A DNA stretch of 61,848 nucleotides, filler included, from Platydemus manokwari (taxonomy: Eukaryota): NCBI GenBank assembly GCA_037951405.1. It is 6 parts of 6 records of this genome, joined end to end, with 100 filler letters (N's around TTAATTAATTAA, not from the genome) between each part and the next. Parts side by side here need not be neighbours in the genome. Positions count along the whole stretch, not along the records: positions 52,356 to 61,848 come from JBBMOY011241207.1; 5 more parts are not named here. One strand, written 5' to 3'. Numbering within the stretch: the stretch's first letter is position 1; the number at the start of each line of letters is the position of its first letter. Shown here piece by piece: positions 1 to 61,848 of the stretch. A program made the translations under genes and the position numbers. The notes beneath the pieces were generated by a model that was given only the letters and a program-made list of their open reading frames with translations, did not search any database and was not told where the DNA came from.

Positions 1-429
1 CAAATGCCTTTTCTAATATAGAACGAGAAAAAAATACAATTTTTTTATACCCGTTTATTGAATTGAAAATTAAAACAATTAATATAATTTCAATTCCAAG
101 AAAATTAAAGATCACAACAGAAAGAGTTAACACTAACCATCTCAATTATCCCGTAAATTTTTCATTATTAAACTATTTTTCAGCACATGCTACGTTAACT
201 TCTTGAAATTTTCATCAGTGCAGAATTTTTAAATTTTATCAAAAGAATCATTGTTCCAAGATTAAATTTTCTCCAAAGAAAATTAAACTAACTATAAATT
301 GGCTTTCAGTTGCAATAAAAATCATGAAACTTTTCTTATAAAAATGAAATTGTTGATAAAGATTTTTGAAATGTATGATAATTTATTAAAATTCATTAGA
401 TTTCATCACAAATTGTAAAAATAATATTT

Positions 430-3400
430 TCATTGTTTAATACGCCTTTTAATAATTATCGAAGATTCACTTCCAACAATTGAAATTAATAGATTTATCA
501 GTTCACCGACGAGTGTTTCCTGTCGAAAGGCAATTCTAACGTTCGAAAGATTCGATAATGAAACATTGTTTCCTTCTACACCTTCTTCATTATAATTCTC
601 TCCAAGCCAATGTTTTTTCAACTGAGTCAAACAAATCAATGTAAAATTATGATTGGAATATTACTAAATAACTTGATGGGAAAAGCCACTCATCAAAATA
701 CTATTTCTGGCTAATTCACACATATCCGTCGATGTCAATTTCCACACTTGTGCCGCAATACTGTACTCCTCCATCAATGGTTCCTTTGTGAAATGGAATT
801 GCAATGGATCGTCAGTGCTTATTGAAACCTTCAAACCTTTAGCCAAAAATTGAGGCATTGGGTTTCTATGATAATTTAGAAACAGTGAATTATTACTGAG
901 AGGAGACATTGCTATGCCTGTCTTAAAACAAATTAATTCCTTTATTTAATGTAAATTGTAACGAAAAATATTAATACTATAAAAGTAATTAGAATAGCTA
1001 GATGTTAGAATAGATACAACATATGATGATGGTATCATTACCTCAATACGCAAAATTAATGACTGAGTTACTAAAGAAACATAATATTTTTATTAATGTT
1101 TTTTTACAGGTAACGGACTAAGCTATTGGGATAAAGTTAAAAAAGGGTCCTAAAATGATTAAATTTAAAAACTCAAATAATCATATGAAAGTGTTGTGAT
1201 TCGAATAAGAGCTTGGTTTAAAACCATGTTTTATCACTATTAGATATACTAAAAAGTGAGATGTTAACTCAATAATACTAATAAATCAAACATAGCCGTT
1301 ATATATAAAATTAAGTTATAAAATTATTTGATGCGCGAAAATTTATTATAACGAAAGTAGGTCAAAGGACCCTTTTTCTTAACTTAAGCCAACTATTGTA
1401 ATGATAAAGTCATTATGCTAACTATCTACTGGATTTCATTGAAAAAATTACTAAAGATATTAAGAATAAATACAGTGATCTTTTCTAATAAATATTAAGA
1501 TATAAATTCAAATTTCGATGAAGTATACATAAATATAGTGGAATCGATTAATACTTAAAATTTAAAATTTTACATACGAGAAATATCAATATCTTTTTAC
1601 ACTTGACTTTTGATTACTGACTGGTAGTAATTGTAAATGTTATTTATATACGATTGTCTACATTGTTTTACATTAATATAAAAATAATAAAAATAAAAAA
1701 TTATAACTTAAAATAACTCTTATTTATAATAATAAATATTAACTTGATCATTTAACTGCTTTGTACCGTAGTTAGAAGATAGCTTAGTGTTTTAATAAAT
1801 CGATTATAAAAAAATTTGATAAATCAAATTTATTAATAAGAAATTTGAGCCTTATCGCTTTATTCAACATTTTATGCTTAATCAATTGAAATATTTTGTG
1901 GATCAAATTTATAATAAATTACCAAACAATATTTTTAATGTAAGAAATCAAAACATTATTTAAGGAAACGTAGCTACGATCATGGATTTTTAAATAAACA
2001 ATGCATTGATATAATAACAAGTTGATTAACTGTCTTATGCTCAAAATTTGTAACGCAATCACATTAATAAATACAAATTATTCAAAAATACATCATGTAC
2101 CACCTATTAAAAGTCAAAAGTCCACCTGCGGATACTATAGTCGCAAGTTAGTAAGTTCTCCACTATAACTATTCACCAAGTAAATTAACAAATCAGACAT
2201 TATTTTAAACAAAATTTGTTACTACATGACTTTTGAAAGCCGATATGATTTTAATGAATTTCAATATTACATCTAACTATTATTATTATGCTTTAAAATA
2301 TTATCCATAACATGATCTTAATAAATACAGGTAATACCAGTAATGTTGGTGTAAAATTATCGATGGTCAGTATGTTTAAATCGCCCATATCAAACAATTA
2401 TTACAATTACAGAAAAGATTATTGGAAATTTTTTAAAAATATTACATTCAAAATAAATATTATTTATATGAATTTCAATTTATTTAATCATTTAAGAATT
2501 ATTTCATACAGTGCACTGTATAAGTTAATCATGGATTTTCTGTTTTATTGTAAAGTTTCTATCTATGTCTATGGAGTTCTTCTGGGATTACACGAATGTC
2601 TTTCCACTGCCTCGTCTAAAATTATAGTAACAGTAATGATTGTCGGAAGACGTGTGTAGGAGATTAAATTATTGTAAAATAATAAAATTTCTTCATAATT
2701 ACAAATATATCTCTATAATATCTATATAATCTCTTGAATTCCTTTCTAAGTGTTTCAAAGAAATTTGCCGCGTGTCAAAAATAAAAGAGATCATAGAAGA
2801 ATCAACTCGAACAGAATCTTTTGATTCCGTCACTTTTACTTTTATTTTCTCTCCTAACCAAGAATATAAAACAAATAATTAAATCAATTTTACAGATTAT
2901 TGTTGACAAAATAGAATACATCAAAAAGATGATGACAAAATTGAAAATCTAACTTGGCATAAGTAGAATAAATATTGTAAAACTGGTGATTTTCTTAGCA
3001 ATAGACCGTGGTTGATATTTTGGGATAGCATAAAACCGGAAATTAAATGATAAATGGAACCAGCTTCTCCACAATGAGGTCTCAATTTGAATGTGTTCAT
3101 TTGCCTTGCTCTATTATTACTGAGATTTACCAGTATTCAGGAAAATTGTATTACTTTCTTAAGTGATTGAGTTTCATCATATTAATAAATAAATAGTAGA
3201 GATAATAATCATATGGAGGATTATCATTGTTGTTCCATTCATCTGGCTTATTAATATTCTTGTACATAGGCCCCATTTCAACCTTGGATTCATCATCAAC
3301 GGAATCAATCCCAGCAACATCGTTTAAGAAGGAATGAAGTTCTGGATGTAAATTCGGGTTTTTAGTAACCTCGAATAGTGGAATAAAGATATTGCTAAGG

Positions 3401-3835
3401 ACATCCTATTTTTAAAACGTCAAATAAAACAATCATGCGAACAGGTGTACCTGAAAATTTTCAACAAAACCTTTATTTTTAAATACATCATACAATCGAG
3501 GTATTTGAATAATCCAAATATTTTGAGTTGATTTTACATTATTCCTCAATGCCCATTTAGCTAAATCATCCCATTCGTCTCTGGACTTCCCATATATTGA
3601 CAATCTCATTTCCGTATATTGATACTTACTTTCTTCGAGATCTTGTAGAACTTCCTAGATGTGTCTGAAAAATCAAAATTTATCGGTACAATAATTATTA
3701 AACTTTAATTATTCTAGCAAAGAAAATCCCTTCACATAAATTACTGGTTTTGAGGAACACTTCTCTCAGCTCGCCTGCTCCAATTGGATTATATTTCAAA
3801 TTAAACTTGTCAAAACGATGGAATGTATTGCTGTC
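430..3835 (-). CDS. AMPD: AMP deaminase, 3' part (exons ~3835-3704, 3654-3451, 3405-3155, 3110-2954, 921-673, 621-430); 5' exons not identified
   Basis: Spliced translation gives [105 protein letters not shown], all AMPD hallmarks. GT-AG introns of 49, 45, 44, ~2030 and 51 nt. Confidence 0.95.
1129..1390. mobile_element. MITE (family A) in an AMPD intron, ~22-nt TIRs and 8-bp TSD
   Basis: Left end GGATAAAGTTAAAAAAGGGTCC; right end GGACCCTTTTTCTTAACTTAAGCC. Flanks AGCTATTG (1121-1128) and AACTATTG (1391-1398). Related copies at 22976, 24409 and 50108. Confidence 0.8.
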
Positions 3836-4567
3836 CTGCAATCAAAAGAAAACCTTAAGTTGAAAATTAGTTTAACTTAGCCGATATTTTTGTCATTATT
3901 TAATATTATGGAAAAATAGAATGTAAAACATTTAATAAAGATATTATATTCACATTCGTAGCACGAATTATTCAATAATAAATAAAATTTATCATTTTAA
4001 TATAGACATTTGAAAATGATATTAAAAAATGAGATGTAATACATTTTGAGGAAAGGGTTATGCTAACCAAAATTTTATCACAAGAGGCAATCATAAATAA
4101 ATGGTAAGTGCTATTGAATGTGAGTAAAATGACCATATATCCTATAACCATATATCCTAGCCTACTAATTTTTAATTGATAAATTTGAGCTCCTACAAAG
4201 GATTACAAAATCACATCATGGGTAGAAATTTATTGAATTGTTGAAAGCTCAAACAAAATGAAAACAATTTACCAAATATTACTATCATTCTCGTAACTTA
4301 AAATAGTAATTTTCACCGTAATTAAATATGGTGAAATGTTTAGACCAATGAGATAAACATGAGAACATTTACATATAAATAGTTAAAAATCTTTTGTTAT
4401 TTCAATATTTTTCTTTTTAAAATTTTAATTTTACTTAATTTCCACGAAGTCATTTTAAAAATATCCATGAAAAAACAATCCAACGAAATTTCTTACAATT
4501 TCCGAATCAAATTTAATTTGAAAGAATGCCATTCGTACTGGTTATAGATTTAAATATTTTGGATATT

Positions 4568-4594
4568 TGTGTGTGTGTGTGTGCGTCTGTGTGT
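4568..4594. repeat. Imperfect (GT)n microsatellite
   Basis: tgtgtgtgtgtgtgtgcgtctgtgtgt. Confidence 0.8.
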
Positions 4595-5349
4595 CTATGC
4601 AACAAACAAACTTCATTACATCTAAATTAGACAAATTTCGAAAAAATATTTATTCAATCAAAACCTCCGATAAATTATTATTCAATGAATTACTAAGATA
4701 TTATTACCAAGTGATTGTTTATTATAGGAAATTCAATAAAAAATATTTTACAATAGTATATTTAAACAGGAAAAGTATCGTTATCGATTTAATTTCTACA
4801 AATACTAAAATAGCATTTCGATGAACAAGTTAGCAAATGTTAAATTATATTAACAAACATATAGTGGCGTCTAATTGGAAATCAACTTATCGATTCAATA
4901 TCCCTAGATTCTTTTCTATCTCAAAAACAATTGATGAATTATGAGAAAATTATAAGCAAGAAAAATTATTTTGTATTTAAAGAAACCATTGTGTCAAAAT
5001 GTTATTATATTCTTCTAAACGATGTCATTGAATATGGTAACACAGACCAATAGTTATCATTGTCTGGTAATCACAATAATTGATTAGAATTTTATAATGA
5101 AACATTTTCCTCGACTAAAATAATAATTTTTAACTTTTAATTCCTAATGCATTCAATGAGATAATTTATTGGATGAAATAATTTATTAATTTTTGTAATT
5201 ATTTATAATTTTAATTCATTTTCAGCTTGTAATTTCAGTTTGAAAAGGTATTTTGTTTGGATTGAAATACTTTTCAAACTTTAAAAAGTTAAATTTCAAA
5301 CTGATTCTGAAAGCAACTCATTTTTATAAACATTAATAATCGAGATGCC

Positions 5350-7900
5350 CATACATTAAAGTATGATATGCACATGGTTCTTTCTATCGATCGTTAGTTT
5401 AATCATACAATCAACTCCCGCGTGGAACTTCCACTAAGAGATATCTCGCATATATATGCTCGATTTTATGCAAGCAAGAGTTATTTTGTTTATCATTTTC
5501 TTATCCATCCCTAGTTTCTTTAGGACTGTTTGGTAGGTCTGTGTTTGCCAAGCTCCGAGAACTGTTACAACAAAAGTGAACAGTTCTACGGTTCAGTCTT
5601 TCTTTTGATAGCAATTTTGGATGTCTGAGTATTTTTTCGCCCGTAAGGAATTTTACATCTATTACGACGATCGTAGATTTTCGGTCATGTATTTGTTGAA
5701 AATTCACCTTTATTTTAGATTCCGTGAATTGGCACTCTTTCTCTGTATTGTTAACAATTTCCTTGGCAAATATATTCATTATTCTGTCGAGACAACAGAG
5801 TACAAAAGAGTGGGGTGGTTTGCAACAGGTGGAAACATGTGTTTTTCAGTTCAACTTCATATAAATATTTTCTGCATGACATCTCTTTCATTTACCTTTC
5901 TTTCAGTGTGGGAAGGTTGTCTATCCATGGGTTATGAATAAATCTGAATTTAAGAAAGCTAAATACCCTCTAAAAACTACTTTTGACCACATCGTATTAA
6001 TAGCTCCTGAGTAGCTGTTAAAGTCCTCATTTCTGATTTTCTTAGTTAAATTTAATTGGTATGATCACATAAAATATTATCTCAACAGTTAAGGTATATC
6101 ATTGATTTTTTTAGTTCCACTATGACTCTCTTTTCGTATAGGCAACCATTGATTGTACGGATTTTTAAACTTTGAGCATTATGTTAATGTTGATAATAAT
6201 GAAAGAAATCCTGGTATAATTTTTCTTGAAGCTATATTTAATGCTCCCTCTCATTTCATTTCATCATTTGTTTCTCCGTTCATTTTGAAGAGTATGCAAA
6301 TTAACCTATTCAGGTGATTCGTCGATTATTGAATCGATTACTCTAGCATTTTTGCATTAGGAATGTGTGGCCGTAATCCTAATAATATCATGTTTGCTCG
6401 TTAATAAATCGATTGTATTGTATACTCCTACATCATGTTCTGTAGTCCACAACCGACGTTTGACTAGGTTGAGCAAGCATAACTCGATGAACAATACTCC
6501 GGTTTCCCAAGGATTTTTACAAATATTTTCTTATCATCAGGTAGAACTGTAGTTATCCAGTGTAAGTGATATAGTAATTTCTCAGGTAGAAGGCCACTTT
6601 GATGAGCACAAACAACTCAAAACCCTTTGGATTCTGCCTTGACAGCAAAATGTATTTTTCTAATTTATCCACAGAATTTCTTTAGTTGCATTATCTAACT
6701 TTAACGAGAAATTCACTCTTATGTTGAGATAATGCTCTTCTAGACTGATTGTAATTTCTCCGCATTAGTACCTACTTTTTCAGGGTTTGTGTATTGGGTG
6801 GCTAATTTTTCTCTTTATTTGTCTTGGAGTTTAATTTTATGAGTTGAGAGTTGTACGATAGGTTATTGGTGATGCAATCAATGTAACTGCAAATTAATGG
6901 GCCACAGTCCAAGTTATTCTTTTGTAACTGTTATTATTTCTTTTCGTAGAAGTTTGATTTTAAATTTTAGTTTTCCCAAAGTGCGTTTTTGTGCTTGAGT
7001 GTGTTGATTATTCTCTTTGCTTTGGTTTAACCTTCATATGAGAATTTGTCACTATTCAGTGGGGTAAATATGTCTCCTCAAATCGGAAGGCAATTAGTAG
7101 CGTATAATGTTAATTGAAGCTATTATATTTTTGCATAATCCGAGACCCATTGAGTTGATACTCACTTTACTGAGATTGGCTCCGTTTGCAATTATTTCTG
7201 TAACATATCAACTGATGAACAGGAAATCATTTAACTTAACATATGTTGATACATATTTATTAATCTGGTGTCCAGAGAACCATTCGGTATATGACACTGG
7301 GATTCTTTTGTTCTCTCCAGACGATGCTTGTATAGGTTTTTTGATTTAGATACGAGATTCCCTTCTGCAGTTTTCTCGTGTCTTTTACTTTATCATCTGG
7401 AAACCTTTATCACCTACTGTGATGGGATTTGGTTTCTTGTTTGAATTTAAGTTGCGCCTTTTATCTCTTTAACTACGTATTCTTGAGATACATTGCTATA
7501 ATTATCTTTCCAGTAAGCAGATTTCTCAACATCTGCATAAGACGGTCTTGCATTGACATGATATTGTTCATTCTTTATGTGAGAGTATCCATTTATATTT
7601 TCTGTAAGGTAATATGGTAAATGTTTCTCCAAAACTCTAGTCAACCGATTAATTTCACTGCAACTGAGTCGATGATTCTATGATCTCCTATTAGCACTTC
7701 TGCTAAGACTGGGCATTGTAAATCTCGTCAATATTCTGGAGTATTAGTCGTCAGTGTTTACCCACTCAGTTTGCCTTCCATGTCGAATATGTTTAGGTTT
7801 TAATTTCTGTAATCTTTACTACTCTAATTTACTCCATCCAGCTGATGATATTAAATTCACGGTGGATCGCAATTTGAAAGGTTTCTTAAGTAAATTTTTT
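5350..7900 (-). mobile_element. Decayed retroelement-like coding remnant, possibly the pre-RT region of an RLE-type non-LTR element
   Basis: Higher-GC block with broken ORFs on the minus strand (EKECQFTESKIKVNFQ; AGVDCM near 5420 resembling the 'PGxDG' motif before non-LTR RT). No splice structure matching AMPD. Confidence 0.35.
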
Positions 7901-8759
7901 TCTAATTATTAATAGTAATTTCCATGTTTCATTTAATTTAGTTAGATTGTGCAATAACCAGTTACTTAAAATATTTCAAACTTCTCCGTAAGGGACTTGA
8001 TTTAAACAAACATGGTGTAAGCCATTTTATGGCGTATGCATTGAAAACCAGCTGAAAGGTCACGAGACGAAATTTTATTTAAATACAATTATTTAATTCT
8101 TTAATTATTATAAACATAAAAATTTCTTATTTAAAAAATGTTTTAAAATTTTTTTATAAAAATTATTAAATGTGTTTCTCAAAGTTTTTTGTTCAAAGTC
8201 CAATTCAAAATGATGACAAATAATAGAATTAATCTAAGAATCTCTTATGCAATTATCGCAACATTTTTGATATCATATTTCAAATACTTCAGCCGATTAT
8301 TAAAATCCACACCTAATCCATAATTCAATGAAACAAAAATTAACTTAGCAAAAATATTTTTAAACCTCAGGAAATTTTTAAATTCGAGAAGAAATATTGT
8401 AATTCATGCTAATGTCAATTTTGGTAATATATTTATAAACATGGATTGCAAACTGTCAATGATATTTAAATTATCTAAAGATATTTAATATAAATTTTTA
8501 ACTGTATAAGTGGCATTACGTTAAAGTCAAAGTTAGATAATATATATGATATTTGTTTAAATATTCAGAAAATGTACTATTAAGTCGGACTTAACGAATG
8601 TTCCAAGTTAAAAACAGCTCTCAATACAAGGACGGGAGATCAGTTCTTATGAACAATGGCTACAAATATTGAAAACTAGAGTTAACTCAGGTGCTAACCA
8701 AGATAAATACTTTCAAAATTTATAGAAGAACTTCTAGTTTGAAGAAGTTGTGCTGCATA

Positions 8760-9120
8760 ATGACAATGGAAAGAAACGAATTGTTATACCAGAATCATAT
8801 TCGTAAGAATCAACTATATACCACCTTTGAGGAATTATGTAAAATTTAATTGATTATATTTATTATATTCACAAGTGGCCTAACATATCTCGAAACATTG
8901 AACAGGAGTGCGATAATTGTACAAAATTGAAAGTTCGTGTTTTCCGAACAAAAGAAATTGATTTCTTGAGAAGAATTCAGACCTTTCGAACAAATAGTTA
9001 TTGATGTTGCTCATTTTAGAGAGTTTAAAAATAAAATAAAGCATCAATTAGTTATTGTTGATAGAATTAGTAAACTGGGAAGTTTAATTATGCTTACCGA
9101 TCAAGATAAGACCAAGATAT
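8760..9120 (+). mobile_element. Decayed Ty3/Gypsy-like integrase fragment
   Basis: Fragments NGKKRIVIPES, KWPNISRNIEQECDNCTK (Zn-binding WP..CxxC) and RPFEQIVIDVAHF..HQLVIVDRISK (integrase core), interrupted by stops or frameshifts. Confidence 0.75.
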
Positions 9121-9563
9121 CAAATTCAGTTATAAATGGTTGTATTTTATCACCTAAAGAAGGGTCCAATAGTCGAAAGACAATGAAAATAAGTCACAAA
9201 ATTAAGGAATAAAAACCACGAGATTTGGTTCCAACATATTTCACAACAGCCATTTTTTGAAATATTACGGAGACAGAATAAATATTTTAATATGCTGTCT
9301 AACCCAATTTTAAATTACTTGAAAAAGAAGTATTAATAAATTTACTTTTTTACCGAATTTAATGTTTTAAAGTGATTACCTACTTTTACTTATTAAATGT
9401 TCTTTTGCCTTAAACTCACTTTTGAAATATAAATCAAATTTCGATTTTGTTTTGATTCATATTTTTATTTAATTTTGATCATAAATTTTACATATATAGG
9501 ATTGAACAAGCGTTGTATTTACAAATGTATGAAGTTTAAAATCAATAAACTAATAATCATAAT

Positions 9564-9663
9564 NNNNNNNNNNNNNNNNNNNNNNNNNNNNNNNNNNNNN
9601 NNNNNNNTTAATTAATTAANNNNNNNNNNNNNNNNNNNNNNNNNNNNNNNNNNNNNNNNNNNN
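9564..9663. other. Artificial contig linker N44-TTAATTAATTAA-N44
   Basis: Identical 100-nt spacer with stops in all six frames, recurring five times. Confidence 0.97.
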
Positions 9664-10114
9664 GTTTTCAACTACTTGAGTCTCTAGAACTCACACAATA
9701 CATATACCATATTTTTATATTTATTTTTCAAGGTACTCAACGTATAAATAATGTTTTCCCTTTAATATTAAAAATGAATTCAGAAATTTAGTAAAATAAT
9801 TTATAATTAATTTGTTCTCGAAATATTTGCTTCAACACTAGTGAAGTTTTGAAAATTAAGTTTTATCTCTTTGTTTTAGGGAGGCCATTATATTTCTCTT
9901 TATTATTCACCATTTTGAATTATATTAAATCCTATCTAATTTCAAAATCAACTTCCAAAGATATTCTCAGATATTCAAACCAAACAAAAAAAATCAATAA
10001 CAATAAATCTGTTATTAATAATAATAACAATTACTATTCTTAATTATAATTAAAATAAATAAATTTTTATTATAATAAAAATAAAGTTTAAAAGGAAAAA
10101 ATTAAAATAATTAC

Positions 10115-10251
10115 CGGCTATCAAGATTACTGAATGGGAAATATTGAGATTCCAAAATAAAGGAATTGTCAAAAGAATATATAAAATTGTTTTTCGCCAA
10201 TCTTCAATCCACATTAAGCACGTCCAAAAAGAGCCACAACAGCCACTATTT
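10115..10251 (-). CDS. Isolated internal exon of a multi-pass membrane protein, TMEM72/COPI-associated-like
   Basis: Bounded by ttttAG and GTaatt; 137 nt open frame NSGCCGSFWTCLMWIEDWRKTILYILLTIPLFWNLNISHSVILIA(G). Family call is from remembered resemblance only. Confidence 0.55.
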
Positions 10252-11282
10252 CTAAAATATTAAGAAAAGAAAATTAAGAATAATATAACAATTCAGGAAA
10301 ATTATTTTGAACATTTATTTACTCCCAGTTATGAAAAAAATTAATAAAATTTTGAACTATTTCTGCACAGAATTGACAGTTGTTCCTGATGGTTGCTAAC
10401 ACTTCTTTTTATGTTTTTTATGTTGGATTCAAAACTCATAATTCTCAAAGTGCAAAAAATATATTTCATATTACATATTTTCCAAACAAATATTCTTTTA
10501 TTTCCAACCGTCTTTAATAATTCAAATTTAAAAATTATTTTTTAACACATAGAAATTTTTTAAAATTTTAAAAATGATTTTAAAATTTTTGACAGGTTAC
10601 AGTAATTGTTTGAGCAAGAAAATATTAAATATTTTTAATATTATCAATTAAAAATATTTTTTATAATTATTAATCGTTATTTAAATTTTAAACCCCACAG
10701 TTCCGTATATAGATTCTTCATTTAAAATCTTCAGAATGACCATCATGATTGGATATTATCTAGTTTGAGGGGAGATTTCCCTAATTGCACAAATGTTTTA
10801 AAATCATTTTATTTTACTTTCCCCCCGTTTTTATCATTGATATCATTCAATGACCTTTGGCAAATAAACCACAACAAACAATAACATCATTTCAAATAAT
10901 TTGATGATTCTAAATTCCGTGATTGCTAGACTTAAAACCAGAAAAAATCATTCAATTTTATGGTGTAGTAGGCTCATAAATAGAACACCAAAATGATCGC
11001 TAATTCAAGTGAGATGAATAATTGAAGTTCAAAATAACGTTCGTAGACCATCTGTTGAGTTTTCGATTTATATTTAAACTCGATATAAATCAATGAAACA
11101 TGGAATGAAGTCGATTGTTAATTTTTCCTCTCTCATAAGAAAAACGTTTAAAGACCAAAACATTTGTTTTGTTACCTTTTATAATAACTTATTAATTCAC
11201 AAACACACAAAATTAAAAATTTAGTTTCGAAAAATAAAATTTATCCATTTTTTATCAATATAATTGTGCAGACTCAAGAAGG

Positions 11283-11839
11283 TGTGGGGAATAACACAAA
11301 TCAATCAAAGGGTCTCAAGAACCAAGAAAAACCCTAAAAAGGGTCAATACACACAAACCAGATAAGCACACGTGCCGTCAACCAATCAGATTCATTCTAA
11401 TGTCAATCCATATTTAAAAGATAAGAATCGACAGGCACGTACCTACCAAAGGCAACAAACTCAAATATCCGTCAATGATACGAGAGATATAAGGAAAATC
11501 TCAAATAAATCGATCCACAAACAAATTCAGCGAATTGAAAACCAAGATCCATGACATCAAGCAGACACACCTGATGGGTCTCTAAAAGAGGTTGAATTCC
11601 ATGGGTTCTTGCCAGTATTTTTTGGTCGATAACTTTAGTGCTTAGCTTATGTGTGATTTCAGCAGTCAGTCTTTTTGATTACTCTTCGTTCTGTTTTTGA
11701 CTTTCGGCCTATAATCCCTTTTTGAATGATTTTCTTTGTGAATTGCGTAAAGATTTATTGTTGTTATTATTGAGATTTGAGTGTATTATTTTAAATAATA
11801 CAGATTTGTAGATTCAAATTGTTGTTTAATAACCCAACA
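11283..11839 (+). mobile_element. LTR-like repeat, copy 1 (probable solo LTR)
   Basis: TGTGGGG...ACCCAACA termini; colinear over ~550 nt with 14497-15040. Confidence 0.7.
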
Positions 11840-12985
11840 TACGTATCATTGAATCTATAAGTTTTAACTCTTCATTAATAAAGGATTTTCTTTTAAGAAA
11901 CTACTGTCAAATTAGCCAGTAGTTTTTAATAAATTTCTCTCATAAGTCGTGGTCGTTCAAATTTTTTCGTAGTTTGTTCATCAAGTTTGCTTGCGATTTT
12001 GATAGCCATAACTGAAGTGTTTATAGATTTTCTTCGATTAGAATTCGAAAAACGCTTCTATTTTATTGACGAATACTCCAATTATTTCTTCATCTAATTC
12101 ATAAATGTTGCCGAGATTTTATTACTCTTTAATTTTTTTTGATACAAATTACTTCACAATTATTTATATCTCGTACTGTCACTGCGGAGTAGATAACGTA
12201 ACGCGTTCAATCTATTGTCAAGAAATGGGATCACATAATGGAATATAAAATGAATCCAAATTCAAGGTTATTAAAGGATATTTCTATTAAACGATATTGA
12301 ATGATCGCGATTGAAGTATTTTAAATAATTCCTACTTGCTTTTAAGGGATTATCAAATATTTATAGATTTGTGTTTATGCCCATATAATCTGTGCTAGTA
12401 GGGTCCTTATGAGTGCTATTGTTTCATAAAAAATGCATAAAAAACGAATCGAAAAGTCATAACATATAAAAGTAAATTTAATCAAGTTATTTAAACAAAT
12501 TCATGTTTTAAATAAAGATTCTGAATATAAATATTTTATATTTTAATTAATTTATTTCATTTCGCACAAAAATACAAGTCATTTTAGTATACAATTAAAT
12601 ATTTTCTTTATTGGAGAGAAAAACAAACTACAACTACACGAAAAAGGAAATCAATATAAATAAAAAATCACAAAATTATACACTAAACCAAATCAAGATT
12701 GATTTTCTCTGTTCATAAGCTCTATTTTATATTTAATCTCTCAAGACATGCATCGATTTCATCTTGAACATGTTGATTTTAACTGATAACCAGCCATTGA
12801 ACTCAACACATTTCAACCAATTTTAATTCTCATTATTCATCAAATAACTCGAAAACAATTTTTTAAAATTTTACACGCATTATAATTTAATGTGAAAAAT
12901 TCCGGGTTCGTGAAATAATTCAAAAATCTGTCCTTTAATCTGTTATAAAACATTTAATAAACTTATTATCACTACGAGCTAAACA

Positions 12986-12987
<2 letters not shown>

Positions 12988-13057
<70 letters not shown>
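12988..13057. repeat. (AAT)n microsatellite
   Basis: More than 20 perfect AAT units. Confidence 0.95.
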
Positions 13058-13059
<2 letters not shown>

Positions 13060-13734
13060 TATGTTCATTTCTGTATGAGGTTTAACTGATGTTAATTAAG
13101 AAAATAAATGTAGAAAACTAAAGTAAATAAATCATACAAAGCTGTTAAAATAAGATTGAAATCACCATGTTAAATGTAACTATTTTATTCGAATTGGAAA
13201 AAAACTAGGTCACATAACTGAACAAAATAGGAATAAATAAAATTTTCAATTTCAAACTTTTCGACGTTAATTTCTGACTTGTCAGCGCATTAAAGTGAGT
13301 TTATTAATCATATATTCGCACTGTCAGATTTTAATTTCATTCATTCACACGAGGAAAATATAACCTTAAAAATAATACTAACAGTTCTTGGATGATTTAT
13401 GTCGATAAATTTCAAATATTGTTGAATCTACCTGATGTAGAGCTCAACAATATTGGTGATCTTATTAACCAGAAGCCCAAAGCAAATAAATAGATCTCTG
13501 AGCTTTATGTACAAAAGTAAATCTCAAGAGCTGAGCCCTTAAGTAGGTTTGTCACTGTAAATAGGATCCAGTCTTTATACAAAATTGAAAAATCGGTCGA
13601 GGATCTATTTCTGATCTTAATACTACTCTGTTAATAACTATTACCACACGAATAAATATTACTGGTGATCTCAAGTACTATACTATTTTCTACTAACCAT
13701 TATTTGGAAATACTATTATGAATACCCAATAAAC

Positions 13735-14179
13735 CAGTGGTTCTCAACCCCGTGATCGCGACCCCAAATGGGGTAGGCAAGCATTTTTAAAGGGGTCACC
13801 AAATTATGGTAGATGTACAAACCATTACATGTGAAAAATCGTGCTTTATGATGCTGTTAAATAAATAGTTTGTGATGCTGATTAAACTACTTCTGTTCAT
13901 AATTACCTTGACTACTATAGTTAAGTATTTCATAGATAATGTTATTATCTGATAATCTTATTATAGGTAATTCATTACTTGTTGCAAATCAATGAAAAAT
14001 TAAACCAAATGACGACTAAATATCATTTCATTCTATATAGCATGTACCATATATATTAAATATTCTATTAAATATGAGGAGTTATGATTTATTTAAAGTA
14101 ATATTGATTTTCTTTGAGGTCACCAAGATCTTACAAATGGGACAATGGGTCACCATTGAAAACAGGTAGAGAACCGCCG
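13735..14179. mobile_element. hAT (Charlie/MER5-like) MITE
   Basis: Starts CAGTGGTTCTCAACC and ends GGTAGAGAACCGCCG; internal GGTCACC subterminal motifs. Confidence 0.7.
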
Positions 14180-14496
14180 TTCTAATCGAATAATTATTGT
14201 GTGATTTATTTGAAAAAACAATAAATAATTAAAATTTTCATGAGATTGAAATTATATAAATTTGAGTAAAAATATTTTTAAAAAATGATATTAAAAATAA
14301 ATATACACATTGATATTTATAAAATGATATTCCGTAAAAAATTAATGTTAACCTCTTGATTTTAAAAATTAGTACAATTACTAAAAGTACAATTTAAATA
14401 TTTTAAATAAAAAATAAAGGTATAATATAAAAATGTGAGCATTTTTATTGGAATTTAAGAATGACGACGAATCAGATGGAAATAAATTTAAAATAT

Positions 14497-15040
14497 TGTT
14501 AGGTATATCATAAATTAGTCAAAAGATTCCAAGAACCAAGAAAAACCTTTCAAAAAGTCAATACACACAAATCCGATAAATACACATGCCGTTAACCAAT
14601 CGGATTCGTTCTAATGTTAATCCATATTTAGAAGCTAAGAATCGACATGCATTTGCCTACAAGCTCGAATATCCGCCAATGAGACAAGGGATATAAGGGA
14701 AATCTCAAGTATATGGTTCCACAAACAAATTTAATGAATTGGAAATGAAGGTTCGTGGAATCAAGCAGACACAGTCGATGGGCCTATAAAAGAGGCTGAA
14801 TTTCATGGATTTTTGCCAGTTTTTTTGGTCGGTAATTTTTGTGCTTAGCTTATGTGTGATTTCACTGATCAGTCTTTTTGATTACTCTTTATTCTGTTTT
14901 TGACTTTCGGGCACTGATCCCATATTGAGTGATTTTCTTTGTGAAGAGTAACGAATTTTCATTGTTATATTGAGATTTCGAGTGTATTATTTTGGTTAAA
15001 ATAGCTTTGTAGATTCAAATTGTTGTTTAATAACCCAACA
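14497..15040 (+). mobile_element. LTR-like repeat, copy 2 (probable solo LTR)
   Basis: TGTTAGGT...ACCCAACA termini, internal TATA-like CCTATAAAAG; diverged direct repeat of 11283-11839. Confidence 0.7.
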
Positions 15041-16096
15041 TTATTTTAAAATTTTTTTGAAAATATATATATTGAAAAAGTATATTTTTTATTCTGTTGC
15101 AGACATGACTTTTGATTTTAAAATTGAAAACGAAGATATTTTGGCAACTAACAATAATAGAGAAATAAAATAACCTTGCAAACTCTTGAAATATTCTTCT
15201 GAAAATTTCCCTCTTAGTTAAAGGCAATCTTCAAATGATTGTCATTCCTTTAAATATAATTTTGCTCGCAACACTGTGCAGGAAATTCTCTGCCATTGGT
15301 TTGGCATTTTAGAAAAGGCCAAGTCAATAATCATCAATAATTTCCTAATCAGGAAATTTATTTACTAATCACAAATTTTAATTCAGATAAACAACTGCAT
15401 TTATTTAAATAATTAATCGTATTATCTATTTTTAATATTAATTTATTTTAAGTTTATTTTTCTAGAAATAATAATTTCATTTCTACAATTATAATTTTCT
15501 TCCAGTTTAATATACTCATTTTTATCTTTAAAAATATCAAATTCAATTCTTTGAATTTATTTTAGTTAATTATTTTTTTATTGATTCATTTTCGTTATTT
15601 TTATTTGCTAGTCTTTGTTATATTATTTAACTGAAAATGAATGGTCATTCATAACAACAAATCGTGAAGAAGAATTTGATGGAATATAAATTTTATAATT
15701 GTGTGTATTAGCTAATAGTTATTGATTATTAACATATTGAAATATACATTATGATTCCTTTATTATCAGCAATGCAGGTAAAACCGTTTTTAAAAATCTA
15801 TTTCAAGTTTTATATTGACTTCAATTCACCGTTTTAAGTTGTCGAAAAATGTGTGTACTGAATCGAATTATTAAATATTGTTTTAATTAGTTCAGAAATA
15901 AAATAAGCATTTATTAGCCTACTTAATATACATTTAAAATACAAAGTACACATTTAAAGGTACAAATTTCAAAATGTGCCACAATTAAAATCAGTTTTTT
16001 CAACATGTTTATCGATCTCATGAAAGTAATTTGTAAAGATACAACAGTAATAAAAGTACAAACGATTATTAGAAAGCAATAATTCAAGGATTAATT

Positions 16097-16993
16097 TCAC
16101 TGGTCTCTGTCATTATTTACTTTGGTGTGGGCATTTAAATCTCTGGATATCATTGATATTTTCGTGTCATGATTTGAGGCATCTTTTATTCGGAAAATCA
16201 GTTTGAATTCTTTCCTAAAATTTTCATTTAGCCATCCATAAAGTATTGGGTTGATGCAAGCTGAACCTAACACCGCTAATAAACAGGCAGCTTGAATGAG
16301 GAGAACAGTTTGACCTTTCAGAGCTCTAGTTCCATCGTTTTTGTTGGTTTCGGATGAATTCTTTTCACCATATATTTCCGACGTTAAAGTATAGCTAATA
16401 TTATTTGAGGTCGGATTAGAGGATGTACCAGTATAATCAGTTTTTTCGGCCGATACATCAGTAGATGTCATATAAAACCGCATTTCTCGAATATCCATAA
16501 GAATATTAAAAGAAACAAGAGGTAACCAACTAAGTGCAAAAATCAAACCAATACTAGCAAGCAATATGTTGGTGCGACGTTTACGTTTTTCTTCCAACAG
16601 TCGTTTTGATCTTTTGAAACTGATCAGTTGGCATTCAGCATCATCATCACGATTTTGGCCACTTTGCGAAAAATGGCGTTCCACTATCATTCCAGATATT
16701 CCTGATGCAGTCATTCGAGATCGAATTCGAATACAGATTTTTGTATACACAATGACAACAATGATTAAAGGAACTATATATTGAATCAGAGCACTCAGCA
16801 TGGAAAATATCAGTTTTGCTGATAAAATGGTAAAATCCTGACTTTTTTCTGTACATTGGAGGTGACCTTCAAATTTTACTTTGCTAAATACGATAAGAGG
16901 ACTGGCAAGGAAAACAGATAATATCCAGATTGCTGCGAGCATTTTTACCGCCGCCTGACTATCTAGAGATGTTATAGTCGGATGAATGATAAC
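16097..16993 (-). CDS. Rhodopsin-family neuropeptide GPCR (NPY/RFamide-receptor-like), last exon (ICL2 to C-terminus)
   Basis: Acceptor ctAG|GTTATCATTCATCCG (VIIHP, just after where DRY is expected); TM4 IWILSVFLASP, TM5 QYIVPLIIV..Y, TM6 FALSWLPL, TM7 SACINPILYGWLNENFRKEF. Confidence 0.9.
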   Translation of the reverse strand, partial: VIIHPTITSLDSQAAVKMLAAIWILSVFLASPLIVFSKVKFEGHLQCTEKSQDFTILSAKLIFSMLSALIQYIVPLIIVVIVYTKICIRIRSRMTASGISGMIVERHFSQSGQNRDDDAECQLISFKRSKRLLEEKRKRRTNILLASIGLIFALSWLPLVSFNILMDIREMRFYMTSTDVSAEKTDYTGTSSNPTSNNISYTLTSEIYGEKNSSETNKNDGTRALKGQTVLLIQAACLLAVLGSACINPILYGWLNENFRKEFKLIFRIKDASNHDTKISMISRDLNAHTKVNNDRDQ

Positions 16994-19900
16994 CTAGAAA
17001 AAAGTGTTATCTAAATTTACTTGAAATCTAAATATTGAAATATCTAAATATTTAAATCTGTAAAGTGAAAAAAATTATTTCTTAGATCATATTAATATTT
17101 TTCTTTTTTAATAAAAACTATAAATATATAAATTGTTATTATTGACTTATTGACAACATCGACGCAGGGCCACGTTGCGATCAATGACTCACTTGAAGAT
17201 AATAAAGTATAATTAACTAAAATTTCCATACAATGTCAGATAAAACACCGACCACTTATTAATGAAAATCAAAAAAACTCGCCAAATAAAGATGTTCACA
17301 TAAGAAATCATTTAAATTAAAAACAGGGCTACCTACCTAAAGACTGACATTGTTCTCAAGAGTTGTCTTTTTATAGACTACATTGTATTCTATTTATCTG
17401 TTTAAACCTGTACTTCTTATTTTCAAAACCATTTAAAAACTTGACCATATAATTAATTTGGATGTTAGTAATTTTTTCATTGTATATGCACATTGGAAGG
17501 CATTGTTATTTTGAAGATCTATGAATAACTATTGGAGTAGAATCTGTTATATGACAACGTAATTCCAAAGATTTCGATCATGATTTCCAAGTAATTTCAG
17601 ACACACTTTACAGTTATCTGGTAGAAAGTTTTGTAGTCTCCTCTACTCAGTAGTATTGGATAACATCTCGAATCCATCATTTTATAATTCACTCACTGAC
17701 AGATTCTACACATGTCCAAATTGCGCAACTTCATTATTCATGTTTGACAAAAATTTTTACGTTAAAATTTCATTTACAAAGACAATAAAAATTTAAATTT
17801 AAATTTACGCAAATATTTTATCGGTACGTGTATGTTTATGGCATTGAATCTTATCGTTTTAAACTTGTACCGAAGTAATTAAAAGTGTTATTTATTTCAA
17901 TCAAATAATTGAAAAAATAATAATTATTAAAACAAACTCAATTTACATGGATATCGTGACCCATATATAATTATATATTATCAATCAGATTGATAAATAA
18001 CATTATCTACTTCAGGAAAACGAATTTGAAAATCATGTTCAGATTGATGGTATCCATAAATAAAAATGTTTAATTTAAATTTAATTATTAAATTTAATAA
18101 TTAAAAAAAATTAATAAATTAATGATGAATACATGATTTATAGGAATTTATTAATGTCATCTATAAAAAATCTGTTTAATTTATTTATGCGTTGCACATT
18201 TATTATGAAGCTTTTATAATGTTCATAACATTACATATAATTTTTTCTAAAACTTAATATTCCATTTAATAAAATAATTTGAAATATTTTCAAAAAACAC
18301 CTCTTCAACATAAGAAAAACTTATGCCATTTCTACAAAAAATGGTTTAATTTTCTTTTAAGGAAATACTTTTACATTTTAGGCTTTTAACTTGATAATTA
18401 AAATTCCAAATACCGATGAATTATAGACCGCTATGTTATTTGATAATTCACATTATTAATCGAAGATTTTACTTTATGAATATTAATCATAATGGTGTGT
18501 GTGAACAGAAGACTTTGATTGTACATCTACTTACTTAACGAAGCCAAAATTCAAATTAATCAAAATTGAATATTAATGATTTCCATCGATTAAAAAATAT
18601 TCAGAAATAAATTTATTATACATTAACAGAATACATTGAAGTTTTGAATATACGCTTAATAAATGGTCACACGGTAGCTTGGCCATAAACAGTGTTAAAA
18701 TAAGAATTGGGATTTTACATTTCTCAGTTAGATTGCAACTCTTGAATGAAGTGGAACAGTATGCGAAAATAAAGAGCAGGGTTGGTAAAAAATGAAAAAT
18801 CAAAAGGAAACACGCAATGCATACAAAAGTGAAAACATAATAAATATCTCGCCATAAAAGAGTTTAAAAAGTTTCGTAAGTTAAAAATAAATAAATTTAA
18901 ATGATCATGTTAAGCCATGGATTGATTCGTGGAGCTTATAAATTTTGAATTCGACGCTTTGATTTCCCAAAGATATTAGATATTAGTGAGCACACAATTT
19001 GATGATGTTGTCAAATATTTAACGAGTCCATGATATTGAACATGGACAACTGTTCGGGAACATTGTGGACACTCTTCTATTACATTTGTTATTGTGTCAA
19101 GGCATAAAAAATTTGTCACTAGTGAGGTAAATTTTCTTCCCTGAGTTCTCTGGTAATTGAATGCCGTATCGCATTTCAGTAGCATTGGATCATTTCATTG
19201 ACGCCGATTAGTAGATCTGGGCACTTTCGAAAACTGTAAATAATACGAAGTTATGGTTGAAAGTCGTGGAACACATGATTGATTTCCATTTCTGACTTAA
19301 AAGGTCGATATCTTTTTTGAGGACATTCTTATCAAACACCTGTGCATTGGCAGGAAATACATTCAATCTGGATAAAGCCTATTGCTGATGAATCCATTGA
19401 AAGTAATATTGTTCAATTGAATATTTCGGCCGATCACCAGAAGTAATACATTGAAGTTACTTGTTACAGTTAAAAGACACAGATGATGTACACAACTGAT
19501 TGTGTTCGCTACACGTATTTTGTACTGCAAATTTTCTTACTAATCAGTGTTCATTTCATAATGTCGTTCAATAGTCAATGATACATCATGTTGTATATCA
19601 ATCAAGTGGGGATATTCCTACATATTATCTGTTTTTAAATTTTCCTTTCGAAATTTTTACGCATGATATTTTAAAAGTTAATTAAAAAAGAATATTTTAA
19701 TCGAAAATCTCGATAAATAAATACCGAATCATGTTTTTTAATTTAAATTATAGAATAACAGAATGCTTAGAACTACACTAAAAAATTTATAAATGTAAAA
19801 TTTACCGAAAGAGGACATTTCAAAGAAGATTTTCGATAGTCAGTAGTAGATATTTTTAAAAAAAATTTGAACAATGAATACTAGCTAAATCAATATGGTG

Positions 19901-20670
19901 TTGAAAAGTAGTCTTGAAATAGAATATCTCCTTAATCAATAAATTTTTTCTAAAATCTAGAGATCGTTTTCAAGAGCTTTTTTCATTTTGGAACTTTAAG
20001 TGCTATAAATAAGTCGATTTAATGTTTAGCCAATCAGTGCTGAATATCTATAATTTTAATAATGTTGTAAATAATACAACGCTTCATTGAAAAGCTGTAA
20101 TATATCCGATTTGACAGAAATGATTATGTAAAACATATATGTGATTATTGCTTAATGCAGATAAATTCATCTATTGTAAACAATATTAAATTCGAAAAAT
20201 CTTAATGATAATTGATTTAAACGTGGCAATTCAGATTTGTCAAAATACCATGGTCAAAATATATGGTCTAATTTTGTAAATATGTTTATTTTAAAATTAC
20301 TAATTATAGTAACAGAAATGTCAATAATAAAGATGATTAGCAATGATAATAATTATCGTTTGTTATTCTTAGAATTATAATTTTTATGTATGTATTACCG
20401 TAAAAATTATTTCCAAACTTCTTATTCAACAATTGTTTATTTTATTGGTTTGAAAAATCGCTCAATACTAATCTTCTTTTCGTGCCCAATTGAAGTTTAA
20501 TCCGGTTTGAAATTGCTAATGGAATATCGTCAAAATAATTTGTTTTTTTTCATTTTCTGACTAAAATACTATTAGGTGTATTTGTATGATTCCGGCTTTT
20601 ACAAAAATGAGTTAAAATCTGTATTTCAATGAATAAATTTAATTGTTATCATTTATTAATTGTAAGGTCA

Positions 20671-20770
20671 NNNNNNNNNNNNNNNNNNNNNNNNNNNNNN
20701 NNNNNNNNNNNNNNTTAATTAATTAANNNNNNNNNNNNNNNNNNNNNNNNNNNNNNNNNNNNNNNNNNNN
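20671..20770. other. Artificial contig linker
   Basis: N44-TTAATTAATTAA-N44. Confidence 0.97.
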
Positions 20771-22005
20771 TACGACATTATATGCAAGCAATACTCCCAG
20801 CGACATCTTTTATCAAATCGAAATTTTAAGGTTATACACCCAATATATGAATAACATTGGGTCCAAAAGAATCGAAAGTCGTTATCTGTATTTTCATTAA
20901 CACGCACTAATCATTATTATACAAATGCCGCCAAAACTCGACAAAGGATCTCATAAAGCACCATCTAAAGCCTGGCTTTCAACTAGTAGTTGAACATCTG
21001 TATATCGGTATTCGAGCTTGAGATTTGTGTGTAATTTTTATATCACATTTGTATCACATTTTTATTTGATCTTTAATTCCTCAAGTTCCAATTGAATTTA
21101 TTGATTTTGTATAATCGAGATTGGTTAATCCCAATGTGTATGTTACTGTCTGGCTGTGTTGCTTTTTCGAATTATAATTTTCCATTTAAGTCTTCTGTGA
21201 TTGGTTGATTTTTATGCCTGTCTAATTCTGTTTTCATGCAAATGCTTAAAGTGCTAAATTAAGGGTCCCAAAATGTTTTTTTTAAAATCGCTTTTCTTTT
21301 GCAAGAGTTCATCTATACTCAAAATTAATGTTAATAGAAATACAAATACTTTTCCGAAACTGTATAAAGGAAATTTCTTTTAAGCTTTATTCCCCCATAT
21401 TTTTACAACACACATATTACTGCTAACATTTCTAATTTTGCTACTTCAGCGAATTCAACTGGTCACTTAGGCTCACACTGAAAAAATCGGTTCTATACTA
21501 GACATTATATTTTTATATCAGTAATGTCCAGTGTCAAAGAGTTACAAAGGATCAAGCTTCAAATATTAATTAGAGAAAATCAAAGATTTGTTTCTACCTT
21601 CAAGAGCTTCTATCTGACAGTATAATTAACTACAGCTGAGTAGATCGCTTTTTTAAAATTTTATCATGAACAATAATATATGAATATTATATTCTTTGCC
21701 TTTTCTTTCTATTTTTGTTCTTGTAATATTTATAAAATCACACTAAAAGTTTTTTATTATTTGTCTAGATATTGTGTGCTAAATAACAGCATGTTCCTAA
21801 AATTAAAAAGTTTGATCATATTAGTTTTGAGTATTGAATCTGTAGAATAAAAATCGATAAATATTTATTTTGAAATTCAGACCAACTGTTGGGTTCCAAA
21901 AATTATTTAATGCTGATATTTACAACATGCAGGGAAATTTTCAAATACAACATTAATCTTTACATATACATGACTAATAAAACATGCATATTTATTAAAA
22001 TGATC

Positions 22006-22716
22006 TCAGTTAAAACGAATAGGATTTGCGTATAAAACTGGCATTTCACCATCAACGTCCAATGTTCTGTTTGGTTGTCTGGGATCTTTATAAAAGTCCA
22101 GCGGTACAACTCGTTCCGGATTAACTGAAGTCGATAGAATTCCAGAATGCTGTAAACTTTTTGTAACAAGTTCGGAACAGAAATATGAATCGGGAGTCTC
22201 GACAGCTTTTATGCACCTAAATACATTGGACAACATTGTAGGCATTGAAGTTTCATAAGGCTTATAATTCGTATCTCTGATAAATTCTGAAAGTCTCCTA
22301 AAATGCTTTTTGTTTACATTAAATAATTTCGAAGACCAGTATATTTTCCCGGGATATCTCGCCTGTAAATCTTTCAAACCTCTTAATTGAACTCCAAAAT
22401 GAAAATTGCCAAAAACATCCCTGACTTGATCCAACATAACACCTGAGGCAGTTGATTCGAATACGTATATCTCTTCGTCAATGATTTTATTTTTGAATTT
22501 CTTTAAAATGTTTTGTGTAAATAAATTCATATCTTTACCGCACACTGCTAGACCAACGTGAGAAATTTCCGGAATATTTTCATGCTTTTTATATCGGTGG
22601 GACAGAGCCTTCTTCTGTAAATATGAAATCATAGAAGACACAAATTCAGAACCTCTAAATCCAATTAAATCAAAGGTTTCGATTTTTATAATCGAAATGT
22701 CTTCAATGGAATCCAT
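22006..22716 (-). CDS. Intronless permuted papain-like NlpC/P60 enzyme (YiiX/YaeF/peptidase C92-like), 236 aa
   Basis: TFDLIGFRG (GDLIxF-like), catalytic His in ISHVGL, YVFEST, GVQLR, KPYE, catalytic Cys in YFCSELV, terminal VVPLDF. His-before-Cys order marks the circularly permuted class. Confidence 0.8.
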   Translation of the reverse strand: MDSIEDISIIKIETFDLIGFRGSEFVSSMISYLQKKALSHRYKKHENIPEISHVGLAVCGKDMNLFTQNILKKFKNKIIDEEIYVFESTASGVMLDQVRDVFGNFHFGVQLRGLKDLQARYPGKIYWSSKLFNVNKKHFRRLSEFIRDTNYKPYETSMPTMLSNVFRCIKAVETPDSYFCSELVTKSLQHSGILSTSVNPERVVPLDFYKDPRQPNRTLDVDGEMPVLYANPIRFN

Positions 22717-22975
22717 TAATAGGATTATTTTTATTGGTTGTTTGAAATCTATAATAGAGTAAATACATTAAAAAGTAAAATTATTCGTCTCTAGATATTA
22801 ATTCTCGTTTACATCTCATATACGACATTGATAGCGTAAAACCATAATTAATTATTGATATCGTTAACATTTATTAATTTGATGAGTATATCTTGCAACA
22901 AGTTTCCGAATTGAAAACATAATTTTCTGATAGTTTCATCTGTTATGTACCAATATTTTTGTTAATACTTTCATT

Positions 22976-23245
22976 GGCTAAACTTAAGAAAAGGGATCCA
23001 AATATAAAATTTAAAAGTTATTAAGTGTATTGCAAAAATCTATATAGTTTATTTAATTATATTCTTTAAAAACATTTTTAATGTTTTATTTAAGTACTTA
23101 AGAAGAGTATTAGCTATTTGAAATCAAATATTAAATAGACTAGAGCTTCAAAATCTACTAAAATTTGACAACTGGAAAAACGAATCAAAGTAGATTGAAT
23201 TGCAATTTATTGAAAATTACCGAGGCCCATTTTTAAGCATTAGAA
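22976..23245. mobile_element. MITE family A, partial copy, inverted relative to 24700-24960
   Basis: Starts GGCTAAACTTAAGAAAAGGGATCC; ~270 nt are reverse-complementary to the distal end of 24409-24960. Confidence 0.75.
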
Positions 23246-24408
23246 GTAAATTGATAGATATTCAAATTGTTTACAATTATTTGATAAAAATAAATGATAT
23301 TGGATTATTAAACACGAGTGTAGTTCACTGGCTTGATGTATTATTTAATTTCAAATTTTATTTATAACGATATATTGTTAATCAAAATGATTGATCGGCA
23401 TCATCCAATTATATATAAAGTAATACATAAATTGTTTATACACACACATATATATTGCTATGTTTTACTGTAGCATTGTCATGCATCGACTTTGACATTG
23501 AAAGATGTAGAAATCAAGGATTCATCCAATTTTATATAACAATAAATTTCTTATATTTAGTTTTATTTTCGAATTTTTTGTTATAATTCTGTGAAAATTG
23601 TTTTGTTCAACTAGATCAGTTGGTAGTTCACATTTTAATTATGTCGAATAGGAACTTAACCAAATTTATATTTTTATCAGAATATTGCTTTAAGATTTTT
23701 TGAGTTTTTAATTTTAATTATTTTAATTATAAATCGAGTAAATAAACTAAATATTAATATTACCAATAACCGTTATTATTTAATATTATTATAAAATAAA
23801 AGTGGCCAACACTTAATACAGTAATTAAAATTAAAATTAGCAACACAGTACGAACTAAAATATTATTCGATTAATCTTGATGATAATCAATCACTGCTTC
23901 ATTTATTTCCAAACCCAATTGACATAAATATGATTTTGTCTTTTGTTTAACTCAATCGATAAAATTTTAATTACAACTGTCAGAAACACTTATGTCTTCA
24001 TTTTAACATCCGCAATATTGTTCTTATTTGTATCACAACCAAAACAACTTAATAAAAATAACCGAAATCAATAGCAGAAGATAAAAAAAATAAAGAATAT
24101 ATAATTTTCTGATAATTATCAAACCTTATTTTAGTGGTTTTCAACCAAGGTTCCACGAATGCCATGACACTTGTGTTCAACTCAATTCCAGTTGATGATT
24201 CATTGTAAAAAATTAACCGTAATCTCAATGAAATATTTTTTTTATTAATTTGTCTTTCTTGATATTTACTGATAATATATGAATAAATATTAATTGAAGA
24301 CTAATTTAACAAATTCAACTCAAAAGTAAAATTTATTTAAAATATTCAACCAAATTATATCATTTTTAATAAATTTTATGAATGATTTGATTTGATTATT
24401 TCAAAATT

Positions 24409-24960
24409 GGATTTAATTTAAGAAAAGGGGTCATTTCACCTACTTTTGTAATAATGAATTTTCGCGCATGAGATAATTTTATGTACAAATGCGAAGGCTT
24501 ATTTATTTGTAGAATTCAGTTCTCACTTTTTAAGATGTCTAATGGGGACAAAACATGATTTTAAAACCAAGTTCCCATTCTAATCACAACACTTCTATAT
24601 GATTATTCGATTTTTCAAATTTAAATTTTTAAAATTATAAATCGAGTTAGTTAATTACAGATATGTTTAATAATATCTCTCAATTTACTTCTAATGTTAA
24701 AAAAGGGATACTTCTTAATTTTCAATAAGTTCCAATTCAATCTACTTTGATTCATTTTTCCAATGATCAAATTTTAGGAGAGTTTTGAAGCTCCTGTCTA
24801 TTTAATATTTGATTTCAAACAAATAAAATTCTTCTTAAGTACTTAAATAAAAACATTCAAAATGTTTTCAGAAAATATAATTAAATAAACTATATATAAT
24901 TTTGCAATACACTCAACAAATTTAAAATTTTATTTTAGGACCTCCTTTCTTAAATTTAAC
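24409..24960. mobile_element. MITE family A, full-length-like copy (~550 nt)
   Basis: GGATTTAATTTAAGAAAAGGGGTC...GGACCTCCTTTCTTAAATTTAAC; colinear with 50108-50667. Confidence 0.75.
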
Positions 24961-27900
24961 TGTAAATTGCTTTTAAAAACTTTAAAATTCGAAATCGATC
25001 TTAATAAAATATGAAAACAATTTATTAAATTACTTTATAAAATTACAATAAATTATTTTAAATTATTAAAATATGTTTTTAATCAAATGTTTAACAAATA
25101 AAGGAACTGATATCCAATTATTTTATTATCAAAGATTAATGAAAAAAAATAATATTTGTTAATAATAATTGTTATATCATTATTATTTCGAATCATAATA
25201 CAACATCCCCACATTGAGAACATCATTTTCAGAATTATGTAGAAGTTATTGATATACGATCTAACAATGTCATAGCGGTTTTTTTGATTGAATTAATAAG
25301 TTCCTCACTTAATGGTGAGAAAATGTGATTTATGTTAAAAATTTATTCTCAATAACGAATTGAAATAGGAACCAAAAATTGATAACATTTCACTAAATCG
25401 ATTAATATCAAACAATAAATCAATCATGCTTGTTCGCAATAAATTGCAGTATTAATTGAGTCTTAGTGTGTAAGCTCGATACATTAATGATGTTTCTCAA
25501 ATAATTGGTGAAATATAAATGTGATTATAAATTGAAGAACTAACATAAATCAATAATTATTTTGCATTTTCAATAAAATTTTTATACGATCAATATATTA
25601 ATTAACATATCTGATATCAGTAATTATGTACAGAATAATTCTAAACCTTCATTGACGATATTAATTATTAAAACAAAACATAAAAAAATTAATAGAGGAA
25701 GTCAGATCAGATGCGATTTGATTTATATATGATGTTCTGATTGATATTTCTGATTCTATTGATTCTTACGTTTCTAGAAGGAAGGGTCGCAAAAATATAA
25801 ATATATAAAAAGCTAGATCATTATACATTATCAGAGAGTTTTTTCGATATTGTTATGTGAATAAAAATATTGCATAAAAATTCAAGGCCCTTAAAAAGTC
25901 AGTTTTATTTTGTTTCTAATAATCAGAAAGAAAATTATTTCTAAAGAAGCTAGGAGGTTATATTACTCCTTGAGACTGATTATTAGAATACATTTAAGGA
26001 AACAAAATCTTTGTCTTATCTCTTTTCTCACAGCTAATCCAACAACAAGACAGATTTCATAGTGATGGATTTGAGGTCGAATCTATCATTTAATAAGCTA
26101 AGCTTTAGTGGTTACAAACCTACCACTATTTGACTCAACCTCATCCTTCACTCACTACTGGTCCGGAAGTACCTGGTGTAATTGTCTTTCAAACGATCAT
26201 ATTTCTCACAATTTTAATATTCATCTATAAATATTTTGAAATCCAAGATTTATTTCAATAGAAAATATACTAAAAATGAGAATATTGATCACATAAAGGC
26301 GATAATTTATTTATTTATTGATATTTGGTGTTACAGGGCTAGATCAGCATCTAAATATCAGTCCTCAGTAGTCTCCCAATCACCTAATCTTCACAAAAAA
26401 CGAGCTGAGTCATCATCTCAACAATCTCAGAACTTAGTCTACTAGAAGATAAAATCTTAATCTCAAATCTTATCTTAATATCAAAGCATACAAAAGCATC
26501 AGTACAGATCAAATTGGAAAGTAGGCATTAATGAATTAGGACATTGGGATTTTACTTTTGACTATAATCTTTGACTATTTGTGATTATTTTCGAATTAAT
26601 AAAAAATGTTGAAAATTTATTGATTTTTTGAACAAAATCGATTGATTTTTTGAATAAAATCGATGACTGACGAAATAATTATGAAATTATAGTTTTGAAA
26701 ATAATAATAATCAATAAAATCTATAAATAAGGGTAAACTATAAATTAAAATAAATATATGATAATAAATAAAGTATAATAAATAAATGTGCGCGAAAATT
26801 AAAATTGAAATTAATAATGTAGGAGGATTTATAATTAATTAAAATTAATTAAAATTATCAGAATGGAAAACATAAAATAATTTTAAAATCCAATAGGAAA
26901 AACGAAAGCAATAAACAAAATTAATTATTCATAATCATCAATAGAAAACAGCATATCAGCAGAAGGAAAATTAAAAAGATCTCTCAGAAATAATTCTAAC
27001 GGTTATTGAAAAAAGGAGATTTTGATTTCTAATGGCAGAAAAAAATTGAGAGAAAACATTTAACGAGAATACATAATTGAACCAAGCATAATTTTAAAAA
27101 ATAACCATCAAAGGTTCAAGCGATTGACATATATAGAAAAATCGATTATATTTTTAAAATCTATAATTCAACGCAAAGAAAGTGTGCTGACAAAGACTTC
27201 TCTCGTTGAACTCTGTATTTAACGTGGTCTTTGGGTAAATTGTAATTTCGAGTGATTGAGGAATTAATTAAGTGGGATTGGAATCTTCTTAAAGAAAGAG
27301 GACTTAAATTAGATCTCTGTATTGGATCAAGATTATTGAGTTATATTATACGATTTTGTACATTTGTGATGAACTTATATAAAATGTATTGGTATAATTT
27401 GTGTTTTTGATTATAGTTTTATACAATTATTGATCTCAGTTTGATTATAATATCATAATTCACTTACTTAGCTGATTGACATTGTGCTTCAACCGGCAGT
27501 ACCGAACTCAAATTAGGGATTAAATAATAAGGCCATGACCATAACATTGGGTTTTATTTCAAATTAGTAAATTTAATTTTAATTACTTCGATATTACATT
27601 AATTAAATATAAAAATTATTTATTTAATATTCACATTTTATTTTCTCCATATCATCAAAGATCAGGAATTAAATATTAAACAATAAAGATGGTTCAAACT
27701 ACAAAAACTCAGTACATGAGAATGATAGGAATAAAACAGTAATAATATTAAAGTTATTTTCTTACTTCTAAAGCGAGACTCCTCGGTCAGATGCAATCTA
27801 TGGAGAAATCAAGTAAAATGAATCTCGAAATGAACTAGCGAGTGAATTATAGAAAAGTTTATTAGGTGTAATATCTGACAATAGGAAGCAAGGACTACTG

Positions 27901-30900
27901 ATAATATATTTGTTCCATTTGTTGAGTCAATCAGATAATCTCCATGACACTTACATTTTCTCATTTGAAATTCTCAACATACATCATTCAATTATATTAA
28001 TCACGTTATCAATTCTCGATCAGCTTATCAAAGTCATATTTTCTTTTATTTCAACAATCGACCGACATCAAAATTCATAAGATTTGGTAAATTAAAAAAA
28101 CGTACTTGAAATATATATATAAATAAAATTCCGATAAAGTAGATCAAAAACCCTCAAGATAATTCCAATTAAAATCCAAATTATAAATCAGATTCCAGTT
28201 GTCAGTAATTGCCAATCAATTAAAACATTTTAATAATCTACAAATATATCCATCATGTCACAATACAACACCATACTGTTTATTATTTAATGAAATTGTG
28301 TATTTTGTGGAACGATTTTGTATGTGCTTTGGTGTTGCTATTTTTATATAGTACTGTAAAAGTTTATGTTTGTTTTAATTGACTAACGTATGATAGACTT
28401 AATTTAAAGCTTTCTTATCAATCACCACGATCAATACTGAAAGAATATTCAGTATCACATCTTTGTTTAAGTGGTTTTCTTGAAATATTTCTGAACTGGA
28501 TGACGGTTATATGGAACAATCTGTATTGTAAGTTTTGCTTTCTAATAATGTGAATGTTGTATGACAATTAAATATTTATAAAACACAAACAAAAATTACT
28601 CATCCGCCTGTATTAATATTTAGTTAATCTATTTCGACCAATGTAAGTTGCAAATGCTTTATGAAGAATGCACTGCCAATGATTGGAAAGTCACGACGCC
28701 AAATTATGTATCAGTGATTCCAAAACTTTTCGGGCAAACCGACCCCTTTTCAGAATAAACCCCAAACTAACCCACACCAAATTCTTTTAACTTTTAGTAG
28801 CATCTTATAAAAAATCTTAATGTTACTATCTTGTTCATTAAATATATTAAATAGATATCTATATTAGGTAGACACAGTGCATTTTGAAAGTAAGAACATA
28901 TTAATTGCACTTAGAATGGATTTTAATATAAAAACTTGATATTATGTTGATGAGAAGGATGAATCTGGTGTGGTGCTACCAATTTTGTAATATTGAGTGC
29001 GCGATTACACATAATTCAATAAAATATAGTGAGAACGTGCAGTACGTTGTTTAAAGACAAATCAAGCGTTTTGAGCAAACGACAAAACTTTGTTATATTT
29101 CTTGCTCAAGAAAATAAATTTCTTATAATATGTGTAACTCAAAGTTATTATATATATGAATCGGATCAGATTATGTGAAATTATTTCCTTAATTGTTTGA
29201 TTGACAATTATTTTTCCGTTATTTTTCAGCTGTTTCTATTTTTATTTCCACTGATTTTCGTGAATTCTTCTAATTTTACTTCATTTCAAGTACAGTTTTT
29301 CTTATTGCGAATTCAAATTTGATTCCTTCTTAAATTTTTATTTTTCCTGACTTTTCGTACTTTAATCGGCTTTATTAATCTTATTATTAAATAATTATTA
29401 TTGATTTTATCATTAATAATAATAATAATAATTTTATACACTAATGTTCCTCTTATTATATTTGTTTACTTATTTTATTAGCTGTTATTTCAATCCTTCT
29501 ATACATTGGTACTTATTTATTTATAGCTAGTTTTATCTGTTCTCACTGTACTATTATATCTTACATTATTTTTAATACTATATCGCTGCATTTCCCTACA
29601 ATTTGGCATTTATATAAAGGTATTAATCAATAACTCAAATAATTTAAATTTCTTGATCATTATTATATTGGGGTTCTGTCCACATTGGAAAAAATATGTG
29701 GACACATTTGCATGACAATACGTATGAAATGAGTATTAATTTTCATTGTATCAATTTTTATTTAATCACCATGTATTTTTTTTATATTTTGACAACTTTT
29801 GGAATTTTTAGCAAAAACTACTTTAAAATATTGGTATTTATAATAATAATTATTTATATATACGTAAAATAATAATATCATTAAACCCACCAGTGCAAAT
29901 CCGTCGAAAATTCTCTAAAATAAAATATCAATACGCATTAAAATATCGCGCATAAACAGCGACAAATAATTTCTCATCTATTTTCGCGCATGTAAATTAT
30001 ATCACAGAATAAAATAATCACTCCATTAAATTTAATAGAGAGATATTTTCTCTATCTAATAAATTTATTCAAAGAGAATATTTCTCACCGGTGAATAAAT
30101 TCTATCGAGTGATTCACACTGCCTATATTAGGCAGTAGTCACAATTAACTTGGCCATTATTTTCACTGCCATAAATCTCACTGACAAAATTTCACTGCCA
30201 CAGTTATACGAAGATATGTCATTTTGCAAGACAATCTAGTGCACAGTAGAAGATCGTTCAGAGCAGAAGATGAAAATTCCATATATTCCCAGTATTTACT
30301 GGATGTCTCCTCAGTAAGATCCCTTCTTGTAAGACACTGATCTATATCATATATCGTATCTTTTTATTCCTATTATAGAGTTTGTTGTTCAAAATTCTTG
30401 AAGGTAAACGGTTCTGTTCCAAGAGAAGGAGTTTGTTAATCGTCTTTAATTCTGGAAGTTGTATGGTCCCTTATAAGTGTAACTTGATATATAGTGTAAT
30501 TAAAAACTCATTTGTAATTTTATGGTGCTATTGTTAATCAGCTTTTGTATTGGTTTCATTATCAATAAACATTTGTAATAATAAGTTTCAGTTCTTATTT
30601 ATATAGGGATCATAAATCATTATTTATAATTATTGTTATAAACATAGTTGATAGTTTAAGAAGGTTTAAATAATGTTGAGACTGATAATTAAGTTAATTA
30701 AAATATATTACTACTGCCACACCTATTGTCTTCACATAATAAGATTGTGTGAAGTGAAGGAACAACAGAATAAGGTAGAATACACCGGTGGCCTTAATCA
30801 AGAGCTCATAGAGACTGATTAAGACAGCAGTGGTACCAAATAGGATTAAGCTTCGTTAGACAATAAATTCAATAAGCCCGAACGTTACAATTATAAAAAT

Positions 30901-32063
30901 AAAAGTTATAGAATTATGAATCACGTATGCATTACAAAATAATAAATCGAGATAATTTTAAGGCAAAGCACAAAAAGGCGAATACTAGTTTTGGCCTGAC
31001 CCATGGGCCAACCGATGCCATACATTAATCACTTATTAAAGTTTTGATTTTCGAATTGTTAGTGTCATTACTTTTTGAAGACTGATTGTTAGCTTGATGT
31101 ACCAAGCACACATGCCAGAATGGGTTGTTGGGTTTTGTACTCATGGTCTACAGATTTTGTGAATGAATCCAGATCTTATCAAATCTCATCGTTCAATTAA
31201 ATGTCGTATTATCTACATTTTCATGAATATTATAAACACTTCTTTTCAAATTGTCAAATCGATAATTTGTACTTGGTTATCAATTAGTGACCACTACAGC
31301 AACTAAATCATAATTGCTTATATAAATGGAGGTTAGATAAAGATTCAAGGTCTTGATTTAAGATTTTTATTTTTATAATTATTTTAGAGAATTTCCGAAA
31401 AATGTTGCCATAAATGAAATGAGAAAAATAATTATTTATTCAATGTTTAAAAAGTTTAATAAAAATATGACCAAAAATATTTCCATTGGAAATCAAATTT
31501 GAAGAAACAAGGGGTAATAGTGTTTGTAACCTAATGCAAAAGTAAGTTATTGCTTAATCCAACTTATAAACACCGTTTGTTAAAATTACTTGATAATATT
31601 TAGTTACTTATTATAATTAGTAATATATAAAAAATAAATATTCTATTTTCGAATAAGATTTTATTTTTATTGAAGTTATACAATTTTGGATTTGGCAACT
31701 GTTGGCAGTGTCTGACAAAAAGATGCTTCGTAATCACATTCGAAGCTATGCGAATCAGATCTATGAAATATTTTACTGCTTTAAACATCTAATTGATCAG
31801 AATATCACATGGTTCGATAAACCGACCAGTAATGTCGGTGATTGTGATAACTCGAGGAGCTATTGAGGAATTAGATTATTGAGGAGTTATATCTTATTTA
31901 AATTATTATAAAAGCTTTAAAAAAATCGAAATACATTCTTTTATGCAATAATATTTGAAAATAGTTGAATTTAATAGCATTAATATATAATGAAGGTAAT
32001 GTTTGTAATCAAGTAAAATGTTTTTTAATATTACTATACTAACATTCTAATTTATTTATATTT

Positions 32064-32163
32064 NNNNNNNNNNNNNNNNNNNNNNNNNNNNNNNNNNNNN
32101 NNNNNNNTTAATTAATTAANNNNNNNNNNNNNNNNNNNNNNNNNNNNNNNNNNNNNNNNNNNN
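32064..32163. other. Artificial contig linker
   Basis: N44-TTAATTAATTAA-N44. Confidence 0.97.
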
Positions 32164-32164
32164 G

Positions 32165-32767
32165 GTTTATGAAGGTGAACGGACAATGACCAAAGATAAT
32201 AATTTGTTGGGGAAATTTGATTTAGTTGGAATTCCACCAGCACCAAGAGGAATACCTCAGATTGAAGTAACTTACGATATCGATGCAAACGGAATTTTGA
32301 ACGTTTCAGCTGTTGAACGTGGTACTGGTAGAGAAAGTAAAATTACCATAACCAATGACAAAGGAAGGTTAAGCAAAGATCAAATAGATAAAATGATATC
32401 CGATGCTGATAAATTTCGAAATGACGATGAAAAGCAAAGGGAAACAATAACTGCAAAAAATGCTTTGGAAACATATGCATATACAATGAAACAAACTCTT
32501 GAAGATAATAACGTTAAGTCTAAGATTTCAGAATCCGAACAGCAAACTATAATTAATAAATGCAATGAAACAATTAAATGGCTTGACCAAAACCAAACAG
32601 CTGAGAAAGATGAATTTGAAGATAAACGCAAAGAATTGGAATCTGTTTGTAATCCTATCATAGCAAAAATATATCAAGGTGCAACTTGTGGACCTGGAGG
32701 TTGTCCAACCAGACCTGGTGGCGGTGGCGGTGGTGGTGGTGGTCCGAAGATTGAAGAAGTTGATTAA
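32165..32767 (+). CDS. hsp70: Cytosolic Hsp70/Hsc70, C-terminal part, truncated by the contig start
   Basis: [45 protein letters not shown]...[12 protein letters not shown]...GPKIEEVD. Confidence 0.97.
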
Positions 32768-32953
32768 ATCTTACTTAGAATGTTATTTTATTTTGAATTT
32801 GATAAACATGATTTTTTTTTCTCTGATTTAAATTTAATTGAAAAAAATATAAAACAAAATTGTTGTTTTAATTTATTATTTTATTCAAAACATCCAATAA
32901 CAATTTACAATTTTTCTAAAAATAAAATTTATTGAAACAGAACCTCAATATCA

Positions 32954-35900
32954 ATGTCAGAAAAAAAAGATAATCCTGACTCATCTGAAGATTTATCTCC
33001 GAGAAGTAGTCCATCTGTTCCGTTTATGAATTCATGTAATGATGGTTTATTAATTTATTGCTAATTTTCTGCTTAATAGCATCACCAACTGTTTTTATTT
33101 CTTTTGATGATTTAATGAAAGCATCTACGTCAGTTGCAAATATGACTTTAGCTCATGAAATTGCAATTGATAATGAATTTAAACTTCAAAAGTTCGAACC
33201 TTCTAGTAAAAGGTCTTAAATTTTTATTTTAACAAATTTTTAATATGATGCTATTAATAACATTAGCTTAGAAGGTCAAATTAAAAACACTATGATGGCT
33301 GCTTTTTGGGATATTTTGAGCTCTCAAATCAATTCTGATCCACCAGAATATACTCAAGCATTATCATTATTGAAAGAAGTACGAGAAGAAATCAAGGCTT
33401 TATTATTGCCAAGACAAGAACGAATTCGTAATCGAATCGACGAAGAGCTTGATTTAGATTTGATAAAGCAACAACTGGAAAAAAATGCATTCAATTTACA
33501 AACATATGCAGATTTTATTATTGAAATAATGGGGAAACTTTGTGCTCCCGTTCGAGATTCGGATATTGAAAATCTGAAACAACTCACAGATCCAGTTGAA
33601 TTATACAAGTAAATTAGAATTATTGTTAAATGTGAGTGGAATATATATATGTATGGGTTATGAAATATAGAGGCATATTTCGAGTCATTGATCTAATGAA
33701 GATGGATATGGCCAATTTTACCATTCTGCAAATGCGTCCATATATTCAACAACAATCGGTCGTTTATGAGAAGAAGAAATTTCAAGAATATATGGATGCT
33801 CAAACGAGTTAGATTTTTCTTGGAATTATTGTTACTTTATTCAGCAATTGTTTTATCGAATCAAATTTGATTGAGTTTTAATTTTTCATGATTTAATTTG
33901 ATTTGAAATTAATTAATTAGAATAATTGATGAGATTTGCTATGATTGCTTGTTTGTTATTATTGAATAATTAATTAATTAGATTAACTTCGATATTATCG
34001 ATTATCAGAGGTTTGATGTTCTAATTTTTGATTGATCATAATAATAATAAATTAGTTAATTAGATTAACTTCGATATTATCGATGATCAGAGGTTTGATG
34101 TTCTAATTTTTGATTGATCAAAATAATAATAAATTAGTTAATTAGATTAACTTTTTAACTGCTGATGATCACATCCATGATATTCTTAAATCATAATTAA
34201 TAATTAAAATAATCGATTAAAATTGTTATTATCAAATTAATTAATTAGGAAATTTGATTAAATTTGTGCGTATGTCCTCGGTTATTATTTTCAAATTAAT
34301 TAATTTTTTAATTATTGAGATATATTAATTTTTAATGATCACCTGGTCGATGTTTTTAAATTATAATTAATAAGATTAGCCTTGATCACGTGATTAATTC
34401 ATTGTAAATAGTTTATTTTTAATAATTTATTATTTTCTTTATTGTTTATCATTTTTCAACTATTTCACAATCAACAATAAAGAGCATCGGTAATCCAATT
34501 GGTTAGTGCAAATGACAACACGAGCATTATCTGGAAACACACAAACCGTTCTAATTGAGTCCAGCTTTCAATGCGATTGAATCAGCAAATAAAATGAAAG
34601 AAATAATTACTAAAAGGGCAATTAATATCGAATATTCAGAATTGATTTGCAGTAGTAGTAGTCCTTTCAATTAGCTTTGATAGGATTGGTTTTCGGGTTA
34701 GGGTTGCTTGGAGCAATACAGGCATAGTTCATGATATGCAATTGTTGAGAGCATAAAATCCAGACTTCGATAAAATGATTCATGGACCAATAGACATCTT
34801 GATCATGTTTATAAACCAATTATAAGAGCATACTATACATTGTTAAGGCTATTGTTAAACTGCTAACTTGGTGAAGAATTCATAATTCGTTTCTTATATT
34901 GAACTTACGATAATGGAATGTAATCACGAGGTTGATTATTAATATTTCTGATGTCTGCTTAGCCTTCGGTTTCGGTTCCTAAAAATAGTAACATTAAGTA
35001 CTTATAAAATTAATCGATGTCACATGTTTAATTGTTGTCATTGGTCTTTGATTGGTCAATTTCTATATTATCGATTAAATTAATTTAACAAATAAATCAT
35101 TTTACATTGAAGATTGTTTGATTGTAAATATATGTGAAGTGGATTGGTCAATGTGGTTTGAATTAATTTTTGAAAATATGAAGATTTTATTCTTGAAATT
35201 AATTTTAAGAAATCAATATCGACGGGCTGGCTATTACAAAAATGTGGTTGGGCAATGTTTACAAGGATCTCATTGAGACATCATCAAATGTCAGCAATTT
35301 GTCACCGAATATAGTGTTGAGTAAAGCTTATCTGAGCTTGTTAGATTGGGATGAAAATCGCCCCTTTCCTGAGGTTTTTTATTGGATATGATAATAGATA
35401 TTGATTGGTGATGGGTTGATATTAGTGTGCGGCCATGGATGAATTGCGATTAGTAGTCATGGGTGAAACAATAAAGAGATTATTGCTTGTATCGACATTG
35501 ATTCTCGTAGCAAGCTCTTATTATACTGTTCAAATCGATACAGTCAATCTCAAAGAAGCTATCAAGAGTCATTGTTTAGCTATATTGACTGACTGTACAA
35601 GCAAGTGAGCCAGTGATGGATGGTCGGTACGATGTTAATGTGATATGTTGTAGGCAATTCTGTGATAAACGAGACAGTCTCAGCGAACAAATCGTCATCG
35701 ATATAAGCCAACATGCTCGAACCCATGGAGTGGAAATATCGAATGAAAAATTATCAGAAATGCGTTCAGTGCTGAATAATGCTGTCGATCCATCCCATCG
35801 AGTTCACAAGTTGCTCAGTAAGCATTTTTCATGCTATCAATCAATATCCAGACATATATCTATTTATCTCATCTTTTCCCCATCTTCATGTGAATATTAT

Positions 35901-36151
35901 GTCTCCCAGATCGAAACGATATATATTATTTGATTTATTATTGTTTATTTCCAGAGGACCGCATGTGGGAATTTTTATCCCAAATCGTTCTATCGGATCA
36001 CAGAGACCCCCTTCAAATACCTCAAGGCTTGAATTGTGTGCAGGAAGAAATCAGACAAATCCTGGGCCAATTGATGCGTATCATGGCTCATAATCGTAAC
36101 GTGTTCGGCTCATATTATGATGACATCCTTCACGGTATCATGGATAAATGA
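32954..36151 (+). CDS. TCP11L: T-complex protein 11-like (exons ~32954-33044, 33080-33212, 33268-33608, 33671-33807, 35210-35373, 35427-35603, 35654-35817, 35955-36151)
   Basis: [87 protein letters not shown]: TCP11 family motifs. Short GT-AG introns plus one ~1.4-kb intron. Exon limits are approximate. Confidence 0.9.
33970..34153. repeat. ~82-nt tandem duplication (two units plus a partial) in a TCP11L intron
   Basis: aattagattaacttcgatattatcgat(t/g)atcagaggtttgatgttctaatttttgattgatca.. occurs twice in tandem. Confidence 0.85.
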
Positions 36152-39098
36152 AATCAATCAAGCAAGCCACAGTGTTGAACTCTCTAGAATCGATAGCATT
36201 GAATAACTGGGTTCTTTTCTCTCTCATTTAATTGGACTTACTTTGAAATTGTGTTCCGGTTTTATCAACTTTTTTTCGATGTGTATCACATGTGTTAATA
36301 TTTGGTTCTATTGGCGTATTGAATAAATTATTTATACTCCCATCCATACCCACACAGAATCGCAACGAGATACATAAAAAGAGGGCTAAAGGTTTAATGA
36401 TTGCATCTGGGATTTATTTGGTGTGATTTGAGAGGATTTAAGGTTTATTTAGAAAATGATAATTGGAAATCCATGAAGGTGGCGAACCGGTAGAGTGGTA
36501 CTGGTTTTCTCTTTGACACTTCAATCTGATGAGGGCATCAGTTTCGTGTGATTTTCGCATGTCATATTTTTTACCAATATGCAGTCTTCGGATTAATTAT
36601 GTAATGATATTTGATCATTTATTTCAAACAGTTTGCATGCATTTATGAGAAAAATATTTAATATGGAGCATGTTTCTTGTGGATCAATGTTGAATTAGCA
36701 AAGATTTTGATAACGGTTTTGTCGAGTTTTTATTGGCTGACTTTGTGGATAGTTTTGTTTGAGAAATTAGTTTGATTGGTTGAAAATGTGACGTAAAAAG
36801 TTGTTGTGTCATATTGTATTATAGGGGTACACACTAATTATTATTCACAATCTGATAAAAATCAGTGTGATGCCGAATAATAAAAACAATTCTATATAAG
36901 ATTATATAAAATCTTTGCTTTAATAAAATAACTTGTGCTCCTTTTGACTGGCTAAATTTTATGATAGTAGATATTACCAGTCATTTAAGAAAAAATTAGG
37001 TTTTTATAATACGATTTAAAAAACAATTTCTGAAAAAAAATACCGAAATATTCGATTATTTATATTTTTAACGTCATAAATTCTCATAGACGTGATAATG
37101 TGAAAATCTCAGATGCTAAACGAATTCTGAATTTCGTGATAATTTCAGATTAAATGATACAACATAGATGTATCATTTTTTTAAGTTTTCACATTCATTT
37201 CCTTGTATACAAGCACTCTAGAAAACATGAATGTGATGTATTATAACTGCGAAATGAATAATGTCTTGTTTTTAGGATGTTCACATATCAATTTTTTCTC
37301 GCACACACTATGATACTATGGTTACACAGTACAACTGAAAAGAAACTTAGTCATGTTAATTGTTATCATAGATATCTACTATTCAAAAAATATAGTTATA
37401 ATCATATTGTCAACATTCGCACTTTACAGCTTTTAGTTAATTATCAAGCAAAATTTAATTATTATTAATCTTTGCACGCTAGCTAATCTTAAATGAATTA
37501 AAAATCTTGTGCTCCGTGTATTTATTGTATTGATTATATTCGATTTTGAGAATTCAAAGAAATCCTATTAACTTATTCATCTTACTATTTATAACCTTAA
37601 TTTTATTATTATTATTGACTGCTTTGAATATTCTTATAAGTCGAATTTTAGAATAGACAGACTCCTCAACTCATTAATATAGAAAAAATCCAACTTATAA
37701 ATTTTAATAACATAAAATTACCAACCATTAAAGAGTACCAGTTGATATAGAGATTCAAGTCCTTTTTAAGCTTTGAGTCTGTTTCTTGTCTTATACCATT
37801 ACCTTTTTAATTCGCTAAAATCGTCTACATACTAGTTTATTGACAAATTTTCTTCTAACTTTCGGGTAATTTGTTTATCTTGCTGTTTGTTGTCTCTTGT
37901 GGATATCTGACGATTAATTATCAGATTATGTTTATGGATTAATATCATGGAGGTGTATGATTGTCTATTGGTGCGTGCGCTCATTGAATCTGTGTATCGA
38001 CAATTCAATAATTATTCCGTGATCTACGTATGTTTTTAGTTTGCTTTAGTAACATACTCAGTAGTTATAACTGCTCATACATTCTTTTGCTTAGTATTTT
38101 ATCGCAGAAACTTTAATGAAAGAATTAGAAAAACAAAAGAAATAAAATCACACTTCTTATATTTTAAGTCGTATAAATCCACGAGTAAAGATTTCATTTT
38201 TTTATATAAAGAAAAAATTTGAATGAAAGTTTAAAATCACTAACTTCTAATATATGAAATGAAAATGTAGTAACTGAATCAATCTAAATTTATCGATTAA
38301 TCTTGTATTCTGATCGTTTTAAAAATCGTTAACCTGTGATTGATTGTTATCTTGATTATGCAGACCGTTGAGACAAAAATGTCATTTGTTTTTACTTAAC
38401 TGATTACAAAGTTGAATACGAATTTTCTCAACAAATATGATTAGCGTATTTTTACATTATTGAATGTGAACTACTGTTGAATGCCGAACAAAGTTTAGCT
38501 GAAATTGATTAACCCGCAATATATACAAGCATGTTAAGTTATCCAATAATTTCAAAATGAAGTCAATAATACTATCGAATTGTTTAAATTTAATTTTATT
38601 CAATAAATTCTCATTTTTAAAAATAGCTAATTAATTCATTTATCTTAAATTAATCGCTATTTATCTCTGACAAACTGATCGAGACATTATTTATGAATAA
38701 TTTATTTATTTTATAAATATAATTATATTCTTACAAAATTGTTTTGCAAAATATTTATAATAATAATAGATCCAATTTAAAATTAACTTTCTAAATTAAG
38801 AATTGACAAAATTATAAATCTATAATTAAACTGTTGTTGATATTATGAGATTGGATAAAGAATCAAATCAAAATCCCAAATCTGTCATTCATTACCATAA
38901 ATATCACTAAATAACAACACAAAAAACTTGTTTTCATACCACATCAATTAAAGCATATTTCGTCCAAACAAAAAATGAATTCATTAAATTCTGTTGCTTT
39001 TTTTGAAAATAATTTCAAATTTATTTCGAATAAAATCCAATTAAAATGTTTTGTAAACACTAAAAGTGGTACTAAATAAATCATCATCATCATGTTTA

Positions 39099-39626
39099 CT
39101 ATTTCAGTGGACTATTTGTATATTTTTCTGGATATAAAGATCCCAGTGAATTAAATCCATTATTTTTGGCATTGTCAAATAAATATCCATTATCTTGGCA
39201 ATTGATGGCTGAGAGATTTTTATTTTTTCCATTGATGCATTGATAATAGACTACATTTGATCCAATATTGTTTAAACGGTAATTATTGGAATTATAACTG
39301 GTGATTTGATCGTCAACAGCCGCATAATGAACTGGATCTGATTCGCTTTCATTAACAACCGTTATTTGATTGTGTCCAAGAGTTTGTTTCATTGCTCGAA
39401 TGTATTGGATTGCCAATCGCAGTGTAGCAATTTTAGACAATTTCTGATAATCAGCTAAATGGGTTCTTGGTACTACTATTCTCAGATTGTCAAAAGCTTG
39501 ATTTAACATTTGCATTCGTTGTCTTTCTCGTTGGGTTGCTCTGGGTCGTCTTGAACGGACTCGCTTAAAATTCGGACCAATAATTTTATCAGTATTAATG
39601 TCGTGTTTTATAAACTTATCTGGCAT
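39099..39626 (-). CDS. Class A bHLH transcription factor (atonal/neurogenin/Mist superfamily), single exon
   Basis: RRPRATQRERQRMQMLNQAFDNLRIVVP..QKLSKIATLRLAIQYIRAM. Confidence 0.9.
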   Translation of the reverse strand: MPDKFIKHDINTDKIIGPNFKRVRSRRPRATQRERQRMQMLNQAFDNLRIVVPRTHLADYQKLSKIATLRLAIQYIRAMKQTLGHNQITVVNESESDPVHYAAVDDQITSYNSNNYRLNNIGSNVVYYQCINGKNKNLSAINCQDNGYLFDNAKNNGFNSLGSLYPEKYTNSPLK

Positions 39627-41812
39627 ATCAAATTAGAAATCTTGGATGAAATGAGGCTTGCTAATTACATCTAAGGCTTTTATAATTCTATATATGAATT
39701 GCATATGGTTATCTTAATGATCTTCCTGTTATTTTAACTCTGTTGGAAATTGTCAATGAGCTCCTTAAATAAACAAGGGGAATTTTCGCTAACGTATTTC
39801 CAATTACACCTTAACTGTCAAATAAATAAACGACTTCTACGATTACAATCAAAAGTCAAATATTATCTTATCAAATACTTAAATTATTTTCAACATAACA
39901 TAATTTTCTGATTCCATGTTGTAAAATTGTCATTCAAATGATGTGTCATGAAAATCGTATGTGGACTAGATTCATTACATATTTATTTTTGATATTTATA
40001 TTGTCAATACGATCGAGACTTTTTATAAATAATTCAAGTAGCTAATATTATATTTTCAGCGAATGATTCAAAACTGTTAAAAATTAAGAAATTCATAAAA
40101 ATTAAGCAATTCATATAAATTTAACTTATTGACAATTTATCATATGATAATAAGTCACCCTGCTCACGAGTTGTCTTGTTGGTATTGTATTTATTTCTCT
40201 GTACAGCTACATTAAATGTTCATATGTGGTCGTAACAAGAAATCTAATCTGATTTGAACTCAAGATATAAGTTAACATTGGTAAGAGGCATAATGGGTTA
40301 AGCTTTGTAATCCTAAGATTTTATCTTTTTGTGTGTTTGATTTTCAGTTGTCAACCATCATTAACAAAAATTTGGTAAGAATCTGTGACTTTTGAGAATG
40401 GTTGTTAATAAATCTCTGCCTTTATCCACTTGTGTGAATGCGTTTCACTGAAATGAATGGATTTTCTGCTTAATCATGGTTCTGATTGGTCATTGGTTTT
40501 GTATCTTGTTGTAGGCATGGATGTATAAATAAATAATTAGTAAAAGCAAGAATTACAAGGTACTAAAGGTCATTATTTTTATGATGTTCTTCATTACATC
40601 TAGATACGGACACTTCAAAATACCATGGAAATTACTTGGTTAAGTGATTGATAAATTTTTTAAAAAGTAATGTTAATAATACCATGTTATAATAATAAAA
40701 TTTTATCTTTCTATCAGTATGCTATTGACAAAAATCACACTTCAATCATTTAGAGTCTAATCATCCAATCAGCACAAAATTTAATTCGCAAGAATAAAAT
40801 GTTCCACGAAAATCGTCTTAGAAGGTTCACATAGGCTCAATGATTATAAATTTTAGCACTTTCAGTACTTCATAGAATAATTAATTTATCATTATTGCGT
40901 AACAATTAGCTATCCATTTTATTATTTGCTTGATAATATTATTAAATAATTTTTTGGGTTATTGATTATGATTTATTTATTTCTTCGTTCGTTTAGCTAT
41001 GATTGTAATTGATAAATATTAGCTTTAGTTTTAAGCACTAATTATAGGGGACTACGATAATCTGGTATTGAGGATCACGTTATCGGCAATATTACTATCT
41101 ACTGAATTAATCTAAAAGATCCTAAATCTAATTTAATAATAATTATTTTAGCTCAACAATGAAAAGATTATTTATAATGCATATTAATAATGATAAATTT
41201 CGCAGCTGTGTAAATGTATGTGTATTTAAAATATAAAACACTCACAAGATAATATATTATTGAAATTTATTTAAGAAATCAAAAGTGATAAAACTAATTG
41301 AAGATATAACAAAAAAATATTTCTATGTTCAGCGTGTCACGAAAGCGAGTATCTGATAATTCTAAGCGGATGGAGTAGATGTCGATTTAAAGAAGCGTTA
41401 ATCACGGCAAAGGTTATGATTAAAATAATCAATTACTAACATTGTGAATATATAAATGAATTATTAAAAATAAAAATACCATTTATCCGTTCAAGTGTTC
41501 GAATTTGTAGAATCAATATATATCCTTCACAATCACTGCTCAAATTCAAGTATATTCCGAAATTGTTAAGATAATGGCACAATTATGATTCTCGAAAATT
41601 GATAGTTCCAAAATGGTTTTCTCAAAACGATGTGTTCACAAGGTGGGATTTCTCAAAGTCTGTGATGATTTCATGCATTCCTGATCTGTAAACTGACAAT
41701 ATTTGCACATTTTTCACAGTACTCCAAATGATGATTTAATAATATCTTTTCTTATGATAAATTATAAATATGCTTTTTTCACATGTAAACTGTTAATTTT
41801 ATTTGTTTTATG

Positions 41813-41912
41813 NNNNNNNNNNNNNNNNNNNNNNNNNNNNNNNNNNNNNNNNNNNNTTAATTAATTAANNNNNNNNNNNNNNNNNNNNNNNNNNNNNNNN
41901 NNNNNNNNNNNN
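41813..41912. other. Artificial contig linker
   Basis: N44-TTAATTAATTAA-N44. Confidence 0.97.
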
Positions 41913-41955
<43 letters not shown>

Positions 41956-41980
41956 CATCATCATCATCATCATCATCATC
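41913..41980. repeat. Compound (TAA)n(CAT)n microsatellite at the contig start
   Basis: Read directly from the sequence. Confidence 0.9.
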
Positions 41981-42185
41981 ACCATATAACATGTATCTTG
42001 TGGTTTAACAATGTATATTAATTTCAATAACTTTTCATAACGCAGTTTGTTTAGAAAATAAATGAGTTTGCGATAATTACAAATCACAATTATTAAGTTT
42101 CCTCACGTATATTGATTTATAATTTCTGAATTATAAACATGCCGAAATTGAAAATACTTTATTTGAAAAAAATTGTCTGTTACAG

Positions 42186-45100
42186 AAACTATAAGAAGAG
42201 ATATACATATTCTGGAGCGGGAGTTAGTATAGCTGCTGGAGATGAATTGGTAGAAAATATTAAATCATTGTGCGCCTGTACAAAACGATCGGGAGATATG
42301 TGCGATATTGGATCATTTGGTGCTATCTTTGATCTTAAACAATGTGGCTTTAAAGATCCATTAATGGTATCGGGAACTGACGGTGTTGGCACAAAGTTAA
42401 AAGTAATTGAGAAAAAATTCATTAAATGCTCTCATTATTCAATAAATATTTAAGTTGTAAACTTGTAGAAATATTAATAGATCTTAAATATCATTATTTT
42501 CTAGTCGTAACTTAAATCTAACACATCTAAATACCAATTTTATTATGCGACTTTAAAAAGATTTTGTATCAAATAATAACGAAGAAAGTCATTTTTCAAA
42601 AATTTTCTCAAATATTTTTGTGAAAATAATTATAAAATTCAATTCGCCAATACTTGAGCATCCAGATGCTCTTTTATGTCAACTCATTGAAACAAAGATT
42701 ATTTTTTTAAAAATACTTTAATACTTTTCTCAATTTCATTGGTTAGATGTTATTATTTTCGAGCATTACAATCGGCATCATTAAGACTGGAAGAATTTGG
42801 TACAGAGATACAAATATCATTTATTTACATGGAGTTCAATCCATTTTCTGGTCGTAATTAAAATAGGTTAATCGTTTATACTTTTTGAGTTGGTTTCAAT
42901 TATCTTCCCATATTTAAGTTAATATGATGTTTTAATCAACAGTTTTTGAAATTTTTTCTTTTGAATCATTTTGATTTTCTATCAGAAATGTAGGGGGTCG
43001 GCGAGATTTTTTAAAAGAAAAAATAAAAATAATTTGTAAGATAAAAGTATTATTTTAGTTTCTTAGAATGTGTAAAGTGCTATTTTGTCATAAAGATCGT
43101 AATAAGATAGAGCTCGGTGATGTGATGTAGTCGTTGGGAGTACAAAAGGTTAAAATCATATATTGAAGTGTAAGTATTTATTGAAGTGGTATATTTATGA
43201 CAAATTATTATGACAAGCACATAATATACTAATAATTGTCGTTATATTGAAGGTCAGGATTAAAACTTTTTGAATTAAACTTTCTTGTATTGAAAATTTA
43301 AAAAATCCAAATCATTAATGAAACTTTCAAGCAGTCTTAATTATCGAATGTCGAGGTTGGCCAGATAAATAACGATTTCAAGTTTAATTATTTTATAACG
43401 AGAAAAAAATGTCCATTAAAATTAAACAATCTTTTATACTATAGATCGCTGCTGCCATGAATAAACACGACACAATTGGACAAGACCTGGTGGCAATGTG
43501 TGTTAATGATATCCTTTGTCATGGTGCTGAACCACTTTATTTCTTGGATTACTTTGCTACAGGAAAACTTGATGTGAAATTATCGAGCAATATTTTAAAA
43601 GGAATTGCTAATGCATGCAAAGAATCAGGGTGCTCTTTAATAGGTAAAATATGAAAATGCGTGACTATCCTTATCAATTTATCCACAGGAGGTGAAACTG
43701 CTGAAATGCCCGGAATATACTCAAAGGATGACTATGATTTGGCTGGATTTGCAGTAGGAGCTGTAGAAAGAAGTGATTTATTACCAAAACTGGAAAGAAT
43801 TAAACCTGGAAATAAAATTATCGGTCTGGTATCAAGTGGTTTGCATAGTAATGGATTCAGCTTGGTACGAAAGATTGTGTCATCTTTCCCTTTAAATGAT
43901 GCATGTCCTTTTGGAAGCACTAATGAAACACTTGGTATATTTTGATAAAATAATCCGCACATTTGTTTAATCGATAAATAAAAATTATCCATAGGACAAG
44001 TTATTTTGACCCCAACCACCTTATATGTGAAACCGATTTTAAAATTATTTCGAGAAACGAATTTTAAAGATCATATTCATGGTATGGCTCATATAACTGG
44101 TGGTGGTTTACCGGAAAATTTACCTCGATCTTTACCGGCCAATATGAAAGCATGTATTGATGTCAAACACTGGTCAATTCCGCCATTATTTAAGTGGTTA
44201 TGGAAACTTTCTAGCAGAGATTTGGTTGATTTTTCGAAAACTTTCAATTTGGGAATTGGGATGGCTCTAATAGTTTCTGAAGAAGTGAGTGCAGATATTT
44301 GTCAATATCTCACAACTGTCGGTGGCGTTCAATCGCATATCATTGGTGAAGTAGCAGTATGTAAATACAAAACTGACAACAAGGTCATTCTTGCCAATCT
44401 GGAATCGTCAATTTCTGAATGTGATGATATTCCCGTTAATTTGCAATCCAAAACGAAGACTCGGGTTGGTGTATTGATTTCCGGAACAGGGACAAATCTT
44501 GAAGCTTTGCTCAAATATTCTCGTGAATCCGTCGAATGCGCATATGAAATCGTCTTAGTTGTATCGAATATTGATAACGTTAAGGGTCTCGATGTTGCCA
44601 AAATGTATGGAGTTCCCACTGAGGTAATTTCGAATTGTGATTTTATATTTTTATGAAATATTTTTGTTCCTATTATCAAAAACAAAGAAAGAATAATAAA
44701 ATAAATATTTTTCTTCTTTTGTTTTAAATCAAGCAGCGATTTTTGTGGAATTTAAACAATTATGAACGCCAATGGTGGCTTTTGTTTTGACTTGATTATC
44801 TCTCTCAATGAATTTGTAAACATTTTCCGATATTGTTTTTGTTTTTCATTTTATCAGACCGAATTTTTCAACGCTCACAAAAATAAAAAATTAAATCACT
44901 AAAATCACTATTAATTTCACACAAAAGACCCCGGCTTAATGGTTTCTGGGAAGACGTTATTCAGCATTCATATCATTTATCTAGATCTGTGTTTCATTTT
45001 GGTAGAGATGTGTGTAAGTTTTCTGGGAATTTTAAGTGAATTACTTCTTTATTAGAATGAATTAACTAATTTCCGTGCCTATCCCATTAATGTACCTTTC

Positions 45101-48029
45101 CATTATTTATTGCGATATCATTATTTTTTATTATTATTATTTTTACTTAAAAATTGAGCAATATGAGGAGATTATAAATGGAAATTTATTTCATTATTGA
45201 TGTTTCCTAATCTTTTGTATTACTCTCAGTTCTTCTTATAACATTTGGGTTTGGTCGATATTGTAAAGGACATTATTTGATTATTAATGGATAATTTCTA
45301 AGAAAAATAAATAATTATTGAACCTTACTTCATAATGGGGCATTTTATCTAAATTTTTACTGTTAGATTAAGCCCAAAATTGGGAGTGATACAGTCTCAT
45401 CTTTTAATAAATTCCACAATATTCAACAAAATTAATGTAAAAATGTCAATATCACATCAACACATGTTGAATATCTCTGTTTGTTCTCAATTGATTTAAT
45501 TTTATATTGAATATAAATCTGAAGAAACAAGTTTCTCTGAATAATATGTGGATTAATGAAATGCATTATCTGACAGCCATTACTCACTATTTTTGTCGCA
45601 TTTTATTTGTTATACCAGAAAGTTTTCAGTTCCGAGCGTTGATTATAATATTACTGCATGACTCCACATCTAATTATGATTACCCATCAAGAAACAGAAA
45701 TTGTATAGGTTGTGTTTGTGATATATTTGTAACAATGTACACCAGGTTGAATTCCCAATAAAGTTATCACCATTAAATGTTTGGGAAAATAAGGCTATGG
45801 CCCATATACAAGTTTGAACTACCAGCACAGAATCTGTTTCTGAGTGTTACAACAATCCTCCCTAACCTACACGGTCAATAATTTATTGCCACAAAGCTAC
45901 AATTAAATATACAATGCTACAATTGTAAGCTTATAATCAACATTATTGGATATTTTCTGCAATATATCTGCTGAAATGGCAAAATGCACTGTTTTAACGC
46001 GAGACTTCATCCATTTGTGTTCCTGTTGAATGTTTTATCAATAAAAACTCAGAATATCTAACCCCAGACACTTGTTGCCATAGATATAGTTTATAAAGAA
46101 TTGTAAAATCTGTTTAATAACTTATTTTCTAAACATTGTTAGAAAATATTCAATACAACATTTTTGCATTATTTTTCTGCTTATTAATTATTTATTTGTT
46201 AATTTGTTTTTGAATTTAGGAGTATGTTTTCATTTTAATATTCATATTGGTAATTTCTATTGCATTATAATATTGCATTATTGCTTATCATCTGGCTGAC
46301 GAGGCTATTATTTTATTTTTAATACCCATTTTTAATACAATTATTGGGCTTATTCATTAATTACGTATTAATATTTCTTTATATGCTGACTTAAAATATA
46401 ACGCCTATAATGTGCATTGATTTGTGGTCTTTTGTTTGATTTTGTTCCACTGATACCCACTTTTTCAAACCACCAAAGCTAGACAAAAATTGTGTCTATC
46501 GATGGGCTGGCTATTTTATATATTAAATATAACTTGAGCGTATTGAATGAAAATGATATATTTCCATGGCTAAATGGTATATATGCTGATAAGAATTAAT
46601 ATTTATGAGCAAATATGATGCCATAGAAATAAAACAGATATAATTCATTTGCAAAACGATCAAAGTACGTTATGTTTTTATTATCCTATTTTCAATTAGG
46701 AAAAATTTGGTTTTATTAATGTGTTTTCCTGTGCCAGTGTATCGGTTATTCATATATGTATAAAAATAATTATGATGGTTTTTAAAAATAACGTGAAGAA
46801 GCTAATGATTCAATTTTTTAACTTCGTACTCTGTGTTGAAAAGCTCATGATATTCTACTATTTATAATTTGTAAAAATATTGAATCGAAAAGTGGAATCT
46901 CACGTTTAAGCGAGTGTTTGTTTGAAAGCACTCCAATCATACATTTAATATAAAGTAAATCATATCATGTATTGTTATTTGATAAATAATGTTTAATTTA
47001 TATCGTTTTTATCATTTTTGGATTTGCTATTGAACTTTTATTTTTTATCTTGGAATTATCTTGTTGAATGCATTTGACGCTTCTGAAAATAAGGTCGCGA
47101 AGTATTATTCATATAATTTGATTATAAATCATCGGAATATTGATCCAGACATAATTTGTAAACAATATTAATGCGGCACTATTCTGATTTATTAATTGTT
47201 TCCGCCATCCAATATTTGATGTATTGGAATCTCGTTGGGTTATCTAGTTTTTCAAACAATAAAGATCTCTTCATTCTTTCTATCATGACATTGCTGATAT
47301 TGGACCCTTTATATGTAATAGCAAGAAATTATTTTATTAGATGGTTTGTTCAAATAATGAAGGTCTTGTCCATCTCATTGCATGTTATCAAAAATTCTCA
47401 ATTTCTTGTTATTATTTTATTTGATATTGATTAATCGTTCTTTTCTCTTTCATTTCTTAAATTTGCGTATATCATTTAACATTTCATTTAATCAATACTT
47501 CTTCAAATCACTTCATAAATTTAGGTCATTTCTCACAAGAAATACGCTAATCGTGATGAATTTGACAATGAAGTGGATCGTGTGTTGTCTAGTGACGTTT
47601 ATAATTGTCAATTAATCTGTTTGGCCGGATTTATGAGGATACTTGGGAAAAATTTTACGGAAAAATGGTATAGCAAAATAATCAATATTCACCCAAGTTT
47701 GCTACCAAGTTTCAGAGGTGCCAATGCTCATCGTGAAGTTATTAAAAGTGGAGTGAGAGTATCTGGAGCTACAGTGCATTTTGTCATTGTAAGCTATTCC
47801 GAATTAAACAATCGAAATTAATCTGTTATGAAATCAGGAAAATGTCGACGCTGGTGGAATTATTTTGCAATCTGTGACAAACGTTCATTTGGATGACACC
47901 GAACATTCGCTTTCAGAAAGAATTAAGGTGGAAATCGAGCATAAGATTTATCCCGAAGCTCTTCATCATGTAGCAAATGGAGATTGTTTTCTTGATCCAC
48001 AAAATAAAGTCCAGTGGAGGCACAAATAA
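42186..48029 (+). CDS. GART: Trifunctional purine biosynthesis protein GARS-AIRS-GART: AIRS and GART domains (exons 42186-42402, 43445-43643, 43689-43934, 43995-44623, 47525-47788, 47838-48029)
   Basis: [125 protein letters not shown] junctions keep the frame. Confidence 0.95.
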
Positions 48030-49809
48030 AAATTTTTAAATCACAATTTGCATTAGGTTTCAAATAAAATTTGTATTGATTTTTAAAAATTTGTCTCACG
48101 TCTTAATTTCAAGCAAATTTTGTAATTAATCTTAAAATTTATAATTCTCTAATACGTAATTGATTTTAGGTTTTTTGACGACATAATATCAGAGATATTT
48201 CGAACTTTTTCAAACAATTGTTAAAGATATTTTTGTTATTTTATAGTTCAGAATAAGACTCGACCAAATTTGATTGAGATAAGTAAGAACGACAAAAAAT
48301 TAAATTTTGAAACCACTCCGACTTAACATTAAAATGTTTATATATTTCATTAAATTTTAAACCAAGGACACTACAATAGCAGACTGGATATACCAAATTT
48401 GGAAAAATTGAAACCTTCATTTTAACATATTTAATTTAATGATTGATACTTGGAATTTTAATTTTATTTAATTGTGTCATGAGTTCTCAGTTGGAATCGT
48501 TATTTTTAAAAATTGCGTTTTCAACTTCCAAGGCACTGCTTATCACGATGAGAAATCATTTGACGAATTGAGATTTGGGTAAATTCATGTATATTTGAAA
48601 CGAAAGAAATCTTTAAAAGCAAAATTGTTTTTTCTTTGATACCCATCACATTTATCTTTAATGCATAACACAAATAGAGAAATGGATGCGAAAACATCTG
48701 ATGTTTAAAGTGAAACATGTAGAATTTTTGATTTCATTATGAATATTTTAAAAAGCATATTTTATAATATAGGAGCTGGGTATAAGGTATAAAAGCAATG
48801 AGATTCATTTTGGAAATGGACTTCGATTTAAAAATATATAAAGTTTTTCATTATCAACAATAACAATAAATGACTAAATCTTATTGACTATTCAACATAA
48901 TAATTGAAAGTGCACTTCGAAACGCATGATTGCATTTATAAGTTCAATTCAATGTATTATTTTAGTTCAATATATTAGTTATCAACACAACCCTCTCCCA
49001 TCTATCATTCAAGAATATCCCTATTATTGGTTAACTTCCAAGGATAATATAAAACAAATAAACAGTTAAAATAATTATTAAAATAGTTTTTGGATTTAAA
49101 TTTAATTCTTACTGGCTGTAGGGAACTTCAGTAGTTTATTATCTAAAGGTATAATAGTATAATATAAATTATAATAATATAATAATTATTTTATAATATA
49201 TAATATTGTAATAGTATAATATAAAGGTATAATAAATTGCATGGTTTATGCTTAACTGATTTGTCTAAATTAATAGTGACGTTAATTGACGTTAATTTAA
49301 ATATAATGCAATGACAGTCAATTACGAAAAGATGTATGATAGGAAATTTAAAATTGCTTATGACTTGACTTTCAGCGCAAAGGTAAAATTAACAAGCTCC
49401 AATCTAATCTCAATGAAATCTATTCGATTCGAATAATGTTTTTTTTTTAACATTGATCACTGTCAAAGTTTTTTGTAGTGTTAACTATTCCTTTTCATAT
49501 ACTTTCACACAGCTTGAATTGTGTTTAATTTTATTCTAATTTCTATATATTCTGCTTGTAAATGTTAGCTTTATTATTTTTTATTTTATCTTAGATGTCA
49601 TTTAATATTTTATTACTCTACTTTGTAAATATGAACTTCTTAATTTTTTACTATTATTATATTTTGTCATTGCGAGTTTATATTATTATTTTATATTTGC
49701 GCATTATTAACCATTCTATTAGACTCATTCATATAAATACAACAAAATATTAAGCAGAATATAACTACAACAATTTTTTTCATTTACAAAAACAAATATC
49801 CCAATTACC

Positions 49810-49930
49810 CAGAGGTGGCCAACTTTTGTGTACGTGAGATCGACTTTTCATTTGAATAACATGTCACGTGACCGACTAAAATTGGTTTCAAGATCGACCA
49901 GTCGATCGCGATCGACCGGCTGGCCACCAC
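49810..49930. mobile_element. Small hAT-type MITE
   Basis: CAGAGGTGGCCAAC...GGCTGGCCACCAC termini with repeated GATCGAC subterminal motifs. Confidence 0.65.
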
Positions 49931-50107
49931 ACCAATTACCTACTTGAGTTTATCATAAATAATGATATCGATTGTTTATTGATTATAATGATACTTGTTT
50001 TTTAATCAAGTGGCGGCTACAAACCTAGTTCTAACAAATTTTAGAATAAACTGAAACCAAGCACTAAAGCACGCATTTACTCGTTATCGTGGTAACTTGA
50101 TAAAACG

Positions 50108-50667
50108 GCTTAAGTTAAGTCCTTTGACCTACTGTCGTTATAATGAATTTTCGCACATGAGATAATTTTATCTATAAATGCTATGTTTGATTTATTCGTA
50201 TCATTCAGTTAATATCTCATTTTTTAAAGGTATATAATAGTGACAAAAACAAGTTTCGATTCTAATCACAACTCTTCTATATGATTATTTAAGCTTTTAA
50301 ATTTAAATTTTTATAATTATAAATCGAGTTGGTCAATTACAGACATGTTTAATAATATCATTGGTTATTTTTATAAAATGATTGTAAACATTGAGAATAT
50401 CTCTCAATTTGCTTCTAATGTTAAAAGAATGGGTCCTCGCTACTTTTCAATAAATTGCAATTCGTCCTACTTTCATTTTTTCGAATAATCAAATATTAGG
50501 AGATTATTAAGCTCAAGTTAATTTAATATTTGATTTCAAACAACTAAAATTCTAATTAAGTACTTAAACAATTCAAAATATTTTTAATAAAATAAACTAT
50601 ATAGAATTTTGCAATACACTCAATAAATTTAAAATTTCATTTTAGAACGACTTTTTAAACTTTAGCT
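50108..50667. mobile_element. MITE family A copy between the GART and HSD17B10 3' ends
   Basis: GGCTTAAGTTAAG...TTTTTAAACTTTAGC; colinear with 24409-24960. Confidence 0.75.
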
Positions 50668-50820
50668 TTTTTATTTTTTGTAAAAAATGAAAATTTAAAA
50701 ATCAAAGAATTGCGATAAGAATTTATTGATTTAATATTAAAAGGAGCACAAATATTTTAGTCAAGCCTTCTGACCAATTATGATAAAATCGATAAAAAAC
50801 AATGATGTGAATATAAAAAA

Positions 50821-51831
50821 CTATGGAAGCATTCTCAATGCTCCGTCCAGTCGAATAACTTCTCCATTAATCATAGGGTTCTCGATAATTGATTGGACCA
50901 TGTGTGCGTATTCATCAGAATGTCCCAATCGTCTTGGAAACGGTACAGTGCTAGCCAAATTGCTTTGAACACTCGGTGGTAAATTTTGCAAAAGTGGTGT
51001 CAGAAATAGCCCTGGACAGAATATAAAAAAGATCGAAAATATTGAATCCATCTCACCGGGAGCTATTGTGACTACTCGGACACCCATCAAAGCAAGATCT
51101 CTGGCTAATGGTAAAGTCATGCCTACAATTGCACCTTTGCTAGCTGAATAAGCTGCTTGACCGCATTGTCCTTCATATGCTGCAATGCTAGCCGTGTTTA
51201 TCACAACACCTCTTTGATCATTTTCATTCGGCTGATTTTTATTAAACAATAGACAACCCATCCGTATCATATTAAAAGTCCCAACGGTATTAACCTGTTG
51301 AACTATTGTTATTTTGAATTCTTAAAAACTTGAGTACTTTTAAAACACGTTCGAATTCATGTAGAGGATGAGGAAGCTGTTTCTTCATGTTGAAGACTTT
51401 TATGGCAATACCAATACCAGCACAATTAACTAAAATATCGAGTTTCTTGGCTTTATTTTCAATCATTTCCATTGCTTTGGTCACATCTTGTTCATTAGAC
51501 ACCTTGACAGGTAAGTTTATGAAGTGATGTAATATTATAAAAATTTACGTCAGTTTTTACAAAATAGCTATTAGAAGGTAATTCATTTGGTTCGTTTAAA
51601 TCACAAATGGCAACATTACAACCTAATTTACATAATCTATTTCAGTATAGAACAAAAGGTAAACATAAATTATCTTTAACCTTTCAACAGTAGCATATCC
51701 TAATCCTGATGAGCCACCTGAAACTGCTGCTGATAAACCCTATAAAAAGGAAAAATATTATATTGAAATATATTATATTGAAACGAATCATTTATTACTT
51801 TTAAAGATGATAAAACCAATGACTTGGCCAT
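50821..51831 (-). CDS. HSD17B10: 3-hydroxyacyl-CoA dehydrogenase type 2 (17-beta-HSD10/scully), complete; exons ~51831-51799, 51739-51681, 51636-51549, 51502-51338, 51293-51057, 51011-50821
   Basis: [97 protein letters not shown]. Confidence 0.95.
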
Positions 51832-52255
51832 GTGAATTTTCAAAATTGCTAATTTCTACAGAGGTTAAAACAAATAAGTATCAAAATCGGTTAATCTCAA
51901 TATTTTTTTTCAAATCGAATTTCTTTGCAATCTAATTTTAGTTTATTGAGGAAAGGTATTTTGATCTTTGAGCTTTGTAACAAATATTTATTTCAATTTT
52001 AATACCAAAAATATTTTTAGTCTCAGCATTCTAAATAATTATTATGAAATAATATATAAAATTTTGCTTAAATATAAAGATGAAATGGATACGTTACTAA
52101 AATAATAGTAAAAATAATCTGTCAAAGTTCTTGAAATATCTTTTAAAAAAACTTTTAAACTTAGCTTTGACATTTGATTTGCAATATAATTTATTTATCG
52201 TAAATTTTTATGAGTGATTAAAAGTTACTGCATGAAAATTAAATAGGTATCCTGA

Positions 52256-52355
52256 NNNNNNNNNNNNNNNNNNNNNNNNNNNNNNNNNNNNNNNNNNNNT
52301 TAATTAATTAANNNNNNNNNNNNNNNNNNNNNNNNNNNNNNNNNNNNNNNNNNNN
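52256..52355. other. Artificial contig linker
   Basis: N44-TTAATTAATTAA-N44. Confidence 0.97.
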
Positions 52356-52913
52356 TAAAAATGAAATTTAAATTAAATTAAGATTTCAAATCCAAATTAA
52401 TGAATTTTTACAAAAAACACTAAACGAAAGGATTGATAACTTATAAATAAATAAATAAATAAATAAATAATAAAATAATTAAAATAAATTTAAAACAAAA
52501 CGAAATCTAAATCAAATAATTATTACAAAAAGATTTTAAATTAAATCAAAGTTTTTTAACTCAACAAATACTTTTTTGTTTTAACAAATTAATTCAATGG
52601 CACAGAAAAAGTATAAAAATCTAAAAATAATAAAATAACAATTATTCTATGCTATTATTATATAAGGCAAGCAATTATAACGAATTGAAAAGTCATAACG
52701 CACAAAATAAATTTCACCAAATTAATTATTATATTTTTATCATTAATTCTTAATTTGAAACCTTTTAATATTATTTCATTTTCAAATCCTCTCAGTCATT
52801 ACTATAAATTCTTATTCTAAATTAGTAACAAACATTTTCGAAAAATACGATTTTATCAAAATTATCAAATAAATTACTAAAAATAAACATCATGAAAACT
52901 ATCGAGATATTAA

Positions 52914-53970
52914 TTATTCTATTACAACAATTTTTGATAGTTTCAACCTTAACATTTCCCAAGTTACTAAACGTATAATAATAGCTTGGCGTAAATTAGT
53001 TTTTTGAGAGAAAATTCGATGATTCGAAATCTTTAGGAAAAAATTCATGGGTGAATTTACAAAATAAGTTTTGAAAGTTTTTATGAATTCCATAATGATA
53101 GGTTGAATAAGTGAATTTGAGATTTTAGGTAAAAATAATAACTTGATGGTTGAACAGTTAAATGATTTATGGCACGCATTTTTTGTTGAAAAATATAAAA
53201 CTGTGAAATCTTTAAAATTAAAGTTTCTCATACATCGGGGATTTTTATGTTTTCCAATAATAAGTAGTTCTAGCTTTTCGCCTTAAAATTAAGTCATGTT
53301 TTCTTTGATTTATTTTAACTCACAACAAAAGATTTAGGTGGATGGCTTTTTTACAAATAATACCGTTTCATCACAATTACATTATCTGAAGATTTGGTTT
53401 CACCACAGATGTTTTTGAACAAAACCTTATGTCTTGATTTAAATCAATCTAACCAACCGTTAGACTCACAAAATCTTTAATAGACATTTTTGAAGTACTT
53501 TTTCCAATCATTTTGAGTACTGTCCCGTTCTCTTAATTTTAAAAAAGTTTCGAATATCATTTTAATTAAAGCACTGAAATTGTTTGATAAATTATAATTT
53601 ACCTTACATTCTTCTTCAGAAATATTATTTATTCTGTTGTTTTCTAAAACTGGAACAATATTTTTTCGAATTCTTGAAATAGTTCCTTCTCTAGTTTGAT
53701 AATTATACAAAATTTCTTCTCTGACATCTCTTCTTTGAGAGTGAGTTTCTTCATCATTATAAAAAAATTCAAAAATACAGTATTTTAAACGAATATAAAT
53801 TCAATGAAAATCACTAAAAGAATAATTATAATTTCTTTAAATAAATACCCTGAACAGTTAAGTTCTTTAAAACAATGACATAGAATAGGAAAATCGACTT
53901 TTCAAATTTTACCTCGAAAACCGAGGGTGCCCAATATCCTGGATCTGTCCGAAATCGGGGACCGACAGTA
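52914..53970 (-). mobile_element. Decayed pogo/Tigger (CENP-B/DDE_1) DNA transposon
   Basis: FVESNGWLD*FKSRH (CENP-B HTH), NCDET-like motif near 53370, and NACH..IKLLFLPKISNSLIQP..IKTFKTYF (DDE_1), with stops and frameshifts. TIR-like TA-CTGTCGGTCCCCG at ~53970. Confidence 0.8.
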
Positions 53971-56406
53971 CAAAAGTTAATGCTTTTATAAATTAATTGT
54001 AATTAAATATATGAATAATGATAAATAAAAATCTTAATAGTCAATCAATAGCTATTTAAATCTTAGTCAATATTAATTTTCAAATATATATAAATATTAT
54101 ATAAATTTGGTAAAACGAAAATAAACATAAATAATGAAAGATGGGAGAATTATAAAATATTAGATAATCATTAACATTTATCTAGACGGCATTTTATAGA
54201 TATGAAATTAAAGATTGAGAATTATAAGATTATGTCTATAATATTTATTAAAAGAAATGAAAAATGATAGAGAAATGCCTAATGATGGATTAATCTATTA
54301 AATAACGGGAAATATGTTCTGTAAAACATCAGTTTTCGACACTTGCAATCGGCATAAAATGAGTGGTGATTATGTAAATTATTCATTCAAACGCGAGACA
54401 GCTCTCTGGAGTTTGGCTCGCATTCTCTTCTAATAAACAATTATCAAATTCAAATAATGTTCTATAAATGGAAGTCAAGTCTTCTATTAAATTAAATATT
54501 GTTCAAAAATCGAAAAGTTGTATTAGTTTCATATGATGTTATATTGTCGAATGATTCAAAGAAAAACAGAAAGAGAAAATAAATTACTTGATTCCTAATA
54601 TTGTTTGAAAAAATAAGTATATATATAGAGGGGGCAGGTACAATGGTAACGATTTTTATGTTGTATTGTGTTGTGTTGATGTTGTATTGTGCTGTATTGA
54701 AACAATTAGGTTGTTTCTGTCTCAAATCCTTTAAATTAACGTTTAAATTTTTTGTGTATATTGTACTGAAATTTTGTTTCACATTTTCATTTAATAAATA
54801 ATAATTATAATTTAACTAATGTTTTATAAATAAATATGTTAATCTAAAGAAATTGTTCTATTCTCCAATTTATTCAAGATAAAAAATAAAAAATCATTGA
54901 AATTTTATAATTAATTACAAATTATTTAATTTAATTTTACTTAAACTAATCAAACTCAATTGTTAAAATATTATTAAATATAAAATCAAAGTTATTATTA
55001 TTAATTTTCACCACATTTATTAGAATTTCAGTTGATCAGTGAGAATTCCTGAAAAACAAGACGCTTATTCAATAATTATTGTTTCAAATAATTTATTAAA
55101 ATAAATTAAATTTAACATGTATTTTCTTGTTTAAACTTTTAATAAAATTGGGAACATCAATCTCTTACATTATAATAAATAATTTTCAAAACTAATTCTT
55201 GATAAACTCATATCTGCAAGATAAAATTAAGGCGTCTCACAATTGCCGTGAAATCATTGACAAGTATTTTTACTGTCATATCTTGAATTATTGGTCAACG
55301 AGCTGAAGATTTTTAGAAAATCGTACGCAAATTGTTCACGATTTGTCATATCTGCAAATGTGCCATTGAGATGATTCTAAAGTTACACAATTGTCTGATT
55401 GACAAACTAAGGGAAGACTCGATGACATGGATGTGAACCACTGTTTTCTCATAATTTTCTCTTCTTACAATTTGAGAATTACAGAAATCATTTATACTCT
55501 CTCAGTTGGCATTCTATTACTCGCGTTTTATGATTCACCTCAATTGTTCGAGTTTTATACCTTTGAGAAGGTGAACAATCAGGTTAGAATAACTCAAATT
55601 ATGTGAAATACAATGTCATGTCAAGTTGAATTAATCATTGATCTCTGATACATCATGATTTTTAAATAACGCCATAACCATATGTTGCCGATGTGTCAAC
55701 AAAGATTTAATTATAGAAATTCACAAGAAAATAAATCCTAAATTTTAGTTTATTTTTTATGTATTTATATTTATCACAATATTTGTAAATCATCATAATT
55801 AATTGTAATAATAAGTATTCAAGTATATTTGATTTNNNNNNNNNNNNNNNNNNNNNNNNNNNNNNNNNNNNNNNNNNNNNNNNNNNNNNNNNNNNNNNNN
55901 NNNNNNNNNNNNNNNNNNNNNNNNNNNNNNNNNNNATGTATTTATATTTATCACAATATTTGTAAATCATCATAATTAATTGTAATAATAAGTATTCAAG
56001 TATATTTGATTTCAATTCCATTTTGAATCTAATATAAAAATTGGCATTTATTTCTTTATTTAACATTGTATTTAGAATAACACTTATTCGAGCGTTCACA
56101 ATCGTGTTTAACAATTATAATTACCAACTATAATTTGGATCACAAATAAATTGAACAGGTCGTTAAGAAAATTCCAATAAAAACTCAAATTGGAATTGAA
56201 ATATAATTTATTCAAAACTAAAAAGAAAAATTCGTTTTTAACTTAAATAATAGTTATAATGTACAAGAATTTATTGTTTTCGTTATTTCATTTATCAAAA
56301 ATAGTTCGTTTAATAAAGAACTAGTGGATTAATTTAATTATTAATTACATAAATATCAAAATTTTATGATGAAAAATGAAAAATATTTTATTATTTATTT
56401 TTATTA

Positions 56407-56712
56407 TCATGGTTTCTGTAATTCATTAATCTTCATAGAAGCGACATTCCAGTTTTCATTTTCTGTTATATTAGAAGCACCTAAATCGTGAAAGATATCA
56501 TTCAAACTGTCTCCTGGACTGTACCATAGAATAGCAACAACATCATCAATGTAAATTGTTTTAATTGCTTTCATTATGTATTCGGTAGTTAATTTGTGAT
56601 AATCACCAACAAAATCAGTAAATTTTATGATCAATCCATGCCATGAATTGAAGCAAATTTGTAAAACAAAAGAACACAGCCATTCACTGTGAGGATTTGA
56701 GCAAGACACTAG
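56407..56712 (-). CDS. In-frame extension after UGA-CUAG: second, degenerate SSAT-like domain (101 aa), candidate readthrough product of 290 aa total
   Basis: ..ATC AGC TGA CTA GTG TCT.. continues in frame: FNSWHGLIIKFTDF (compare SSAT YDPWIGKLLYLEDF) and FHDLGASNITENENWNV (compare FYKRRGASDLSSEEGWRL). Ends TGA TAA TAA followed by AATAAA. Confidence 0.7.
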   Translation of the reverse strand, partial: LVSCSNPHSEWLCSFVLQICFNSWHGLIIKFTDFVGDYHKLTTEYIMKAIKTIYIDDVVAILWYSPGDSLNDIFHDLGASNITENENWNVASMKINELQKP

Positions 56713-57279
56713 TCAGCTGATACCTTTTTCTATAATATTATTGGTAAAACTCATGTTGATTTTACTACAGCGATTATCATCATAATTGTGAATCAAATTC
56801 CTCACAGATTCCTGTCCGAATAATTCATAAATTGTTATTCTATCTTTGATAGTAGAAATATTAATAAAACCAAAACTCATATACATTTTCTCTAATCCGA
56901 ATATTGTCTTATCGAATGTCAGTCTCAAAAAGTTGATATTGTTTTTCAATGCTTCAGTTTTTAGATGATCCATCAATCTTCTACCCAATCCCTTGCCCCG
57001 AAGTTCTGGTAATACAAAGAAATCATCGATGTAATACCCATTGCCATCTAATATGGAATACTCTTCCAAATACAATATGTATCCTACAGCTGTCTTTTCA
57101 TCACCGCTTTCATTGAACAATATCAAACATTGAAAATCTCGTTCTTGAAATGATTTCAACATCATGTCCTCTTTCATCAGAAAGTATGGTGTCATACCAA
57201 TATGGCATTGGACTAATTTTTGAGTGAAGGAATAAATTGTTAAAATATCATTGTCAGTAGCTTTATAAATTTTAAACAT
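56713..57279 (-). CDS. Spermidine/spermine (diamine) N-acetyltransferase-like GNAT, 188 aa if terminated at the first UGA
   Basis: MFKIYKATDND, FQCLIL, VGYILY..YSILDGNGYYIDDFFVLPELRGKGLGRRLM (motif A; compare SSAT LYLEDFFV..RGFGIG), EKMYMSFGF. Confidence 0.85.
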   Translation of the reverse strand: MFKIYKATDNDILTIYSFTQKLVQCHIGMTPYFLMKEDMMLKSFQERDFQCLILFNESGDEKTAVGYILYLEEYSILDGNGYYIDDFFVLPELRGKGLGRRLMDHLKTEALKNNINFLRLTFDKTIFGLEKMYMSFGFINISTIKDRITIYELFGQESVRNLIHNYDDNRCSKINMSFTNNIIEKGIS

Positions 57280-60200
57280 GAAAATAGATATTTTAATAAT
57301 ATAATAAGTTTTTCAAACAAATTTTCATTTATTTAAAATATTTATTAGGAAAAAATTAATTGTTAAAATTATTTTAAAATTATTTTAAATTTATTTTATA
57401 ATTTATTAATAATATATATTTATTATCTTTAAATAATTTTTAATATTTTAAAAAATAATTTAAATTATTTTTATTTTTTAACTTTTAAAATTTTTAATTA
57501 AAATTTAAATAAATACTTGAATGTTGCATTCGATTTATGTGATTCACAAGTTGGATCTGGTCTTAAAATAGCTTCTGCGGTCAGAATATTGACAACATAT
57601 GCTTATTTTATTGTAATTTAATTTAATTAATTTAATTTAATTAACTTATCACTCTGAGTCATCTTGAATAATATCATCATGGATATATGATTCCGATTTT
57701 TATATTCTGATTTACAGATGGATAATATTGACGACAATAAGATAAGAAAGAAAATGTTTAACCTTTCATTGTGAAAATAACGGCCCAATAATTAAATTAA
57801 ATTGCAATGACTGCATTTGAATGAGTTAATTGATATCACGTAATATATTTACTCAACCAAGTTTTTCACTGAAATGAGGAGAGAAAATTTTATTATAATA
57901 GAATGATAGAATAGTTACTATGCGATAGACAATTAATTTGACGTTCTCAAGGTTGATAAATTGCTAGACAAAAGCCGCTACTAACGACGAGACTGCTGTG
58001 AATTCATAGTTTGAAGTTACCGAAAAGGTGTGTTAAAATATTTAACCTTAAGATTCTTTTACCAAATATAGCGCTTTAAGAGTGAAGATGTGATTTATGT
58101 ACTACGAATTTGTGGTTATTTATTTTAATCCCTCCATATTCATGGAAAAATCGTGTAAAATGAATTATATTTATGAATAAAGTTTAAGTTAACATGATTT
58201 CCAGTCATCTGATTAATGGAATCAATTCGGAATTTGAGATTTTCAAATAGTGGATTTATGCGAGAGCATGAAGCCTTCTAAAAAATAAATCATGTAGTAA
58301 TTTTGTAATCGATTACACGTAAATTGGCCTGATCATATATTGGTTTATGTTATCGATTTGGCCTATACCTTAAAAATTTATGTATATTAAAAGATCAAAA
58401 CCCAATACCATTAAGTAATAAGTTCATTGATGCAAAGAAAGCCACTCAGCGCTTTCTTAACCCAAAATAAATCACAATTCTCTCAAAATGGTTTCAAAGA
58501 GTCTTATTTACAATATAGTCTGTAATCATAATTTTGCTAATCTTTTATTCAATGAGCTATTTACCGTGATTCCAATTAGATTTATTGATTTATCGTGACC
58601 GATGTATCTACAGTTATATGGTCACCCAATTGAAATATTTGTAGTACATTGTTGATTAATTCATCTGTTTTCGTTCATATATGACATTGTGGGATTGCGT
58701 GAGTATGAAATATCAAAACATTAGTTCGACGGTAGCAAAAGTAGTTATTTCTATACTGATTTTTAAATGCAATGATTAAAAAATTTTGAAATATTATACT
58801 GTATAGAGTTACTTAGAGCTATCTGTTAGATATTTTAATCTGATTAGAAAAAATCGAAATCAAAAAATTCCAAATCAATATTTGTGAGTAAAAATGCATT
58901 AAATTTCCACGATTTAACAATTTTTCGATATGATTTAAAAAGCATCATTTAATATTAATATAAAGTCTTGACATTTCTCAACGAAGTCGGAGATAAGCTC
59001 GAATTTTCAAACTGCACAGGTTTTGTGGAACTTTTGTAATGCCAATTCGTATTGGCCAAATTAGTAAACACCAGATGAGAGTGGAATTATATATTTGATA
59101 TCGTATTTAGCCACCGGGGATTTCAGTTTCCAACTATTCCCAACGGATAATTTGGCTCGTATAATTCAAGCTGTTGTTGTGTTGTCAGTTTTTATATACA
59201 TATCTCTTGCTCGAAACAACTGAATCAAGTTCATCAGATAATGGTATCATAAATTATACTCTAAATGGTTTGATAAATATTTATTTGACCACAACGCTCT
59301 ACGTAGACATTGATAATAATTTATCACAATTTCCACCATTTGCAATCATTTTCATAATTAATACAATCATCATTCCGATGGATTTTGATCAAATATGAAA
59401 AACCAATTTAATTGAGTTTTTAATTCTTTCATTATATTTAATTAAATGTTAGAAAATATATTTTTTTAAATGAGGATTACTTGAAAGGCTTGTGAAGTTT
59501 ATTTTTATACTTTAATTAAGAAATGTAATTAAGATATACATTATAAAAACCAGAAAACGACTACTAAATTGTTTTTCTTCAAAGTTTATGTGGGATGTAC
59601 TTATGGAATTATTGAAGCGATTAAGTTTTATTAGGTACCACTTAATTAACGACCATTCGGGATTAATGGATNNNNNNNNNNATTTATTTAGATTCAAAAC
59701 CATTTAGATTGACAAAACTGTAGAATATTCTTTCCGAAAATCTTATTGATGATGAATATAGGATGGATATTTTAGATGAATTATCTTTACACATAAAACC
59801 GATATTTGATAAACCAATTCTCCATGATAATACATTCTAATAAACAATGATAAATATAAATTATTGCGAAGTATGGAAATTCTATTCATCAAATAGTATT
59901 AAAAGTTGGCATATTAAAAAGAAACTTTTGAAAAAGAATTTTAAAAAGTGTTAATCTTTATTTTTAGAAAATCAATAATATTTTACTTAAATCAAAATAT
60001 AAAATAAAATAGAATATTTTAGAACATTTGTTCAAAAGAATTACGCACTATTACGCACCAGTTAAATCTGGATTAGCTAATTCTTGCATAGCCGGTAATT
60101 CTTTTGATTATCATCATGATTATCTTTTATATTTTTAGCATTTACTTTATGTTTCGTTGCGATTGTCAGACGTACATTTTATTCGGTTTCGAGTATTTAC

Positions 60201-61848
60201 AAACCATATTAAGGGTACCAATAGTGTGATGATTGAAATATTGGTAACTCCAACTATATTGGTAATCCATCAATAAATAGGTTCGCAATCATATCTATTC
60301 ATCAGTGTCCGGTGAGACCTTGAATTATTAAAACTAAATTTTTAAAATCCGAAAGCAGTATCATTCAATCAATATCACCTTATCGAATTACTGGTTCGGA
60401 GTCACAAGATGCAAATGGGTATTTATTTTTATATTCAGCCGATTCCTAACATATATTATTATTATTATTATTTTATACGATTATGATTATTATTACTACT
60501 TTATATTATTATTATAACTCTTATTAATATTATCATTAAATGAGGAATATAATGTCAAACAATTTCAATGTCAAGAGATTTCAATATATTAAAATATCAA
60601 TTTTATATTTGGGGCAATATTTTAAACAAATCAATAAATTCCATTCCAAATCAATGGGAATCAAGTCTTTAACAAATATCGAAAATTTAATGCCTCCTAT
60701 TTTATTGAGGAAATTTTCGAAAATTTATTTTATGATTAACTTTAATTTTGTTTTTATCGTGAAAATTAAGGAAAGAATAGTTAAATAATCTTTATTCATT
60801 TTTTATGAATTATAAACATGATCTCACTATGTTCCTTTATTAATATTCGTATATATATATAGGTGTGTGATATAAAATTGCTTATAAAAGTAAAATGATT
60901 ATTATTATAAAATAATAATTATTATTTATCGATTATATTTAAACCTTCTGATCTTTTTTATTAAATTAGTTTGATGATCTTTTGCTAAAATATGGCAGGT
61001 TTAGAATATCACCATAACCCAATAAATATATACAGAGCTTTAAAGAAATAGGAATCTGTAATCAGTCTACAAAACGAATATATCAAAATCAAAGTGATCT
61101 CAGCAACTTCACGTTTAAATTAGATTTTGTTCCTTCCTTAATTTCTTTATATGATTTAAACGGAAACTTTTTAAACACATTAAATTAATCGTAAATACAA
61201 TTTATGGCTTACCGTTTTTTTTAAATTGAAGATATAATCAGAAATTAAAGTTATCATCAAAGTACAATAATTTTAGGATATCCGATCTAAATATAAATTA
61301 TTGTTCGTTATTCATGGTATTGTTTATCATGGTCTGCTTTATCCCAATGACATGAGACCATCGAATTCCATATTTCTACTTTTAAACATCATTCCAATCT
61401 GATTGGATCAATAATTATAATGTCACAAGAATAAACATTATCACGATTTCTTATTAAGAAAGAAAATATTTATATGGTAACAACAATATTGAAAAGCACT
61501 TAATTTTTTATAAAGCATTTTATTTATTAGAGAAGGCTTGTGCTAATTGTGTAAGATAAATAAATTAACCCAAAAGTTACAATCTAGATCAGTGATTCCC
61601 AAAGTGGGCACTGCTAGGATCCAGAGGGTTGGTGGTGAATACAAGCTCATGTAAGAAAATTATTAATAAAAATTTTGAGAGTCCAATGTTACAAAATTGG
61701 TAGCAGCAACACCAGGTTCATCCTTCTCATTAACATAATTTTGAGATTTTGAATTAAAATCTATTCTAAGCGCATTAAATATGTTCTTATTTTCAAAATC
61801 CATTGTTTCTACCTAATTTACATTTTTGTTAATATATCTAATGAAAAA

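Follow-up and report, generated by a model that had tools for sequence, protein, structure and literature searches.

A conserved in-frame UGA-CUR stop inside an SSAT-like acetyltransferase gene as a candidate site of programmed readthrough

The window analyzed here is a 61,848-nucleotide stretch of DNA from the Platydemus manokwari assembly GCA_037951405.1. On its minus strand, a single reading frame extends from an ATG at 57279 to a run of stop codons at 56409-56401, and its sole break is a TGA at 56715-56713, directly followed by CTAG (56712-56709). The 188-codon ORF upstream of this TGA (56716-57279), delineated by the ORF call, Pfam and PDB matches, and alignment with homologues, also with the two pieces joined by an X, encodes a complete SSAT/thialysine-type GNAT domain (approximately residues 1 to 160), then a linker with little conservation, strand 1 of a second module (module 2), and an invariant K-G-I-S turn. 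Beyond the TGA, another 101 codons remain open (56410-56712, minus strand); this extension is a GNAT-like module lacking the acetyl-CoA loop, as judged from alignment, dN/dS, an AF2 model, and fold matches. The frame is closed by three consecutive in-frame stops, TGA (56409-56407), TAA (56406-56404), and TAA (56403-56401). Three AATAAA hexamers resembling poly(A) signals (56405-56400, 56399-56394, and 56392-56387, minus strand) overlap and adjoin these stops, implying a very short 3' UTR. An earlier note on this DNA had described both the single frame cut by TGA-CTAG and the open extension ending in TGA-TAA-TAA with AATAAA, and the sequence bears out both descriptions.

Automatic gene callers divide the locus into a 188-aa and a 94-aa gene. 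No other clear gene that might reveal the usage of UGA was found in positions 52356 to 61848, where the only further feature is the decayed fragment of a transposase. Among public sequencing runs, one DNA run, which may be the source sample, contains all sampled words of the stretch; no RNA run does.

The upstream domain (domain 1) is a putative SSAT/thialysine acetyltransferase-like GNAT enzyme. Residues 44 to 138 (56866-57150, minus strand) match the Pfam GNAT profile Acetyltransf_1 (PF00583) at E 2.2e-13, scoring 50.9 bits where the curated cut-off is 20.7. The acetyl-CoA loop R-G-K-G-L-G (residues 94 to 99; 56983-57000, minus strand) aligns with R-G-V-G-A-G of the thialysine acetyltransferase, is invariant in the relatives described below, and fits the R/Q-x-x-G-x-G/A pyrophosphate loop that follows strand 4. 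Among solved structures, the sequence of domain 1 is closest to thialysine and spermidine/spermine acetyltransferases, with PDB matches 12jc, 2fe7, 3bj7, and 2bei (E 1.4e-8 to 1e-5). The top fold matches of a homologue model were 8yv7, 2f5i, 2fe7, and 2bei (Z 16, 151 to 158 residues, rmsd 2.1 to 2.4). A metagenome scan with the domain-1 alignment added no new members to the family, returning only the relative L001 again and an unrelated, 26%-identical GNAT, and a protein atlas search gave generic bacterial GNAT clusters only.

We compared the window gene with four metagenomic relatives (L001 to L004), which lie on independent contigs from three other samples; two of the five sequences come from one sample. 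The relatives are 42 to 55% identical to the window gene, and pairwise identity across this clade ranges from 42 to 70%. All five carry TGA at the identical column and in the identical frame, flanked by K-G-I-[ST] on one side and L-[IV] on the other. Judged from these alignments, column, frame, and flanking residues recur far too consistently to be due to chance. The earlier note had raised the prospect of TGC, TGT, or TGG at this codon in orthologues; the relatives show TGA and never any of the three. Because four relatives carry the TGA too, at that column and in frame, it is neither an assembly error nor a recent nonsense allele.

Conservation around the stop extends to the nucleotides. In the DNA alignment, which includes L004, the window has the 12-nt context ATC AGC TGA CTA (56710-56721, minus strand), and the family consensus is ATC-AGY/ACC-TGA-CTR. 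Set against the codon usage of the individual genes, the chance of finding ATC in all five sequences is ~2.5e-4, and that of finding CTR in all five is ~1.8e-3. The codon after the stop is CTA in four genes and CTG in one. The earlier note's UGA-CUAG motif therefore holds as UGA-CUR, conserved in 5 of 5 sequences, but not at its fourth base, since the full CUAG occurs in only two (the others have CTA-A, twice, and CTG-A, once). Thus, a leaky stop context (UGA-C, CUA) of the kind that defines the readthrough class is conserved at the nucleotide level. In a tree built with the two pieces joined by X at the stop, the clade formed a single branch with support of 100/100 and internal paths of 1.4 to 2.2 substitutions per site. 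Synonymous sites are saturated between its members. Together, the single branch, the long internal paths, and the saturation point to one old origin of the TGA, which has since been maintained.

The extension is, on the pattern of its substitutions, coding and under purifying selection. Its dN/dS is about 0.1 to 0.36 where dS could be computed, and its pN/pS is 0.21 to 0.61, values resembling those of the upstream domain; the selection that the earlier note had made a test of its proposal is thus found. An alignment of three sequences contains 37 invariant residues in the extension, among them the motifs C-x-F-V-x-Q, N-S-W-H-G, F-[ST]-D-F-x-G-D, and E-x-W-N-V-A. Residue conservation reaches the stop itself on both sides.

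The predicted fold of the extension is a confident one, that of a degenerate GNAT-like module. The AF2 model (pLDDT 84.6) comprises strands 2 to 7 and helices 3 and 4 of the GNAT fold, arranged as strand-strand-strand-helix-strand-helix-strand, and can be superposed on GNAT domains of known structure. VIA-align placed 80 to 100 of the 101 residues at Z 8.7 to 6.6, and nearly all of the best 50 matches were GNAT. Because Z of ~8 is barely above the tool's stated background, the argument for a GNAT fold rests on the homogeneity of the match list. The top 50 Foldseek matches were likewise mostly GNAT, but at E of 7e-3 to 0.13. The extension lacks an R/Q-x-x-G-x-G/A loop and, as read from the sequence, has Phe in place of the Tyr of the M-Y-M-S-F-G motif of domain 1. 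In sequence searches, Pfam gave nothing for the extension at E<=1, hhalign of module 2 against domain 1 gave a nonsignificant probability of 0.2%, and the module 2 profile found no GNAT in the PDB at E<=10. The degenerate SSAT-like repeat proposed in the earlier note thus survives at the level of the fold only and finds no counterpart in sequence similarity.

Contrary to the earlier note, the stop does not fall between two domains. It lies inside module 2, beyond strand 1, where strand 2 opens. A complex prediction for the two window pieces, which bears on the SSAT-like pseudo-dimer proposed in the earlier note, scored 0.35, compared with 0.00 for the best control; the contacts shared between runs amounted to at least 32%, and the pLDDT of the partner was ~34. 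Of 78 solved complexes, 51 attain that mark, as do 2 of 108 mismatched pairs, and passes at or below 0.60 are more often wrong than right. The prediction was not counted as evidence.

Seven trematode proteins of ~400 aa hold both modules in one uninterrupted ORF, and the Opisthorchis viverrini homologue is a single genomic exon. The two-module protein is itself not new: its ancestral, uninterrupted form is found in trematodes. At the stop column these homologues have Arg (six) or Lys (one). In the four cases in which codons were read, this column and the next were CGA-CTT, AGA-ATG, CGA-CTG, and AGG-CTT. Thus, the TGA is one substitution away from an ancestral Arg codon. The same column leaves no orthologous basis for the earlier alignment of the two repeats that had set the stop opposite a Cys of domain 1.

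The best reading of these data is, in our judgment, programmed UGA-CUR readthrough in an SSAT-like acetyltransferase gene, as the earlier note had proposed; we give it a probability of roughly 0.65. The TGA is present in relatives, the extension is constrained, and the introns that could end at CTAG are not common to the clade. On this reading, a single intronless gene encodes a GNAT domain of the SSAT/thialysine type, predicted to be active, followed by the degenerate module. In this lineage an ancestral Arg codon at the start of strand 2 of module 2 would have become TGA, most simply by a CGA-to-TGA change before CTN, and been kept since. Most ribosomes would terminate there, releasing a 188-aa product consisting of domain 1 and an orphan strand. 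A fraction would decode the UGA by a near-cognate tRNA (Arg, Trp, or Cys), aided by the leaky UGA-C/CUA context, and add the 101 codons to make a 290-aa protein matching the uninterrupted trematode enzyme. The residues known to be inserted at UGA during readthrough are Trp, Cys, and Arg (PMC4150775). We infer that readthrough is the decoding mechanism, that the full-length form is the functional or a differently functional enzyme, and that its level is throttled or switched by the stop. With a folded module cut in this way, markedly different structures would be expected for the two products. Unlike the internal UGA, the one that closes the frame stands in a UGA-U context, and further in-frame stops back it in the window and in L001.

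An unlikely alternative is that UGA is decoded as sense more generally, whether because a dedicated suppressor tRNA(UCA) is present, because eRF1 is weakened, or because reassignment depends on context. The gene would then just code for the 290-aa protein, and little or no 188-aa product would be made. The very long retention of the stop and the ancestral full-length architecture would suit this reading, as would the fact that the final TGA is backed by TAA TAA in the window and by a second TGA in L001, which is what one would expect of an unreliable terminator. Yet UGA does serve as a terminator in these organisms: L001 ends in TGA TGA at the exact column where L002 and L003 have TAA. In the five clade genes, all 13 Trp codons are TGG, the Cys codons are all standard, and TGA occurs once per gene despite a GC3 of ~0.3. 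According to the earlier note, other genes of this genome end at TGA. A tRNA gene was sought in positions 52356 to 57362, a span of only ~5 kb, and none was found. We know of no nuclear reassignment of UGA in animals.

A-to-I editing of UGA to UGG (Trp) in some transcripts would yield the same two products as readthrough and would account equally well for the conserved TGA, the coding extension, and the conserved local nucleotides. We consider it quite unlikely. Most members allow a small hairpin with [C/U]UGA in its loop and a stem of ATCAG/CTNAT, which pairs perfectly in L003, but ADAR substrates normally need far more than a 4- to 5-bp stem, and the site has no stable or conserved duplex. 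Searches 3' of the stop likewise gave no conserved stimulatory RNA structure, with z-scores between -0.03 and +1.5 and no compensatory pairs. In addition, the ancestral residue is Arg or Lys rather than Trp.

Excision of the stop within a tiny in-frame intron is very improbable. The GT..AG candidates ending at CTAG to which the earlier note had drawn attention (15, 42, or 57 nt) do exist in the window, together with one of 60 nt, and the 57-nt one begins with GTAAAA, but no in-frame GT/GC..AG intron is common to the clade. L003 is without a candidate of <=120 nt, L004 has only candidates starting with GC, and the single, 84-nt candidate in L002 would delete invariant residues. The GT of the 15-nt candidate in the window is GGA in all four relatives, and CTAG itself is replaced by CTAA or CTGA in three. 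The codons flanking the stop show synonymous changes and keep the residues that they encode, and the gene is otherwise intronless, as is the single-exon Opisthorchis homologue.

We regard as similarly far-fetched the notion that the 188-aa protein is the sole product and that the extension is conserved for a noncoding reason or translated independently. The upstream ORF does hold a complete-looking GNAT domain and is called as a separate gene. Against this stand the codon-level purifying selection on the extension, with saturated synonymous sites, its confidently predicted fold, and its homology to the C-terminal module of the uninterrupted proteins. The extension also has no conserved start codon (neither the window nor L003 has the nearby Met), and conservation of its residues sets in with the codon right behind the stop.

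Selenocysteine, which a conserved in-frame UGA and the alignment opposite a domain 1 Cys might have suggested, has next to no chance of being right: no Rfam SECIS element was found at E<=10 in the window (55960-57300, with 450 nt of 3' flank) or in L001 to L004, the poly(A) signals (AATAAA also occurs 25 to 40 nt past the stop in L002 and L003) imply 3' UTRs without room for such an element, the uninterrupted homologues have Arg or Lys and no Cys at the UGA column, and the position opens a beta-strand in a module without a catalytic loop.

Programmed readthrough, the preferred reading, has well-documented and conserved precedents in insects, vertebrates, fungi, and viruses. The vertebrate UGA-CUAG genes (OPRL1, OPRK1, AQP4, MAPK10, MDH1, and LDHB) and the UGA-CUA of alphaviruses likewise combine a long-conserved UGA-CUA with coding constraint beyond the stop, and readthrough in these systems proceeds without need for a downstream RNA structure (PMC4132726). 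The present case differs from them in that the fourth-base G is not conserved, the stop lies within a domain, and the extension is a whole predicted module of 101 residues that was ancestrally part of the ORF, rather than a short tail or targeting signal.

Drosophila readthrough genes, such as kelch, headcase, and those of the comparative-genomics set, have long, domain-bearing extensions. There, as here, two ORFs are parted by a conserved in-frame UGA, the second of them long and under coding constraint, and each mRNA gives, or in the present case would give, two products. The gene described here belongs to another family and probably to another phylum, since the nearest uninterrupted relatives are flatworm proteins, and its ancestral Arg can be inferred.

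Domain 1 resembles SSAT1/2 and thialysine N-acetyltransferase in its GNAT fold, its R-G-K-G-L-G loop, and the Tyr of its helix-4 motif, but identity is only ~16 to 25% and a second, degenerate GNAT-like module is present in cis. Unlike the two-module protein, SSAT assembles as a homodimer whose chains have one domain each. Single-chain enzymes with tandem GNAT folds, one half of which is inactive, include mycothiol synthase MshD, N-myristoyltransferase, and MAB_4324, and 7q3a was among the fold matches of the homologue model. Like these enzymes, the protein has two GNAT-like folds per chain, one of them without the acetyl-CoA loop, but no sequence relationship to them was detected and module 2 lacks helices 1 and 2. 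To our knowledge, none of the three is split by a recoded stop. Our literature search found no paper on readthrough in an SSAT-like gene or in flatworms.

Polyamines modulate decoding at recoding sites. It is conceivable, though improbable, that the UGA is a metabolite-sensing valve, at which polyamine-raised UGA-CUA readthrough would induce the full-length, polyamine-acetylating enzyme; the termination product, without module 2, would then be inactive or differently active. If true, this would mirror antizyme frameshifting on the catabolic side, and would have arisen by the conversion of an Arg codon to a stop inside a folded domain. One hint is that, when solved SSAT chains are aligned to the homologue model, the aligned range extends to the last strand of module 2, so that the sheet of domain 1 may be complete only with module 2. 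The polyamine-dependent ratio of products suggested in the earlier note is not supported by the present data.

For annotation, the gene should stand as one recoded 290-codon CDS. As a short, intronless gene with an inferable ancestral sense codon, it makes an unusually clean comparative case and may serve as a small natural reporter of UGA-CUA readthrough in an animal lineage outside the usual models. With it one can further ask whether recoding regulates the catabolic side of the polyamine pathway as well.

On the minus strand of the window, ORF reading gave a frame of 188 codons from an ATG at 57279 to a TGA at 56715-56713, which is directly followed by the four bases CTAG. A further 101 codons in the same frame (the extension) close at TGA-TAA-TAA (56409-56401), a triple stop overlapped by several AATAAA hexamers. 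The split frame, the TGA, the CTAG and the ends all lie where the earlier note had placed them. In the upstream piece, residues 44-138 form a GNAT acetyltransferase domain (PF00583, E 2.2e-13) that includes the acetyl-CoA loop R-G-K-G-L-G, and its nearest solved relatives are thialysine and spermidine/spermine N-acetyltransferases (E 1.4e-8 to 1e-5). Pfam gave no matches for the extension. The rest of the piece at 52356-61848 is very AT-rich (G+C 13-35%) and without another clear gene; a pogo/Tigger-type DDE transposase survives there as a decayed fragment on the minus strand (52917-53282; Pfam DDE_1, E 1.3e-10, profile positions 98-168 of 177). About 25 codons (K-S-N-I-L-E-Y-L-L-L-Q...) are read on either side of the 100-N gap at 55836-55935 (span 55707-56114), and this direct duplicate probably reflects either an artefact of scaffolding or the collapse of a tandem repeat at the gap.

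With the 188-aa piece as protein query, two metagenomic proteins were found, each exactly 188 aa long and 53-56% identical. In their contigs, L001 and L002, gene calling placed a 94-aa gene behind the 188-aa one in the same frame, and the DNA has an in-frame TGA and then CTA, as in the window. The extension as query added two further partial members, L003 (TGA CTG) and L004 (TGA CTA G). All five sequences share K-G-I-[S/T] / stop / L-[I/V] and the nucleotide block ATC-AGY/ACC-TGA-CTR. Since the stop, its flanks and the block are kept in five sequences from four different samples (L002 and L004 both come from ERZ27257134), neither misassembly nor a recent nonsense allele can explain the TGA; TGC, TGT or TGG at this codon, the sign of either in the earlier note, is found in none of the four relatives, which all keep TGA. 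Among public sequencing runs, the stretch was matched by one DNA run, which may be the source sample, and by no RNA run. L002 and L004 are 46% identical and stand on either side of the deep split within the stop-bearing clade, so that this one sample holds either two species or two old paralogues of one genome, with TGA kept in both. The first ~47 bases of the L003 contig (L003:1-47) resemble what we take to be Illumina adapter and are joined to the gene, making the contig start chimeric; L003 was analysed from base 49 onwards only.

Synonymous sites are saturated among the sequences (pS 0.67-0.85). The pN/pS ratio is 0.21-0.61 downstream of the stop versus 0.21-0.55 upstream, and dN/dS is 0.11-0.36 for the pairs where it was computable. 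Purifying selection, on which the original proposal of readthrough had been made to depend, thus acts on the extension much as it does upstream. Conservation starts at the first codon after the stop, with L1, S5, N6, C13 and onwards invariant, and the sequences compared have no conserved start codon in the extension: a Met follows soon after the stop in L001, L002 and L004, Trp-Leu is found in the window and Ile in L003. Judged from these alignments, the extension is protein-coding, and translation must enter it from upstream, given conservation from the first codon and the lack of a conserved start.

An exhaustive profile search with the extension, and a search with one of its matches, yielded seven proteins with both modules in a single uninterrupted ORF. 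Six are ~400 aa long; the seventh, a Calicophoron daubneyi model, has 663 aa with the modules at residues 270-663. Two are labelled trematode by source, C. daubneyi CAL8070392.1 and an Opisthorchis viverrini "acetyltransferase, GNAT family", of which residues 34-434 are encoded by one genomic exon. Ahead of the modules, the C. daubneyi model has a fused Methyltransf_11 domain (residues 1-269), and the O. viverrini model gains 33 residues before the conserved Met from an exon 2 kb upstream (L006:965-1063); both additions are probably artefacts of merged gene models, not true protein architecture. The seven proteins were aligned with the five interrupted sequences, the latter joined by X at the stop. 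At the stop column, six of the seven have Arg and one has Lys, and a conserved hydrophobic strand, [R/K]-L-[V/I]-x-[V/I], begins with this residue. The codons read there in four homologues are CGA-CTT, AGA-ATG, CGA-CTG and AGG-CTT, so that TGA-CTA lies one C-to-T substitution away from a CGA-CTN ancestor. The five interrupted sequences group as a single branch of the maximum-likelihood tree (support 100/100), with internal paths of 1.4-2.2 substitutions per site. Thus, one old origin of the stop suffices. In yeast, Trp, Cys and Arg are inserted at UGA by readthrough (PMC4150775), so some readthrough products would carry the ancestral residue.

The codons ATC, two upstream of the stop, and CTR, directly downstream, are kept in all five sequences despite low usage in each gene (ATC 13-32%, CTR 17-39%; five-gene products 2.5e-4 and 1.8e-3, respectively), which points to selection on the nucleotides around the stop. 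UGA-CUA is an efficient readthrough context, validated experimentally in four mammalian genes and in alphaviruses. Of the UGA-CUAG motif first proposed, the UGA-CUR part holds in five of five sequences and the fourth base G in only two. At the genuine terminators the context differs (UGA-U), and extra in-frame stops lie behind them in the window and L001. A small hairpin can be drawn at 56708-56721 (minus strand) and the matching columns of L001-L004, with stem ATCAG/CTNAT and loop [C/T]TGA containing the stop; in L003 the change of CTA to CTG makes the pairing perfect, and in each of the other sequences one or two positions are mismatched. A stem this short would not affect a ribosome positioned at the stop, and the hairpin may be a side effect of the context being conserved.

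The AlphaFold2 model of the window's extension (12-row alignment) is confident (pLDDT 84.6, pTM 0.75) and has the order strand, strand, strand, helix, strand, helix, strand, strand. Among the fold matches listed, nearly all (VIA-align, Z 8.7 to 6.6) or most (Foldseek, E 7e-3 to 0.13, probabilities up to 0.98) are GNAT acetyltransferases, covering 80-100 of the 101 residues and mapping to GNAT strands 2-7. Single VIA-align scores barely exceed the background stated for the tool; what carries the argument is how uniformly the match lists consist of GNAT entries. The R/Q-x-x-G-x-G/A loop is absent from the extension, hhalign saw no sequence relationship to the upstream domain (probability 0.2%), and the extension profile had no GNAT match in the PDB. 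A degenerate GNAT-like module is therefore supported at the level of predicted fold, as the earlier note had it; its description as an SSAT-like repeat found no support in the sequence. Nor does the stop lie between two GNAT domains. In the model of P0012, an uninterrupted homologue (pLDDT 75, pTM 0.75), an extra strand of module 2 (residues 195-202) precedes the Arg strand (239-246), and the alignment places this first strand and the K-G-I-S turn upstream of the stop in the window clade, which puts the stop inside module 2. On the P0012 model, 151-158 residues are aligned with solved SSAT and thialysine acetyltransferase chains, in a range reaching residue 380. Since these single-domain alignments include residues 365-380, in the last strand of module 2, the two modules may be intertwined like SSAT subunits, with strands shared or exchanged. 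A complex prediction for the two window pieces (0.35 versus 0.00 for the best control, partner pLDDT ~34) gave weak support.

Splicing, selenocysteine, reassignment and editing are all unlikely, each failing at least one test. The window has in-frame GT..AG candidates of 15, 42, 57 and 60 nt ending at CTAG, any of which could remove the stop as a short intron; those of 15, 42 and 57 nt had been foreseen as a threat to readthrough. No candidate is common to the five sequences. All four relatives have GGA in place of the 15-nt candidate's GT, and three of the four have CTAA or CTGA for CTAG. Up to 120 nt, L003 offers no in-frame candidate, and splicing at the sole candidate in L002 would remove invariant residues. 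Were UGA a reassigned sense codon, L001 would not be expected to end in TGA at the exact column where L002 and L003 have terminal TAA; moreover, all 13 Trp codons across the five genes are TGG, and TGA occurs once per gene, though third positions are only ~30% G+C. For selenocysteine, a SECIS search of the window with 450 nt of 3' flank and of L001-L004 had no match at E≤10, and poly(A) signals lie within tens of bases of the final stop. Editing of the stop finds no stable or conserved duplex around it (fold z-scores -0.03 to +1.5, compensatory pairs 0).

Readthrough, as the proposed mechanism, is well supported by the comparative evidence. The gene can be placed among the conserved genes already known for UGA-CUA readthrough, and presumably resembles Drosophila kelch and headcase in its long, domain-bearing second ORF. 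Full-text literature searches found no paper on readthrough in an SSAT-like gene or in flatworms. The case is set apart by its gene family, by its probable lineage, flatworm proteins being the nearest relatives with an uninterrupted ORF, and by how clearly the recoded stop can be traced to an Arg codon inside a folded module. The gene is intronless, so exon-junction-dependent decay need not follow from a stop ~300 nt ahead of the true end. From one mRNA, termination would yield a protein of 188 aa, and decoding of the UGA by a near-cognate tRNA in its UGA-CUR setting would yield one of 290 aa that corresponds to the ancestral enzyme. Selection has been maintained on module 2, and so the long form presumably must be made and must matter. 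A hypothetical control of the ratio of the two forms by polyamines is an attractive idea.
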